Assembly (NCBI GenBank): GCA_965208575.1
Contig: CBDBOV010000003.1
Coordinates: 736,001-800,000 of the forward strand
Source of the DNA: Spirochaetia bacterium
Lineage (GTDB): Bacteria > Spirochaetota > Spirochaetia > SZUA-6 > Bin103
Length of the DNA stretch: 64,000 nt
Direction of reading: 5' to 3'
Shown here: positions 1 through 64,000 of the stretch, piece by piece
How the letters are laid out: the number at the start of each line of letters is the position of its first letter
Position numbering within the stretch: the stretch's first letter is position 1
Program-made: the position numbers and the translations under genes
Notes under the pieces: generated by a model
Databases searched by the model: none
What the model was told of the DNA's origin: nothing
What the model saw: the letters and a program-made list of their open reading frames with translations, nothing else

Positions 1-1239
1 CGCTTCTGCATCTTCCGGGCGATACTCATACTCACGCTTGACCTCGTCGGGCCATTCTTCATATGACCAGACCCAATCGGTAAGATTCGGCATATAAATC
101 CCATAAGGCGCTACAACTCCTAGACCTTTATAGATACTAGCGTTGATTGCCTCGTTGTCCACTGCCATCTGCAGCGCCTTGCGCACTCTTACGTCCTGCA
201 TCAGCGGCAAAGACTGGTTGAATGTCAAGGCGCCTGGGGTATTTACAATGAAATGGAATTGGAGTTCAGGGTTGCTCTTCTGCAGGCTTTCTATAGTGTC
301 GACATTGCTTATCTGAGAGTCGCCTGGGTTACCAACATAATCAACCTTACGCGAGCGCAATGCCGCAATACGTGTGGCCTCGTCTGGTAACAGCACGGAC
401 CTCAACTCGTCAATATAGGGCACGGGGTTCCCGAATTTTTCGTCAACACCCCAGTAGTCGGGATTCTTTATATAGGTTTGCGAGGCGCCCTCCACAAATT
501 CAGTCAGTTCATAGGGCCCGGTGCCGACCAGGTTCCTCCAGTCCTCGAAGCTATTTTCATTCACGTATACCTCGGGGGCGTACATAGGAGTCATCTTGTT
601 CAGGAATAGCTCCTCAGCATTGATCAGAGGATTCGTCAGCTTGAACTCGACCGTATAGTCGTCGGTGGCCGTTATCGAGTCGAACTCCAGACCACCCAGT
701 GTGTGGGGGTGGGGGGCCGGTGGGAGCTCGGCGAAACGAGCGATACCAGCATAGCGCTCGTAGTTCCATACGACGTCATGAGCATTGAATTCCCGACCGT
801 TCACCGGCGCCTTGTCATGCCAGTGAACGCCCTGCCGGACATGCCAGATGAACGTCGACTCGTCGGGCATTTCCCAGCTTGTGGCCAGACCGGGTCCGTA
901 CATCTGTGTGCCCGTATACGCCCAAACCATGTCAGTGACGAGATCCCTGTCTACATCCCAGTTGCCAAAGGCCATCTGCTCCAAAACGCCACTGTAGAAG
1001 TGAGCGGCCCAGCCACTGGCCGACCACACGTCGGCATTCACAGGATAGTGCCTAGGGGCCCACGTGAGTGTCCCGCCATACTCTGGCGCGGTCCACGTCT
1101 GGCCGGAGGCGGGGTCGAACACCGTCTCTCTGTCGGTGGCGGCTGCCGGCTCCTCTTCTTCGCCACCGGCCCAGAGGCCGGTCGCGGTCAGCACCAGGAC
1201 CAGCGCTACCGCGAAGGTCCTTGCAATAGATATCTTCAT
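1..1239 (-). CDS. ABC transporter substrate-binding protein, family 5 (peptide/nickel type); partial, runs off the left edge
   Basis: Not in the ORF track. Manual translation from ATG at 1239 gives MKISIARTFAVALVLVLTATGLWAGGEEEEPAAA...PEYGGTL...GLATSWEMPDESTFIWHVRQGVHWHDKAPVNGREFNAHDV, a family-5 SBP signature. SD AAGGAG lies upstream. The same frame reads ...EEWPDEVKREYEYRPEDAEA at the edge. Confidence 0.9.
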   Translation of the reverse strand, partial: MKISIARTFAVALVLVLTATGLWAGGEEEEPAAATDRETVFDPASGQTWTAPEYGGTLTWAPRHYPVNADVWSASGWAAHFYSGVLEQMAFGNWDVDRDLVTDMVWAYTGTQMYGPGLATSWEMPDESTFIWHVRQGVHWHDKAPVNGREFNAHDVVWNYERYAGIARFAELPPAPHPHTLGGLEFDSITATDDYTVEFKLTNPLINAEELFLNKMTPMYAPEVYVNENSFEDWRNLVGTGPYELTEFVEGASQTYIKNPDYWGVDEKFGNPVPYIDELRSVLLPDEATRIAALRSRKVDYVGNPGDSQISNVDTIESLQKSNPELQFHFIVNTPGALTFNQSLPLMQDVRVRKALQMAVDNEAINASIYKGLGVVAPYGIYMPNLTDWVWSYEEWPDEVKREYEYRPEDAEA

Positions 1240-1751
1240 CGTTTCTCCTTCGATGTCACGTTGAGAGTATTGCGGAGCGGATTGCCGCTCCCTGGCCACC
1301 CGCAACGCAGACGGCCAGTCCGAGTCAAGTCACCAAATAGCGCGCAGCGTGTGACTCATCCGGGTGCACCCCGGCCCACGCCGAGCGCGCGTGCGGTTAT
1401 TTGAGTATCGTTCGAACCTCCTTCTTCACTGGATCTACGTCGGGATCTGCGTTACACCGCCACGCGTGGCGGTGGTCTGAGCAGCAGTGAGTCTGAATGG
1501 CCGGCAACGCCGGCGGTGGGTTTTGCGGGCAGTCAGTCGCGGGCAGCGATCCGGGACGGCTGCCCTCGCCGCCGGGAAGGGTGGGGGCGGCCCGCATGCC
1601 GGTTCGGCTATGGGTGGAGCCGGTGCCACCAATAGCTACGGCGGTATTGGGGGCGACGGCGTGCGCGGGGTCGCGTACCGGGCTGCTGCGCTTACGCCAT
1701 CCTGGCGCGTCGTCATGGCGCTTCATCGGCATCCGTCGCTCCAACGGGGCC

Positions 1752-1781
1752 ACGCTAGCATAGGCGTGGCGCGCCTGTCAA
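1752..1781 (-). promoter_or_regulatory. Candidate sigma70-type promoter (TTGACA-18-TAGCGT with extended TG)
   Basis: The minus strand reads TTGACA ggcgcgccacgcctatgc TAGCGT, pointing toward the SBP gene about 510 nt downstream. Confidence 0.4.
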
Positions 1782-1903
1782 CGACCATCGGACGGCTTTC
1801 AGGGCGATCCCATGCTGATGAGGACTGGAAATCCTTGGAGGCAGTCTCCATCGCGGGCGCGCTGCTCATCCGCGCTGCGCTGCACCGCCAGCTTGCGGTT
1901 CGC

Positions 1904-3568
1904 TCAGAGAGCGCCGCCGCGCGCCGCCGCCACGGGCGGCTGCCACAGCACGTCGAGCGCCGCCGCCACGTTCAGCGATTCGCCGTACCACTCGGGAGTA
2001 GCGGTGTGCGGACCGATGCTGATGCCGGCCGCCGCCAGGCGCTCCAGGGTCGGCGCCAGCGGCGGCCCGACACCCTCCCAGCGCGGCGCCGGTGGCACCG
2101 CCGCCAGCGGCTCGCCATTCGGGCGCAGGAACCGGAACCCCCCGGCGCCGTCAGCGGCCACCTGAAACCCCTCCTCGTGCACCGCTCGGTGATGGAATCT
2201 GCAGACGAGAACCAGGTTGAAGAGCTGCGTCTCCCCGCCGTCGGCCCAGTGCATGACGTGATGGGCGTCGCAGTGGCGGGACTCGCAGCCGGGGAACTGG
2301 CACTGGTTGCGATCCCTGCTCTGCAGGGCACGGCGCAGGGCGGTCGGGACGGTGCGGGTCTTGCGGCCCACGTCGAGCACCTCGCCGTCGGCGGCGTGGC
2401 ACAGCTCCACGAGGCCGGCATCGCAGGCGACGCGGCGCGCTGCCTCCTTGCCGACGTGGATGCCCCCTGCTTGTTCGATCACCGCCTGCCCGGCGTCGCG
2501 GCCAGGCATCGGGGCCGCCAGGTCGCGGTCGGGCGTCGCCTCGGTGGCCGGTAGTTTCTCCGCGTGCTCGATGGACACTTGCTCCGTCACCGCGTCCAGT
2601 GACGCTGCCGCCGGTGCGCAGGCTGCCTCGCTGCCCGGCGCAATTTCCGCGGAAACGTGCCGCGGGGCCGCGGCGGCCTCGCGGCAGCAAAGCCCGTCAG
2701 CCTCCACGTGTACCGTCACCTGGAAGCGGTCGCCGCTGCTGCCCGGATCAAGCCCGCCGGCCAGCGCGCTCTCGGCCACCAGCCCCAGCGCATCCGCACG
2801 CCGCTGCGCGATGCTCGCCTCGTCGCCGCCGGCGGCATCGTCCTCCTCCGCCGCCGGCACCTGCTCCAGGGCCGCCTCCAGGGCCCGCAGCACTACCGCG
2901 CCTACCTCAGGCGTAAGCCGCGCCCGCAGCACCACCATGCCGTCCTCGTCCACCCGCGTGGTCAGCGTGCGCCGTTCCAGCCGCACCTGCTCGGCGTCCG
3001 GCTGCGCCTCTCGGTCCGCCTGCCGCCACCCGCGCACCAGCCGCTCCACCTGCGCCCCGGTGGCACAGCAGGCCACGGCAATCAGCCGTGCCTCGTTGTC
3101 GGCGGTGGCCACTCGAGTCAGGGCGCGTACGATGGAGTAGGACAGCCGACCGCAGGCCATGGCCGCGGAGAGGTGGTTGAGATCGGCCAGCGCAGCGGCC
3201 ACGCGCAGCTTCTCGCGGGCAGCGCCGAGGTCGAGGCCGGTGCGCCAGTTCAGCCAGTGGGCGCAGGAACGGAAGCCCTCCCAGCCGTGGTGGCGGTCGA
3301 ACTCGCGCACGTCACACAGCAACTCGTAGGTGGCGGCCTGGATGCGCGCCGACAGCTCGGCGATGCGGTTGCCGAGCTGATTCAGGTCGGGCGGTGCCTC
3401 CGGGGCCGGAGGCGCTGCGCTGTCGGCAACGGCGAGCGTCGCAGTCTCGCTCGCGCCGGGCGCCCTCGCAGCGGTGGTGGCCGCGGTCGCGGCCGGGTCG
3501 GTGGCTGCCGGGTCAGGCCGCGCTGACGGCGCCGGCGGGCGCGGCAGCGTATAGGTGTCAGGTGCCAT
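1904..3568 (-). CDS. DUF222 domain / HNH endonuclease (13E12-repeat-like) protein
   Basis: N-terminal 'FDRHHGWEGFRSCAHWLNWRTG...AREKLRVA' region (DUF222-like). C-terminal 'RDRNQCQFPGC...DAHHVMHWADGGETQLFNLVLVCRFHHRAVHE' HNH motif. Start placed at MAPDTY. Confidence 0.88.
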   Translation of the reverse strand: MAPDTYTLPRPPAPSARPDPAATDPAATAATTAARAPGASETATLAVADSAAPPAPEAPPDLNQLGNRIAELSARIQAATYELLCDVREFDRHHGWEGFRSCAHWLNWRTGLDLGAAREKLRVAAALADLNHLSAAMACGRLSYSIVRALTRVATADNEARLIAVACCATGAQVERLVRGWRQADREAQPDAEQVRLERRTLTTRVDEDGMVVLRARLTPEVGAVVLRALEAALEQVPAAEEDDAAGGDEASIAQRRADALGLVAESALAGGLDPGSSGDRFQVTVHVEADGLCCREAAAAPRHVSAEIAPGSEAACAPAAASLDAVTEQVSIEHAEKLPATEATPDRDLAAPMPGRDAGQAVIEQAGGIHVGKEAARRVACDAGLVELCHAADGEVLDVGRKTRTVPTALRRALQSRDRNQCQFPGCESRHCDAHHVMHWADGGETQLFNLVLVCRFHHRAVHEEGFQVAADGAGGFRFLRPNGEPLAAVPPAPRWEGVGPPLAPTLERLAAAGISIGPHTATPEWYGESLNVAAALDVLWQPPVAAARGGAL

Positions 3569-3951
3569 GCCGCCATGGTACACCCGGTATTCGGTGCCCC
3601 CGTGCCGGCCCGTGGACGAGCCGCCCGTCCGATTTGGGCTTTGCGGGCCAGACCCGGACGCGGCGGGCCGAGAGCGCGCGCTGAGGGCGCCAAGGGGGGG
3701 CGGAACAGGCGGGGTCGGGGACGTGGCCCAATCGCGCGCCCGAAACCATGTCAACCCCCTCAGGCCCGCAGCGAGCGATTTTCTCGACTTTTTTCAGGCA
3801 CTCGGCCCACGGCGAAGTGACAGCGTGGTCGGCCTGATGATAATCTTGCTGCTCTCCTTACCGCTGACCCCTCGTGGCCTGAGCGCCGGGCCACCGCTCC
3901 GTGAGCCGGGGAGGCTTTTCGGTGGGGGTTGTTTCACGGTATCTGTCTCCC

Positions 3952-4998
3952 ATGCAAGAGACCGGAGGAGGCGGAGCGATCATCGATCCCGGCCGCGAGA
4001 TCGTGGAGGCGCATCACCACCTGTGGCCGCATGCCCGGATGCCGGTGGACTGGCCCGGCAGCGGGGGAGGCCCGGACGGCTACCGGCTCCGCGAGCTGTA
4101 CGCCGACCTGTGCACCGGACACAACGTGGTGCAGACGGTGTTCCTGCAGTGCGGCGCGAGCTACCGCGCCGGCGGCCCGGAGCACCTGCGGCCGGTGGGA
4201 GAGACGGAGTGGGTGGCGCAGATCGCGCGTCAGTCGCAGGCCGGGCCAGGACCGGCAGTCGCCGGCATCGTGGCGCACGCCGACCTGCGGCTCGGCGGTG
4301 CGCTCGAAGAGGTGCTCGATGCTCACGAGGCCGCCGGAGAGGGGCGCTTCTGCGGCATTCGCCATGGCCTGGCCCGCGGCGACCACCGCGCCGGCACCGC
4401 GCTTGCCCCCGGCCCCGCGCCGGCGGGTCTGGCTCGGGACGAGGCGTTCCGGGCCGGCGTGCGGCTGCTCGGCCGCCGCGGACTGCCCTACGAGAGCTGG
4501 CACTACCACTACCAGATGGAGGAGTTCATCGCCCTCGCCCGCGCCGTGCCCGACACGGTTATGGTGCTGGATCACTTCGGCACCCCGGTCGGCGTGGGCC
4601 GCTACCAATCGCAGCGCGCCGAGGTCTACGCACAACTGAACCGCAACCTGGCGGCCGCGGCCGCCTGTCCGAACGTGGTCGCCAAGCTCGGCGGCCTGGC
4701 GATGTGGGACAACGGGTTCCCGTGGGCGGAGCGCGGCACCCGCGCCACCGCCGAGGAGCTGGCGGCGGCCCAGCGCCCCTACTACCTGCACGCGATCGAC
4801 TGCTTCGGGCCGGAGCGCTGCATGTTCGAGAGCAACTTCCCCGTGGACCGGGTATCGGTCAGCTATCGCGACCTCTACAACGCATTCAAGCTGATGGTCT
4901 CCGACTTCTCCGACGCGGACAAGGACGCCCTGTTCAGCGGCACCGCCCGCCGCGTGTACCGGTTACCCGCCCTTTCGAGGCGGCCGCGTCCAGAATAG
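3952..4998 (+). CDS. Amidohydrolase_2 family metal-dependent hydrolase
   Basis: Motifs 'EAHHHLW', 'VLDHFGTP', 'AKLGGL' and 'FGPERCMFESNFPVD'. Confidence 0.88.
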   Translation: MQETGGGGAIIDPGREIVEAHHHLWPHARMPVDWPGSGGGPDGYRLRELYADLCTGHNVVQTVFLQCGASYRAGGPEHLRPVGETEWVAQIARQSQAGPGPAVAGIVAHADLRLGGALEEVLDAHEAAGEGRFCGIRHGLARGDHRAGTALAPGPAPAGLARDEAFRAGVRLLGRRGLPYESWHYHYQMEEFIALARAVPDTVMVLDHFGTPVGVGRYQSQRAEVYAQLNRNLAAAAACPNVVAKLGGLAMWDNGFPWAERGTRATAEELAAAQRPYYLHAIDCFGPERCMFESNFPVDRVSVSYRDLYNAFKLMVSDFSDADKDALFSGTARRVYRLPALSRRPRPE

Positions 4999-5057
4999 TA
5001 CCTGTCTATACTCGAAACTTTCTGTAACGAGAGAATTATTTCGATTACAATACGACC

Positions 5058-6272
5058 ATGTACGAGATCAAGCGCGGAACGTATCTCGACAAGCTGGTGC
5101 GCTACGTCGACGCGCCGGTGGCCGTGGCGGTGGTGGGACTCCGGCGGGTCGGAAAGAGCGTGCTCCTGCGTCAGTTCGCCCAGCTTCTGCGTGACCGGGG
5201 CAGCGTGGTGTACGTCGACATGGAGGAGATCGCGTTCGAGTGGATCCGCGATGCCGGAGACCTCGTAGCGCACGTAGCGAAGCACAGGGCCGTCGGTCCG
5301 ACGTACGTGATTGTCGACGAGGTGCAACAGATTCGCGACTGGGAGCGCGCGGTGGCTTCGCTCCAGAACCGGAACGAGACCCACGTCGTCGTCTCCGGTT
5401 CGAATTCGACGCTGTTCGCCGGAGAACTCGCGACACGCCTGGCCGGGCGCTACGTGACCGTACGCGTGCTGCCGCTGTCGCTGCGCGAATTCGGGGAGCT
5501 CTACTCCGCGACCCAGCGGGAAACGCCGGCGCCGGCCGATCTGTTCTCGCGCTACCGCGCGCTGGGAGGCTTGCCCGGACTGCTCCATACCGATCTCTCC
5601 GCCGACCTCGTTCGGCAGATGCTGCGCGATGTCTACAGCACGATCACTCTGCGTGATGTCGTGCAGCGGCAGTCGATCCGCGATCTGGACATGTTCGAGT
5701 CGATCGTCCGCTTTGCCATGGACAATGTCGGCAATCTCACGTCAGGCAAGCGGATCTCGGACTTCATGCGTTCTCAGCAGCGGCGTGGAACGGCCGACAC
5801 CGTGCTGAATTACCTTTCCTATCTGTGCGACGCGTTCGTGCTGGACAAGGTCGACCGGTTCGACGTGCGCGGCAAGCGCCACCTGCAAGTCGGCAGCAAG
5901 TACTACCTGGGCGATCTCGGGCTGCGCCGGGGACTTCTGGGTACCCGGGAGCGGTGGATTGCCGGCGACCTGGAGAACCTGGTGTTCCACGAGTTGCTGC
6001 GCCGTGACTATCAAGTGGCGGTGGGCACCGTCGGCAGCCGGGAGATCGACTTCGTTGCGGAGGGGGTGAACGGGCGCGTGTACGTGCAGGTGAGCTACCT
6101 GATCGGGGCACCGGAGACGCTGGAGCGGGAGAAGTCGTCCCTCCTGCGCACCGGGGACGCACACGCCAAGGTGATTCTTTCCATGGACCCGATAGCGCCG
6201 GGACCGCTCGACGGCATCAGGCACCTCAACCTGGTCGATTTTCTGTCGGGAGCCGCTCTGCCGACCGATTAG
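5058..6272 (+). CDS. AAA_14 / DUF4143 ATP-binding protein
   Basis: Walker A GLRRVGKS, Walker B VIVDEVQ, SGSNS, 'KYYLGDLGLR', 'LENLVFHELLRR' and 'EIDFVA...YVQVSY'. Confidence 0.9.
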   Translation: MYEIKRGTYLDKLVRYVDAPVAVAVVGLRRVGKSVLLRQFAQLLRDRGSVVYVDMEEIAFEWIRDAGDLVAHVAKHRAVGPTYVIVDEVQQIRDWERAVASLQNRNETHVVVSGSNSTLFAGELATRLAGRYVTVRVLPLSLREFGELYSATQRETPAPADLFSRYRALGGLPGLLHTDLSADLVRQMLRDVYSTITLRDVVQRQSIRDLDMFESIVRFAMDNVGNLTSGKRISDFMRSQQRRGTADTVLNYLSYLCDAFVLDKVDRFDVRGKRHLQVGSKYYLGDLGLRRGLLGTRERWIAGDLENLVFHELLRRDYQVAVGTVGSREIDFVAEGVNGRVYVQVSYLIGAPETLEREKSSLLRTGDAHAKVILSMDPIAPGPLDGIRHLNLVDFLSGAALPTD

Positions 6273-6326
6273 GTCGGCGAGGCTTGACGGCCGGCTGTTT
6301 GCGTTCTTATGTTCCGCCGCTCGACC

Positions 6327-7379
6327 ATGGCATTCGAATCACGAGTCTACGCGCTGCGCATCGAGCAGCACCCCAACGCCGACCGCCTGGAGCTGGCGGC
6401 GATCGGCGGGTTCCGTTGCGTCGTCGGCAAGGACAGCTTCACCGACGGCGACCTGGCAGCCTACATCCCGGAAGGCGCGGTGTGCCCCGGCTGGCTGATC
6501 GCCGAGCTGGGGCTGGAAGGCAAGCTGGCCGGCAGCAAGAAGAACCGCGTCAAGGCCGTGCAACTGCGCGGCTCGCTGTCGCAGGGGCTGGTCTACCCGG
6601 TCCGCGACGGCATGATCCGCGGACGAGAGGTCGTCGAGGGCGACGACGTCACCGAGCTGCTGGAACTGGTCAAGTACGAGCCGCCGATCCCGATCTCGAT
6701 GCAGGGCGAGGTGGTTGCCGCGCACGGCGCCACCGTCAAGTACGACATCGAGGACTTCAAGAAGTACCCGGAGGAGTTCCGCGCCGGCGAGCCGGTGGCG
6801 ATCACGGAGAAGCTGCACGGCACCTGGTGCTGCCTCGGCTGGCACCCCGAGCACGGCCCGATCGTCACCTCCAAGGGGATGTCGGACAAGGGCCTGGTGC
6901 TGCTGCTGAACGAGGCGAACGAAGGCAACCTGTACGTGCGGACCTGGACCGCACATCATGAGGCGTTCGAGGCGGCGCGTACCCGTCTCGCCGGCGACGG
7001 TGCGCCGTGCTACGTCCTGGGCGAGGTATACGGCCGCGGCGTGCAGGACCTGCACTACGGCAAGCCCAACCCCGACTTCGCGGTGTTCGACGCCTACGTG
7101 GGCGAGCCGGGACAGGGCCGCTACCTGACCCCGGACGAGTTGGCCGAGTCGCTGAGCGACCTGTTTCCGCTGGTGCCGGTGCTGTTCCGGGGGCCGTTCA
7201 GCCTGGCGAAACTGCAGGAGCTGACCGACGGCGCCACCACGCTCGGCGGCGCGCACGTGCGCGAAGGCGTGGTGGTGCGGCCGGCCGCCGAGCGTGTCTC
7301 GCACGAGTTCGGCCGGGTAATCCTGAAGAGCGTCTCCGGCAAGTACCTGACCCGCCGCGGCGGAACGGAGTTCAACTGA
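6327..7379 (+). CDS. ATP-dependent RNA ligase, DRB0094/Rnl5 family
   Basis: N-terminal OB module 'HPNADRLELA...YIPEGAV...LRGSLSQGL'. Nucleotidyltransferase motif I 'TEKLHGT', plus 'GEVYGRGVQ', 'FD', 'REGVVVRP' and 'ILKSVS..YL'. Confidence 0.9.
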   Translation: MAFESRVYALRIEQHPNADRLELAAIGGFRCVVGKDSFTDGDLAAYIPEGAVCPGWLIAELGLEGKLAGSKKNRVKAVQLRGSLSQGLVYPVRDGMIRGREVVEGDDVTELLELVKYEPPIPISMQGEVVAAHGATVKYDIEDFKKYPEEFRAGEPVAITEKLHGTWCCLGWHPEHGPIVTSKGMSDKGLVLLLNEANEGNLYVRTWTAHHEAFEAARTRLAGDGAPCYVLGEVYGRGVQDLHYGKPNPDFAVFDAYVGEPGQGRYLTPDELAESLSDLFPLVPVLFRGPFSLAKLQELTDGATTLGGAHVREGVVVRPAAERVSHEFGRVILKSVSGKYLTRRGGTEFN

Positions 7380-7386
7380 GCCGCCC

Positions 7387-7602
7387 ATGACTGCCAGAAA
7401 TCCGCGCTTGGACTCACATCGAGCCGTGCCGAACCGACGTGGTGATGACCAAGCTGCCGAGGACCTCATACGCCGAGGCATTGTGGAACCTCGTACGGCG
7501 CCATGTACCGTCGACGAGTTGCAGGCGATGCCGAGTCCCCGCTTGCCGGATGGGGTCAGTGCCAGCCACCTGATCGCCGCGGAACGCTTGGATGAGCGGT
7601 GA
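7387..7602 (+). CDS. Small protein resembling the C-terminal part of a type II antitoxin (orphan or remnant)
   Basis: 71-aa ORF with 'LIRRGIVEP...SASHLIAAER..ER', resembling VapB/Phd tails. No toxin follows it. Confidence 0.35.
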   Translation: MTARNPRLDSHRAVPNRRGDDQAAEDLIRRGIVEPRTAPCTVDELQAMPSPRLPDGVSASHLIAAERLDER

Positions 7603-7653
7603 CGTGTAGTGAGAAGCGGCGTCAGGTGACCGCCGCGCCGGCCTTTGGCCGGG

Positions 7654-8838
7654 TCAGGCGGGCGGCGGCTTGGCGAAGCCGCGCGTCTGGTCCGAGTCTG
7701 GTTCACGGGCGGCGGCCAGGCGGTTGCCGATCCGGAAGCGGATGCCGAGCAGGTTGGGGCGCTCCTCGACGGCGTCGACGATCACCGGGCCGAGTGCGCC
7801 GCCGAACTTGAAGCCGTGGCCGCTGCCGCCGCCGGCCACGAAGATGCGCTCCGATCCAGGTACGCGGTCTATGAGGAAGTGGTCGTCCGGTGTGTTGGTG
7901 TACAGACAGGAGCGCCCCTCGACGACCGTTCCGGTGGCCAGACCAGGAAGCCGGCGGCGCATGAAGTCGACGGCGTCGCGGGCGAATTCCGCGGTGCCGG
8001 CGCGCTCGACGTCGGGGTCCACGGTTGCGCCGAGCCGGTCGCGGGCGATCTTCGCGTAGCCGCCGCGCAGGAGCGGAAACCCGTACCAGCCCTCGCCGTC
8101 CTCGTCGATCATCCACACCGGCAAGTGGTCGCCGCTGAACGCGCGCGGGTCCCGCGGCTCGATCAACAGCATCTGCTGACGCGTTACCCTGACCCTGGCG
8201 CCGACGCCGGGCAGGAGCCGGCCCACCCACGGACCGGCCGCGACCACGATGCGGTCGAACCGCTCGCGTCCGTCCCGGTACGTCACCTCGACGCCCGCCG
8301 CCTGCTCCTCGACGCGGGTGACCGGTGTTGAAGCGCACACCCGGCAACCGCTGTCGCGGGCGATGCCGGCCATGACGCCGACGGCGCGGGCGCTCTCCAG
8401 GTAGCCGGCCCACGGGTCGAACACGCACGTCTCTCCGGCGGCGAAGCGGAGCTGCGGAAAACGCTTCCCGGCCTCGTCCGCTGACAGCACCGCGATCTCG
8501 GCGCCGCGGTCGAGAAGGAAGTCGGCGCTGGCCCGCATCGGGCTGTCGGCACTGAAATCGGCTACTGCCCGAAGGCTGCCGACCTGGTGATAGAACCGTT
8601 CCCCCGACCGCTCCTCCCAGGCCTGCCACTGAACGGCCGCTCGTTCCGCCAGCTCGACGTAGGTCTCGTTGTCGCTGGCATACCACATGCGGCGCATCCC
8701 CTTGGACACGTCGGTGGAGCTGGCCCCGGGGTGGGGTATCTCCCCCTGCTCGAACACCGACACCACGTGCCCTCGGTCCGCCGCCTCGATGGCAGCCGCC
8801 AGACCGAACACCCCCGCCCCGACCACTCCGATCCGCAT
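7654..8838 (-). CDS. FAD-dependent oxidoreductase (sarcosine oxidase / fructosyl-amine oxidase-like)
   Basis: Rossmann motif GAGVFG, 'ASSTDVSK', 'CLYTNTPDDHFLID' and 'GGSGHGFKFG'. Confidence 0.88.
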   Translation of the reverse strand: MRIGVVGAGVFGLAAAIEAADRGHVVSVFEQGEIPHPGASSTDVSKGMRRMWYASDNETYVELAERAAVQWQAWEERSGERFYHQVGSLRAVADFSADSPMRASADFLLDRGAEIAVLSADEAGKRFPQLRFAAGETCVFDPWAGYLESARAVGVMAGIARDSGCRVCASTPVTRVEEQAAGVEVTYRDGRERFDRIVVAAGPWVGRLLPGVGARVRVTRQQMLLIEPRDPRAFSGDHLPVWMIDEDGEGWYGFPLLRGGYAKIARDRLGATVDPDVERAGTAEFARDAVDFMRRRLPGLATGTVVEGRSCLYTNTPDDHFLIDRVPGSERIFVAGGGSGHGFKFGGALGPVIVDAVEERPNLLGIRFRIGNRLAAAREPDSDQTRGFAKPPPA

Positions 8839-8908
8839 TCACGCAGCATAGCCACGCGAGCTTGGCACGGCCAGGGAGGCGCTGTCTCTCCTTGCGCGGT
8901 CTCTTCGA

Positions 8909-9217
8909 CTACACGACTTCCCAGGGGCGGTGCGCCTGCAACGTGAGGTCACGGCTACCATGCAGGACCGCGATGATGTACAGGTTCTCTGGCTGCACCA
9001 GGTACATGATCCGATAGCTGCGAAAAAGGAGTTCGCGGACATCGTCGCGTTGTGCTTCCGGCACCAGACGACCAATCTCCGGATACGAGCCTATGTCTTC
9101 GACCACGGCCAGAATTCGCTCGACAAATTGCCGGGCGTAGTACGGTGAGTCCCGTGCGATGTGGTCGCGAATGTCTCGGAGGTCGGCTCGCGCGTGATCG
9201 GCCCAGCTAACTCTCAC
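8909..9217 (-). CDS. Type II toxin, RelE/ParE family
   Basis: 'WADHARADLRDIRDHIARDSPYYA...PEIGRLVPE...RELLFRSYRIMY...IIAVLHGSRDL'. Overlaps the upstream antitoxin. Confidence 0.88.
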   Translation of the reverse strand: MRVSWADHARADLRDIRDHIARDSPYYARQFVERILAVVEDIGSYPEIGRLVPEAQRDDVRELLFRSYRIMYLVQPENLYIIAVLHGSRDLTLQAHRPWEVV

Positions 9218-9401
9218 GCTCAAGAAGCTCGGCTCTGACGCGCTCGTGCGGGATGACCCTCTGAGCTTCGACATCGGCGATCCCCCGGTCGATCTTCTGC
9301 TTCACATAGAGTTCGTACATGAGATCGTCCCAGGTAGCGTCGTCGCGAAGCCGTTCGATCACGTCGCGGGCAGATTCCTTGACGGAGGGCATGGTCTTCA
9401 T
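9207..9401 (-). CDS. Antitoxin partner of the ParE-family toxin
   Basis: 64 aa with 'LRDDATWDDLMYELYVKQKIDRGIADV...IPHE', a typical small ParE-associated antitoxin. A TTGACA box lies at 9422-9427 upstream. Confidence 0.82.
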   Translation of the reverse strand: MKTMPSVKESARDVIERLRDDATWDDLMYELYVKQKIDRGIADVEAQRVIPHERVRAELLERES

Positions 9402-9468
9402 TCTCTACGCTGCCAAGAGTGTGTCAACCGTGCCGTGCCGCTCCACTGACCGGCACGCATCGGCTGCG

Positions 9469-10257
9469 CTACACCGTGGGGGCGGCGCCGCCGTCGACGT
9501 TGATGGCGGAGCCGGTGACGAAGGCGGCGCGGGCGGAGGCCAGGAACGCGATCACGTCGCCGGCTTCCTCGGCGGGCGCGATGCGACCGAGCGGGATGCG
9601 CTTGCCGCCGTCCTGGTAGAACTGCTCCAGCGTGTAGGAGGGGTCGTCCGCGTGCGCGCTCTGCCAGCGGCGGTCGTTCTGCCGGCTCCTGATGTTGTTT
9701 ACGCACACCGTGTTCACCCGGATGCCGGCGCCGGCGTACTCGTTGGCGAGCGCCTTGGTGAGGGCGATGCCGGCCGCGCGCGACAGCGAGGTGGGCACCG
9801 ATCCACCGGGCGCCGCCTTGCCGGCCGGCGTGGTGATGTTGATCACTACGCCGCCGCGCTCCTTGAGTGCCGGCAGCACGGCCCGGGTGCAGTGCACGGC
9901 GCCGTACAGCTTGAGCTGCAGGTCTTCGCCGAGCAGGTGGTCGTCCATCACCTCGAACGAGTAGGCGTTGCCGGTGCCGGCGTTGTTGACCAGTATGTCG
10001 ATGCGCCCGAAGTGACCGCGCACGCGCTCCGCCATCGCGGCGATCTGCTCCATGTCGCCGACGTCCGCGGCCACCGGCAGCACGTCCGCGCCGGTCGCGG
10101 CCGAGATCTCGCGTGCCGCGGTGTCCAGGTCCGCCTGGTTGCGGGCCACGATCGCCACCCGGGCGCCCTCGCGCGCAAACCGCTCCGCCGCCGCGCGTCC
10201 GATTCCGAAACTGCCACCGGTCACGATGGCAACCATGTTTTGCAAACCAAGGTCCAT
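9469..10257 (-). CDS. SDR family oxidoreductase
   Basis: TGGSFGIG, NNAG, 'GIRVNTV' and 'VTGSAINVDGG'. The catalytic YxxxK is replaced by TSLSR. Confidence 0.9.
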   Translation of the reverse strand: MDLGLQNMVAIVTGGSFGIGRAAAERFAREGARVAIVARNQADLDTAAREISAATGADVLPVAADVGDMEQIAAMAERVRGHFGRIDILVNNAGTGNAYSFEVMDDHLLGEDLQLKLYGAVHCTRAVLPALKERGGVVINITTPAGKAAPGGSVPTSLSRAAGIALTKALANEYAGAGIRVNTVCVNNIRSRQNDRRWQSAHADDPSYTLEQFYQDGGKRIPLGRIAPAEEAGDVIAFLASARAAFVTGSAINVDGGAAPTV

Positions 10258-10281
10258 ACTGCATCATAGCCGCTATCAGCC

Positions 10282-11076
10282 ATGCAGGAATCAAGTCTCC
10301 CGACCATTCGGGAACCACGCCCGCTTACCACCGATGAGTTCCGCTTCTTCCGCTACAATGGCTTCCTCAAGCTGCCGTGGCGGTTGCCCGCCGAATTGGT
10401 GGAGGCGATCAGGAGGCAGGCCGCGAACGACATCGAGCAGGCGGTGGAGCCGCTGGTCCGCGACTACCGCGGCGACGTGATGCGCCTGTCGGCCATCTGG
10501 GAGCGCGGCGGTGCGATCCGGCGCGCACTCGGCGGCCCGGAAGTGGTGCCGGCGCTGCAGTCGCTGCTCGGCCCCGACGTGGAGTACACGCTCAATCGTC
10601 ACAATCACCTCACCCTGCGGCGCCAGGACGACCGCACGGCGATGTCGATCGAGTTGCACCGCGACGTGGGAAACTGGTCGCGCACCATCTGTACGATCCT
10701 GTTCTACCTGGAGGACACCAACCTCGAGAACGGCTGCACGCAGGTCATTCCCGGCAGCCACCTGCTGCCCGATTTCGCACCGGGGCTGAGGGCGGAGAAC
10801 GACCCATGGTGGATTGCCTCCGGCCTGCTGGAGCAGCGCATCTCGATTCCGATGCCGGCCGGCGGCCTGCTGGCAATCGACAGCATGCTCGCGCACGCCG
10901 CCGGACGCAACCGCACCGACGGCACCCGCATGACGCTGACCGCCGGCTACCACGTGGTGGACCACCACGCCGGCGCGTGGGATCCCAAGCGCGTGGTGGT
11001 GTGCGGCGAACGCACATACCACGGCAACGACGTGCGCCGCCGGCGGCGCGCCGAGCCGGAGCGCGCGGCACCGTGA
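10282..11076 (+). CDS. Phytanoyl-CoA dioxygenase (PhyH) family Fe/2OG oxygenase
   Basis: 'FFRYNGFL', HxD 'LHRD', 'NGCTQVIPGSH' and 'HAAGRN...R'. Confidence 0.88.
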   Translation: MQESSLPTIREPRPLTTDEFRFFRYNGFLKLPWRLPAELVEAIRRQAANDIEQAVEPLVRDYRGDVMRLSAIWERGGAIRRALGGPEVVPALQSLLGPDVEYTLNRHNHLTLRRQDDRTAMSIELHRDVGNWSRTICTILFYLEDTNLENGCTQVIPGSHLLPDFAPGLRAENDPWWIASGLLEQRISIPMPAGGLLAIDSMLAHAAGRNRTDGTRMTLTAGYHVVDHHAGAWDPKRVVVCGERTYHGNDVRRRRRAEPERAAP

Positions 11077-11130
11077 GCCATCGGCACCGGCAGCCCGTGG
11101 CGAACGCCGGCTGCATGCGAGCTGCGCTGC

Positions 11131-11883
11131 TCAGGGGGCGTGCCTCGACCCGGCCTCCTTCCTGGCGCGGTGCATCTCGGCGATCAGTTCGTCGGTGGGC
11201 GGATAGTACGTGCCGGGCACGACCCGTTCGGCGCGGATCTTTTCCTTGACGTAGTTCTCGGCGTCCTCGTGCTCCAGCGCCCACTCCAGGGCGGCCTCGG
11301 CCATCCACGACGGCACCACCAGCACGCCGTCGTTGTCGCCCACCATCACGTCGCCGGGGCGCACCAGGGCGCCGCCGCACTGGATCTGGATATTCACCTC
11401 GGCGGGGGTCGCGTCCACGCCGCCGTGAAAGCTGCGGTGCTTGGCGTAGATGGTGAGCCCGTAGTCTTCTTCGGTCATCACGTCCAGGTCGCGGATGGCG
11501 CCGTCGATCACCGCGCCGTCGGCGTTGTTCATGGCCAGTTGCAGCAGCTTGACGTCGCCGGCGAGCACGTCGCGGCTGGAGCCCATGATGTCGGCCACCA
11601 GCACGTCGCCGGGGCCGCACTTGCCCATCGCGACGTACTCGGGATCGTCGACGCCGCCCGGCTTCTCGGCCATCAGGTCGGCGCGCCGCGGCAGGAAGCG
11701 CAGCGTCACCGCGCGGGCGGCGAACCGCTGCTTGCCGGGCGTCAGGTTGCGCAGCCCCTCGCACACGTTCAGCGGGCACCCGAAGTTGCACACGGCGCCG
11801 TACACGGTGGCGCCGGGGATCGACTTCAGGCCGTCGAGGACATCCTGCGGCACGTGTCTCGGTTTCATGTCGAATGTCGGCAT
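11131..11883 (-). CDS. RraA / HMG-aldolase-like family protein
   Basis: 'RAVTLRFLP', 'GDVLVAD', 'VIDGAIRD' and 'CGGALVRPGDVMVGDNDGVLVVP'. Confidence 0.88.
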   Translation of the reverse strand: MPTFDMKPRHVPQDVLDGLKSIPGATVYGAVCNFGCPLNVCEGLRNLTPGKQRFAARAVTLRFLPRRADLMAEKPGGVDDPEYVAMGKCGPGDVLVADIMGSSRDVLAGDVKLLQLAMNNADGAVIDGAIRDLDVMTEEDYGLTIYAKHRSFHGGVDATPAEVNIQIQCGGALVRPGDVMVGDNDGVLVVPSWMAEAALEWALEHEDAENYVKEKIRAERVVPGTYYPPTDELIAEMHRARKEAGSRHAP

Positions 11884-11977
11884 GGGCGCATGGTACCGGC
11901 GTTTGACAGTGGTTCGCCAGAGGCGGTAGGGTGCCGGAAATCCCAAGTGCACTTGCCGACCAGGGAGGGTCTATCGC

Positions 11978-13024
11978 ATGGCTGACACGGCACCTGCGTT
12001 TCCACGTGACAGGCGCGGCGAATGGGTACCTGCGGAATTGCCAAAACCGGGGCCGGCGTTCTCGCGCCCGTGGCAAATCAAGCGGGCCATCAACGTCATA
12101 TTCGGGTTCGAGGGCATTCTCGGCTGGCAGTCGCTGGTCTACATCGGCCTGACCGTGGTGAGCTGGTTGTTTCTGACCCCGGACATGGCACGCATGCGCA
12201 CCTTCGGGATCGGTTGGATCGCCGAGCTCTACCTGCGCAACGCGGCGCTGCTGCTGCTGATCGCGGGCCCGCTCCACCTGCGGCTGTACGTGCTGAAGGC
12301 GCAGGGCGACCGCTACAAGTTCAACGCCCACTTCCCGCAAGCCGGCAACAGCAAGTTCCTGTTCGGGAGTCAGACCTGGGACAACGTGTTCTGGTGCTTC
12401 GTCAGCGGAGTGACCATCTGGACCGCGTTCGAGGCGCTCAGCCTGTGGGCGTATGCCAACGACATCCTGCCGTGGGTGGAGTTCCGCACCAACCCGGTGT
12501 ACTGCCTGCTGTTGTTCCCGTTCATCCTCCTGTTCCGCCAGGCACACTTCTATTGGACCCATCGGCTCACCCACTGGAAGCCGTACTACCGGGCGGCTCA
12601 CTACGTGCATCACAAGAACGTCAGTCCCGGCCCGTGGTCGGGATTCTCGATGCATCCGCTGGAGCACCTGATCTACCTGTCCGGCTTCCTGCTGCACTGG
12701 ATCCTGCCGTCGCACCCGATCCACATGGTGTATCACCTGCTGCACGCCGGCCTGTCCCCGGCCAACGGTCACAGCGGCTTCCACCGCGTCGAGGTAAGGG
12801 ACAAGCCGAGCGTGAAGAGCGGCGACTACTTCCACTACCTGCATCACCGCTACTTCGACTGCAACTACGGCAACGAAGGGGTGCCGCTGGACAAGTGGTT
12901 CGGCAGCTTCCACGACGGCTCGCCGGAGGCGCACGAGGCGATGCGCGGCCGTCACCGCCGCATCAAGCTCGGCCGCAGGTACGTTCCTCAGCCGGGGGCG
13001 GCGGCAACCCCCGACCTGCGTTAG
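11978..13024 (+). CDS. Sterol desaturase / fatty acid hydroxylase family membrane protein
   Basis: His boxes HFYWTHRLTH, HYVHHKN, HSGF and HYLHHRYF; hydrophobic helices. Confidence 0.9.
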   Translation: MADTAPAFPRDRRGEWVPAELPKPGPAFSRPWQIKRAINVIFGFEGILGWQSLVYIGLTVVSWLFLTPDMARMRTFGIGWIAELYLRNAALLLLIAGPLHLRLYVLKAQGDRYKFNAHFPQAGNSKFLFGSQTWDNVFWCFVSGVTIWTAFEALSLWAYANDILPWVEFRTNPVYCLLLFPFILLFRQAHFYWTHRLTHWKPYYRAAHYVHHKNVSPGPWSGFSMHPLEHLIYLSGFLLHWILPSHPIHMVYHLLHAGLSPANGHSGFHRVEVRDKPSVKSGDYFHYLHHRYFDCNYGNEGVPLDKWFGSFHDGSPEAHEAMRGRHRRIKLGRRYVPQPGAAATPDLR

Positions 13025-13100
13025 ATCAGCGCCAACGGCCGCGAGACAACATTTCCCGGCGCGCGAGTGGTCGCCGCCGGGCCAACAGGAGCAACACGAC

Positions 13101-13463
13101 ATGGAGCGAACTCTGTACCGCGGCGGCGAAAGCGCCGCCGCACGCATGGAAGAGCAGTGGGGGGCGCTGCGCTGGCTGGCCAGCGGCGCCATCGGCAACG
13201 CGGCGGGGCTGACCCTCGGCCACGTATCGATCAAGGCGGGCACTTCCAACCCGCGCCACTGCCACCGCACCTGCGAGGAGGTGCTGTACCTGCTGCGCGG
13301 CACCATCACCCACACCCTCGGCGACGAGACGTTCACCATGCAGGCCGGCGACACCATCTCGATTCCCGCCGGGGTGTTCCACAACGGCATCAACGACGGC
13401 GACGAGGATGCCGAGATGATCGTGGCCTACGACACCGCCACCCGCGACTTCGTCCTGGAGTAG
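13101..13463 (+). CDS. Cupin domain protein
   Basis: 'HCHRTCEEVLYLLRG' and 'GDTISIPAGVFHNGIN'. Confidence 0.88.
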   Translation: MERTLYRGGESAAARMEEQWGALRWLASGAIGNAAGLTLGHVSIKAGTSNPRHCHRTCEEVLYLLRGTITHTLGDETFTMQAGDTISIPAGVFHNGINDGDEDAEMIVAYDTATRDFVLE

Positions 13464-13476
13464 GACGCCGGCGCCG

Positions 13477-14316
13477 CTAACGGGGTGCGAGCGGCGCCGA
13501 CTTGAACGATTTCACTTGGCCGGTGATGGCGCGCTCGGTGGGCAGCCGTTCGATGGAGGAGGCGCCGAAGAAACCGTCGATGCCGGGCATGCGCGCCAGC
13601 GCCTCGGAGACGTTCTCGGGTTCGTCGAACGGCCCGCCGTGGCAGATCACCAGCAGGTCTTCGCGCACCGCGCGGCCCGCCGCGGCGATCGCCAGCACGC
13701 GCTCGATCGCCTCGTCCAGGCTGAACGCCACCGCTGCCCCGATGCTGCCGGAGGTGGTCAGGCCGACGTGCGCTACCAGTTGGTCGGCGCCCGCTTCCGC
13801 CATCGCCGCGGCCTGCTGCTCGTCGAACACGTAGGGCGAGGTGAACAGGTCGATCTCGTGCGCCAGCCGGATTGCCTCGATCTCCTTGTCGTAGCCCATG
13901 CCGGTGGCTTCCAGGTTGAGGCGGAACTCGCCGTCGATCAGCCCCACGGTGGGGAAGTTCTGCACCCCCGAGAAGCCGGTCTCCTTGAGCTGGCGCAGAA
14001 ATACCGGCATCAGCCGGAACGGGTCGGTGCCGCACACCCCGGCCAGCACCGGCGTGTCCCGGACCACCGGCAGCACTTCCGAGGCCATCTCCACCACGAT
14101 GCCGTTGGCGTCGCCATAGGGCATCATCCCGGCCAGCGAGCCGCGCCCGGCCATGCGGTAGCGGCCCGAGTTGTAGATGATGATCAGGTCCGCGCCGCCC
14201 GCCTCGGCGAGCTTGGCGGAGATGCCGGTGCCGGCGCCGCAGCCCACCACCGGGGTCCCGTTCGCCGACTGCGCCCGCAAACGGCGCACGATTTCTTGCC
14301 GAGGAATGCCCGTCAC
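13477..14316 (-). CDS. Phosphoenolpyruvate hydrolase-like / TIM-barrel signal transduction protein
   Basis: 'GAGTGISAK...IIYNSGRYRMAGRGSLAG', 'GVQNFPTVGLIDG', 'CHGGP' and 'GASSIERLP'. Confidence 0.92.
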   Translation of the reverse strand: MTGIPRQEIVRRLRAQSANGTPVVGCGAGTGISAKLAEAGGADLIIIYNSGRYRMAGRGSLAGMMPYGDANGIVVEMASEVLPVVRDTPVLAGVCGTDPFRLMPVFLRQLKETGFSGVQNFPTVGLIDGEFRLNLEATGMGYDKEIEAIRLAHEIDLFTSPYVFDEQQAAAMAEAGADQLVAHVGLTTSGSIGAAVAFSLDEAIERVLAIAAAGRAVREDLLVICHGGPFDEPENVSEALARMPGIDGFFGASSIERLPTERAITGQVKSFKSAPLAPR

Positions 14317-14415
14317 TCCAACACCTCCGGCACTGGCAAGCGGGACGCCGACTGTGCCCGTAGACGGCGCACGATTTCTTGCCGAGGAATGGCCGTCACT
14401 TCAGCATCTCCAGCA
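14263..14415. repeat. Imperfect direct duplication (~70 bp unit, 83 bp period) of the Tm-1-like / TIM-barrel gene junction
   Basis: cgccgactg[c/t]gcccg..acggcgcacgatttcttgccgaggaatg[c/g]ccgtcact.. occurs at 14263 and at 14346. Confidence 0.9.
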
Positions 14416-15613
14416 GCAGGTTGGCGGCCCGCCCGGAGAACTCCGGGTCGTTGATGTTATGGTCCGACTCCAGGAATGGGATGTCGGCGCGCAGGTTGCC
14501 GCGGATCGCTTCGAAGCAGGCGGCGTCCGCCTCCGGGTCCCAGAACCGCTCGCCCTCGCTGTCCAGCATCGATACGCCGCGCTTCGGCACGAGCACCTTG
14601 ACCGGCGCGGCGGCCTCGTTGACGGCGGCGGCGATCATCTCGCCGATGCGGCGGTTCTCGGCAACGTTGGTGCGCAGCAGGGTGACGTCCGGGTTCCACT
14701 CGTAGAGCTGGCGGCCGCGGTAGTGCTCGGGAACGGTCTCCGGGCCGCCGAAGTTGGCCATGTCCACGCAACCGGGCACCACCACCGCCGGGATGCCGGC
14801 GCGGGAGGCGGCCAGGCAGCGCTCCGGGCCGGCGTCGAACACGCCGCCGCACACCGTGTCGGCCAGCTCGGTGGTGGTGATGTCCAGGCTGCCGGCGATG
14901 TAGCCGTCGCTGATCAGGCCCTCCATGGTGCGGCCCCCGCTGCCGGTGGCGTGGAACACCAGCACCTCGTAGCCGGCGGCCTCCAGGATGCCTTGCGCGT
15001 GGCCGACCGCGGTGGTGGTGTTGCCGAACATCGACGCGGTCAGCAGCGGCCGCTCGTCGCCGGTGGCGGTCGCCGCGGCGCCGCGGCCCCGTACCATGCC
15101 GGCGATGGCGCCGGCGGCGTTGGCGTAGATGGCGCGGCTGATGCGGTTCATGCCGGCCACGTCCACGATGGAGGGCATGAAGGTGATGTCCTTGGTGCCG
15201 GCGAAGGCGCTCACGTCGCCGCCGCCCACCGTGGACACCATCACCTTCGGTACCCCGACCGGCAACTCGCGCATGGCGGTGGTGGCCAGCGATGTGCCGC
15301 CGCTGCCGCCCATGCCGATGATGCCGTCCAGGCGCCCCTCGCCGTGCAGGCGGCTCACCACCGCGGCCAGCCCGCGCGCCATGGTGGCCATCGCCGCGTC
15401 CTTGTGGCCGCCCGACGAAAGGTGCGCAAGATCGCCGTCCCCGGCCGCGCACACCTCGGCGCGGGTCACGTCGGGCGTGAAGGCGGGCTCTCCCATCACC
15501 CCAAAGTCCACCACCAGCGTGTCCACTCCGGCTCCTTCGATCAGTTCCTTGACGAACGCGAAGTCCGCCCCCTTGGTGTCCAGCGCCCCCACCAGCACTA
15601 CCGTATCGGCCAT
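14396..15613 (-). CDS. Tm-1-like ATP-binding domain protein (UPF0261)
   Basis: 'GALDTKG', 'GGSGGT', 'LPVGVPKVMVST', 'SMFGNTT', 'FHATGSGG' and 'DMANFG'. Confidence 0.92.
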   Translation of the reverse strand: MADTVVLVGALDTKGADFAFVKELIEGAGVDTLVVDFGVMGEPAFTPDVTRAEVCAAGDGDLAHLSSGGHKDAAMATMARGLAAVVSRLHGEGRLDGIIGMGGSGGTSLATTAMRELPVGVPKVMVSTVGGGDVSAFAGTKDITFMPSIVDVAGMNRISRAIYANAAGAIAGMVRGRGAAATATGDERPLLTASMFGNTTTAVGHAQGILEAAGYEVLVFHATGSGGRTMEGLISDGYIAGSLDITTTELADTVCGGVFDAGPERCLAASRAGIPAVVVPGCVDMANFGGPETVPEHYRGRQLYEWNPDVTLLRTNVAENRRIGEMIAAAVNEAAAPVKVLVPKRGVSMLDSEGERFWDPEADAACFEAIRGNLRADIPFLESDHNINDPEFSGRAANLLLEMLK

Positions 15614-15768
15614 CAGTTCCTCCGGCCCTTACCCAAACCCAAATCGCGCCGTCCGGCAAGTACCCCGAACCTCGCTACGGCGGCCCGTGGCCCATCAGCG
15701 TCAAACGCCGTGCATTAGCGTCGGCGGTTGTGTGCGATCCGCGCATCGAGTGGTAACATGTGAGCGCC

Positions 15769-16872
15769 ATGATCAAGCGGGTCACGTTCAGGAATTTCCG
15801 CAGCCTGCAGGAGGTCGAGTTGGATCTCGGACCACTGACGGTGCTGATCGGACCCAACGGGTCCGGGAAGACCAACGTGATCGACGCCCTTCGGTTCGTC
15901 GATGCATTTGCTTGGCAGGGCCGGAGGTTGGACAATGAGATCGATGCCCGCGGTGGCTGGACGGAGTTGGTGTGGGGCGGCGATGCCGCCACTCCTTTGG
16001 AAATCGGTGTCGACTTCGAGCAGGAGTGTGGTCTCGTTGCGTACTGTGCGACCCTCCGCCCACGCCGCGATGGTGAAACCGTCGCTGATGCAGAGTCGCT
16101 TGCCGTCAACGATACGCCGCAGATTGCTAGGCGCGGCGAACGAGTGGAATTATCGGACGGCGTCCTCGCCAGCCCCCCAAGCGGTGCTCTCAGCGTGGCT
16201 CACCTCGGGATCACCCAGATGCTGGCCCGGAAGATACCGTCACTGCGCCTTCCGGATTGGAGCTTCTATGATCTCGTTCCCGGAGCTACCAGGGGACCGA
16301 AGCCGATCAAGCGCGAGTACCGACTGGACGTAACCGGCAGCAAGCTTGCTACCGTGGTTCACACGTTGTTTTCCGACGCTGATCCCGCGCTCGAGGATGC
16401 GCTCGATTTCTTGAAGGGATGTGTCCCGACCGTGGAGCGCCTGATCTCTCCCATCTTCGGAGAGGGTGAGACCTACGTCGCGCTGGCCGAGCGTGATGTT
16501 CCACGACCGGTCGGGTCGTGGGGGCTGTCCGACGGCACGCTGCTGGCCCTGGCGATCGCCGTCGCCCTCGTTACGCCGAGGCCGCCCGATCTCATTTGCC
16601 TGGAGTCTCCCGAGGCCGGCATTCATCCACGCATGCTGGAGGCGATCGCTGATCTGTTGGTGTCCGCGTCCGCGGAGACTCAGGTGATCGTCACCACCCA
16701 CTCTCCCTACCTGCTGCGCTGGTTGCCGTACGAGCATTTCGTGGTCGTGGACAAGGTCGAAGGCGCAACTACGTTGCGTCCCCTGCACGATGACGCGGAC
16801 CTTCGCGAACTGGTTCAGGAGTTGGGCGCCGGAGAAGCCTGGTACGCCGGCTATCTCGGCGGCGTACCGTGA
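15769..16872 (+). CDS. AAA_21-type ABC ATPase
   Basis: 'FRNFRSL', Walker A GPNGSGKT, signature 'LSDGT', Walker B-like 'LICLESPE..IHP' and 'TTHSP'. Confidence 0.88.
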   Translation: MIKRVTFRNFRSLQEVELDLGPLTVLIGPNGSGKTNVIDALRFVDAFAWQGRRLDNEIDARGGWTELVWGGDAATPLEIGVDFEQECGLVAYCATLRPRRDGETVADAESLAVNDTPQIARRGERVELSDGVLASPPSGALSVAHLGITQMLARKIPSLRLPDWSFYDLVPGATRGPKPIKREYRLDVTGSKLATVVHTLFSDADPALEDALDFLKGCVPTVERLISPIFGEGETYVALAERDVPRPVGSWGLSDGTLLALAIAVALVTPRPPDLICLESPEAGIHPRMLEAIADLLVSASAETQVIVTTHSPYLLRWLPYEHFVVVDKVEGATTLRPLHDDADLRELVQELGAGEAWYAGYLGGVP

Positions 16873-17447
16873 GCCTGGGGTTGTTCGTCGAAGGGCAGAG
16901 CGACCGCGATACGATCCCGATCCTCGCCAGGAAGATCGGCTTTCGAAGGGCGATCCGGTGCCGTGTGGTCGAACGCGGCAGCATGCTGTCGGCCGATCGG
17001 ATGACACCCCACGTTCGGAGTCTCTCGAAGCAGCATCCCGACCTGACAGACATTCTGATATGCATGGATGGCGACGAGTTCACGCCCGATCAGTTGCGAC
17101 GACGCGTGATTCAGCCGGCGCGGCAGTTGAACCGCGTGTCGTCGGTGCAGGTGAACTACATCATCGTCGACCGTGCGCTGGAAGGCTGGCTTGCCTGCGA
17201 CGAGGGGGCGTTACGTGCGGTGCTCGGTTCGCGTGCGAGGATAAATATCAAGAGCCATCCCGAGCACCACCCGCGGCCGGCTGAAATATTGCGACGACTA
17301 TTTCGCGAGAACGGAAGGACTTTCGTCAAGACCCGCCACGATCCGCAGATCGCCGACCAGGTCACCTCCAGTGTTGTCGCCAGGCGGAGCCCGACATTCA
17401 CCGAGTTCTCGCGGACTATCAGAAGACTTGATTCCGCGGGCTCGTAA
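16869..17447 (+). CDS. DUF4276-like TOPRIM-fold protein
   Basis: 'LFVEGQSD', 'DGDE', 'LEGWLACD' and 'RSPTF..F'. GTGA overlap with the ATPase. Confidence 0.75.
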   Translation: MSLGLFVEGQSDRDTIPILARKIGFRRAIRCRVVERGSMLSADRMTPHVRSLSKQHPDLTDILICMDGDEFTPDQLRRRVIQPARQLNRVSSVQVNYIIVDRALEGWLACDEGALRAVLGSRARINIKSHPEHHPRPAEILRRLFRENGRTFVKTRHDPQIADQVTSSVVARRSPTFTEFSRTIRRLDSAGS

Positions 17448-17538
17448 GGCTCGCGAAGTTCGCCCATTGACCATCGACAGGAAGAGTTTCTGACCCCGAG
17501 TATACGGTGGTCGTCGTCCGAAGACCGGCGTGCTGCGG

Positions 17539-18222
17539 TCAACTATCGTTGGTCGTGCCCATCAGGGTGAGGATGCGGGCGACGTAGCCCTGGGTTTCTT
17601 CGGGAGCGTGGCCGGTCACATGGGCCCACAGGGCGCAGTCGGCGCGGCACGCTTCCTGGGCGCGCAGGATGCGGCTGCGCCCGCCGTTGTAGCTGGCGAA
17701 GGTGAACGCCAGCCGCTCGCGCGGCATCGGAATGTCGTGCCAGCGTTCGTACAGGTCGCGGTCATAGAAGATACCCGCGGCGATGTTGGCCCCGGGATCG
17801 TCGTTGTCCAGCACCGGCAGGTCCGACTTCTCGGCGATCTCGCGCAGCGTGGCCGGCATGATCTGCATGATCCCCTTGGCCCCCACCCAGCTCTCCGCAT
17901 CCTCACGCAGGCCCGACTCGGCGATGCCCTGCGCCTTGAACCAGCGCCAGTCGAAGCCGGGGCCGAAGAACCGCTTCGAGTACTTCCGGAACAGCGGATC
18001 GTAGCGGTCGGTCCACACGTCGTGTTCCACCGGCTTGCGACCGAGCACGTCCGTGCCAGCCTGCGCATCGGCCGGGATCGCACCCTCAGCCGATGCTCCC
18101 GTCGCGGTGTCGTCCGCAGCATCTGCTGCAGGCAACCCGGCTGCGCATCCGGCCAGAAGCGCGGCGGCCGCCAGGGCCGCCGGCAGGCTCCCGCGGGCGA
18201 TCCGTGTGACGGTCGCGGTCAA
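17539..18222 (-). CDS. Lytic transglycosylase SLT domain lipoprotein (MltF catalytic-domain-like)
   Basis: Lipobox LAGC, 'AES', 'GAKGIMQIMPAT', 'ASYNGG' and 'ETQGYV'. Confidence 0.88.
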   Translation of the reverse strand: MTATVTRIARGSLPAALAAAALLAGCAAGLPAADAADDTATGASAEGAIPADAQAGTDVLGRKPVEHDVWTDRYDPLFRKYSKRFFGPGFDWRWFKAQGIAESGLREDAESWVGAKGIMQIMPATLREIAEKSDLPVLDNDDPGANIAAGIFYDRDLYERWHDIPMPRERLAFTFASYNGGRSRILRAQEACRADCALWAHVTGHAPEETQGYVARILTLMGTTNDS

Positions 18223-18437
18223 TTGAGGCCCATGCCGACGACCAGGCCGATGGCGATGCCGATACCGACGAACATGCCGCCGACCATGGTGCCGATTGCG
18301 CGGTTGCCGGCGGCCAGTTGCTCGGCGGTGTCGAACGGGGTCAGGTGATCGATCACCTTGTAGCCCACGAACATGAACGCAATAGCCGCACCCCCGCCGA
18401 GCAGTGCGTAGAGCAGATTCAATAGTACGATAGTCAC
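18219..18437 (-). CDS. DUF350-like small membrane protein
   Basis: GTG start with GGAGG SD. 'LLNLLYALLGG...GYKVIDHLTPFDTAEQLAAGNRAIG...'. This is the C-terminal end of the long track ORF 18219..20117. Confidence 0.78.
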   Translation of the reverse strand: MTIVLLNLLYALLGGGAAIAFMFVGYKVIDHLTPFDTAEQLAAGNRAIGTMVGGMFVGIGIAIGLVVGMGLN

Positions 18438-18539
18438 TTCGCTCTCCTCCGAGACATGCGACACATCATACCGCAGCGCAAACCGGCCAAGCCGGTGGCA
18501 TGATTTGACAGGAACACGCTGCCCGAACATGCTGTTTGC

Positions 18540-20174
18540 TTGCTGCAGGGAGTGACAGGGACGCGCCCGGAGACGTTGGCGGCACGCCTGGAGGCGATCG
18601 GCTATCGAGTGCTGCGGCAGCAGGCGATCGACGAGCCGCTGCTTTATTACGACACCCAGGAGGGAACGGTGTTCGCGCGCGGCGCGCGGCTGTTCCGGAA
18701 CCTGCCAGCCGCGGCGTCTCGTGAACTGCCGCCGGCGCGGTCGCCGTGGCGGTTCTTCGACCGCCGCCAGGCTTCGGCAAGCTGCGCCTCGCTGGCGGGC
18801 CTGCGCCGCGATGTGCCCTGGCTTCCCGACGAGGCCGAGTTGCATCCGATACTGCGAGCGGTACGTAGCGCTGTCCTGCTGCGGCTGCGCGGGTTGGCGA
18901 CTCGTGACCTGACCGTGGTGGTGGAGCGGTGGAGCTTTGCCGGCACGGCGCCGCCTGCCGACGGCCAACCCCCCGGGCTGCTGGTGCGCGCGGCACTTGA
19001 GCGACCGGGCGCGGCCGCCACGAGCAGCACCTCGCCAGCCGCGCGGATGCCCACCGCCTGGTACGTGGCGCCGGACGACGGCCCGCGCCACGACCGCGCC
19101 TACCTGGAGATGTTGCTGAGCGAGCATGCCCGCGCGGTCGGGTTGCCGCGTGGCCGCCCGGCAGGCAGTTGGGATCCGCTTGCCACCGGCCTGGAGCTGA
19201 TCGGCCGCCTGCCGCCCGGCTTGGCCGCGCCGCGCAGCCTGGTCGTGCGCCGCGCCGACTCTCTGACGGCGGTGCTCGGTAAGACGATTCGGTTGCAGGG
19301 GCTGCGCCTGGCGAGCTGCGTCGACGGCATCCTTTGCGACCACCATTCCGAATACGTACACGATGCCCGGGTAGCGGTGCGACGGGCGCGCTTCGCGCTT
19401 CTCGTGGCGGCGGCAGGTGGCGACCCGGCGGCGCGCGAACTGAGCGGCCGCCTGCGCTGCGTCGCCCGGCTGCTGGGGCCGGTGCGCGACCTCGATGTGC
19501 TGCTGGCCCGTCTCCCGAAACTGGCAGCGGCGGCCCGGCCGGACGCGGATCCGGATGGAACCGCCGCCAGCGCCGCCGAACAGCGCTTGTCCGACGAGCT
19601 GTGGGCGCGCCGCGAGGAGCGCCGCGGCACGGCTGGCGAGTTGCTGCACGATGCGGACACCTGCCGCCTCCTGGAGCAGATCTCTGGTTGGCGGGCGGAC
19701 GGCATTGCCGATCAGCCGGCCGGGAGCAGCGCGCGTGATGCGTTGCGCGTCGCCCTGGAGCGGGTGGACAAAGCGGGAACCGCGGTTGCCACCTCCGAGT
19801 CCGTGCCGGTTGGCAACCTGCACCGGCTGCGGCTGCGCTTGAAGCGGCTGCGCTACACGGCGGAGCTGTTCTCGGGAGCCCTGAAAAGAAGGCGCGACAA
19901 TCGCGCCCTGGGCGCTGTCGTTGCCGAGTGCGCCGCCGCACAGACGTTGCTCGGCGACCTCAACGATGACGCAGTTGCCGAGACGGAGATTGCCGCGGCG
20001 GCCGGTGTGGTGCGCAACCGGGACAGCGGAGATGATCGAATCGCGGCAGATCTCGCTCACCGGATTGTCGCTGTGCTCCAGCAGCGGCAGGAGCGGGCGG
20101 CCCGCAACTTCGCGCAAGGTTGGCGCCGGCAGCGAAGCCGGCTGCGCAAATCGTTGCAGGAGCTGTTGGGATGA
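18540..20174 (+). CDS. CHAD domain-containing protein (polyphosphate-binding)
   Basis: 'VHDARVAVRRAR', 'LGPVRDLDV', 'LHRLRLRLKRLRYTAELF' and 'QTLLGDLND'. Start uncertain. Confidence 0.85.
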   Translation: MLQGVTGTRPETLAARLEAIGYRVLRQQAIDEPLLYYDTQEGTVFARGARLFRNLPAAASRELPPARSPWRFFDRRQASASCASLAGLRRDVPWLPDEAELHPILRAVRSAVLLRLRGLATRDLTVVVERWSFAGTAPPADGQPPGLLVRAALERPGAAATSSTSPAARMPTAWYVAPDDGPRHDRAYLEMLLSEHARAVGLPRGRPAGSWDPLATGLELIGRLPPGLAAPRSLVVRRADSLTAVLGKTIRLQGLRLASCVDGILCDHHSEYVHDARVAVRRARFALLVAAAGGDPAARELSGRLRCVARLLGPVRDLDVLLARLPKLAAAARPDADPDGTAASAAEQRLSDELWARREERRGTAGELLHDADTCRLLEQISGWRADGIADQPAGSSARDALRVALERVDKAGTAVATSESVPVGNLHRLRLRLKRLRYTAELFSGALKRRRDNRALGAVVAECAAAQTLLGDLNDDAVAETEIAAAAGVVRNRDSGDDRIAADLAHRIVAVLQQRQERAARNFAQGWRRQRSRLRKSLQELLG

Positions 20175-20938
20175 CGGTCATTGCGCTGGCCGGCGTGAAG
20201 GGCGGCGTCGGCAAGACCGCCGCGGCCGTCAACCTGGCGGTCCTGGCTGCGCGTGCGGACGCTCCCGCGCTGCTCTGGGACATGGATCCGCAGGGCGCCG
20301 CCGGGTTCTGCCTGGCCCAGGAGGCGACGTTGCGACGCAAGCCGGCCCGGCTGCTGTCCGGACGCACTGCCCTGCGCGCAGAAGCGGTGGAGACTCCATA
20401 CCGGGGCCTGGACCTGGTGCCGTCGCGGCTGGGCATGCGCCACCTGGAGCGCCTGCTCGGTCCGGCGGGCGGTAAGCGTGCCGGGGTTCGGAGGGCGCTG
20501 CGCGGAGTGCGGCGCTCCTACCGGTGGGTGGTGCTCGATTGCCCGTCCGGTGCGGGACGACTCATGGAACACGTACTGCGGGCCGCCGACCTGGTGCTGG
20601 CGCCGGTGGTGCCGTCGCCGCTGGCGATCCGTGGTTACGAGGAACTGCTCGTACTGGCGGCCAAGACCGGCGCCGGACGCGAGCGCATCGTACCGTTCTT
20701 CTCCATGGTGGAGCACCGCAAGCGGCTGCACCGGCAGGCGATGGCGGAGCTGCGCCGGCGCGATTCGCGCTTTCTGAACACGGCGATTCCCTATCGTGCC
20801 GACATCGAGCGCATGGGCGAGACGCGCAAGCCGATCGTCGCCCAGCGCCCCTCCTCGCAGGCGACGGCGGCCTACCGGGCGCTGTGGCGGGAGTGCCGCC
20901 GCCTGGCAGCAGGTGGTTCGCCACGGGCCGCTCGATGA
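20171..20938 (+). CDS. ParA/MinD-family ATPase
   Basis: Deviant Walker A KGGVGKT, 'DMDPQG' and 'LDCP'. ATGA overlap with the CHAD gene. Confidence 0.9.
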   Translation: MTVIALAGVKGGVGKTAAAVNLAVLAARADAPALLWDMDPQGAAGFCLAQEATLRRKPARLLSGRTALRAEAVETPYRGLDLVPSRLGMRHLERLLGPAGGKRAGVRRALRGVRRSYRWVVLDCPSGAGRLMEHVLRAADLVLAPVVPSPLAIRGYEELLVLAAKTGAGRERIVPFFSMVEHRKRLHRQAMAELRRRDSRFLNTAIPYRADIERMGETRKPIVAQRPSSQATAAYRALWRECRRLAAGGSPRAAR

Positions 20939-21012
20939 GGGCGGGCGCGACGGGCCGCCGGCGATGACCGCGGCTGTGCTGCGGGACCGCCGGTAACCGG
21001 ACCGATCTGCGC

Positions 21013-21119
21013 CATGCTGAGCGCGAAGCGTTCAGCATCATGTTGAGCGCGAAGCGTTCAGCATCATGTTGAGCGCGAAGCGTTCAGCATTTATGTTGAT
21101 CGCGAACATCGCTCAGCAT
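21013..21119. repeat. Tandem array of 26-bp hairpin units (3 near-perfect copies plus 1 degenerate)
   Basis: CATG[C/T]TGAGCGCGAAGCGTTCAGCAT at 21013, 21039 and 21065; degenerate copy at 21091. No spacers. Confidence 0.92.
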
Positions 21120-21279
21120 CATGTTGCGCGGCATGTTGCCGTGAGTCTGAACGGTCACTCCGTGACATGGAAGACGATGAAGACCGATGCCGAAGCATCG
21201 GCTGTCGGCCGGCTATTTCGGACCAGGCAGCGCGTCCGCGCGGCGAGATGCGCGACACCAGGAGACCAAGGAGGCCACG

Positions 21280-22242
21280 ATGCCAGGTTTGTTCGATCTT
21301 CCCTTCGACCAGTTGCAGGACTACCAGGGAGTCAATCCCCGGCCCGCCGACTTCGACGCGTACTGGGAGCGCGCTCACCGGGAACTTGCGGCGGTGGAAG
21401 CCGCGGTGGAACTGGTGCCGGCGCAGTTCCAGGCGCCGTTCGCGCGCTGCGACCACCTCTACTTCACCGGCGCCGGCGGAGCGCGCGTGCACGCCAAGCT
21501 GCTGCGCCGCATCGGGGCGGCGGAACCCGGCCCGGCGGTGCTGATGTTCCACGGCTACCGAGGCCAGTCGCCGGAGTGGTCGGAGATGCTCGGCTACGTC
21601 GCCGCCGGCTTCACGGTGGCGGCGTTGGACTGCCGCGGCCAGGGCGGCCGCTCCGACGACGCCGGCGGCGTGCGCGGCAACACGCTGTACGGCCATATCA
21701 TCCGCGGGCTCGCGGACGGCCCGGACCAGCTCCTGTACCGGCACATCTTTCTCGACACGGCACAGCTCGCCGGCATCGTGATGGGCCTCGACGAAGTGGA
21801 CGCGGGGCGCTTGGGGGCGACCGGCGCCTCCCAGGGCGGCGGTCTGACCCTCGCCTGCGCCGCGCTGGAGCCGCGCATCAGGCGCGCGGCTCCCGTGTAC
21901 CCATTCCTGTGCGACTACCAGCGGGTATGGGAGATGGATCAGGCGGAGCGCGCCTACCGCGAGCTGCGCGACTTCTTCCGCATGTTCGACCCCACGCATG
22001 AACGGCAGGCGCACTATTTCGAGCGCCTCGGCTACATCGACGTGCAGCATCTCGCCGCGCGCATCGAAGCGCAGGTGCTGATGGGGGTGGGCCTGATGGA
22101 CCAGGTGTGCCCGCCCTCCACGCAGTTCGCAGCCTACAACAAGATCACCGCGCCGAAGGAGATGGTGATTTTCCCCGACTACGAGCACGAAGCCCTGCCC
22201 GGGTTCCGCGACCGAACCTTCCAGTTCATGCTCGGCCTGTAG
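21280..22242 (+). CDS. Acetylxylan esterase / cephalosporin-C deacetylase (AXE1, CE7)
   Basis: 'RPADFDAYW', 'FHGY', 'DCRGQGG', nucleophile GASQGG, 'CPPSTQFAAYN' and 'HE'. SD AAGGAGG. Confidence 0.92.
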   Translation: MPGLFDLPFDQLQDYQGVNPRPADFDAYWERAHRELAAVEAAVELVPAQFQAPFARCDHLYFTGAGGARVHAKLLRRIGAAEPGPAVLMFHGYRGQSPEWSEMLGYVAAGFTVAALDCRGQGGRSDDAGGVRGNTLYGHIIRGLADGPDQLLYRHIFLDTAQLAGIVMGLDEVDAGRLGATGASQGGGLTLACAALEPRIRRAAPVYPFLCDYQRVWEMDQAERAYRELRDFFRMFDPTHERQAHYFERLGYIDVQHLAARIEAQVLMGVGLMDQVCPPSTQFAAYNKITAPKEMVIFPDYEHEALPGFRDRTFQFMLGL

Positions 22243-22274
22243 CCGGCACCCGCCGGGGGACCGTCAGATCCCGG

Positions 22275-23063
22275 TCAGCCGGAGGCCGCGCGCCGCCTGG
22301 GCGTGTACGCCAGCAACAGGCCGATCTGGCGGTAGCCGACCAGCGGGTACAGCTTGGCGCCGGTGTGGCTGGATGTCAGCACCGCCATGCTGGCGCCGTG
22401 CGCACGGTCGTCGCGCAGCATGCGGCACAGCATGGCGCGGGCGATGCCGCGGCGCCGGAATTGTTCCACCACGAACAGGTTCTGGCACCAAGTGGCGCCG
22501 CTCACGGTGATGCTGCCCACCCAGCCCACCACCGTGTCGTCGATGAACGCCGCGTACTGGCGCTGCCGGGCGCCCGGATGCAGGTCTTCGGGGCGGATCT
22601 GCCGGTTGCGGGTGGCCCGGTGCAGGTGCTCGGCCATCTCCGCCGTCAGTACGCGCTCGATCACGGCCGGGGCAGGCACGCGCGGTATGCGCCGCAGCGG
22701 GTGCGCCATCAGCGGCTCGGTGGTGTTGAGCCGGTAGTCGAGCGCCTTGAAGCCGTCGCGCAACGGCTGGTCCGAGGTACCGGCAGGATGGATGGCACAG
22801 ATCACGTAGCGGCCGCGGGTCCCGGCGCGCGCGGCGGCGTCCACCGCGGCCGCGGGCAGGTTGCAGCTCACCCACTCCTCGCTGCGATAGTTGCCGCGGC
22901 GCCGCGGGGCGTCGCGCAGTACCCACAGCGGCGGCGCCGACGGGAAGCCGGGCACGCCGACCTTCGTTGCTTCGTAGGGGTGGGTGCGGCTGCGGACGTA
23001 GGAGAATCCGCGCGCGAACACCTCCATGGCTCGTTCCAGTTCCGCGGCGGCGGATGCCGGCAT
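22275..23063 (-). CDS. GNAT family N-acetyltransferase
   Basis: 'LFVVEQFRRRGIARAM' and 'LYPLVGY'. Confidence 0.85.
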   Translation of the reverse strand: MPASAAAELERAMEVFARGFSYVRSRTHPYEATKVGVPGFPSAPPLWVLRDAPRRRGNYRSEEWVSCNLPAAAVDAAARAGTRGRYVICAIHPAGTSDQPLRDGFKALDYRLNTTEPLMAHPLRRIPRVPAPAVIERVLTAEMAEHLHRATRNRQIRPEDLHPGARQRQYAAFIDDTVVGWVGSITVSGATWCQNLFVVEQFRRRGIARAMLCRMLRDDRAHGASMAVLTSSHTGAKLYPLVGYRQIGLLLAYTPRRRAASG

Positions 23064-23067
23064 GCAG

Positions 23068-24429
23068 TTACTTCCCGTTCCGCCCGACGATTTGCATGGG
23101 CATGCCGTTGTGCGGCCTCAGCCCCACCCACGGCGCCGGCCGCGGCGGCTCGCCGGCGGTCAACTCGAGCCGATAGTCTTGCGAGATGCGGGCGATGGCC
23201 AGGATAGACTCGGTGGTGGCGAAGCCCTGCCCGATACAGGTGCGCGGACCGGCGCTGAACGGCAGGTAGCTGTACCGCCGCGGGTCCGGGCCGTCGAGCC
23301 AACGCTGCGGCCGGAACCGCTCCGCCTCGGCAAAGAACCTTTCGTCGCGGTGTGTCACCCACGGACAGATCAGGATCACCGTGCCGGGCGCCACGGGGTA
23401 GCCATTGAGGGTGAACTCCTCGTATGCCATGCGCGGGATTATCGGCACCGGCGGATACAGGCGCAGCGCCTCCTTGAACACCGCGTCGCACCAGGTCAGC
23501 TCCGGCACGTCGTCCTTCGCCGGTGCGCGCCCGTTCAGGGTCGCGTCGACTTCACCGGTCAGCCGGTCCGCGATCGATGGGTGCTGGGCGAGCAGGTACC
23601 AGGTCCAGGTCAGCGCGACCGCCGTGGTCTCGTGGCCAGCGATCAGCAGCGCCATCATCTGGTAGTGCCACTCCGGATCGCTCAGCAGGCCGGGCTCGGC
23701 CGCGCCCGCACGGCGCAGCAGGTCGATCAGGTCGCCGGCGCCGTGATGCACCTCCGGATGGTCGCGGATCACCCGCTCGATCAGTGCCCGCCCCTCCTGA
23801 ACCGCCCTGCGCAGCTTGACGTTTTCCTTCGTCGGCACGATCGGCGGCGCCTGGAACGGATGGGTCGCGCGGTGGGTGATGTCGCGGACGATCGTCTCGC
23901 AGGTGTCCAGGATCGCGTCCCGCCGGTCGGGGTAGTCGGCGCCGTACAGCGAATTGAGCACGATGTCGAGCGACAGGCGGGCCATTTCGCGATGCACTTC
24001 GACCACTTCGCCCTGTTTCCAGGTCGATATGTGGCGCTCGGCCATGCGCACCATGGTGGGGCCGTAGCGCGCGAGGGCGCTGCCCTTGAGCAGCGGGTTG
24101 AACCGGTGCCGCTCGCGGACCCAGAAGTCCTCGTCGCCGGGAAAGTTGATCACCCGGTACACGTCCTCGCCGCCGGCCAGCAAGTGGTCGAGCCGGGTAG
24201 GGGGCTTCGACTTGCTGCGCGTGAACCGGCGCGCGTTGGTGGCGAGCACGCTCTCCAGCAGCGCCGGGTGGTTGATGAACAGCAGCTCCTGGCGGCCCGC
24301 GGTGAGCCGCACGATGTCGCCGTGCTCGCGGGCGGCCCGGGTCAGGAACCCGAGCGGATCGCGGCGAAAGTGCAGTGCATTGCCGACCAGCGGGACGCCG
24401 CGTGGTCCCGGTGGATCATGGTTGCTCAG
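23068..24429 (-). CDS. Cytochrome P450
   Basis: AGHETT, EALRLYPP, 'AERFRPQRW' and heme motif PFSAGPRTCIG. The reading frame extends upstream of the track start to PPGPRGVPLVGNAL, with a probable CTG start at 24429. Confidence 0.92.
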   Translation of the reverse strand: MSNHDPPGPRGVPLVGNALHFRRDPLGFLTRAAREHGDIVRLTAGRQELLFINHPALLESVLATNARRFTRSKSKPPTRLDHLLAGGEDVYRVINFPGDEDFWVRERHRFNPLLKGSALARYGPTMVRMAERHISTWKQGEVVEVHREMARLSLDIVLNSLYGADYPDRRDAILDTCETIVRDITHRATHPFQAPPIVPTKENVKLRRAVQEGRALIERVIRDHPEVHHGAGDLIDLLRRAGAAEPGLLSDPEWHYQMMALLIAGHETTAVALTWTWYLLAQHPSIADRLTGEVDATLNGRAPAKDDVPELTWCDAVFKEALRLYPPVPIIPRMAYEEFTLNGYPVAPGTVILICPWVTHRDERFFAEAERFRPQRWLDGPDPRRYSYLPFSAGPRTCIGQGFATTESILAIARISQDYRLELTAGEPPRPAPWVGLRPHNGMPMQIVGRNGK

Positions 24430-24624
24430 GGGAGCGCCTCCACGAGAGTTGGTGTGCTCAATGCTGGCCGCGCACGCGCCTGCCGGTCAACCGCCGTCTC
24501 GAACGAATCGGTTCCGGCTGGATCACAAGTGCAGCGAAGCCGCTGGGCGGAGGCGCTTCCTCCGGGATGGGGCGGCGGCGGGTCGTCGTTGTGCTACGCT
24601 CGGCGCATGGCAGGTGGGGTCCGC

Positions 24625-24912
24625 ATGGAGCGCGAGCGGGAGCAACTTGTCGGCGACGGGTTCTGCATCGTCCCCGGCGTTCTGGATGCCGGCATGCTGG
24701 ACTCGCTGCGACGGGAGTCGTCGGCGCTGCTCGATCAGCTCAGCGAGGAGGAGAAACGCGTCCAGGGAGGGCAGGCCGGCCACCGGGCATCGACCGGGGG
24801 CGTACCGCCGGCGTCACGCCAGCGTCTGCTGCCGCTGCTGCCGCGCTACTCCGGAACCGCCGAGCCGGCCGCGACCAACCGGCGCCGCGGCGATTACCTC
24901 AAGAAAGTTTGA
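24625..24912 (+). pseudogene. Internally deleted PhyH-family gene remnant
   Basis: A PhyH-like N-terminus 'REQLVGDGFCIVPGVLD..ML..LR' is joined to a PhyH-like tail 'LLPRYSGTAEP...NRRRG'. The HxD/H core is absent (95 aa). Confidence 0.6.
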
Positions 24913-24919
24913 GCCGGGG

Positions 24920-26107
24920 TCAGGTGGCGTAGGGGTCGGCGGCGTCGCGCAGGCCGTCGCCGACGAAGTTGAACATCATCACCGCCAGGATCACGGGAAA
25001 CGCGGGGATGATCAGCCACGGCTGCAGTGCCAGCACCGAGATCGACTGCGCGTCCTGCAGCAGCGTCCCCCAGCTCACCGCCGGCGCCCGGATGCCCAGG
25101 CCCAGGAAGCTGAGCGCGGTTTCTCCCGCGATCATGAATGGTATTGCCAGGGTGAGATGGGTGATCAGGTAGCTGGTGAAGCCGGGAACCAGGTGGCGGC
25201 GGATGATGGCGCCGTTCTTGGCGGCCGCCACCTGGGCGGCCATCACGAAGTCTTCCTCGCGCAGGCTGATGAGCTTGCCGCGCACCACCCGCGCCAGGCC
25301 GGGCCAGGCCAGCAGCGCCAGGATGATCGTGATGGCGAAGTAGATCTTCAGGATGCCCCAGTCGTGCGGCAGGGCGGCCGACAGCGCAATCCACAGCGGG
25401 ATGGTAGGGATACTCAGCAGCATGTCGATGACGCGCTGGATCGCGTCGTCCACCACGCCTCCGTAGTAGCCCGACATGCCGCCCAGGATCACCCCGAGGA
25501 TGAACGCCACGAACACGCCGCCGAAGCCGATGAACAGCGAGACGCGGCCGGCGTAGAACGTGCGCGAGAACACGTCGCGCCCGAGCCGGTCGGAGCCGAA
25601 CAGGAACAGCGGCACCGACGGGTCGTCGATCCCGAACAGCTTGACGTTCCAGGGGATGAACCCGAGCAGGGTGAACGGCTCCTCGCTGCGCACGAAGAAG
25701 CGGATGACGAGTTCGCGGTCGCTGTCGGTGTACTGGTAGGTGAAGGTGGCCTTGTCCAGTTCACGCGCCCGGGCGAAAACGAACGGCCGGCTCAACCCGC
25801 GCGTGGGACTGACGAATCGGACGCGGGTAGGCGGCGCCTCGCCGAACTCCTTGAAGCGGTGCAGCGCCGGGTAGGGAGTGAAGAACTCGGCAAAGAGCGA
25901 GATGAAGTAGAGCGCGCCGAGCACCACGATCGCCAACACCGCCAGCTTGTGGCGCCGGAACTTGCGCCACACCAGTTGCCCCTGGGAAGCGACGAAAGCA
26001 CGCTCTTCGGCGGTCGTGGCTCCGTTGTCGGATGCCGTGGTCTCCGCCGCGGCCCGACCCGGCGCCGCCGCGCGGACGGCAGCCGCGTCGGCGCCCCGTC
26101 GAGCCAT
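24920..26107 (-). CDS. Peptide/nickel ABC transporter permease (OppC/DppC-like)
   Basis: 'WRKFRRHKLA', 'GSDRLGRDVFSR', 'ARVVRG' and 'ETALSFLGLG...SWG'. Confidence 0.92.
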   Translation of the reverse strand: MARRGADAAAVRAAAPGRAAAETTASDNGATTAEERAFVASQGQLVWRKFRRHKLAVLAIVVLGALYFISLFAEFFTPYPALHRFKEFGEAPPTRVRFVSPTRGLSRPFVFARARELDKATFTYQYTDSDRELVIRFFVRSEEPFTLLGFIPWNVKLFGIDDPSVPLFLFGSDRLGRDVFSRTFYAGRVSLFIGFGGVFVAFILGVILGGMSGYYGGVVDDAIQRVIDMLLSIPTIPLWIALSAALPHDWGILKIYFAITIILALLAWPGLARVVRGKLISLREEDFVMAAQVAAAKNGAIIRRHLVPGFTSYLITHLTLAIPFMIAGETALSFLGLGIRAPAVSWGTLLQDAQSISVLALQPWLIIPAFPVILAVMMFNFVGDGLRDAADPYAT

Positions 26108-27105
26108 CAGCCGGCGCTCCGGCCGAAGCGGATGCGGGGATCGATCACCGCCAGCAGGATGTCGGACACCAGGGTGCCGACAATGACCAGCGCGCTCAGG
26201 ATCATCACGATGCTGCCGACGAGGTACATGTCCTCCGACAGCGCGCCCTCCAGCAGCACCGGCCCCAGCGTCTCCAGACCCAGTACCCGCGACACGATCA
26301 CCTCGCCGCTGACCAGGGCCGGCAGCGTCCAGCCGATGGTGCTGATCAGCGGGTTGAAGGCGATGCGCACCGGGTACTTGAAGATGACGCGCGTCTCGCG
26401 CAATCCCTTGGCGCGCGCCGTGGTCACGTACAGCTTCTTCAGTTCGTCGAGCAGGGTGCCGCGCAGGATCCGTACCAGCGGCGCGGTGCCGCCCACGGCG
26501 AGCACCACGACGCCCAGCCAGGCGTTCTTGGCGACGTCGACTACCTTGGCCAACGACCAGGGCGCGTTGCGGTACTCCAGCGAGTACAGGCTGGTGATGG
26601 CATGGCCGGTATTGACGAAGACTATGTAGGCCATCCCCAGCGCCAACAGGAAGTTGGGCACCGCCAGGCCGACGAAGCTCATGGTGGTCGCCGCGTAGTC
26701 GGTCAGCGAGTACTGCCGTACCGCGGAGTAGATGCCGAGCGGGACGGCGATGATCCAGGTCACCGCGAATGCCGCGAAGGTGAAGGCGAGCGACAGCGGC
26801 AGGCGCTCCAGAATCAGGTCGGTGACCGGCATGTTGTAGATGAAGGAGCGCCCCATCTCGCCCTTGGTCAGGAAGTTGCGCATCCACCGCCAGTACTGGG
26901 TCGCCGGATCCTTGTCGAGTCCGTATTGGCGGTAGAGCTGTTCGATCACACTCTCGTTGGCCAGGAAGCCCTGCTCCTCGAGGCGCTGGATGTAGGTCTC
27001 GACGTAGCTGCCCGGCGGCAGCAGGATGATGCCGAACGAGGCAATGGAGATCATCACCAGTAGCGGGATCGCGATGAAGAATCGTCGGCGGATGAAAGCA
27101 AGCAT
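26107..27105 (-). CDS. Peptide/nickel ABC transporter permease (OppB/DppB-like)
   Basis: 'YGLDK', 'ERLPLS', 'YVTTARAKGL' and 'DPRIRF'. Confidence 0.92.
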   Translation of the reverse strand: MLAFIRRRFFIAIPLLVMISIASFGIILLPPGSYVETYIQRLEEQGFLANESVIEQLYRQYGLDKDPATQYWRWMRNFLTKGEMGRSFIYNMPVTDLILERLPLSLAFTFAAFAVTWIIAVPLGIYSAVRQYSLTDYAATTMSFVGLAVPNFLLALGMAYIVFVNTGHAITSLYSLEYRNAPWSLAKVVDVAKNAWLGVVVLAVGGTAPLVRILRGTLLDELKKLYVTTARAKGLRETRVIFKYPVRIAFNPLISTIGWTLPALVSGEVIVSRVLGLETLGPVLLEGALSEDMYLVGSIVMILSALVIVGTLVSDILLAVIDPRIRFGRSAG

Positions 27106-27210
27106 GCGCGGTTACTCAGGGGGAGCGGCGAGAGATGCTCCCCGCCCCGCGGACGCTGATCCTATCCGGTGGCCGGTGGCCTGTCCAGAACAGGAGACGT
27201 GCGGGGAGAG

Positions 27211-27244
27211 AAAAACGGGCGGGGAAACGACTCCCCGCCCGTTC
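27211..27244 (-). terminator. Rho-independent terminator/attenuator between the SBP and permease genes
   Basis: Minus strand AACGGGCGGGGA-gtcgtt-TCCCCGCCCGTT followed by TTT. Confidence 0.75.
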
Positions 27245-27271
27245 GTTCGGTAGCGTCCGGCTGGCGGACGG

Positions 27272-29200
27272 CTACATGTTGCGGTAGAAGAGCTGCTCCA
27301 TGCCGTAGTCGAGCGCGCGGTCGAAGGGGTAGCCTTCCTTGATCACGTTGCCGAGGTTGACGTTGTACACCGTCGGCACCGTCATGCTGCCGGTGGGCCA
27401 GATCGACACGTAGTTGCGGCTGAACCAGTCCATCAGGTCGGCGAACGCCGCCTCACCCTGCGGTGACTGCGGCGGATACACCTTCCAGGCTTCCCACAGC
27501 GCGATGTACTCCTCCATGTAGGGCGGCGGCTTGCGGCCGGTCTCGCCGTCGCTCTGGTAGTAGGCCCAGGACTGTGCCGCCCAGTCGCCCTTGGCGTACG
27601 GGCCGAAGTCCTCGGAGATGCCCGGCGCCCAGATCGGGCGGTCGGACCAGTGCACCGTGGCCATGTGCTCGTTGGCGGCCTGGCGCTGGCCCCAGATCTG
27701 GCTGCCCAGAACGGAGAACGAGGTGCGCACGCCGACTTCTTCGAAGTACTGCTTGAACAGCTCGCCGACCAGCAGGAAGTCCGGGGACACGTTGGCGGTG
27801 ATGATGTCGAGCGTGAACTCGGTGCCGTCGGGACCGAGCCGGAACCCGTCGGCATCGCGCTCGTCCATGCCCGCCGCGTCGAGCAGCTCGTTGGACTGCG
27901 CGGGGTCGTACTCGCGGTCGGTGATGGTGTCCAGCTTGTACTGGCCGAAGTAGACGTTCTCGTTGACGTCGTCCTTGTCGACCGCCAGCGCCAGCGCCTT
28001 GCCGAACCGCTTGTCGTTCATCAGCATCTGCCAGGTACTGTCCGGGTTGTCGTACTCGAAGTCCTGGTTCAGGAACAGCACCGGCGGGTTGTTGATCGAG
28101 CCGTGCAGCACCGTGGCGATGCCCTTGTCGGCATTCTGCAGGTAGATCGGCAGCTCCTTGAGTTGCGCGTAGCTGGTCACCACGTCGTACTCGCCGGCGG
28201 CGGTGTTCAGCTTGATCGCCTCCAGGTCGTTGGAGTTCTCGGCGACGATGTAGTCCACGTAGGGAAGCTGGCTGCCAGCCACGTCAATCTTCCAGTAGTA
28301 GGGGTTGCGCTCCAGCGTGTAGCCGGTGCTGGTGGCCTCGATGCCGACCCACGGGGCCAGCGACGGCACGTCCAGGCCGTGCGCGCGGTGCAGCTCCCAG
28401 TGCTGCATGTCCTTCTGCTGCACCAACTGCTCCCAGGTCTCGATCTCCAACTCGTCCAGGATCGGCTGGATCTCGTCCATCGGCGTGTAGTCGGCGTGGA
28501 ACTTCTTGATGAAGTGCGCCGGCCGGAACAGCAGCGTGTAGTCGGGAATCCACGAGGCCAGGTTGGCCAGGAAGAAGCCGTACGACACGTTGAACTCCAC
28601 GCAGAACGACAGGTCGTCGATGATGGTGACCACCGGCGGCGTACCGTCCGGAGACACGGCGCGGAAGTAGTAGGTGGGGTAGATGCGCTCGTCGCCGTAC
28701 AACTCGAAGGTCATGCGCACGTCCTCGGTGGTGAGCAGGTGGCCGTCCGACCAGCGCAGCCCCTCGCGGATCGTGAAGCAGAACTCCTTGAAGTCGTCGC
28801 TGATGCTGTACTCGCTGACGATCGCCGGCAGCGGATCCTTGGTGCTCTGGTCGGGAGCGCGCAGGAGCGACATGCCAAGCGCCAGGTAGATCTCGTGGAC
28901 GCCGCTGTTGTTCAGGTTGGGCACCCGGATGGTGCCGCCGTGCTTGCCCGGCTCCCAGTCCAGCCACTGCTCGGAGTTCAGCACTCCGGGGCCGACCACG
29001 AACGGCTCTACGGGAACGCGGTCCTCGATCGGCGGCAGTTCGCCGGCGGCCACGCGCGCGGCGAGCAGCGGCGACTCCTTGAAGGTCGCGGGAGCGGCGT
29101 ACTTCTGCCGTCCCGTCGGGTCCAGGGCCCACTGGCTCCATGCGGTGGTGCCGACCACCAGCAGCGTCAGCGCTGCCAGCAAACGCACATACTTCGTCAC
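27272..29200 (-). CDS. ABC transporter substrate-binding protein, family 5
   Basis: Signal peptide; 'ESPLLAARVAAGELPPIEDRVP', 'GLRWSDG', 'ERNPYYWKID..G.QLPYVD'. GTG start with AAGGAGG. Confidence 0.92.
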   Translation of the reverse strand: MTKYVRLLAALTLLVVGTTAWSQWALDPTGRQKYAAPATFKESPLLAARVAAGELPPIEDRVPVEPFVVGPGVLNSEQWLDWEPGKHGGTIRVPNLNNSGVHEIYLALGMSLLRAPDQSTKDPLPAIVSEYSISDDFKEFCFTIREGLRWSDGHLLTTEDVRMTFELYGDERIYPTYYFRAVSPDGTPPVVTIIDDLSFCVEFNVSYGFFLANLASWIPDYTLLFRPAHFIKKFHADYTPMDEIQPILDELEIETWEQLVQQKDMQHWELHRAHGLDVPSLAPWVGIEATSTGYTLERNPYYWKIDVAGSQLPYVDYIVAENSNDLEAIKLNTAAGEYDVVTSYAQLKELPIYLQNADKGIATVLHGSINNPPVLFLNQDFEYDNPDSTWQMLMNDKRFGKALALAVDKDDVNENVYFGQYKLDTITDREYDPAQSNELLDAAGMDERDADGFRLGPDGTEFTLDIITANVSPDFLLVGELFKQYFEEVGVRTSFSVLGSQIWGQRQAANEHMATVHWSDRPIWAPGISEDFGPYAKGDWAAQSWAYYQSDGETGRKPPPYMEEYIALWEAWKVYPPQSPQGEAAFADLMDWFSRNYVSIWPTGSMTVPTVYNVNLGNVIKEGYPFDRALDYGMEQLFYRNM

Positions 29201-29333
29201 GTCAGTTATCCTCCTTGATCGATACACTGTTCGTGAATTTGCCCACTCGGGGCACAATTGTCGGCGAATATATGAATATCCGTCCTCCGTGTCCACACGC
29301 CGGGCGCGTCCACCGGAACAAGTGCGGGGCGCG

Positions 29334-30197
29334 TCAGTCGAGAGGCAGCATGCGCACGGAGACTTCGAGCAGGCTCGCGCCGCCGCCGACGCGCACGCCG
29401 CGGGTGGGCGCCACGTCGTGGTAGTCGCGCCCCACCGCCACGCGCACGTGGCGCTCGTCCGGGGCCGTGCGGTTGGTCGGGTCGAATCCCACCCACGACA
29501 AGCCGGGCAGCAGGCATTCCACCCAGGCGTGCGACTGGGCGCCCATCTCCTCCTGCCCCGGCTTGCTCGCGAACAGGTAACCCGACACGTAGCGCGCGGG
29601 TATCCGCCACGAGCGCGCGACCGCGATCATCACGTGCGCGTAGTCCTGGCACACGCCGCGGCCCGAGTCCAGGATGTGGTCGATCGGCGACACCGCGGTC
29701 GTGCTGCCGGGCACGTAGGCGAAGGTTTGGTGCAGCGTGTCCGAGAGCCGGATGAGCGACTGCAGCGGGTCGTCGCCGGGGCGCAGGTCCACCTTGCGCA
29801 GGAACGCGGCGAGCGTCGGCGAGGGCCGCGCGTACATGCTCGGACGCGAGAACTCCCAGTGCGCGAACGATCGAGCGAGCGCGCCGGTCTGCTGCCACGC
29901 GTCGCCGTCCAGGGCTCCGGGAGTGCCGGCAGGCGCGCGCGCCTCGACGCGCGAGAGCGCCGTAATCTCGATCGCGGCGTGCTCGCGGAGCACGCTGAGG
30001 ACGTGCCTTGCGTTGCCGAAGCTGTCGGTCTCGGCGGTCATCGACGAGGGGGGATCGGTCCACACGTCGAACGAGTGCAGCCTCTGGCCCCGGTCGTCTC
30101 GGGGCCGCATGCACAGGGCCATCACGCAGTGCCGGGCCGGCTCGTCGTAGGTGTAGCGGGTAGTGTGCTCGATCTCGAAGGATGCAGAAGGAGACAT
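29334..30197 (-). CDS. Transglutaminase family protein
   Basis: 'HTTRYTY', catalytic 'GVCQDYAH', 'ARYVSGY', 'HAWVE', 'FDPTN' and 'GRDYHDVAP'. Confidence 0.92.
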   Translation of the reverse strand: MSPSASFEIEHTTRYTYDEPARHCVMALCMRPRDDRGQRLHSFDVWTDPPSSMTAETDSFGNARHVLSVLREHAAIEITALSRVEARAPAGTPGALDGDAWQQTGALARSFAHWEFSRPSMYARPSPTLAAFLRKVDLRPGDDPLQSLIRLSDTLHQTFAYVPGSTTAVSPIDHILDSGRGVCQDYAHVMIAVARSWRIPARYVSGYLFASKPGQEEMGAQSHAWVECLLPGLSWVGFDPTNRTAPDERHVRVAVGRDYHDVAPTRGVRVGGGASLLEVSVRMLPLD

Positions 30198-30201
30198 GGC
30201 G

Positions 30202-31167
30202 TCAGGAACCGGGCGCGTCCTCTACCGCGTAGTCGAACCAAGCCGCCGTCACCAGTTCGTGCAGCTCCCGGCAATAGGCGTCCATGCGGCGCAGGAAGCC
30301 GTCGTGGTCGTCGGTGTCCGGCCACTCGTAGAGCACCATGGCGTGCAGTCTGCCGGCGAGGCGCTCGGCGCGGCCGCTCGCCCGCGCGCCGGCGCCCGGC
30401 CCGACTGACACCAGGTAGTCGGACGCCTGGCCGAACACGCGCGCGAGCGAGTTCGGCAGCAACGGGTCGGTAACCAGCATGGTCATCGCGTCGGCGCGTT
30501 CCACGTTCATCCCGTACACGCGGTGGTAGGCCTCCTGCGCGTCGTAGATGCGCAGCACCGTGGTCCACTCCGCCGCCATGTCCTCCGCCTGCTCGCCGTC
30601 CGCCGCGAGTTGGAACCGCAGCAACGACGTGATCGACTGTGAACGTTCGATGACCCGCCCGAGCTGCAGGAACGCCCAGCCGTCGCCGCGGTACATCGTG
30701 GACGCCGCCACGCCCGCGAAGGTGTCGATCTCGGCGGCGGTCTGCGCGTAGAAATCTTCCGGTGACCGGCGCCAGATGTCGCCGATGCCGAGCTTCTGAA
30801 TGCGCAGGTAGGCCAGGTTGAGGCGGGTCCACATCTCGGCACTGATGCAGTGACGCATCTGCCGCGCGTTCTCGCGCCCCATGGCGAAACAGCTCCACAG
30901 CGCACCGGGATTGGTCGGCTCGAAGGTGAGGTCGTCGGCGAGCGTGTAGGAGTCGGCGAGGATGAAATCGTCGCCCGTGGCTTCTATCTCGCCCAGCGGG
31001 GGCACGCGGTTCATGGTGCGATAGATGCGCCGCCAGCCGACACCGATTTCGCGTTCGGAGCGGTCGACCAGCGCCTGCGTCTGCAGCCGCAGCAGGCGGC
31101 ACAGGTGTGCCGCGCGCGCCAAGTGGCGCCCCATCCAGTAGAGACCCTCCGCGCTGCGCGCAAGCAT
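30202..31167 (-). CDS. Alpha-E domain protein (DUF403)
   Basis: 'MLARSAEGLYWMGR', 'RENARQMR..IS.EMW..LN' and 'LGRVIERS'. Confidence 0.9.
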   Translation of the reverse strand: MLARSAEGLYWMGRHLARAAHLCRLLRLQTQALVDRSEREIGVGWRRIYRTMNRVPPLGEIEATGDDFILADSYTLADDLTFEPTNPGALWSCFAMGRENARQMRHCISAEMWTRLNLAYLRIQKLGIGDIWRRSPEDFYAQTAAEIDTFAGVAASTMYRGDGWAFLQLGRVIERSQSITSLLRFQLAADGEQAEDMAAEWTTVLRIYDAQEAYHRVYGMNVERADAMTMLVTDPLLPNSLARVFGQASDYLVSVGPGAGARASGRAERLAGRLHAMVLYEWPDTDDHDGFLRRMDAYCRELHELVTAAWFDYAVEDAPGS

Positions 31168-31228
31168 CGGCGACTAGCTGTCCGTGGACGGTCCGGCCCG
31201 TTCGCCGCCGTCCCGTTCCATCATCGCG

Positions 31229-31379
31229 TCAGTCATCGAGGACCCAGAAGTCCTTGCCGCCGGCGCCCTGGCTCGAATTGACCACCGGCTGCCCGGTTCG
31301 CAAACACAGACGCTCAATCATCGAGCACCCAGAAGTCCTTGCCGCCGCCGCCCTGGCTCGAATTGACCACCAGGCTGCC
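31229..31379. repeat. Imperfect direct duplication (~65 bp unit, 85 bp period) of the 3' end of the ATP-grasp gene
   Basis: tca[g/a]tcatcgag[g/c]acccagaagtccttgccgccg..gccctggctcgaattgaccacc..ggctgcc occurs at 31229 and at 31314. Confidence 0.92.
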
Positions 31380-32747
31380 GCGCCGCATGGCGACGCGGCA
31401 GAAGGCGCCCGGCACGATGCGCGTACGCGTGCCGTGCAACACGAACGGGCGCAGGTCGACGTGGCGCGGCTCGAAGCGGCCGTCGATCAGGCAGGGCGTG
31501 CGGGACAGCGCGAGCACCGGCTGCGAGATGAAGTCCGCCGGGTTCGCGCGCACCTGCCTGGCGTACGCTTCCCGTTCCTCCGCGGTGGCGTGCGGCCCGA
31601 TCAGCATGCCGTACCCGCCCGACTCGCCGACGCGCTTGACCACCAGGTTGTGCAGGTTGTCGAGGGTGTACTCCAGGTCTTCCGGACGCCGGCACAGCCG
31701 GGTGTCGACGTTCGCGAGCAACGGCTCCTCCGCCAGGTAGTAGCGCACCATGTCGGGGACGTAGGCGTAGACGCTCTTGTCGTCGGCGACGCCGGTGCCG
31801 GGCGCGTTCGCCAGCGCGACGTTGCCGAGCCGGTACGCATGCATCAGCCCGGGCACGCCCAGCACCGAGTCGGGGCGGAACACCAGCGGGTCGAGGAAGT
31901 CGTCGTCCACGCGCCGGTAGAGTACGTCGACGCGCCGCAGGCCCTTGGTGGTGCGCATGAACAGGCAGCCGTCGTTGACCAGCAGGTCCCGCCCCTCCAC
32001 CAGCTCGGCGCCGACTTCGCTGGCCAGAAACACGTGCTCGTAGAACGCGGAGTTGAACACGCCCGGGGTCAACAGCGCGAGCGCAGGGTCGGAGCGGCCC
32101 CTGGGATCGAGTTCGCGCAGCGTAGACAGCAGCTCGCGTCCGTAATGTTCCACGTCGCGCACGCGCGATGCGCGGTACAGACGGCGAAAGCTCGCCTTCG
32201 TCGCCTTGCGGTTGGCAAGCATGTACGACACGCCGGAAGGCACGCGCAGGTTGTCTTCGAGGACGCGGAAGCCGTCGCGGGTGCGCACCAGGTCGGTGCC
32301 GCAGATCGATACCCACGTTCCTGCGGGCGGGGAGAATCCGCGCATCTCGATGCGGTACTGCGGGCAGTCGCGCACCACGTCGACCGGGATCACGCCGTCC
32401 TCGACGATCCTGGCCGGACCGTAGACGTCGCTCAGAAACAGGTTGAGCGCCTTGAGCCGTTGCGTGAGCCCCGCCTCCAGTTCGCTCCAGTCGGCGCTCG
32501 ACATCACCCGCGGGATGCTGTCGATGGGGATGATGCGCTCGTCCGCCTGGTCGTCGGCGTACACGGTGAAGGTGATTCCCTCGTTGCGGAACGAGCGCGT
32601 GACCTGCTCCTGGATGGTGGCCAGGGCCTCGCGGGACAGCGAGGTCAGCGTGTCGTACAGGCCGCCCGAGTGCGCGCGCGGGGTACCGTCCGAGGCGAAC
32701 ATCTCGTCGTAGATGGTGGGATCGAGGTCGTAGTCGTCGAAATCCAA
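31314..32747 (-). CDS. Circularly permuted type 2 ATP-grasp protein
   Basis: 'EGITFTVY', 'VLEDNLRVPSGVSY', 'YRRVDDDFLDP', 'GVADDK', 'HVDLRPF' and 'VVNSSQGGGGKD.WV'. Confidence 0.93.
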   Translation of the reverse strand: MDFDDYDLDPTIYDEMFASDGTPRAHSGGLYDTLTSLSREALATIQEQVTRSFRNEGITFTVYADDQADERIIPIDSIPRVMSSADWSELEAGLTQRLKALNLFLSDVYGPARIVEDGVIPVDVVRDCPQYRIEMRGFSPPAGTWVSICGTDLVRTRDGFRVLEDNLRVPSGVSYMLANRKATKASFRRLYRASRVRDVEHYGRELLSTLRELDPRGRSDPALALLTPGVFNSAFYEHVFLASEVGAELVEGRDLLVNDGCLFMRTTKGLRRVDVLYRRVDDDFLDPLVFRPDSVLGVPGLMHAYRLGNVALANAPGTGVADDKSVYAYVPDMVRYYLAEEPLLANVDTRLCRRPEDLEYTLDNLHNLVVKRVGESGGYGMLIGPHATAEEREAYARQVRANPADFISQPVLALSRTPCLIDGRFEPRHVDLRPFVLHGTRTRIVPGAFCRVAMRRGSLVVNSSQGGGGKDFWVLDD

Positions 32748-32908
32748 TTAACGCCTCTGCACTGCGCCCACAGAGTTGCGCAATCCTACCACCGTGTCGA
32801 GCACGATGCACCCCCCGGTACCCTTAACCCGCCGAACTGTTGCGACGCGCGCCCGCACGGGTCTGTACACTTGGCACGGCGGCGGCAGTGTGTGCTATGC
32901 ATGCGCAC

Positions 32909-33145
32909 ATGCGGTTGCACATAACTCTGGAAGATGAGTTGGTGGCCGAGCTGGACCGGCGTGCAGGGGCGCGCCGACGGAGTGCATTCGTCGGGCAGTT
33001 GGTACGGCGCGCGCTGGAGGACGAGCGGCGCCGGGACGACATCGAAGCGGCGCTCGGCTCGATTGCCGACTCCGGGCACGAGTGGGACGACAACCCGGCG
33101 GCATGGGTGCGCGGCCAGCGCCGGGAGGACGTGAGCCGATGCTGA
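32909..33145 (+). CDS. CopG/ribbon-helix-helix antitoxin-like protein (VapB-like), orphan
   Basis: 'MRLHITLEDELVAELDRRAGARRRSAFV...ALG...HEWD..PAAWVR..R'. Confidence 0.7.
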   Translation: MRLHITLEDELVAELDRRAGARRRSAFVGQLVRRALEDERRRDDIEAALGSIADSGHEWDDNPAAWVRGQRREDVSRC

Positions 33146-33924
33146 CCGTTGAAGAGTTGCGCTTCTTCAAGCGCAACGGGTACCTGGTCAAGCGCGGCGT
33201 CATGGACGCGGCGCTGATGGCCCGGGCCCGCGAGTCGCTGTGGGAAGAGCCGCCGCGGTCGCTGAAGCGGGATGATCCGAATACGTGGGTCGGTCCGCTG
33301 CCGGCCGGCGACCTGTCCAAGGACCCGGACAGCGTGCGCGGCGAGTACCACTGGAAGTACCGCCGGGTCGGCGCCGAGCCATGGATCGTGCGCATGCTGG
33401 CCACCGACCCCGCCATCTTCGCCATGGCGGAGCAGATGCTCGGCGCCGGCGAGCTGCAGCCGCCGGAGCGCATCCGCGGCATCTACTGCATCCTGCCGTT
33501 CGGCGACCGCCCGCGCCCGCCGGTCGGCTGCCACTGCGACGGCCATCCCTTCCACCTCGGCGTGGTGGGCTACATCGACGACGTGGCGCCAGGCGGCGGC
33601 GGCTTCCACGTATGGCCGGGCAGCCACCGCGCGTTCTACCACACTTTCCGCACCGGCTACGTGCACGAGCCGGCCGAGGCGCACGACGCCGCCACCGAGC
33701 GCGTCAACCGGGACACGCCGCCGGTGGAATGCCACGGCAAGGCCGGCGACGTGGTGTTCTGGCACCACCGCCTTGGCCACATGGCGGGGCACAACTACTC
33801 GTCGCACATCCGCCAGGCCGTGCTGTACGACTACTGCAAGCGCGACCTGGAACAGGTCCAGGACCAGCCGCCGGCCGCCGACATGTGGCAGCACTGGTCC
33901 CCCGAACTGCGCGCCATTCGGTAG
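33139..33924 (+). CDS. PhyH family dioxygenase
   Basis: 'FFKRNGYLV', HCD, 'WPGSH' and 'GDVVFWHHRLGH...N....R'. Confidence 0.88.
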   Translation: MLTVEELRFFKRNGYLVKRGVMDAALMARARESLWEEPPRSLKRDDPNTWVGPLPAGDLSKDPDSVRGEYHWKYRRVGAEPWIVRMLATDPAIFAMAEQMLGAGELQPPERIRGIYCILPFGDRPRPPVGCHCDGHPFHLGVVGYIDDVAPGGGGFHVWPGSHRAFYHTFRTGYVHEPAEAHDAATERVNRDTPPVECHGKAGDVVFWHHRLGHMAGHNYSSHIRQAVLYDYCKRDLEQVQDQPPAADMWQHWSPELRAIR

Positions 33925-34013
33925 TTGATCGTGTTGCAGGTTGTTGCAGTGGGGCTGCCTGGAACAGACGCTCGAGTCTGGCGATAATGGTAACAACTCA
34001 AGGAGAGTAACGA

Positions 34014-35057
34014 ATGGCAACTGCAATCACGGCGCCGGCCACCTCGGCGGCGACCACCACCCTGTTCAACAAGACCCTCGGCTGCCTGCTCGGCGGCCTG
34101 ATCGGCGACGCCATCGGCACGCCCGCGGAGGGCAAGCCGTACGAAGTGCTGAAGGCGCACGGCTGGATCGACGACTTCGACGACGACGGCACCGACGACA
34201 CGATCATGAAGCACCTGCTCGCCGATGCGCTGATCCGCACCGGCGGGCACGCCACCATCGACGACTGGGCGGCCGTCTGGCTGGACCGCTGGGACGACAT
34301 CTTCGGCGCCAAGCTGAACAAGTTCTTCCCGTCGGTGACCCATACCGCGCAGAAGCTGCGCCGCCACTCGGTGCCGCGCATGGCGGCGCTCGGCAACATG
34401 CCGAGCTCCAGCACCGCCATGTGCTTTTCGCCGGTGGGCATCGTCAACGCCTGCAACCCGCGCTCCGCGGCGCTGCAGGGCTACAACCTGGCGGCGCTGA
34501 TCCACGGTCACGACGTCGGCTTCTGCCAGGACGCCGCCGTGGCGATGGCCGCCGGCGTCGCCGAGGCGTTCCGCTCCGGCGCCAGCGTGGCATCCGTGGT
34601 GGCCGCCACCCAGGACTACATTGTCCAGGACAGCGGCGCCGAGATGCTCGACCTGATCGGCCGCTTCCTGGAGCTGGCGCGCGAGGACGGCGACTACGAG
34701 GGCTTCCGCGAGCGCGCCTACGCGAACGCGGACACCCTGTTCCGGCGCATCGGCTGCGACTCCCGCGAGACGGTGCCGGTGACCGTGGCGCTGTTCGAGC
34801 TGGCCGGGGGCGACGTCGAGAAGTGCGTGACCTACGGCGCCAACTTCGGCCGCGACGCCGACACCATCGCCACCATGTGCGGCGCCCTCGGCGGCGCCCT
34901 GAACGGGGTCGACGGCATCCGCGCCGACTGGGTGGAGAAGGCGCAGCGCCTCACCGCCACCGACCAGCAGGAATTGGCCCACGACCTGGTGCGCACCGCG
35001 GTAGCCAAGATCCGCGACCGCAAGGCGGCCATCTCCGAGTTCGGCAAGATCGCCTGA
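34014..35057 (+). CDS. ADP-ribosylglycohydrolase family protein
   Basis: 'IGDAIGTPAEG', 'TDDT' and 'NFGRDADTIATMCGALGGA'. Confidence 0.9.
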   Translation: MATAITAPATSAATTTLFNKTLGCLLGGLIGDAIGTPAEGKPYEVLKAHGWIDDFDDDGTDDTIMKHLLADALIRTGGHATIDDWAAVWLDRWDDIFGAKLNKFFPSVTHTAQKLRRHSVPRMAALGNMPSSSTAMCFSPVGIVNACNPRSAALQGYNLAALIHGHDVGFCQDAAVAMAAGVAEAFRSGASVASVVAATQDYIVQDSGAEMLDLIGRFLELAREDGDYEGFRERAYANADTLFRRIGCDSRETVPVTVALFELAGGDVEKCVTYGANFGRDADTIATMCGALGGALNGVDGIRADWVEKAQRLTATDQQELAHDLVRTAVAKIRDRKAAISEFGKIA

Positions 35058-35118
35058 CGCGGGGATACACTCTGATGTCGCGCCGCCCTGGGCGGCGGCG
35101 CGGCACATCGGGAGGAGC

Positions 35119-36084
35119 ATGGCAAACAACCAGTCGACCGCAACCACGCCCGCGGTCACGAGCGCACCGCCGCTGAACGCCAAGTGGCGCAAGATCACCG
35201 TCAACTGGCAGCTCTACCTGCTGTGCGTTCTGCCGATCGCCTGGCTGATCATCTTCATGTACATCCCGATGTACGGGAACCTGATCGCCTTCAAGCGCTA
35301 CGTCCCGACCCTCGGCGTGCTCGGCAGCCCCTGGGTCGGGTTCGACAACTTCATCCGCTTCTTCAAGTCCTACCGCTTCTTCCAGGTGCTGTGGAACACC
35401 TTCTACCTGAGCTTCTACGACCTGCTCGTCGGCTTCCCGATCCCGATCGCGCTCGCCCTGGTGCTGCACTACATGCCGATCGCGCGCTACAAGAAGACCG
35501 TACAGATGGTCACCTACGCGCCGCACTTCATCTCGACGGTGGTGATGGTGGGGATCATCTTCAAGCTCGGCTCGCAGCGCATCGGGCTGGTCAACGTGAT
35601 GCTCGCGGGGCTGGGACTGCCGGAAGTCAACTTCCTGGGCAGCTCACAGTTGTTCGGGCACGTGTTCGTGTGGACCAACGTGTGGCAGCAGATGGGCTGG
35701 GGCACCATCATCTACCTGGCGGCGCTGTCGGCGGTCGATCCCGAGCTGCACGAGTCGGCCACCGTGGACGGCGCCTCCATCTGGCAGCGGATGCGCCACA
35801 TCGACATACCCGGCATCCTGCCCACGGTGATCATTCTGCTGATCCTGCGCGCCGGCATGATCCTGCAGGTCGGCTTCGAGAAGGTGTTCCTGCTGCAGAA
35901 CAACCTCAACATCGAGGCGTCGGAGGTGATCCAGACCTACGTCTACAAGATCGGGATCGCCAGCCGCAACCCGAACTTCCACTACGCCACCGCGATCGGG
36001 TTGTTCCAGAACGTGGTGATGTTCCTGATGCTGATCGCGGTCAACCGGATCGCCCGGCGCGTATCCGACACCTCGCTCTGGTAG
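35119..36084 (+). CDS. Carbohydrate ABC transporter permease (LplB-like)
   Basis: 'SPWVGFDNF', 'YAPHFISTVV' and EAA-like 'ELHESATVDGA'. Confidence 0.92.
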   Translation: MANNQSTATTPAVTSAPPLNAKWRKITVNWQLYLLCVLPIAWLIIFMYIPMYGNLIAFKRYVPTLGVLGSPWVGFDNFIRFFKSYRFFQVLWNTFYLSFYDLLVGFPIPIALALVLHYMPIARYKKTVQMVTYAPHFISTVVMVGIIFKLGSQRIGLVNVMLAGLGLPEVNFLGSSQLFGHVFVWTNVWQQMGWGTIIYLAALSAVDPELHESATVDGASIWQRMRHIDIPGILPTVIILLILRAGMILQVGFEKVFLLQNNLNIEASEVIQTYVYKIGIASRNPNFHYATAIGLFQNVVMFLMLIAVNRIARRVSDTSLW

Positions 36085-36091
36085 GCTGCAC

Positions 36092-37024
36092 GTGCTGAAG
36101 GCACTCACCGGCGCGGGCGGCATCCGCTACTCGAAGGAAGACCGCCTGTTCTACGTGCTCGACTTCATCGTGCTCACGATCGTCTTCGTGCTGGTCATCT
36201 ATCCGCTCATCTACATCCTGAGTTCAAGCTTCTCCGACAAGCTTGCGGTCATGGCGGGCCGCGTCATCCTGTGGCCGATCAAACCCTCGCTGGAAGGGTA
36301 CCAGGCGGTGTTCGAGTTCGACGAGGTGTGGGTCGGCTACTACAACACGATCATTTACACGGTGTTCGGCACGGCGCTGAACGTGTTCATGACCATGATC
36401 GTCGCCTACCCGCTGTCGCGCCGCGACTTCGTGGGCCGCAACCTGATCATGTTCGCCTTTACCTTCACGCTGTTCTTTCACGGCGGCCTGATTCCCACCT
36501 ACCTGCTGATCCGCAGCCTCGGGCTGATCGACACGCGCGCGGTGATGATCATCCCGTGGGCGATCGCGGTCTACAACGTGATCATTACCCGCACCTTCCT
36601 GCAGTCCTCCATTCCCACGGAACTGTACGAGGCGGCGCGCGTGGACGGCGCGTCCAACATCCGCATGCTGCTGATGATCGTGCTGCCGCTGTCGGGGCCG
36701 ATCATCGCCGTCATCTCGCTGTTCTACGCGGTCGGGCACTGGAATCAGTTCTTCAACGCGCTGATCTACCTGCGCCGCAGCGAACTCAAGCCGCTGCAAC
36801 TGGTGCTGCGCGATATCCTGGTGCTCAACTCGCCGGCCGCGCTGAGCGACCTGATGGCATCGGCCACCCCCGAGGAGCTGGAGGCGCTGCAGCAGCGCGC
36901 GTTTCTGCAGAGCCTGATCCAGTTTGCCCTGATCATCATCGCCACGGCGCCGGTCCTGGTTGCCTACCCGTTCGTGCAGAAGCACTTCGTGCGCGGGGTG
37001 ATGATCGGCGCCATCAAGGGGTAG
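36092..37024 (+). CDS. Carbohydrate ABC transporter permease (LplC-like)
   Basis: 'GGLIPTYL', 'ELYEAARVDGAS' and 'YPFVQKHFVRGVMIGAIKG'. Confidence 0.92.
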   Translation: MLKALTGAGGIRYSKEDRLFYVLDFIVLTIVFVLVIYPLIYILSSSFSDKLAVMAGRVILWPIKPSLEGYQAVFEFDEVWVGYYNTIIYTVFGTALNVFMTMIVAYPLSRRDFVGRNLIMFAFTFTLFFHGGLIPTYLLIRSLGLIDTRAVMIIPWAIAVYNVIITRTFLQSSIPTELYEAARVDGASNIRMLLMIVLPLSGPIIAVISLFYAVGHWNQFFNALIYLRRSELKPLQLVLRDILVLNSPAALSDLMASATPEELEALQQRAFLQSLIQFALIIIATAPVLVAYPFVQKHFVRGVMIGAIKG

Positions 37025-37146
37025 GCGCGGCGCGGGCGCGGCGCGCGGCGCCGAGTCGCATTGACACGCCGGCACCCGGCGGCCGACATTGCGCGGCGAA
37101 TCCAACTTCCAAACCGGTGCCCACGGGCACCAAAAGGAGACCTTGC

Positions 37147-38853
37147 ATGAAGAGAGTCATTCTCGTGCCGGTGCTTGCGGCGCTGGCGGCATTCGCCTTT
37201 GCGGGCGGCGACGGCGAAGGTGCGGCCGGGGAAGGCCCGGCGCTCAATCCGCCCGGCACCTACCCGGTCGTGAACGAGCCCTACTCGTTCACGGCGGTGG
37301 CCTACTACAGCTCCAGCACCTCGACCGGCAACCCGGACGACGTGTGGTTCGCCGACTACATCGCCGACCTCACCGGCATCCGCGTCGACTTCCTGGAGAT
37401 GATCGAGGCCAACAACGCGCAGGAGCGGTTCAACCTGATCCTCGCGTCCGGCGACCTGCCGGAGCTGCTCATTCCGCACGGCACGCTTACCGCGCAGCAG
37501 GTGTTCACGCATGGCCGCAACGGCACGTTCCTGGCGCTCAACGACCTGATCGACGCGCGCATGCCGGAGTACAAGCAGCGCCTCGAGGAAGAGCCGGAAG
37601 TGGCCGACCGCCTCACCATGCCGGACGGCAACATCTACTCCACCGTCGACCTGGAAGCCAACTGCTTCCATTGCCAGTACTCGGTGAAGATGTGGCTGTA
37701 CAAGCCGTGGGTGGACAAGCTCGGCCTGGAGTGGCCGGAGACCACCGAGGACTTCTACAACGTGCTCAAGGCGTTCAAGGAGCAGGATCCCAACGGCAAC
37801 GGCAAGGCGGACGAGGTGCCGCTGCTCGGCGCCACCACGAGCTGGCGCACCGATCCGTTCGGCTTCCTGATGAACTCGTTCGTCTACACGGTGATGCCGC
37901 AGCACCTGAACAACTACGGCTCGTTCCTGGAGCGCGACGGCGACCAGGTGCGCTTCGTGGCCGACACGCCGGAGTGGCGTGAGGGCCTGAAGTACATGCA
38001 CCGCCTGGCGTCCGAGGGGCTGCTCGCCGAGGAGACGTTCGTGTGGCGGCGCGAGGAGAGCCGCCAGTTGGTGGAGAATCCCGAAGCCGAGATGGTGGGC
38101 GCGTATCCGTCCGGCTGGTTTGGCGTATTGACCATCAACGGAGCCGGCACCGGCCGCTTTGCCGGTTTCAAGGCGGTGGCGCCGCTGACCGGCCCGGACG
38201 GCACCAGGCAGGCGTCGTTCTTCCCGTTCTCCATGCGCTACCAGGCGGAAATCACCAACCAGGCCCGCCATCCGCAAGTGATCGCCCAGTACCTGGACTA
38301 CTTCCACCAGTCGGACCCCGAGACTCAGCAGATCGTCGGCGGGCGCCGCGAGGGCATCGAGTGGCGCTACCTCACCGACGACGAGTTGAAGATGGGGCTG
38401 GTCGGACGCGACGGCACTCCCGCCACCATGAAGAACCTGAAGGCGCTGCCGTTCGGCACCGAGCTGCACGAAACCGGCTGGCCGCGCACCGCGCCGGGGC
38501 GCTGGTCGCGCTACGCCTACTCGGCGCTCGATCCGGAGTGGGCGGACGATCCGTCGAAGCAGGAGTACCACCTGATGGTGTGGACGCGCGACCTGATGCA
38601 GCCCTACCGCGTCGAGAAGCACATGACGCCCGACCTGGTGTTCGAGGGCGCGGTGGAGGATGAACTGGTCGACCTGCAGGAGCTGATCACCAGCGCCACC
38701 GGCCTGGTCATGCAGCGCTCCACGCAGTTCGTGCTCGGCGACCTGGACATTCACTCCGACGCCGACTGGAACAACTACGTGGCCGAGCTCGAGCGCGCCG
38801 GCGCCAAGCGCTACGAAGAGATCTGGCAGGAGACCCTGCTGGCCAACATGTAG
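37147..38853 (+). CDS. Extracellular solute-binding protein (family 1, LplA-like)
   Basis: Signal peptide MKRVIL...AFAGG; 'LASGDLPE', 'PDGNIYS' and 'LKAFKEQDPNGNGKADEVP'. SD AAGGAG; TTGACA at 37061. Confidence 0.9.
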   Translation: MKRVILVPVLAALAAFAFAGGDGEGAAGEGPALNPPGTYPVVNEPYSFTAVAYYSSSTSTGNPDDVWFADYIADLTGIRVDFLEMIEANNAQERFNLILASGDLPELLIPHGTLTAQQVFTHGRNGTFLALNDLIDARMPEYKQRLEEEPEVADRLTMPDGNIYSTVDLEANCFHCQYSVKMWLYKPWVDKLGLEWPETTEDFYNVLKAFKEQDPNGNGKADEVPLLGATTSWRTDPFGFLMNSFVYTVMPQHLNNYGSFLERDGDQVRFVADTPEWREGLKYMHRLASEGLLAEETFVWRREESRQLVENPEAEMVGAYPSGWFGVLTINGAGTGRFAGFKAVAPLTGPDGTRQASFFPFSMRYQAEITNQARHPQVIAQYLDYFHQSDPETQQIVGGRREGIEWRYLTDDELKMGLVGRDGTPATMKNLKALPFGTELHETGWPRTAPGRWSRYAYSALDPEWADDPSKQEYHLMVWTRDLMQPYRVEKHMTPDLVFEGAVEDELVDLQELITSATGLVMQRSTQFVLGDLDIHSDADWNNYVAELERAGAKRYEEIWQETLLANM

Positions 38854-39133
38854 CGAAACTGCTGGCAGTTTCTTGCTTGCAGGCTGACGGCCGGGGCACG
38901 CCGACGCGCGCGTCCCGGCCTCTTTGTGCCCGCGCCGCGTCCGTCAGTGCCGCCGCGCCAGGCGCGTCAGGTCAGAGGCAGTCGGGAAGGCCTTCGGTCC
39001 AGCGGCCGAATGGGAGCGACGCCGGTCTGGCCGTCACGGTTGACCCGGCCATCCGCAACCGGTCTCCTCCCATGTTGTCGCCGGCGGTCGGCGATGCCGG
39101 GCTCCGGGCGCGGCGCCTTGCGGCGCCGGGCTG

Positions 39134-39925
39134 TCAGTGTGTCGCGGAGCGCCCGCCGCGCTGCAGCGGGTCCTGGCGGTAGAAGGCGGCGAGTTGCCGG
39201 TACACGCCGGGATATTGCCCGTGTAGCGCATCCGGCTGCTCGAAAAACAGCTCGCTGGTGACGGCGAAGAACTCGGCCGGGTTCTCGGCGGCGTACAGGT
39301 CGACCGCGCCCTCGCGGCCGGCGCGCTCGTCGGCGCAGATCCGCTCGTAGGCGCCGCCGAGCTCGCGGTGCCACGCCTCGGGGTCCATGTCGCGGTGCAG
39401 GGCGGGGCGGCCGTTCATGGCGCCGTCGAGCAGGTCCAGCTTGTGCGCCGCCTCGTGAATCACCACGTTGCAGCCGTGCCCCCAGCCCGACTCCTCCACG
39501 TCTTCCCAGGACAGTACGACCGGCCCCTCGTCCCACGCCTCGCCGGCCAACTCCTCCTCCCACTCGCGCACCACGCCGCTGTCGTCGGTCTCTTCCATCT
39601 CCGCGGCAAACGCCTGCGGCAACAGCACGACGGTGCGCCAGCCGCGGTACCACTCGAAGCCGAGCCCCAGGATCGGCAAACACGCTTGCGCCGCCACTAC
39701 CAGCCGGTACAGCGTCTCGTCCTCCTCCAGGCCGCGCACCTCGAACCGCTTGCGGCGCAGAAACCGCTCCACCAGCTCCTTCAGGCGGGCATCTTCGTCC
39801 GTGGTGAGGCGGGCCAGGATCGGGTGCTGCTCGCGCACCCAGCGCCACTGCTCCGCCGACACCGCCCCGCGCCGCGGGCGGCCGCGGCGCCATGGCCACG
39901 CGCGTCCGGTGCTGGTCTCCGCCAT
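39134..39925 (-). CDS. mtfA: Zinc-dependent peptidase M90 (MtfA family)
   Basis: 'GEAWDEGPVVLSW', 'NVVIHEAAHKLD' and 'YAAENPAEFFAVTSELFFE.P'. Confidence 0.88.
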   Translation of the reverse strand: MAETSTGRAWPWRRGRPRRGAVSAEQWRWVREQHPILARLTTDEDARLKELVERFLRRKRFEVRGLEEDETLYRLVVAAQACLPILGLGFEWYRGWRTVVLLPQAFAAEMEETDDSGVVREWEEELAGEAWDEGPVVLSWEDVEESGWGHGCNVVIHEAAHKLDLLDGAMNGRPALHRDMDPEAWHRELGGAYERICADERAGREGAVDLYAAENPAEFFAVTSELFFEQPDALHGQYPGVYRQLAAFYRQDPLQRGGRSATH

Positions 39926-40079
39926 GGGCCGACGCTACCGGGATGTGATCGCTCGCGCAGGCGAGCGAAGATCCGGCAGGCGAGCACGCCGCAGACCGAA
40001 GGGCCAACCGCCCAGGCACGGCTCCGCCGATGCATTCACGATGCTGCCTCCTTGCGGCATCGGGCGATCCGCGCCCCCG

Positions 40080-41144
40080 TCACCGCGGCGCTACGCACGT
40101 CAGAGCCTCCACGCAGCACGCCGTGGTGAAGGCTTCGGAACCGAAGCCAAGGTTCGTGCCGGGCTGACCGAGCCAGGCGAGACACTCCGGCCAGCCGCCG
40201 TCGGCGCGCTGCGCCTCCAGCAGCCGGCCGACCGCCATCCGTACCACCTCCGCCCGAGCATCAGCGCACAGGCGGTGCAACGCCGTCACCGCCTGCGCGG
40301 TGCGCATGATGTCCCCAAACCCGCCGTCCGGCTGCCGGCAGGACAGGATCCGGGCTGCCAGCGCCGCCTGCTGCCGGGCGAACACCGGCGGAGCAAGGCG
40401 GCGCGCGCGGGCCAGCGCCACGTACAGATCGATGGGAAAGGGATAGTAGTGCAGGGAGAGATCTCGTTCGCCGCCGTCCGCGACCAGCGTCTCGAGCCAG
40501 TCTTGCGCCGCGCGCGTCTCCGGACGGTCGCCCAGGTACGCCACGACGTTGGCATTGACCACGGAGTCGACCGGATTCAGGGCGTGGCTCACTCGTTCCG
40601 GCCCGGCCATCCAGGTTCGGAACCGGCCCGCGCGGTCGCGGAACGACGCCAGGAGCGCGACGTTGCGTGCCAGCAGCAGCCAGAGGTGGGGACCGGCCGC
40701 CAGCGAGCAGATCGCGGTGTCGTCGAGGTCGGGCGGGAGCCGGGGCCAGTAGCGCCACACTCCGGGGTATCCGATACAGGCGTGCAGGAACGTCCGGGTG
40801 CGCCGGCGCAGCCGCTCGGCGACCGGGTCGTCACACCCCTGCAGCGCCAGCAACCCGAGTCCGGCGACGAACGGCGGATACTCGGCAGCACCCGGGCCAT
40901 CCATCGCGCGGTTCGCGTGACGCCGCATCGGCCAGGCACCGTGCGCCGTCACGGCGTCCCGGAGAAAGCGCAGGCCACGCGCAATCGCCCCGGCGACAGG
41001 CTCCCCCGGGCCGTCCCGCCGCGCTGTCCGCGGCGGCGCGGGCGGGTCTGCGCACGTCACCGTGCAACGCTCGTGGCCGCGCGGCGCAGCCCGCTCTCGC
41101 GGTCCGGCGGTGGAGTGCAGGCTGGTGCAGGTTGGTCTCGCCAA
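40080..41144 (-). CDS. Monodomain class II terpene cyclase-like protein (prenyltransferase/squalene-oxidase repeats, DxDD)
   Basis: 'PPDLDDTA' DxDDTA motif, 'VDSVVNANVVAYLG', and QW-like repeats 'RQPDGGFG' and 'AQRADGGW'. Start uncertain. Confidence 0.75.
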   Translation of the reverse strand: MARPTCTSLHSTAGPRERAAPRGHERCTVTCADPPAPPRTARRDGPGEPVAGAIARGLRFLRDAVTAHGAWPMRRHANRAMDGPGAAEYPPFVAGLGLLALQGCDDPVAERLRRRTRTFLHACIGYPGVWRYWPRLPPDLDDTAICSLAAGPHLWLLLARNVALLASFRDRAGRFRTWMAGPERVSHALNPVDSVVNANVVAYLGDRPETRAAQDWLETLVADGGERDLSLHYYPFPIDLYVALARARRLAPPVFARQQAALAARILSCRQPDGGFGDIMRTAQAVTALHRLCADARAEVVRMAVGRLLEAQRADGGWPECLAWLGQPGTNLGFGSEAFTTACCVEALTCVAPR

Positions 41145-41205
41145 AACGCCGGTCTCCGTTGGGCACTCGCACCCTGCTGCCTTGACCGCGGAAACGGAGA
41201 CCCGG

Positions 41206-42528
41206 TCAACTCCACTCGACGGTCAGGTGCCTCAGTCCCCGAAACGTGAACGCCCGAAGGATATCGGGAACGCCGCCGTCCGCCAACCGCATGTGGGGCA
41301 GGCGCCGGGTCAATTCCTCCAGGATGATCCTCATCGCGAGTCGGGAAAGCGGCGCACCGAGGCAGAAGTGCGGGCCATGTCCGAACGACAGATGTTCACG
41401 CGCATTGTCACGGTCGATGACCATCCGCTCGCCGTCCGCGAACACGGTCTCGTCGCGATTGCCGGAGGCGCGCAGCAGCATGATCCTCGCGCCGCGCGCG
41501 ATGCGCCGACCGCCCACCTCCGTGTCGCGGGTCACCAGGCGCGGAGACACCAGCACGGGCGCGCACAAGCGCAGGATCTCTTCGACCGCGTTGGGGATGA
41601 GCGCGCGATCGGCACACAGCCGCTGCCACGGTACGCGTTCGTCGAGCAGCCTCCGGATGCCGCCGGCAAGGGTGTGGCTCACGTTGTCCACGGCCGAACT
41701 CTGCAGCAGGAACGCGATGTTGTGGAGATAGTTGTCCGTAAACAGCGACGGGTCCGTGCACCGGGCGCGGATCGCCGCGCCGAGGTAGTCGTCGCCCGGC
41801 CGCTCGATGGCGCGCGCCACCAGCCTGCCGGAGGAGGCCCACAACCGGACGACGGCGTTCATCAGCGACACTTGCGCGTCTTCGGACCACGCGCCCCACG
41901 TTTCGAGCCGGCGCATCCCTCCCGGCCAGGAGGCGAGGTCGGCATCGTCGTCCGCACCGAGCAGGCGCACCATCATCAGGTACGCCGCCGGTCTCAGAAG
42001 CTCGGCGAGAAGGTCCGCGCGACCGTCATCGACGAAGCGGTCGATCCGGTGGGTGACGATCGCGCGGATTTCCGGCTCCAGCGGCGCGACGCGGCGGGCG
42101 GAAAGGCCGTCGCCGAACAAACGCCGGTGGCGGCGGTGGGTCGGCGGATCCTCGTCCACCAGCGCCGGCTCCAGCCGCATGCCGGACGAATCGTAGAGTT
42201 CCCGCGCCCGCGGGCACAGCGACCGCGCCGCTACGGGCTCGCGGACGATGGCCGACGAGAAGGTTGCCGGATCCGTGAACACCGCGCGGATGTCGCGGTA
42301 TCGGGCAACCGCCCACCAGCCGACTTCGGGAACGTGCAGCACCGGCTCCTCGGCCCTCGCCCACGCGAAGAATCGGTAGGGGTCGGCGAAGTAGCCGGTC
42401 AGCAGCGATTCGCGCACGTTCCCGGCATGCGCGGCGATCATCTGCTCGAACCGCGTCGTTGCCGGTGCCGTTCCCTGTTCCGGCGGCCGCTCCTGCCGCG
42501 GCTCAGGGCCGTGTTGCCGGCGGTGCAC
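41206..42528 (-). CDS. Cytochrome P450 (CYP116-like heme domain, no fused reductase), copy B
   Basis: EEILRL, SFGHGPHFCLG and 'LEELTRRLPHMRL...FRGLRHLTVEW'. The I-helix reads SSAVDN. Confidence 0.9.
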   Translation of the reverse strand: MHRRQHGPEPRQERPPEQGTAPATTRFEQMIAAHAGNVRESLLTGYFADPYRFFAWARAEEPVLHVPEVGWWAVARYRDIRAVFTDPATFSSAIVREPVAARSLCPRARELYDSSGMRLEPALVDEDPPTHRRHRRLFGDGLSARRVAPLEPEIRAIVTHRIDRFVDDGRADLLAELLRPAAYLMMVRLLGADDDADLASWPGGMRRLETWGAWSEDAQVSLMNAVVRLWASSGRLVARAIERPGDDYLGAAIRARCTDPSLFTDNYLHNIAFLLQSSAVDNVSHTLAGGIRRLLDERVPWQRLCADRALIPNAVEEILRLCAPVLVSPRLVTRDTEVGGRRIARGARIMLLRASGNRDETVFADGERMVIDRDNAREHLSFGHGPHFCLGAPLSRLAMRIILEELTRRLPHMRLADGGVPDILRAFTFRGLRHLTVEWS

Positions 42529-43832
42529 TACCGGTGGGCGGCCCCGCTACCGCCGCCGGTGCCGGTCCACTCGACCGTGAGGTGCTTCAGCCCGCGGAAC
42601 GTGAACGTCCGGAAGATGTCGGCACCGCCGCCGCCGCCGTCCGCCAGCCGCAAGCCCGGCAGGCGGCGGGTCAACTCCTCCAGGATGATCTTCATCTCCA
42701 GCCGGGCAAGCGGCGCCCCGAGGCAGAAATGCGGGCCGTGCCCGAACGAGAGGTGATCGCGGGCGTTTTCGCGGTCAATGGCCATCCGTTCGCCGTCCGG
42801 GAACACCTCTTCGTCGCGATTGCCCGACGCGAGCAGCAGCAGAATCCGCGCACCGGCGGGAATGGGTCGGCCGCCCACCTCGGTGGCGCGGGTCGCGAGG
42901 CGCGGGAACGCCAGCAGCGGCGTGCCGAAACGCAGGATCTCTTCGACCGCGTTGGGGATGAGCCCCGGGTCGGCGCACAGCCGACGCCACGGCGTCCGGT
43001 CGTCGAGCATGGTCCTGATGCCGTGGGCAAGCGCATGGCTCTGGTTGTCGGCGCCGGCGGTCTGCAGCAGGAACGCGACGTTGTGGAGGTAGTTGTCCGT
43101 GAACAGCGACGGCTGTGCGCGCCGGGCGCGCACCGCGTCGCCGAGGTAGTTGTCGCCGGGATGCTCGATCGCGTTTCTCACCAGCCAGCCGCTGACGCAC
43201 CACAAGCGGGCGACCATGTGCATGTGGGAGATCTGCGCGGCCTCCGTCGGCGTTCCCCAGGTTTCCACGCGGGGCATCCCGCCCGGCCAGTCGGACAGGT
43301 CGAAGTGGTCGTCTTCCCCGCCGAGCAGGTGGAACGTCATCCGGCTCGCCGCGGGCTGCAGGAGCCGGGAGAGCAGGTCCGCGCGCCGGTCATCGGCGAA
43401 GCGGTCGATCTGGCTGGTGACGATGGCGCGGATCTTCGGCTCGAGCCGCGCCACGCGGCGTGCGGAGAGGCCCTCGCCGAACAAGCGGCGGTGGCGTCGG
43501 TGGGTCGCCGGCTCCTCGTCGGCGAGCGTCGGCTCCAGCCGCACGCCGGCCGACGCATGGATCTCGCTCGCCCGCGGGCACAGCGGGGTGATCGGCTGGC
43601 GGACAATGGATGACGAGAAGGTGACCGGATCCCTGAACACCGAGCGGATGTCGCGGTAACGGGCAACCGCCCACCAGCCGACTTCCGGAAGGTGCAGCAC
43701 CGGCGCCTCGGCCCTGGCCCAGGCGAAGAACCGGAACGGGTCGCCAAAGTAGCCGGCCAGCGGCGAATCGCGCTCCTGCGTGCCATGGGCCGCGATCAAC
43801 TCCTCGAACCTCGTTACGCCGCGTACTGTCAC
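42528..43832 (-). CDS. Cytochrome P450 (CYP116-like heme domain, no fused reductase), copy A
   Basis: EEILRF and SFGHGPHFCLGAPLARLE. The I-helix reads TAGADN. Clear paralogue of copy B, with a TAG/GTG overlap. Confidence 0.9.
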   Translation of the reverse strand: MTVRGVTRFEELIAAHGTQERDSPLAGYFGDPFRFFAWARAEAPVLHLPEVGWWAVARYRDIRSVFRDPVTFSSSIVRQPITPLCPRASEIHASAGVRLEPTLADEEPATHRRHRRLFGEGLSARRVARLEPKIRAIVTSQIDRFADDRRADLLSRLLQPAASRMTFHLLGGEDDHFDLSDWPGGMPRVETWGTPTEAAQISHMHMVARLWCVSGWLVRNAIEHPGDNYLGDAVRARRAQPSLFTDNYLHNVAFLLQTAGADNQSHALAHGIRTMLDDRTPWRRLCADPGLIPNAVEEILRFGTPLLAFPRLATRATEVGGRPIPAGARILLLLASGNRDEEVFPDGERMAIDRENARDHLSFGHGPHFCLGAPLARLEMKIILEELTRRLPGLRLADGGGGGADIFRTFTFRGLKHLTVEWTGTGGGSGAAHR

Positions 43833-43857
43833 CGCGTTCCCCCCGTAAGCGTTCGAC

Positions 43858-43885
43858 GCGCAGCGTTGCGCCGGCAACGCTGCGC
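43858..43885. other. Perfect 12-bp stem hairpin in the RiPP maturase operon
   Basis: GCGCAGCGTTGC-gccg-GCAACGCTGCGC. Confidence 0.7.
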
Positions 43886-43917
43886 ATCAACCTGGTGCAC
43901 GCCGCCGCCGCCGTACG

Positions 43918-45033
43918 CTACCCGCGCCGCGCGTGGCCGGCGGCGGGAGTCTGTCTGCCGTACCACGAGCTGAGTGTCTCGAACGTGCGGTAACCGGCGG
44001 CCGGGTACGCCTTGGCTTCCAGCGCGGCGCCGGCGCCCCCGTCGTCCGCATCGAACGAAACCTTGACGTGATGGAGGCCGGTGAACACCCCGAACGTGTC
44101 CCGCCCGCGGAACACGAGTTCCCGTCCGGGCCAGACGGCCAGCGCGTCCAACTTCTCCGGCAGACACAGTCCCGCTGCGCACAGCCGGGCGAGGAAGGGG
44201 CGCCAGCCGGCGACACCGGCGTGCTGCAGCCTGCCCGGCTCGCCCTGGAACAGTTCGAGTCCGACGCGGGGTACGACGCCGGCCGCGGTTACGCCGACCG
44301 CCAGCCGGAGCGAGCGAAACGACCCCTCGAACGCGGCCAGGAAGGCGGCGACTTTGCCGCCCGGTCCCCGCCACCGCAGCCCTTCCAGCAGCGGCAGCGC
44401 ACACGCCGGTTCCAGGGTGCGGCTGACGACCTTGAACGCTCGACCCGCGCGCCCCGGCATGATCCCGATGCAATCGACCATGCCGCCGGCCGCCGCCAGC
44501 CCGTCGAACGTCCGCTCCAGCGCTCCTCGCTCCGCGCCGGTCAAGCGCCAGCCGGCGGCGCCCGCGATCCACGCTCCCACGGTCTGCGCCGCCGGAAACC
44601 CGGCAGCGCCCTGGGCCGCCAGGTCGGATCGAATCCGTACGAACCGCCCATGGGGGCCACCCGGAGAGCCGGACGTGAGGTCGAACTCGATGCCCATGTC
44701 GTCGGCCCACGGTGCGCTCTCCTCGATCGCGGCCAGATGGTCGCCGAACCCGGCGGCGGGGGACCCCGCCGCCGCCCGCTCGCCTTGCCGCACGTAGTGC
44801 TCGGCGAGCCGACTCCCGCGCCGCACTGCCATGTAGAGGTCGGTTCCGGCCGCCGGGTCGCCGAGCCGCAGCTCGAAACCGAAGCCGGTGCCCGGGTCGA
44901 CCGGCAGTCCGCGGACCGCCTCGCGCAGGCGGAGCCAGCCGGCGCCGTCGATCAGCACCGGGGAAATCGCCCGCGAGAGGGCGTCGAGGACTGCGCCGAA
45001 CGCGGAGGCGGCATCGGCCGCCGGCAGGACCAT
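43918..45033 (-). CDS. Unannotated RiPP-cluster protein, putative ABBA-type aromatic prenyltransferase (paralogue 1)
   Basis: Shares FGFE.RL, EF/YD, PR.GLEL, CLP.K, GLHHVK and AK.Y motifs with 45565..46554. The function is inferred from context and motif pattern. Confidence 0.55.
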   Translation of the reverse strand: MVLPAADAASAFGAVLDALSRAISPVLIDGAGWLRLREAVRGLPVDPGTGFGFELRLGDPAAGTDLYMAVRRGSRLAEHYVRQGERAAAGSPAAGFGDHLAAIEESAPWADDMGIEFDLTSGSPGGPHGRFVRIRSDLAAQGAAGFPAAQTVGAWIAGAAGWRLTGAERGALERTFDGLAAAGGMVDCIGIMPGRAGRAFKVVSRTLEPACALPLLEGLRWRGPGGKVAAFLAAFEGSFRSLRLAVGVTAAGVVPRVGLELFQGEPGRLQHAGVAGWRPFLARLCAAGLCLPEKLDALAVWPGRELVFRGRDTFGVFTGLHHVKVSFDADDGGAGAALEAKAYPAAGYRTFETLSSWYGRQTPAAGHARRG

Positions 45034-45131
45034 CCGCCGCAGCGTCCGGTTCCGGTGAGCGGCGTGTCAACGGCCGCCGTCCGCAGGCGACGGCACGAAC
45101 ATCACGAAAGATCGACCTTTTCCCCGTATCA

Positions 45132-45159
45132 TTTACAACAGTACACAATATGTTATGGT
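45132..45159 (+). promoter_or_regulatory. Candidate sigma70 promoter for the precursor operon
   Basis: AT-rich island reading TTTACA-16 bp-(TGt)TATGGT, overlapped by an ATGGT-n6-ACCAT inverted repeat. Confidence 0.5.
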
Positions 45160-45244
45160 ATTTTGACCATGTTGTTCGAGATCCGAGGTTTCCGTGCGAC
45201 GCCATCGCGGGGAATCAATCATGTCGACAACGAAGGAGACTTCG

Positions 45245-45517
45245 ATGAGTACGATCGAAACGACCAGCGGCGCGATGACCGCAACCGAGCTGCGCGATCA
45301 ACTGTTCGCGAGGGCAGCCGATGACGACGAGTTCCGCTCGCGGCTCCTGGCGGATCCGAGTGCCCTCCTGCGCGACGACTACGGCATCGTCCTGCCGGAG
45401 AACCTGAAGCTCCACGTCCACGAGGAAGACGCGACGACCGCTCACCTGGTGCTGCCGCGCTCCCAAAAGCTCACCGAAGAGGAACTCGCGTCCACCTCCG
45501 GTTCGTCGTATTACTGA
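45245..45517 (+). CDS. NHLP (nitrile hydratase-like leader) RiPP precursor, 90 aa, core (S)SYY
   Basis: SD AAGGAG. 'RAADDDEFRSRLLADP...GIVLPENLKLHVHEED...HLVLP...LTEEELASTSG|SSYY' is an NHLP leader with an ELxxxSG(G/S) cleavage motif. Confidence 0.9.
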   Translation: MSTIETTSGAMTATELRDQLFARAADDDEFRSRLLADPSALLRDDYGIVLPENLKLHVHEEDATTAHLVLPRSQKLTEEELASTSGSSYY

Positions 45518-45564
45518 TCGCGTCGCTGGGACGCGGTGGCGCCGGATTCGCCGCTGTCCTGCGC

Positions 45565-54757: not shown

Positions 54758-56473
54758 TCAGCGCCGGCCGACCACCCTGCTCAGGGCCAGGGTGCGCTGC
54801 CTGGTCTGCGCCAGTTCCGGTTCGAGGCGCGGCGCGTCGCCGAACCAGCGCTGGCGGCGCAGATGGCCGACCGCGGCCGCCAGCGCCGCCGGCGTCCCGA
54901 TGCGGCACAGTTGCTCGCTGGCGTAGGCGGCCACGTACGGATCCGAGTCTTCCAGGGCAGCCGCCAGCGACGGCACCGCGGCGTCCTGCGGGCCGTTCAG
55001 CCGCGCCAGGCCCTGGACGGCAAGCTGCCGCAACTGGCTGTTGGACTCGCGCTGCAGCGCGCCGGCCAGCGCTGCCAGCGCCGGTGCCTGCGGGTGGCCG
55101 ACCAGGCTGACGGCGGACAGCAGGTGGCGGCGCACCTCCTCGTCCGAGTCGCCCAGCGCCTCCGCCAGCGCGTCCAGCGCGCCCGCCGCCCGGTGCCCCA
55201 TCTCGCCCAGTGCGTAGGCCGCATTGGCCCGCACGTGGTCATGCGGATTGCGCAGCGCGCGCGCCAGGGCGGGCACCGCCGGTGCGCCGATGGAACCCAG
55301 GGCGTGGGCCGCGTGGCCGATGCCGTAGGGCGGGTAGGTGCGGTACAGTTCCTCGTAGCTGCCCAGCACCGCCACCAGCGGATCGACCGCGGCAGCGCCG
55401 ACCGCGCCGAGCGCGTAGCACGCGTTGAGCTGGACGTACGGCGAGTCGTCCTCCAGGGCGGCGACCAGGTCCGCAACCGCCGGCGCCGCGCCCGCCCGCG
55501 CGAACCCCAGCGCATTGGCGGCCTGCAGGCGATCGTCTTCTGCGCCGGACCGCAGCCGGAGCGCCAGATCGGCGATCGACTCCGGCCGGCCCGCCGCGGC
55601 GGCGCCGGGCGCGCGCCGAAACAGGTCGCCGGCGCCGCACATCCAGTTCCAGACGTAGGTCCAGGCAATTTCATTGCCGCCGTCATGGTCGCCGCCGCGC
55701 CCGTTGGCGGACTCCCGGCGCCAGCAAGGGGCGTCGTTGGCCCAGCTCGGATCCGCCGGCTGTTCGGTGCGCATGAACACGAACTTGTGGCCGTAGCGCA
55801 TCTGCTCGGCGACGTTGGCGAGCACCGAGTGGCCCAGGTCGAAGTGCATGATCGACACCGCGCCGAGGCCGCACGCCAGGGAGGTCAACTCGCGCTGCAC
55901 GTAGTTGGCCGGCAGCCGGTAGCCGCCGTTCGCGCCGCGGTCCACGACGAGCGGCATCTCCAGGTCCAGCTCGGTGGTGAGGCGCGGCAGCAGGTGGGTG
56001 CCGGGGATCAGGGCGGTGGGACCCTGGCGGTCGGGGCACTCCTGCGGGTAGTAGAACAGCAGCGCCCACTGCGGTACCCGGTGGCGCGGCTTGTGGCAGC
56101 CGGCCTGGCCGTCGCGGTGCGGCACCATGGTGATGCCCCGGCGGCCGTCCGGCAGCGGCGCCACCGGTGCGTTGAGGTGGCAGTGGCGGTGCGGCAGCAT
56201 CACGTAGCCGTGGCCAAGCAGGCTGGTCAGCGCGCCGACCACCTGCGGCGCCTCCAGCACCCGCGCCAGCTCGCCGACCACCGGCAGGATGTTGTTCTGC
56301 GGATTGGCGCCGCCGCCGTCCCTGCCGCCGTCGCCCGAACGCAGAATCCGGTCGGTCTTCTCGAAGATCGTACGGTGCACCGATTCGTCCAGACCGGTCT
56401 GCACCTGTACGTACCCGTCGACAATGAACGCCCTGACCTGCTCGTCATTGAGCAGGTACTCCTCTCCCCGCAT
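54758..56473 (-). CDS. PhyH-like dioxygenase fused to C-terminal HEAT/PBS-lyase repeats
   Basis: 'FIVDGYV', HRD, 'GPTALIPGTH' and 'HFDLGH', followed by repeats such as 'VRANAAYALGEMG' and 'AVPALARAL'. Confidence 0.85.
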   Translation of the reverse strand: MRGEEYLLNDEQVRAFIVDGYVQVQTGLDESVHRTIFEKTDRILRSGDGGRDGGGANPQNNILPVVGELARVLEAPQVVGALTSLLGHGYVMLPHRHCHLNAPVAPLPDGRRGITMVPHRDGQAGCHKPRHRVPQWALLFYYPQECPDRQGPTALIPGTHLLPRLTTELDLEMPLVVDRGANGGYRLPANYVQRELTSLACGLGAVSIMHFDLGHSVLANVAEQMRYGHKFVFMRTEQPADPSWANDAPCWRRESANGRGGDHDGGNEIAWTYVWNWMCGAGDLFRRAPGAAAAGRPESIADLALRLRSGAEDDRLQAANALGFARAGAAPAVADLVAALEDDSPYVQLNACYALGAVGAAAVDPLVAVLGSYEELYRTYPPYGIGHAAHALGSIGAPAVPALARALRNPHDHVRANAAYALGEMGHRAAGALDALAEALGDSDEEVRRHLLSAVSLVGHPQAPALAALAGALQRESNSQLRQLAVQGLARLNGPQDAAVPSLAAALEDSDPYVAAYASEQLCRIGTPAALAAAVGHLRRQRWFGDAPRLEPELAQTRQRTLALSRVVGRR

Positions 56474-56582
56474 CGGTAATCTCCTATGTTGCGGAGTGTT
56501 CCACAATCCGCACCGGTATGCCGAGCCCACGGCGCCTGGCCGGCGGCGTGCTGTGTTGCTGGGGGCTGCCGGCGCGGGCGGC

Positions 56583-58136
56583 TCAGGCGATTCGATGGTG
56601 GGAGGGGATCCAGTGGCGGGGCGGCGGCGCCGGCTGCTGGCGCCGGGCATTGGCGTAGTCGCAGGCGCACAGCACTTCCTCGAACAACATTGCTTCCAGT
56701 TCGCGCCGGGTGCCGGCGTAGTCGGCGTCGGCGTAGCGGTTGTGCGTTTCGGCGGGATCTTCGCGGCGGTCGTACAGCTCGCCGTGCATGCCCCCGGCGT
56801 ATTTGGTCAGGCGCCACCTGGCGGTGGTGAGCGTGCGCATGCGCGCCGGCATCATGTCGTCGTCGTTCTCGGTCAGGGCGGCCGTGCGCCGGTAGGGTCC
56901 CGCGCCGCGCAGCGCCGGCGCGAACGAGATGCCCTGTAAGCCCTCGGGAGCCGGCACGCCGGCCAGGTCCCACAGCGTGGCCGCGATGTCGAGCGTGGAG
57001 GCGGGCTGCTCGATGGTCTGTCCCGCCTCGATGCCGGGGCCCTGCACCAGCAGGGGCACGCGCAGGGCGGAGTCGAAGTGCATGCCCTTGCCGACGAAGC
57101 CGTGGTCGCCGAGGTACTCGCCGTGATCGGCGACGAACACCACGACGGTGGAGTCGGCCATGCCGGTGGCCGCGAGATGGTCGAGGATACGCCCGACGTG
57201 GTGGTCGAGGCAGGAGGTCATGCCGTAGTAGGAGGCGCGCACCGCCCGCCAGGTCGCCGCGCTTACCCGCGAGTAGTCCAGCGGCGGAGTGCCGATGATG
57301 CGGTCGATACCCGGCCCCTGCGGACGTTCCCCCCAACCGGCGACGTCCAGCGCTTCGCCGCGGAAGATCGAGTCGTACCACGACGGCATGTGCCGCCCGC
57401 CGTGCGCAACCGGCGCCGGCACCGCGGCGGGGTCGTACATCGACGCCCACGGCTCGGGCACCGTGAACGGGTGGTGCGGGTCGGGGAAGCTGACGTGGGC
57501 GAACAGCGGCCGCCCGTCGGCGCGGGCCGAGTCGAGCAGTTCGATGGTGCGGTCCGCCAGGTAGTGCGATGAGTGCAACTCGGCGGGCAGGCGGAAACGG
57601 TGCGGTCCGAGCACCGGCGTCAGTTGATCTTCTCCCACCCGCGGCTGCGCCCGCGCCTGATCCAGGTCCACGCCCATGGCCGCGGCGTGCGCTCCGTAGT
57701 CGGCGCCGAAGCAGCCGTCGCCGTGGCCGTTGACCAGGTCCACCTCGGCGAAACCGTAGTAGCCGTCACTCCCCTCACGGGCCATGGCCGCGCGCAGCAC
57801 CTCCGGCTCGGCGCGCTGCGGCACCAGGTGGATCTTGCCGACCGACGCGCACCGGTAGCCGGCGCGCTGCAGGCCGTGGCCGAGAAAGCGCGGATCGTCC
57901 GGCGCATGGCAGCCCACCATGCGTGTCTTCAGCACCGACGGAAACGCCCCCGTCAGTATCGACGCCCGGCTCGGCGTGCAGGTCGGCTGGGTCACCACGC
58001 AATCCACGAACCGCACCCCCGCCGCCGCCATGCGGTCCAGGTTCGGCGTGCGGCACACCGGATTGCCGTAAACCGACAGCGTATCGGCCCGCAGCTCATC
58101 CGCCACGATCAACAGGATATTCGGTCGCATCGGCAT
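56583..58136 (-). CDS. Sulfatase family protein (Cys-type)
   Basis: 'RPNILLIVADE', CTPSRASILTG, 'GKIH', 'PHHP' and 'DHGEYLGDHG'. Confidence 0.92.
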   Translation of the reverse strand: MPMRPNILLIVADELRADTLSVYGNPVCRTPNLDRMAAAGVRFVDCVVTQPTCTPSRASILTGAFPSVLKTRMVGCHAPDDPRFLGHGLQRAGYRCASVGKIHLVPQRAEPEVLRAAMAREGSDGYYGFAEVDLVNGHGDGCFGADYGAHAAAMGVDLDQARAQPRVGEDQLTPVLGPHRFRLPAELHSSHYLADRTIELLDSARADGRPLFAHVSFPDPHHPFTVPEPWASMYDPAAVPAPVAHGGRHMPSWYDSIFRGEALDVAGWGERPQGPGIDRIIGTPPLDYSRVSAATWRAVRASYYGMTSCLDHHVGRILDHLAATGMADSTVVVFVADHGEYLGDHGFVGKGMHFDSALRVPLLVQGPGIEAGQTIEQPASTLDIAATLWDLAGVPAPEGLQGISFAPALRGAGPYRRTAALTENDDDMMPARMRTLTTARWRLTKYAGGMHGELYDRREDPAETHNRYADADYAGTRRELEAMLFEEVLCACDYANARRQQPAPPPRHWIPSHHRIA

Positions 58137-58147
58137 TGCCCCCTCTC

Positions 58148-58456
58148 CTACGCCATATTGCTGGACGCAAGCCCCTTCATGAGCCGATCACGCCGCGCCT
58201 GCACGAGGTCGTAGCTTGCCTGCATCCGCATCCAGTGTTCGGCGGTGCCCCAACCGATGTCCTCCAGCGCCAGGGCCATATTCGCGGATACACCGGCCCT
58301 GCCGTTCAGCAGGCGTGACAGGGTTCCACGCTCACAGCCCAAGTGGTGGGCGGTTTCGGTCACGCTCCAGCCGATGTCTTCCATGCTTTCGCGGACTAGC
58401 TCGCCCAAGTGCGGAGGGTTGGCCATAGGGCCGACACGTTGACTACGTTCGTTCAT
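58148..58456 (-). CDS. higA: HigA family antitoxin (HTH)
   Basis: 'NPPHLGELVRE...SVTETAHHLG..RGTLSRLLNG...AEHWMRMQASYDL'. Confidence 0.9.
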   Translation of the reverse strand: MNERSQRVGPMANPPHLGELVRESMEDIGWSVTETAHHLGCERGTLSRLLNGRAGVSANMALALEDIGWGTAEHWMRMQASYDLVQARRDRLMKGLASSNMA

Positions 58457-58477
58457 GGGTCCGTGCTCTCCTTGCGG

Positions 58478-58750
58478 TCAGTGGTAGTCGATCAGGTCCA
58501 CGTCGACGGCCTCGTCATTCTCGAACCGGAACACTACGCGCCAGTTGCCGGTAACGCGCACGCTCCACTGGCCGGCGCGGTTCCCCTTCAGGGGATGCAA
58601 CCGGAAACCCGGCGCGGCCGCGTCGCTCGGCTGCTTTGCTTCCTGGAGCCGGAACAGTATCCGGCGAAGTCGTGACACTTGGTCTGCAGGGAGCCGGGCG
58701 GCGTCGTCTCGCTCGTGCAGCGCCAGCAGTCCCTTGTGCCTGATCGTCAC
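58478..58750 (-). CDS. higB: HigB / plasmid maintenance system killer toxin
   Basis: 'IRHKGL...PGFRLHPLKGNRAGQWSVRVTGNWRVVFRF...DVDLIDYH'. Toxin-first order; start approximate. Confidence 0.88.
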   Translation of the reverse strand: MTIRHKGLLALHERDDAARLPADQVSRLRRILFRLQEAKQPSDAAAPGFRLHPLKGNRAGQWSVRVTGNWRVVFRFENDEAVDVDLIDYH

Positions 58751-58948
58751 GACAGAAACGTAACGCGACGCGCCACACGCCGCAACCTTCCCGTCAGCCT
58801 GCCAGTCGTCAGGGACATTCGCCGACCGACACGCGCGAACATAGGGTCTGTTGGCGCACGTCGATCTACGCATGATGGTTGTCCCGCGGCACCCCAACCG
58901 CGTCCATCGCGCGAGCACGGTTCGCATACGGTCTGATAGGATGCGGGT

Positions 58949-60745
58949 ATGGCCTCGCCGGAGAGCACGCACTACCAGCTACCGCCGTTCCCGGCGATTC
59001 CCTATGGGCGCGCCTTCTTCAGGGGCATCCGGCTGGAAGGCTGCCTGTACGTCGACAAGACGCGATTCCTGCACCCGCTGGAGCAGGAGCGGTTCGTGTT
59101 CTTCATCCGCCCGCGGCGCTTCGGCAAGACCTGCTGGCTGTCGCTGCTGGAGAGCTACTACGACCGCAACCAGGCGGGCGACTTCGAGCGGGTATTCGGC
59201 GGCTTGGACATCTACCGGCAACCCACCCCGAACCGCGCCCGCTACGTGGTGGTGCGGTTCAACTTCTCCACCTTCGGCAGTGACCCGGCGAAGCTGGAAC
59301 GTGAGTTCGACGAGTACTGCCGGCGGCACGTGCGCGACGCCCTCGAGGACAATCCCGACCTGTTCCCCGATTCGGTGGCCCGCCGCATCCAGGCGCCATC
59401 GACCATCCATGGCCAGTTTGACGAGCTGTTCCTGCACGCCCGCCGGGAGGGGATTCCGCTCTACGTCCTGATCGACGAGTACGACAATTTCGCCAACACC
59501 ATCCTTGCCGGCGAGGGAGCGGAGGCGTACTACGCGTTCACCCACGGCGGCGGCTTCTACCGCAGCTTCTTCGCGGCGCTCAAGGCGGGCACCGAGAACG
59601 GCAGCGTGGAGCGGCTGTTCGTCACCGGGGTGTCGCCGGTGACCATGGACGACGTGACCAGCGGCTTCAACATCGGCGCCAACCTGAGCCTGCGGCCCGA
59701 GTTCAACGAGCTGCTCGGCTTCACCGAGGACGAGGTGCGGCGCCTGGTGGAGACGTACCGGGACCTGGGCGTATTCGACCAGGACGTCGAGACGGCGCTG
59801 GCCACCATGCGCGAGTGGTACAATGGCTACCGGTTCGCAAAGACGGCGCAGGGAATCGTCTACAACACCGACATGGTGCTTCATTACCTGAAGCACTCGG
59901 TGCCCAACAAACGCGGCCCCGACAACCTGATCGACAGCAACGTGCGCATCGACTACGGCAAGCTGCGTCACCTGCTGCTGACCGGACGGCAGTTGAACGG
60001 CAACTTCGACCTGCTGCGCCACGTGATCGCCGAAGGACGGGCGCACAGCGACATCGTGGAGAGCTTCCCACTGGCGCGGCTTACGGATCGAGAAAACTTC
60101 CTCTCGCTGCTGCACTACTTCGGCCTGCTGAGCATCCGCGACCTGGTCGCCGGCGTGCCGCGGCTGGGCATCCCCAACCAGACCGTGCGGCGGCTGACGT
60201 TCGGCTACCTGCGCGACGCCTACCGCGACGTGGGAGTGTTCTCGCTGGACCTTGTCGAGTTCGACCGGCTCACGCGGCGGATGGCGCTGGAGGGCGACTG
60301 GCGGCCGGCCGTGGAGCGGCTGTGCGACGCGGTGACCGAGCACACCGGTATCCGCGACTACATCCAGGGAGAGAAGATCCTGCAAGGGTTCCTGGCGGCC
60401 TACCTGAGCGCATCGGATTATTTCGTGCTGCACACCGAGCAGGAGTTGGCGAAGGGCTACGCGGACATCGTGCTGGTGCCGCTGGCGGCGCGCTATCCCG
60501 GCATGCGACACGGCTTCGTGATCGAGTTGACGTACCTGAGCCGCGTTCCCGAGACCGAGGCCCGGATGACGACGACGGCTGCCGAGGCGGTGTCGCAGTT
60601 GCGCCGATACCTGGCGGATGAACGGCTGGCGCGGCAGCACCCGGACGTGGAGTTCACGGGCGTGGCGCTGGTGTTCCGCGGCTGGGAGCTGGTGTACGGC
60701 GAAGAGGTGGCGGCCGCGGACTCCGACGGCGCGCAGGTAGGCTGA
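58949..60745 (+). CDS. AAA-ATPase-like protein with a C-terminal PD-(D/E)XK (PDDEXK_9-like) domain
   Basis: 'YVDKT', RPRRFGKT, LIDEYD, 'FVTGVSP', 'WYNGYRF' and 'GYADI...IELTY'. Confidence 0.88.
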   Translation: MASPESTHYQLPPFPAIPYGRAFFRGIRLEGCLYVDKTRFLHPLEQERFVFFIRPRRFGKTCWLSLLESYYDRNQAGDFERVFGGLDIYRQPTPNRARYVVVRFNFSTFGSDPAKLEREFDEYCRRHVRDALEDNPDLFPDSVARRIQAPSTIHGQFDELFLHARREGIPLYVLIDEYDNFANTILAGEGAEAYYAFTHGGGFYRSFFAALKAGTENGSVERLFVTGVSPVTMDDVTSGFNIGANLSLRPEFNELLGFTEDEVRRLVETYRDLGVFDQDVETALATMREWYNGYRFAKTAQGIVYNTDMVLHYLKHSVPNKRGPDNLIDSNVRIDYGKLRHLLLTGRQLNGNFDLLRHVIAEGRAHSDIVESFPLARLTDRENFLSLLHYFGLLSIRDLVAGVPRLGIPNQTVRRLTFGYLRDAYRDVGVFSLDLVEFDRLTRRMALEGDWRPAVERLCDAVTEHTGIRDYIQGEKILQGFLAAYLSASDYFVLHTEQELAKGYADIVLVPLAARYPGMRHGFVIELTYLSRVPETEARMTTTAAEAVSQLRRYLADERLARQHPDVEFTGVALVFRGWELVYGEEVAAADSDGAQVG

Positions 60746-60750
60746 CCAGC

Positions 60751-61965
60751 ATGAGAATTGCCGACGTCGTTACGCATGCCGTGCAGCCGGCAGGGATTCC
60801 GCTGGTGGTGGCCAAGGTGGTGACCGATCAGCCGGGGCTGTACGGGTGGGGCTGCGGCACCTTCACGCAGCGCTTCCGGGCGGTGGAGGCGGCGATCGAG
60901 CGTCACCTGAAGCCGTTCGCGATCGGGCGCGACGCGGCGGCGATTGCCGACTTCTGGCACAGCGCCATGCACGACGGCTACTGGCGCAACGGGCCGGTGC
61001 TGAACAACGCGGTGAGCGCGGTGGAGATGGCGCTGTGGGACATCAAGGGCAAGGCGGCCGGGCTGCCCTGCTACCAGCTCTGGGGCGGGCGCAGCCGCGG
61101 CGCGGCGGCGGTGTACGTGCACGCCAACGGCAACGAGCCGGGCGAGGTGCTCGACCAGGCGCTGGCCTACTGGGAACGGGGCTTCCGCCACATCCGCTGC
61201 CAGCTCGGCGGCTACGTCGGGGTCGGCGGCGGGTCGGCCAGCAGCGCGGCCGGGACCTTCTCCAATGCCAGCGGGACCGGCTCCATCTTCTTCGATCCCG
61301 GCGAGAAGCTGCGCCGGGTGCCGGAGCTGTTCGAGAGGGTGCGCGCCGGCCTGCCGCCGGAGGCGGAGTTGCTGTACGACATCCACGAGCGGCTGGTGCC
61401 GGTCGACGCGCTGCGGTTGGCCAAGGCACTGGAGCCGTACCGGCTGTTCTTCCTGGAGGACGCGCTGGCGCCGGAGGATCTCGGCTACTTCCGCATGCTG
61501 CGTTCCCAATGCGCCGTGCCGCTGGCGATGGGCGAGCTGTTCGTCCATCCCCTGGAGGTGGAGCCGCTGGTCACCGGGCGGCTGATCGACTTCGTGCGCG
61601 TGCACGTGTCCACCTACGGCGGCATCACCGCAGCGCTCCGGCTCGCCAGCCTGTCCGCCGCATTCGGGGTGCGCACCGCCTGGCACGGCCCGCGCGACGT
61701 GTCGCCGGTCGGTATGGCCGCCAACGTGCACCTGGACCTGCACGTTCCCAACTTCGGCATCCAGGAGTGGTCGTTCCGCTCGCCGGCCGAGGAGGACCTG
61801 TTCCCCGGCATCCCCGAGGTGCACGCCGGTGCGGTGAACGTCAACGATCGCCCGGGCTGGGGCATCGAGATGGACGAACGCCTCGCCGCGCGCTTTCCCT
61901 GCGACGACCGTGCGAGCCTGCGCCCCGTACCTCGCCTCGCCGACGGCACCAGCCGACCGTTCTGA
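60751..61965 (+). CDS. Enolase-superfamily sugar acid dehydratase (RspA/mannonate dehydratase-like)
   Basis: 'YWRNGPVLNNA', 'MALWDIKGK', 'DIHERL', 'FFLED', 'GE', 'WHGP.DVSPVG' and 'NFGIQE'. Confidence 0.9.
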   Translation: MRIADVVTHAVQPAGIPLVVAKVVTDQPGLYGWGCGTFTQRFRAVEAAIERHLKPFAIGRDAAAIADFWHSAMHDGYWRNGPVLNNAVSAVEMALWDIKGKAAGLPCYQLWGGRSRGAAAVYVHANGNEPGEVLDQALAYWERGFRHIRCQLGGYVGVGGGSASSAAGTFSNASGTGSIFFDPGEKLRRVPELFERVRAGLPPEAELLYDIHERLVPVDALRLAKALEPYRLFFLEDALAPEDLGYFRMLRSQCAVPLAMGELFVHPLEVEPLVTGRLIDFVRVHVSTYGGITAALRLASLSAAFGVRTAWHGPRDVSPVGMAANVHLDLHVPNFGIQEWSFRSPAEEDLFPGIPEVHAGAVNVNDRPGWGIEMDERLAARFPCDDRASLRPVPRLADGTSRPF

Positions 61966-62046
61966 TTGACGCCCGGGGCTTCCCGGCTTGCACGCAGCGT
62001 CCGCACCCGACGAACGGGTGCACGAGCGGCGCGCGTACCGGTGCGG

Positions 62047-62910
62047 TCATCCGGCGCGCAGGCGTGCCGCCGCCGGGGACCTCGTGATTGCAGGGGCTGT
62101 CGGGAGCGCGAATCCGGAACCTGCTCCATCAACGCGGCGCAGATTTCTGCCGTACGCGGCCGCCAGGGGTTCGGGAGCCAGCACTTCGTCCGGCGTGCCG
62201 GCGGCGACGACCCGCCGGTGGAGCAGCAGCACCCGGCCGAGGTGCTCGGCGACGCCCAGGTCGTGGGTGGCCACCATGACGGCGATCGGTTCCCTGATCG
62301 AGTCGAGCGTGTCGGACAGCATGCGGCTGGCGTCGGCATCGAGGCCGGCGTACGGCTCGTCGAGCAGCATGATCTCCGCCTCCTGCGCCAGCGCGCGGGC
62401 GATGAACACGCGGCGTCGCTGGCCGCCGGAGAGTTCGCCGATCTGGCGGTGGCGCAGGTCGGCGATTGCCACCTGTTCCATGGCGTCGGCGACGATGGCG
62501 CGGTCTCTGCGCCGCGGATAGCGCAAATAGCCGACCCGCGCGATGCGGCCCATCGCCACCACATCCTCGACGGTGGCCGGGAACCGCCAGTTGATGTCCG
62601 CGTGCTGCTCGATGTAGGCGATGCAGACGTGACGATCGGGATCGCTGCCGTAGAAGCGAACCGTACCGGCGGACGGGGAATGCGTGCCGGCAATCACCTT
62701 GAACATGGTGCTCTTGCCGGCGCCGTTGGGACCGACCACGGCGATGCGTTCGCCGGCGCCGAGGCGCAGCGACACGTTCTCCAGGGCGCACCGCCCGCCG
62801 TAGTGGGCCCACACCCCGTGCAGGTCGAGCATGGCGCTCCCGTCGGCAGGGGCCCGCTCACAACAGTCGTGGCTGCGCACGGCGTGCGCCAGCCTCGGCC
62901 TAGGAGCCAA
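62047..62910 (-). CDS. Metal (Zn/Mn) ABC transporter ATP-binding protein
   Basis: GPNGAGKS, LSGGQRRR, LLDEP and 'ATHDL'. Start could be 62832. Confidence 0.88.
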   Translation of the reverse strand: MAPRPRLAHAVRSHDCCERAPADGSAMLDLHGVWAHYGGRCALENVSLRLGAGERIAVVGPNGAGKSTMFKVIAGTHSPSAGTVRFYGSDPDRHVCIAYIEQHADINWRFPATVEDVVAMGRIARVGYLRYPRRRDRAIVADAMEQVAIADLRHRQIGELSGGQRRRVFIARALAQEAEIMLLDEPYAGLDADASRMLSDTLDSIREPIAVMVATHDLGVAEHLGRVLLLHRRVVAAGTPDEVLAPEPLAAAYGRNLRRVDGAGSGFALPTAPAITRSPAAARLRAG

Positions 62911-64000
62911 GTGCGGCCACGATCCGTTCCACGTTGGTGCGCATGAAGCGGTCGTAGGTGTCCGCGGGTCCGCCGGCTTCGCTCAGCGACCCGGTGTAGA
63001 TCGGCACGACGGCGATTCCCAGGTCGGAGGCAATCGACTCCGCCACCTGCGGATTCACCGTGGTGCCGACGAAGATCGCCGGGATCGCGCGCTCTGCGAG
63101 CAGTTCGCGCAGCTCCGCGAGATGGCGTGCCGACGGCTCGGCCACGGTACTGAAACCCGGCACGACCGAGTCCAGCAGCTCGAAGCCGTAGCGTTGTGCG
63201 AAGTACCCCATCACGTCGTGGTCGGTGACGATCACCCGGTGGTGGCGCGGTACGACCGCTACCTGGTCCTTGATCCACGCGTCGAGCGTGTCCAGCTCTG
63301 CCGCAAGCTCATCCGCGCGGGCGGCATAGTCGGCCTCGTGCGCGGGGTCGATCCCGGCCAGCACTTCGGCAATCTCGTCGGCCCAGCGGGCAACCAGGGT
63401 CGGATCCATCCACACGTGCGGGTCGAACTCGCCGTGGTGGTGGGCATGCCCCTCGTGCTCGTCCTCGTGTTCGTCGTGCTCGTCCTCGTCGTGGTCGTGT
63501 TCATCCTCGTCGTGGTCGTGCTCGTCCTCGTCGTGTTCGTCGTGTTCGTCCTCGTCGTGGTCGTCGTGTTCGTCCTCGTCGTGGTCGTGCTCGTCCTCGT
63601 CGTGGTCGTGCTCGTCCTCGTCGTGTTCGTCGTGGTCGTCATGTGCCTCGCCCAGGCGCATGAGTGGCAAGTGGGCGGTCAAGTCGACCACCATGCGGGG
63701 CTCCGCGCTGCTGATCAGGTCGCCGAGGAACTCGGCCTCCAGACCTGCGCCGTTGGTGAACAACACCGCGGCGTCGGCGAGCAGGTGCGCATCCCGCGGA
63801 GTCGGTTGGAACGTATGCGGGTCGGCCCCTGGCGGCATGAGCACGGAGAGCGAGATCAGGTCGCCGCCGACACGGCCAACGATGTCGCCGACGATGTTGG
63901 TGGTGGCGACCACCAGGACCCGGTCACCCGCCGGGTGTTCCCCCGCCGGCGAGGCGAACAGCACCGGCACGGCGGCCAGCGCGAGCAGTACGGCGCCGAT
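62900..64000 (-). CDS. Metal ABC transporter substrate-binding protein (ZnuA/TroA family) with a long His/acidic loop; start off the right edge
   Basis: 'GADPHTFQPTP', 'DPHVWMDP', 'TDHD..GYFA', and a ~70-aa H/D/E-rich insert. Confidence 0.92.
   Translation of the reverse strand: MGAVLLALAAVPVLFASPAGEHPAGDRVLVVATTNIVGDIVGRVGGDLISLSVLMPPGADPHTFQPTPRDAHLLADAAVLFTNGAGLEAEFLGDLISSAEPRMVVDLTAHLPLMRLGEAHDDHDEHDEDEHDHDEDEHDHDEDEHDDHDEDEHDEHDEDEHDHDEDEHDHDEDEHDEHEDEHEGHAHHHGEFDPHVWMDPTLVARWADEIAEVLAGIDPAHEADYAARADELAAELDTLDAWIKDQVAVVPRHHRVIVTDHDVMGYFAQRYGFELLDSVVPGFSTVAEPSARHLAELRELLAERAIPAIFVGTTVNPQVAESIASDLGIAVVPIYTGSLSEAGGPADTYDRFMRTNVERIVAALGS
63435..63645 (-). repeat. Coding tandem repeat (21/24-nt units; HDHDEDE-like)
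   Basis: Repeated cgtcctcgtcgtggtcgtg[c/t]t units encode HDHDEDE, HDDHDEDE and HDEHDEDE. Confidence 0.9.

Follow-up and report, generated by a model that had tools for sequence, protein, structure and literature searches.

The open reading frame at 45245–45517 is a genuine NHLP-leader RiPP precursor. Judging from its homologues, the very short core behind the leader, which ends in Tyr-Tyr, is conserved and has arisen neither by chance nor by a nonsense mutation. Within the 64-kb stretch of DNA analysed here (the window), the gene is flanked by two predicted ABBA-fold prenyltransferase-like paralogues, two cytochrome P450s, a class II terpene cyclase and a peptidase-containing exporter. A small dipeptide decorated with terpene is thus the probable product that the bacterium makes by way of its ribosomal peptide machinery.

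The precursor, its leader and its core

The precursor gene lies on the plus strand, starts with ATG at 45245 and stops with TGA at 45515–45517. It encodes 90 residues with the end ...LTEEELASTSGSSYY before the stop; in the translation of the window ORF, the C-terminal residues up to and including the stop read ...KLTEEELASTSGSSYY plus TGA. A Shine-Dalgarno sequence, AAGGAG, is present at 45232–45237, 5' of the ATG. Further upstream is a promoter-like site (TTTACA-16-TATGGT, 45132–45159, plus strand), which is a consensus match only and was observed once against a mean of 0.1 expected in shuffles. The codon-position GC content is coding-like, with 0.80 at position 1, 0.34 at position 2 and about 0.85 at position 3. 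No intrinsic-terminator-like site was found between the precursor and the gene of paralogue A, and a hairpin at 45505–45600 folds no better than shuffled sequences (z −0.93).

Residues 1–87 (45245–45505, plus strand) constitute the leader. The NCBIfam model TIGR03793 (leader_NHLP) matches the precursor at 57.6 bits against a cut-off of 50.9, in agreement with the first-pass annotation, which had called the gene an NHLP precursor. Residues 13–86 align to positions 2–76 of the 77 in the model, and Pfam NHase_alpha also scores above its cut-off (28.8 and 27.2, respectively). The NHLP leader peptide family (TIGR03793) reportedly goes back to Haft in 2010. Pfam PF27793 is listed for some of the precursor homologues.

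The conserved positions of the double-glycine leader consensus, −12, −8 and −7 relative to the cut, are matched by L76, E80 and L81. The pair L76/L81 (L-x4-L) together with G86-S87 forms the predicted C39 cleavage motif, and G86-S87 occupies the Gly-Gly position in the TIGR03793 alignment. Among 28 aligned homologues, G86 is invariant, 19 columns of the leader are invariant and the mean column identity is 76%; the G-[AGS] motif and the Leu residues at −7 and −12 stay in register across these sequences. The cut is therefore predicted to fall after G86-S87, with SYY as the remainder in the window and YY in the majority of relatives. The predicted core S88-Y89-Y90 with its TGA stop (45506–45517, plus strand) thus follows from the leader register and from the C-termini of the homologues. 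Two cores, SYY and SSYY, had been offered earlier; since G86-S87 lies on the Gly-Gly position, the first (45506–45514) stands and the second does not.

The homologue set comprises 42 sequences (E <= 0.001, identity 46–97%). The precursor ends in YY in 37 of them and in WY in three; of the two exceptions, one (P0042) ends in ...VDVYPV and the other (P0043) is a divergent piece of 51 aa. The aromatic pair follows the G-[AGS] motif directly or after a linker of 1–3 residues. With the linker varying between 0 and 3 residues, YY or WY is the sole conserved part C-terminal to the cleavage motif, as expected from the earlier view of the leader as a carrier for Tyr-Tyr. By register, the core is three residues long in the window and two in 27 of the 42 homologues. 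Hence, close homologues have no long cores, in line with the minimal core first proposed. The stop codon after YY in the genomic loci is TGA in six cases and TAA in two, and the sequence beyond the stop differs among the genomic copies.

It is noteworthy that the precursor has three residues where a peptide-length core usually follows the leader motif. In related genomes, ordinary NHLPs have cores of 8–35 aa behind an (A/V)GG motif, which makes the YY type a derived, selected form.

Enzymes and exporter around the precursor

Two genes for putative prenyltransferases, noted already in the first-pass annotation, are present, and fold prediction together with a fold search assigns them an ABBA fold. 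Paralogue A (45565–46554, plus strand) has 329 aa when read from a TTG at 45565, although this start is uncertain. It lacks the start codon used by its relatives, and its frame is open for 80 codons further upstream. A frameshift fusion of the leader with the prenyltransferase was considered and rejected, since inspection by eye revealed no slippery site and long open frames are common at a GC content of 70%. Paralogue B (43918–45033, minus strand, 371 aa) is about 30% identical to paralogue A in tblastn cross-matches and retains the invariant columns of the family alignment.

The AF2 model of paralogue A (pLDDT 90.4, pTM 0.90) consists of repeated helix-helix-strand-strand units. The best 50 Foldseek matches of this model are all ABBA aromatic prenyltransferases, LimF included. 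In a structure search, 290 of its 329 residues align to MpnD (Z 16.5, rmsd 4.1), and the best fold matches are DMATS-type indole prenyltransferases; the 50 matches listed in this search, too, are without exception ABBA prenyltransferases. The nearest named clusters in the ESM Atlas are Trp_DMAT and PTase_Orf2 (0.88–0.90). Paralogues A and B are thus confidently predicted to adopt the ABBA aromatic-prenyltransferase fold.

No Pfam or NCBIfam model matches paralogue A, paralogue B or 25 further family members (0 of 27), and the paralogues fall outside the recognised families Trp_DMAT (PF11991), PTase_Orf2 (PF11468) and cyanobactin prenyltransferase. Sequence searches of the PDB with the paralogues found no relative; one gave zero matches and another gave chance matches only (E at least 0.4). 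Because the family has neither a Pfam or NCBIfam model nor a solved structure by sequence, it is solely the fold that suggests prenyl transfer. Inactive ABBA-fold proteins, such as PatF, exist.

The family comprises 550 representative clusters at 50% identity (E <= 0.001), and the paralogues are its only copies in the 6.5-Mb genome. Its invariant residues are E38, D49, E102, D104 and R174, and R40, R177, R180, H295, K297, K318 and Y320 are nearly invariant. Most of these map to predicted strands of the AF2 model. A predicted complex of paralogue A with the precursor scored 0.17 against a mark of 0.32.

[quoted passage not shown] The folded part spans residues 45–354, and the N-terminal 44 residues of the ORF are probably not translated. 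A profile of the cyclase family finds SHC (1.8e-16) and drimenol synthase (1.2e-10) among PDB sequences; the single sequence scores 21.8 with Pfam PF13243, below the cut-off of 26.1. The AF2 model (pLDDT 87.5) has the (alpha/alpha)6 beta-domain fold. It superimposes on AsDMS over 288 residues (Z 32.5, rmsd 2.3) and matches 8paj, 6ij1, MstE and 8pak with Z 27.5–28.4. Class II cyclases fill the best 32 ranks, and the next matches, with Z below 20, are unrelated glycosidases. The motif DLDDTA (residues 139–144, D139-L-D141-D142-T-A) is in register with the DDLDTT motif in drimenol synthase and with DADSTA in 8paj. Across 37 sequences, D141 never varies and D139 hardly does.

The cyclase is a single-copy gene and occurs in three of the nine YY loci, namely the window, L021 and L022, with the same position in the latter two. 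A SAM methyltransferase takes its place in five other YY loci. As the cyclase is found in only three of nine, cyclisation would lie outside the conserved core pathway. BLASTP detects no relation between paralogue B and the cyclase, and the two are therefore different families. They are nevertheless associated elsewhere: P0235 is a natural fusion (hhalign 98.2% for the cyclase part, phmmer 3.3e-15 for the prenyltransferase part), and a cyclase adjoins the prenyltransferase family in L032 and L036.

Cytochrome P450 a (42528–43877, minus strand, 449 aa) matches Pfam PF00067 and carries the haem-Cys motif FGHGPHFCLGAPL. P450 b (41206–42528, minus strand, 440 aa) is, by sequence, 69% identical to it. 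The best solved relatives of P450 a are 6ldl and 6gii (E 1.1e-79) and P450 RhF (6ro8); by sequence, the P450s are nearest to the group around RhF. The ApyO model NF050147 gives the two proteins 50.9 and 46.7 bits, far from its cut-off of 525. In sequence, both are thus closer to hydroxylases of the CYP116 type than to the cross-linking P450s known from RiPPs. When matches below 60 bits are dropped, a P450 is present in nine of nine YY loci and in none of the 11 prenyltransferase loci of other types. Four of the nine YY loci (L002–L005) have a single P450, and the earlier idea of two P450s working as one set per residue is therefore not supported.

The export genes adjoin the precursor on the plus strand. 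A short HlyD-type adaptor of NHLP export (46570–47367, 265 aa) matches Pfam HlyD_3 and scores 78.6 bits with TIGR03794 (cut-off 156.2), with an alignment limited to model positions 1–93 of 421. It is followed by an NHLP-type ABC exporter with an N-terminal C39 peptidase (47373–49607; TIGR03796, 839.5 bits, cut-off 853.3; PF03412, 3.9e-32), in which the Cys (ECGAAC) and His (FRHFVVLEG) stretches of the C39 domain are present. A second NHLP-type ABC exporter subunit without a peptidase (49597–52581) matches TIGR03797 over residues 309–993 (675.2 bits, cut-off 709.4). The three NHLP export models are the best matches by far, and all scores are below the equivalog cut-offs. An apparently intact C39 exporter is adjacent to the precursor in the window and in L001, L002, L021, L022 and L024. 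L003 and L004 retain the enzymes but have truncated exporter genes; leader removal by a cis-encoded C39 peptidase would therefore not be universal, unless these assemblies are faulty.

Within the 6.5-Mb genome, the precursor, both prenyltransferase paralogues and the cyclase are each restricted to the cluster. The gene order is common to the window, L021 (a second genus) and L022 (a congener). Both prenyltransferase paralogues occur in seven of the nine YY loci; L004 has one, and L005 ends at a contig end. A further 11 loci of the prenyltransferase family contain 27 complete NHLP ORFs, of which 19 have a short core with a C-terminal Trp. The precursor of L006 ends in GSHN and has neither a prenyltransferase nor a P450 nearby. 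No prenyl diphosphate synthase was found in the 64-kb window, and neither LanM, LanB or LanC nor any lanthionine synthetase was found among the cluster ORFs scanned with Pfam and NCBIfam.

Proposed pathway and alternatives

Starting from what is observed, namely the gene and its family, the conserved Tyr-Tyr end, the gene co-occurrence and the fold and motif assignments for the neighbouring genes, the following chemical steps, order and product may be proposed. It is fairly likely that the leader presents Tyr-Tyr to the prenyltransferases, the cyclase and the P450s, and that the C39 exporter releases a small terpenoid di- or tripeptide. The 87-residue leader would act as a handle that brings the C-terminal aromatic pair to the cluster enzymes. 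In the first step, the two ABBA-fold paralogues would alkylate both tyrosine rings with an isoprenyl diphosphate; the presence of a class II cyclase argues for a prenyl chain of C10 or longer. In the second step, confined to the lineage of the window, the cyclase would protonate the attached chain through the general acid of DLDDTA and cyclise it. This step is modelled on MstE and on the cyclase domain of NctPC, which act on aryl- and indole-bound chains. In the third step, the two CYP116-like P450s might couple the adjacent Tyr rings, for which the chances are nearly even; hydroxylation of the Tyr rings is a somewhat weaker candidate, and oxidation of the terpene is a minor one. Finally, C39 would cut after G-S, and HlyD, ABC1 and ABC2 would export the small terpenoid-decorated di- or tripeptide. 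A far more specific version of this pathway is decidedly unlikely in all its details: a meroterpenoid of about 600–900 Da with a sesqui- or diterpene on each Tyr, drimenol-synthase-like cyclisation, oxidation or coupling by P450s and a disposable leader.

The co-occurrence of P450s with all nine YY loci, and with none of the 11 Trp-type or other loci, would also suit a different product, a Tyr-Tyr cross-linked by the P450s in the manner of biarylitides or mycocyclosin. Here a C-C or C-O bond would join the rings, and the ABBA proteins would be non-catalytic partners that bind the leader or core, or would catalyse something else. The last two residues being phenol- or indole-bearing (YY/WY), never Phe, fits such a bond, as does the lack of a sequence link between the prenyltransferase family and proven prenyltransferases. 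The same ABBA family is found, however, beside Trp-ended NHLPs without any P450, and some of its members are joined to class II cyclases or lie next to them (P0235, L032, L036), an arrangement that is sensible only if an isoprenoid chain is attached. Moreover, the P450s are closest to the CYP116 type and not to ApyO. We therefore regard the cross-link without prenylation as unlikely. The aromatic residues are adjacent in 40 of the 42 homologues, whereas P450-cross-linked RiPPs of the biarylitide, atropopeptide and ApyO types have them spaced i, i+2 in the core.

It is also conceivable, if very doubtful, that the end product is a lipidated small protein, in which the NHLP-fold domain is itself functional and the prenylated C-terminal YY serves as a CaaX-like membrane anchor. 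L003 and L004 keep the precursor, a P450, the methyltransferase and a prenyltransferase after the loss of most exporter and C39 genes, as a membrane-anchored protein would allow. The very strong conservation of the leader (see above) points the same way, but it is equally expected if four or five enzymes must recognise the leader. The apparently intact C39 exporter beside the precursor in the window and five other loci, and the cleavage register kept in the aligned homologues, speak for the release of a small product instead. Lastly, a degenerate precursor, with a core that was once longer and now stops at TGA 45515 through a recent nonsense mutation or only seems to do so through a sequencing error, is extremely improbable and was rejected, as no evidence for it was found and it is refuted by the same YY/WY end point in 40 of 42 homologues of 46–97% identity, the use of TGA or TAA as the stop and the differing post-stop sequences.

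Relation to known systems and implications

We infer that the cluster belongs, as a variant, with the RiPP-isoprenoid hybrids that have been described recently. Those with polycyclic isoprenoid moieties are the NctPC and ChrPC systems (Hubrich et al., Chem 2024; cited in PMC13290415, PMC13647313 and PMC12715784). NctPC combines an ABBA-fold prenyltransferase domain, of low similarity to cyanobactin prenyltransferases, with an MstE-like cyclase domain and acts on a Trp of a ribosomal peptide (PMC13290415); NctPC/ChrPC-type peptides are macrocyclised lanthipeptides (PMC12715784). As in these systems, a prenyltransferase would alkylate an aromatic side chain of the ribosomal precursor here, and an MstE-like monodomain class II cyclase would then close the attached chain into rings. 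A prenyltransferase and a class II cyclase occur together in RiPP clusters as separate genes (window, L021, L022), as a fusion (P0235) or as neighbours (L032, L036). NctPC and ChrPC differ in having a Trp acceptor, fused enzymes and a lanthipeptide, whereas the present system has a C-terminal Tyr-Tyr as the proposed acceptor in a core of 2–3 residues, two separate prenyltransferase paralogues, a separate lineage-limited cyclase and no lanthionine synthetase, with one or two P450s in the YY loci.

In the PalX/PalQ system of Paenibacillus alvei, the precursor is likewise of the NHLP type; a conserved aromatic residue at its C-terminus is prenylated, and the NHLP domain enhances this modification (PMC10853753). 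The window shares the NHLP-type precursor with a conserved C-terminal aromatic residue, here the proposed prenyl acceptor. In contrast, PalQ is ComQ-like (trans-IDS fold), its acceptor is Trp in an 8-residue core, DNVRRFFW, and the PalX cluster has no P450, cyclase or ABC/C39 exporter (PMC10853753). The cyanobactin prenyltransferases PagF, LynF and PirF likewise have an ABBA fold and prenylate Tyr of ribosomal peptides. Their substrates are leaderless macrocycles or short linear peptides, and they form a recognisable sequence family, whereas the family in the window has no Pfam match.

A minimal aromatic core with a dedicated P450, from which a product resembling a small molecule arises, is also known from biarylitides (MRYYH-type precursors of 5 aa with one P450) and from aminopyruvatide with its P450 ApyO (YLY cross-link). 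Biarylitides are practically leaderless and cross-linked from i to i+2 (Y-x-H or Y-x-Y), whereas the window has an 87-residue leader and adjacent YY. The predicted cyclase and MstE (merosterolic acid, PDB 6sbb–6sbg) both consist of one (alpha/alpha)6 domain with a length of about 350 aa, and about 298 residues align (Z 27.5–27.9). MstE acts on a polyprenyl chain that is already on an aromatic ring, but its substrate is a free prenylated dihydroxybenzoate and not a peptide. The two are 20% identical, and the cyclase domain of drimenol synthase is structurally closest to the window protein (Z 32.5).

Mycofactocin (C-terminal Val-Tyr), PQQ and the pearlins are cases in which one or two C-terminal residues of a long ribosomal peptide scaffold become a small molecule. 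Their routes use radical SAM and PEARL or LanB-like enzymes. Such enzymes are absent from the window cluster, where release is predicted to occur via a bacteriocin-type C39 exporter; a pearlin-type scaffold was rejected, as no LanB- or PEARL-like gene is present in the cluster.

No published description of such a cluster was found in the literature searched, although the work of Hubrich et al. (2024) and a review from 2026 with the same first author may partly cover it. If the proposed pathway is true, few leader-dependent RiPPs would have a core as small as these two residues behind an NHLP leader. Within the literature searched, it would also be the first coupling of ribosomal-peptide tyrosines to class II terpene cyclisation and P450 chemistry, and enzymes that use the leader as a handle would be of interest for lipidating peptide C-termini at a late stage. 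Members of the unannotated ABBA family (550 clusters) have as neighbours NHLP precursors with Trp, Tyr-Tyr or Trp-Tyr at the C-terminus. This would provide a simple genome-mining rule for peptide-terpenoid hybrids: an NHLP leader, a short core and a C-terminal aromatic residue. Should the product be a meroterpenoid, the ABBA family would mark a large hidden RiPP class, 'C-terminal aromatic residue plus terpene', that could supply bacterial aromatic-terpenoid hybrid metabolites in host-associated communities.

The Tyr-Tyr precursor

The gene at 45245–45517 (+) consists of 90 codons and a TGA stop and translates to MSTIETTSGAMTATELRDQLFARAADDDEFRSRLLADPSALLRDDYGIVLPENLKLHVHEEDATTAHLVLPRSQKLTEEELASTSGSSYY. 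An AAGGAG lies 7 nt 5' of its start, a promoter-like site occupies 45132–45159 farther 5', and its codon-position GC is typical of genes in this host genome of ~70% GC. The product matches the NHLP leader model of NCBIfam, TIGR03793, at 57.6 bits (cut-off 50.9). Because residues 13–86 align to positions 2–76 of the 77 in the model, G86-S87 falls on the Gly-Gly position. Relative to a cut behind this pair, L76 is at −12, E80 at −8, and L81 at −7; the double-glycine leader consensus has L, E, and L in this register. The predicted core is S88-Y89-Y90. Pfam PF27793 is precomputed on several precursor homologues, and a newer Pfam release may cover part of the leader.

A search of 5.8 billion proteins, confined to lengths of 49–158 aa, gave 50 candidates, 42 of them at E ≤ 0.001. 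The C-terminal ends of these 42 homologues are YY in 37, WY in three (AGAWY twice, SGAGWY once), and different in two (P0042, ...AAGVDVYPV, and P0043, a divergent 51-aa piece). The YY tails read ...SGAYY in 27, ...SGSSYY in four, ...SGSGYY and ...AGGGYY in two each, and ...AGADGPYY and ...GGGGMYY in one each. A bare dipeptide would thus be the predicted cleaved core in most members of the family. In the genomic copies, YY is followed by TGA in the window, L022, L021, L001, L003, and L004 and by TAA in L002 (AGAIYY) and L005 (AGGNLYY), and the sequence after the stop varies from locus to locus. The first-pass annotation had named a recent nonsense mutation or sequencing error at the TGA (45515) as the reading opposed to its own. 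Truncation of the precursor is ruled out by the short YY or WY ends shared by homologues, the two stop types, and the differing post-stop sequence. It is therefore nearly certain that the gene encodes a genuine NHLP precursor whose YY end is conserved, and the earlier idea that the leader serves mostly as a carrier for a minimal core is supported.

Among 92 genomes of the window's own taxonomic order, 11 are matched by the leader profile, and the YY type occurs only in the window's own genome, G002 (same genus), and G022 (another genus of the family). Five other genomes of the order hold 7–14 ordinary NHLPs apiece; the eight inspected have (A/V)GG followed by cores of 8–35 residues. This distribution argues that the YY form is a derived and selected state.

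Gene neighborhood and its conservation

Upstream of the precursor, on the opposite strand, lie a 371-aa family-less protein (PT-B, 43918–45033, −) and two cytochromes P450 (42528–43877, −, and 41206–42528, −), which are 69% identical to each other. They are followed by an ORF of 354 aa (40080–41144, −) that matches squalene-hopene cyclase below the threshold. Downstream of the precursor are a 329-aa family-less protein (PT-A, 45565–46554, +) and then, on the same strand, a short HlyD adaptor, a C39-peptidase ABC exporter (ABC1), and a second ABC subunit (ABC2). The best matches of these three are the NHLP-export equivalogs TIGR03794, 03796, and 03797, at scores somewhat or well below the curated cut-offs. 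The C39 domain of ABC1 retains the expected Cys and His stretches. TIGR03797 covers residues 309–993 of ABC2. The ~300 residues that precede this match (49597–50520, +) have no Pfam match and are conserved in L001 and L002, where the alignment begins at residue 1.

The 6.5-Mb genome has a single precursor gene, two genes of the PT family, and one of the cyclase family, and all of them belong to the cluster. G022 and G002 share the gene order: ABC2, ABC1, HlyD, PT-A, precursor / PT-B, P450, P450, cyclase. The distant YY loci (L001–L005 and L024) come from metagenome-assembled genomes (MAGs) labelled Alphaproteobacteria, Rhodospirillales, Acidobacteria, or 'bacterium'. They retain precursor, P450, both PTs, and exporter, apart from exceptions in three loci: L003 is without most of HlyD, ABC1, and ABC2; L004 is without PT-A, HlyD, ABC1, and half of ABC2; and L005 ends with its contig just past the precursor. 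Two P450 copies are present in L001 and L024 and a single one in L002–L005, which leaves the proposal of one P450 per Tyr unsupported. In the distant loci a SAM methyltransferase stands in place of the cyclase, which is present in three of the nine YY loci and is an accessory gene.

The deletions in L003 and L004 are internal, with differing breakpoints and the remaining modifying enzymes intact. In L003 (11414–11821), HlyD residues 1–96 are joined to the final 43 residues of ABC2, and in L004 (6445–8145) ABC2 residues 427–993 come right after the precursor. They could reflect real decay or an assembly artefact.

An M90 (MtfA-like) metallopeptidase gene (39134–39925, −) adjoins the cyclase gene. 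The two genes are likewise neighbors in the congener L022 (core GYY) but not in L021 (core bare YY). The peptidase might trim an extra N-terminal core residue, or the adjacency might be synteny within one genus. A third full-length P450 (23068–24486, −; Pfam 3.4e-76) and a GNAT acetyltransferase (22275–23117, −) lie next to each other 17 kb from the cluster, and the P450 showed no relation to it in any locus compared.

Prenyltransferase-like paralogues and a class II terpene cyclase

PT-A and PT-B match each other's gene at ~30% identity in every related locus. An exhaustive HMMER scan places 550 representative clusters in their family at E ≤ 0.001, 171 at 1e-10, and 30 at 1e-30, and a scan of 27 members gave no credible Pfam match. 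An AlphaFold2 model from 35 sequences (pLDDT 90.4, pTM 0.90) has five helix-helix-strand-strand repeats, and its best 50 Foldseek matches in the PDB are all ABBA aromatic prenyltransferases. In VIA the model aligns with MpnD at Z 16.5 (290 residues, rmsd 4.1) and with CymD at Z 16.1, and every one of the 50 matches listed belongs to the ABBA superfamily. Independently, the nearest named clusters in the ESM Atlas are Trp_DMAT and PTase_Orf2 (0.88–0.90), as a lead only. Invariant or nearly so are E38, D49, E102, D104, R174, R177, R180, H295, K297, K318, and Y320. The two family-less proteins are paralogues with a predicted ABBA fold, and we infer from the fold only that they may transfer prenyl groups.

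The window has a much shorter spacer (45517–45565) from precursor stop to PT-A than relatives do; in relatives, PT-A begins with GTG or ATG, 27 codons before the residue-1 equivalent. No ATG, GTG, or TTG occurs at this position in the window, and ~8 conserved residues (GFAAVLRL) are in frame upstream of TTG 45565. Judged from sequence, PT-A must start at this TTG or at a non-canonical codon, and its start is uncertain.

A profile of 37 homologues of the 40080–41144 product matches squalene-hopene cyclase (1.8e-16) as well as drimenol synthase (1.2e-10). The family motif PPDLDDTA aligns on PDDLDTTS of drimenol synthase, and D141 and C146 are invariant. The model (pLDDT ~95 over residues 45–354) superposes on the class II domain of drimenol synthase with Z 32.5 (rmsd 2.3, 288 residues) and on the monodomain cyclases 8paj, 6ij1, MstE, and 8pak with Z 27.5–28.4; unrelated (alpha/alpha)6 glycosidases appear only from rank 33 (Z < 20). 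A putative class II terpene cyclase is hence an added component of the cluster.

Fused architectures occur among homologues. P0235 (732 aa), grouped with fragment P0151, is a natural fusion of an N-terminal class II cyclase (residues 41–331, hhalign 98.2%) and a C-terminal ABBA PT (residues 361–704, phmmer 3.3e-15); its acid motif, HTDAT, keeps the central Asp and has lost the flanking ones. P0380–P0387 (8 of 120 listed cyclase homologues, 432–434 aa) carry an NHLP-like N-terminal domain before the cyclase. PF02979 is precomputed on six of these eight, and a T-G-[GAV] stretch separates the domains in all five aligned. Such a leader-like domain might serve to dock the cyclase to the same partners, or might even mark the entire enzyme for export or cleavage.

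Proposed biosynthesis and the wider family

In the proposed pathway the leader would dock the precursor, and PT-A and PT-B would alkylate one ring each; two paralogues for two aromatic residues are suggestive of this division, in a small sample. Prenylation of the tyrosines is likely. In the window lineage the cyclase would then protonate the distal double bond and cyclize the chain, a step to which we give even chances. Cyclization would come only after transfer because a diphosphate, once cyclized, has ceased to be an allylic donor. The P450s, both with the haem-Cys motif, may couple or hydroxylate the phenols or oxidize the terpene. By sequence, the solved structures nearest to them are 6ldl, 6gii, and P450 RhF, which are CYP116B enzymes. 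Finally, the C39 exporter would cut behind G-S and export the product. We infer every step, and the mechanism as a whole is moderately likely.

Among described systems, the closest is the RiPP-polycyclic isoprenoid class (NctPC and ChrPC). NctPC is reported to have an ABBA-fold PT domain and an MstE-like cyclase domain, with geranylgeranyl put on Trp and then cyclized (PMC13290415, PMC13647313, PMC12715784); with PalX/PalQ, the C-terminal Trp of an NHLP precursor is prenylated by an enzyme of a different fold (PMC10853753). In the biarylitides and with ApyO, P450s act on minimal or YxY cores. The cluster is rated among the peptide-terpenoid RiPP hybrids, differing in its 2–3-residue Tyr-Tyr core, its paired separate PTs from an unannotated family, its CYP116-like P450s, and its lack of a lanthionine synthetase. 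Full-text literature searches turned up neither a YY-ended NHLP precursor nor an association of this PT family with NHLPs.

Scanning species-representative genomes with the PT alignment gave 14 loci: two contigs of known loci (L023 of L003, L025 of L001), the further YY locus L024, and L026–L036. These last 11, from MAG records of Vicinamibacterales, Binatia, Spirochaetia, and Alphaproteobacteria, have arrays of 1–5 short-core, mostly Trp-ended NHLP precursor genes next to one PT-family gene. Over these loci plus L024, the leader profile found 28 NHLP ORFs. Of the 27 whose ends are complete, 19 have Trp as the last residue of a core of ~5–12 residues (e.g., AGG-HHNNPW, AGG-NYETW), one ends in YY (L024), and seven end otherwise. 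L026–L036 have one PT each (two in L026) plus the same exporter, and a cyclase adjoins the PT in L032 and L036. Two further loci carry other ends. The L006 precursor ends GSHN, with no PT or P450 gene closer than 10 kb. L007 (10001–11650, 'uncultured candidatus Porisulfidus sp.') has a precursor ending ...AAGLSCCV, one PT, an exporter, and no P450; the Cys-Cys-Val end beside a PT-like gene recalls CaaX-type S-prenylation.

P450s are found in all nine YY loci but in none of L026–L036 (tblastn, E ≤ 1e-6, at least 60 bits), which fits a P450 role tied to the adjacent aromatic pair. The data are also consistent with PT-family enzymes modifying NHLP precursors at C-terminal aromatic residues, and L026–L036 appear to represent a sizeable group of C-terminal-Trp RiPPs not described before.
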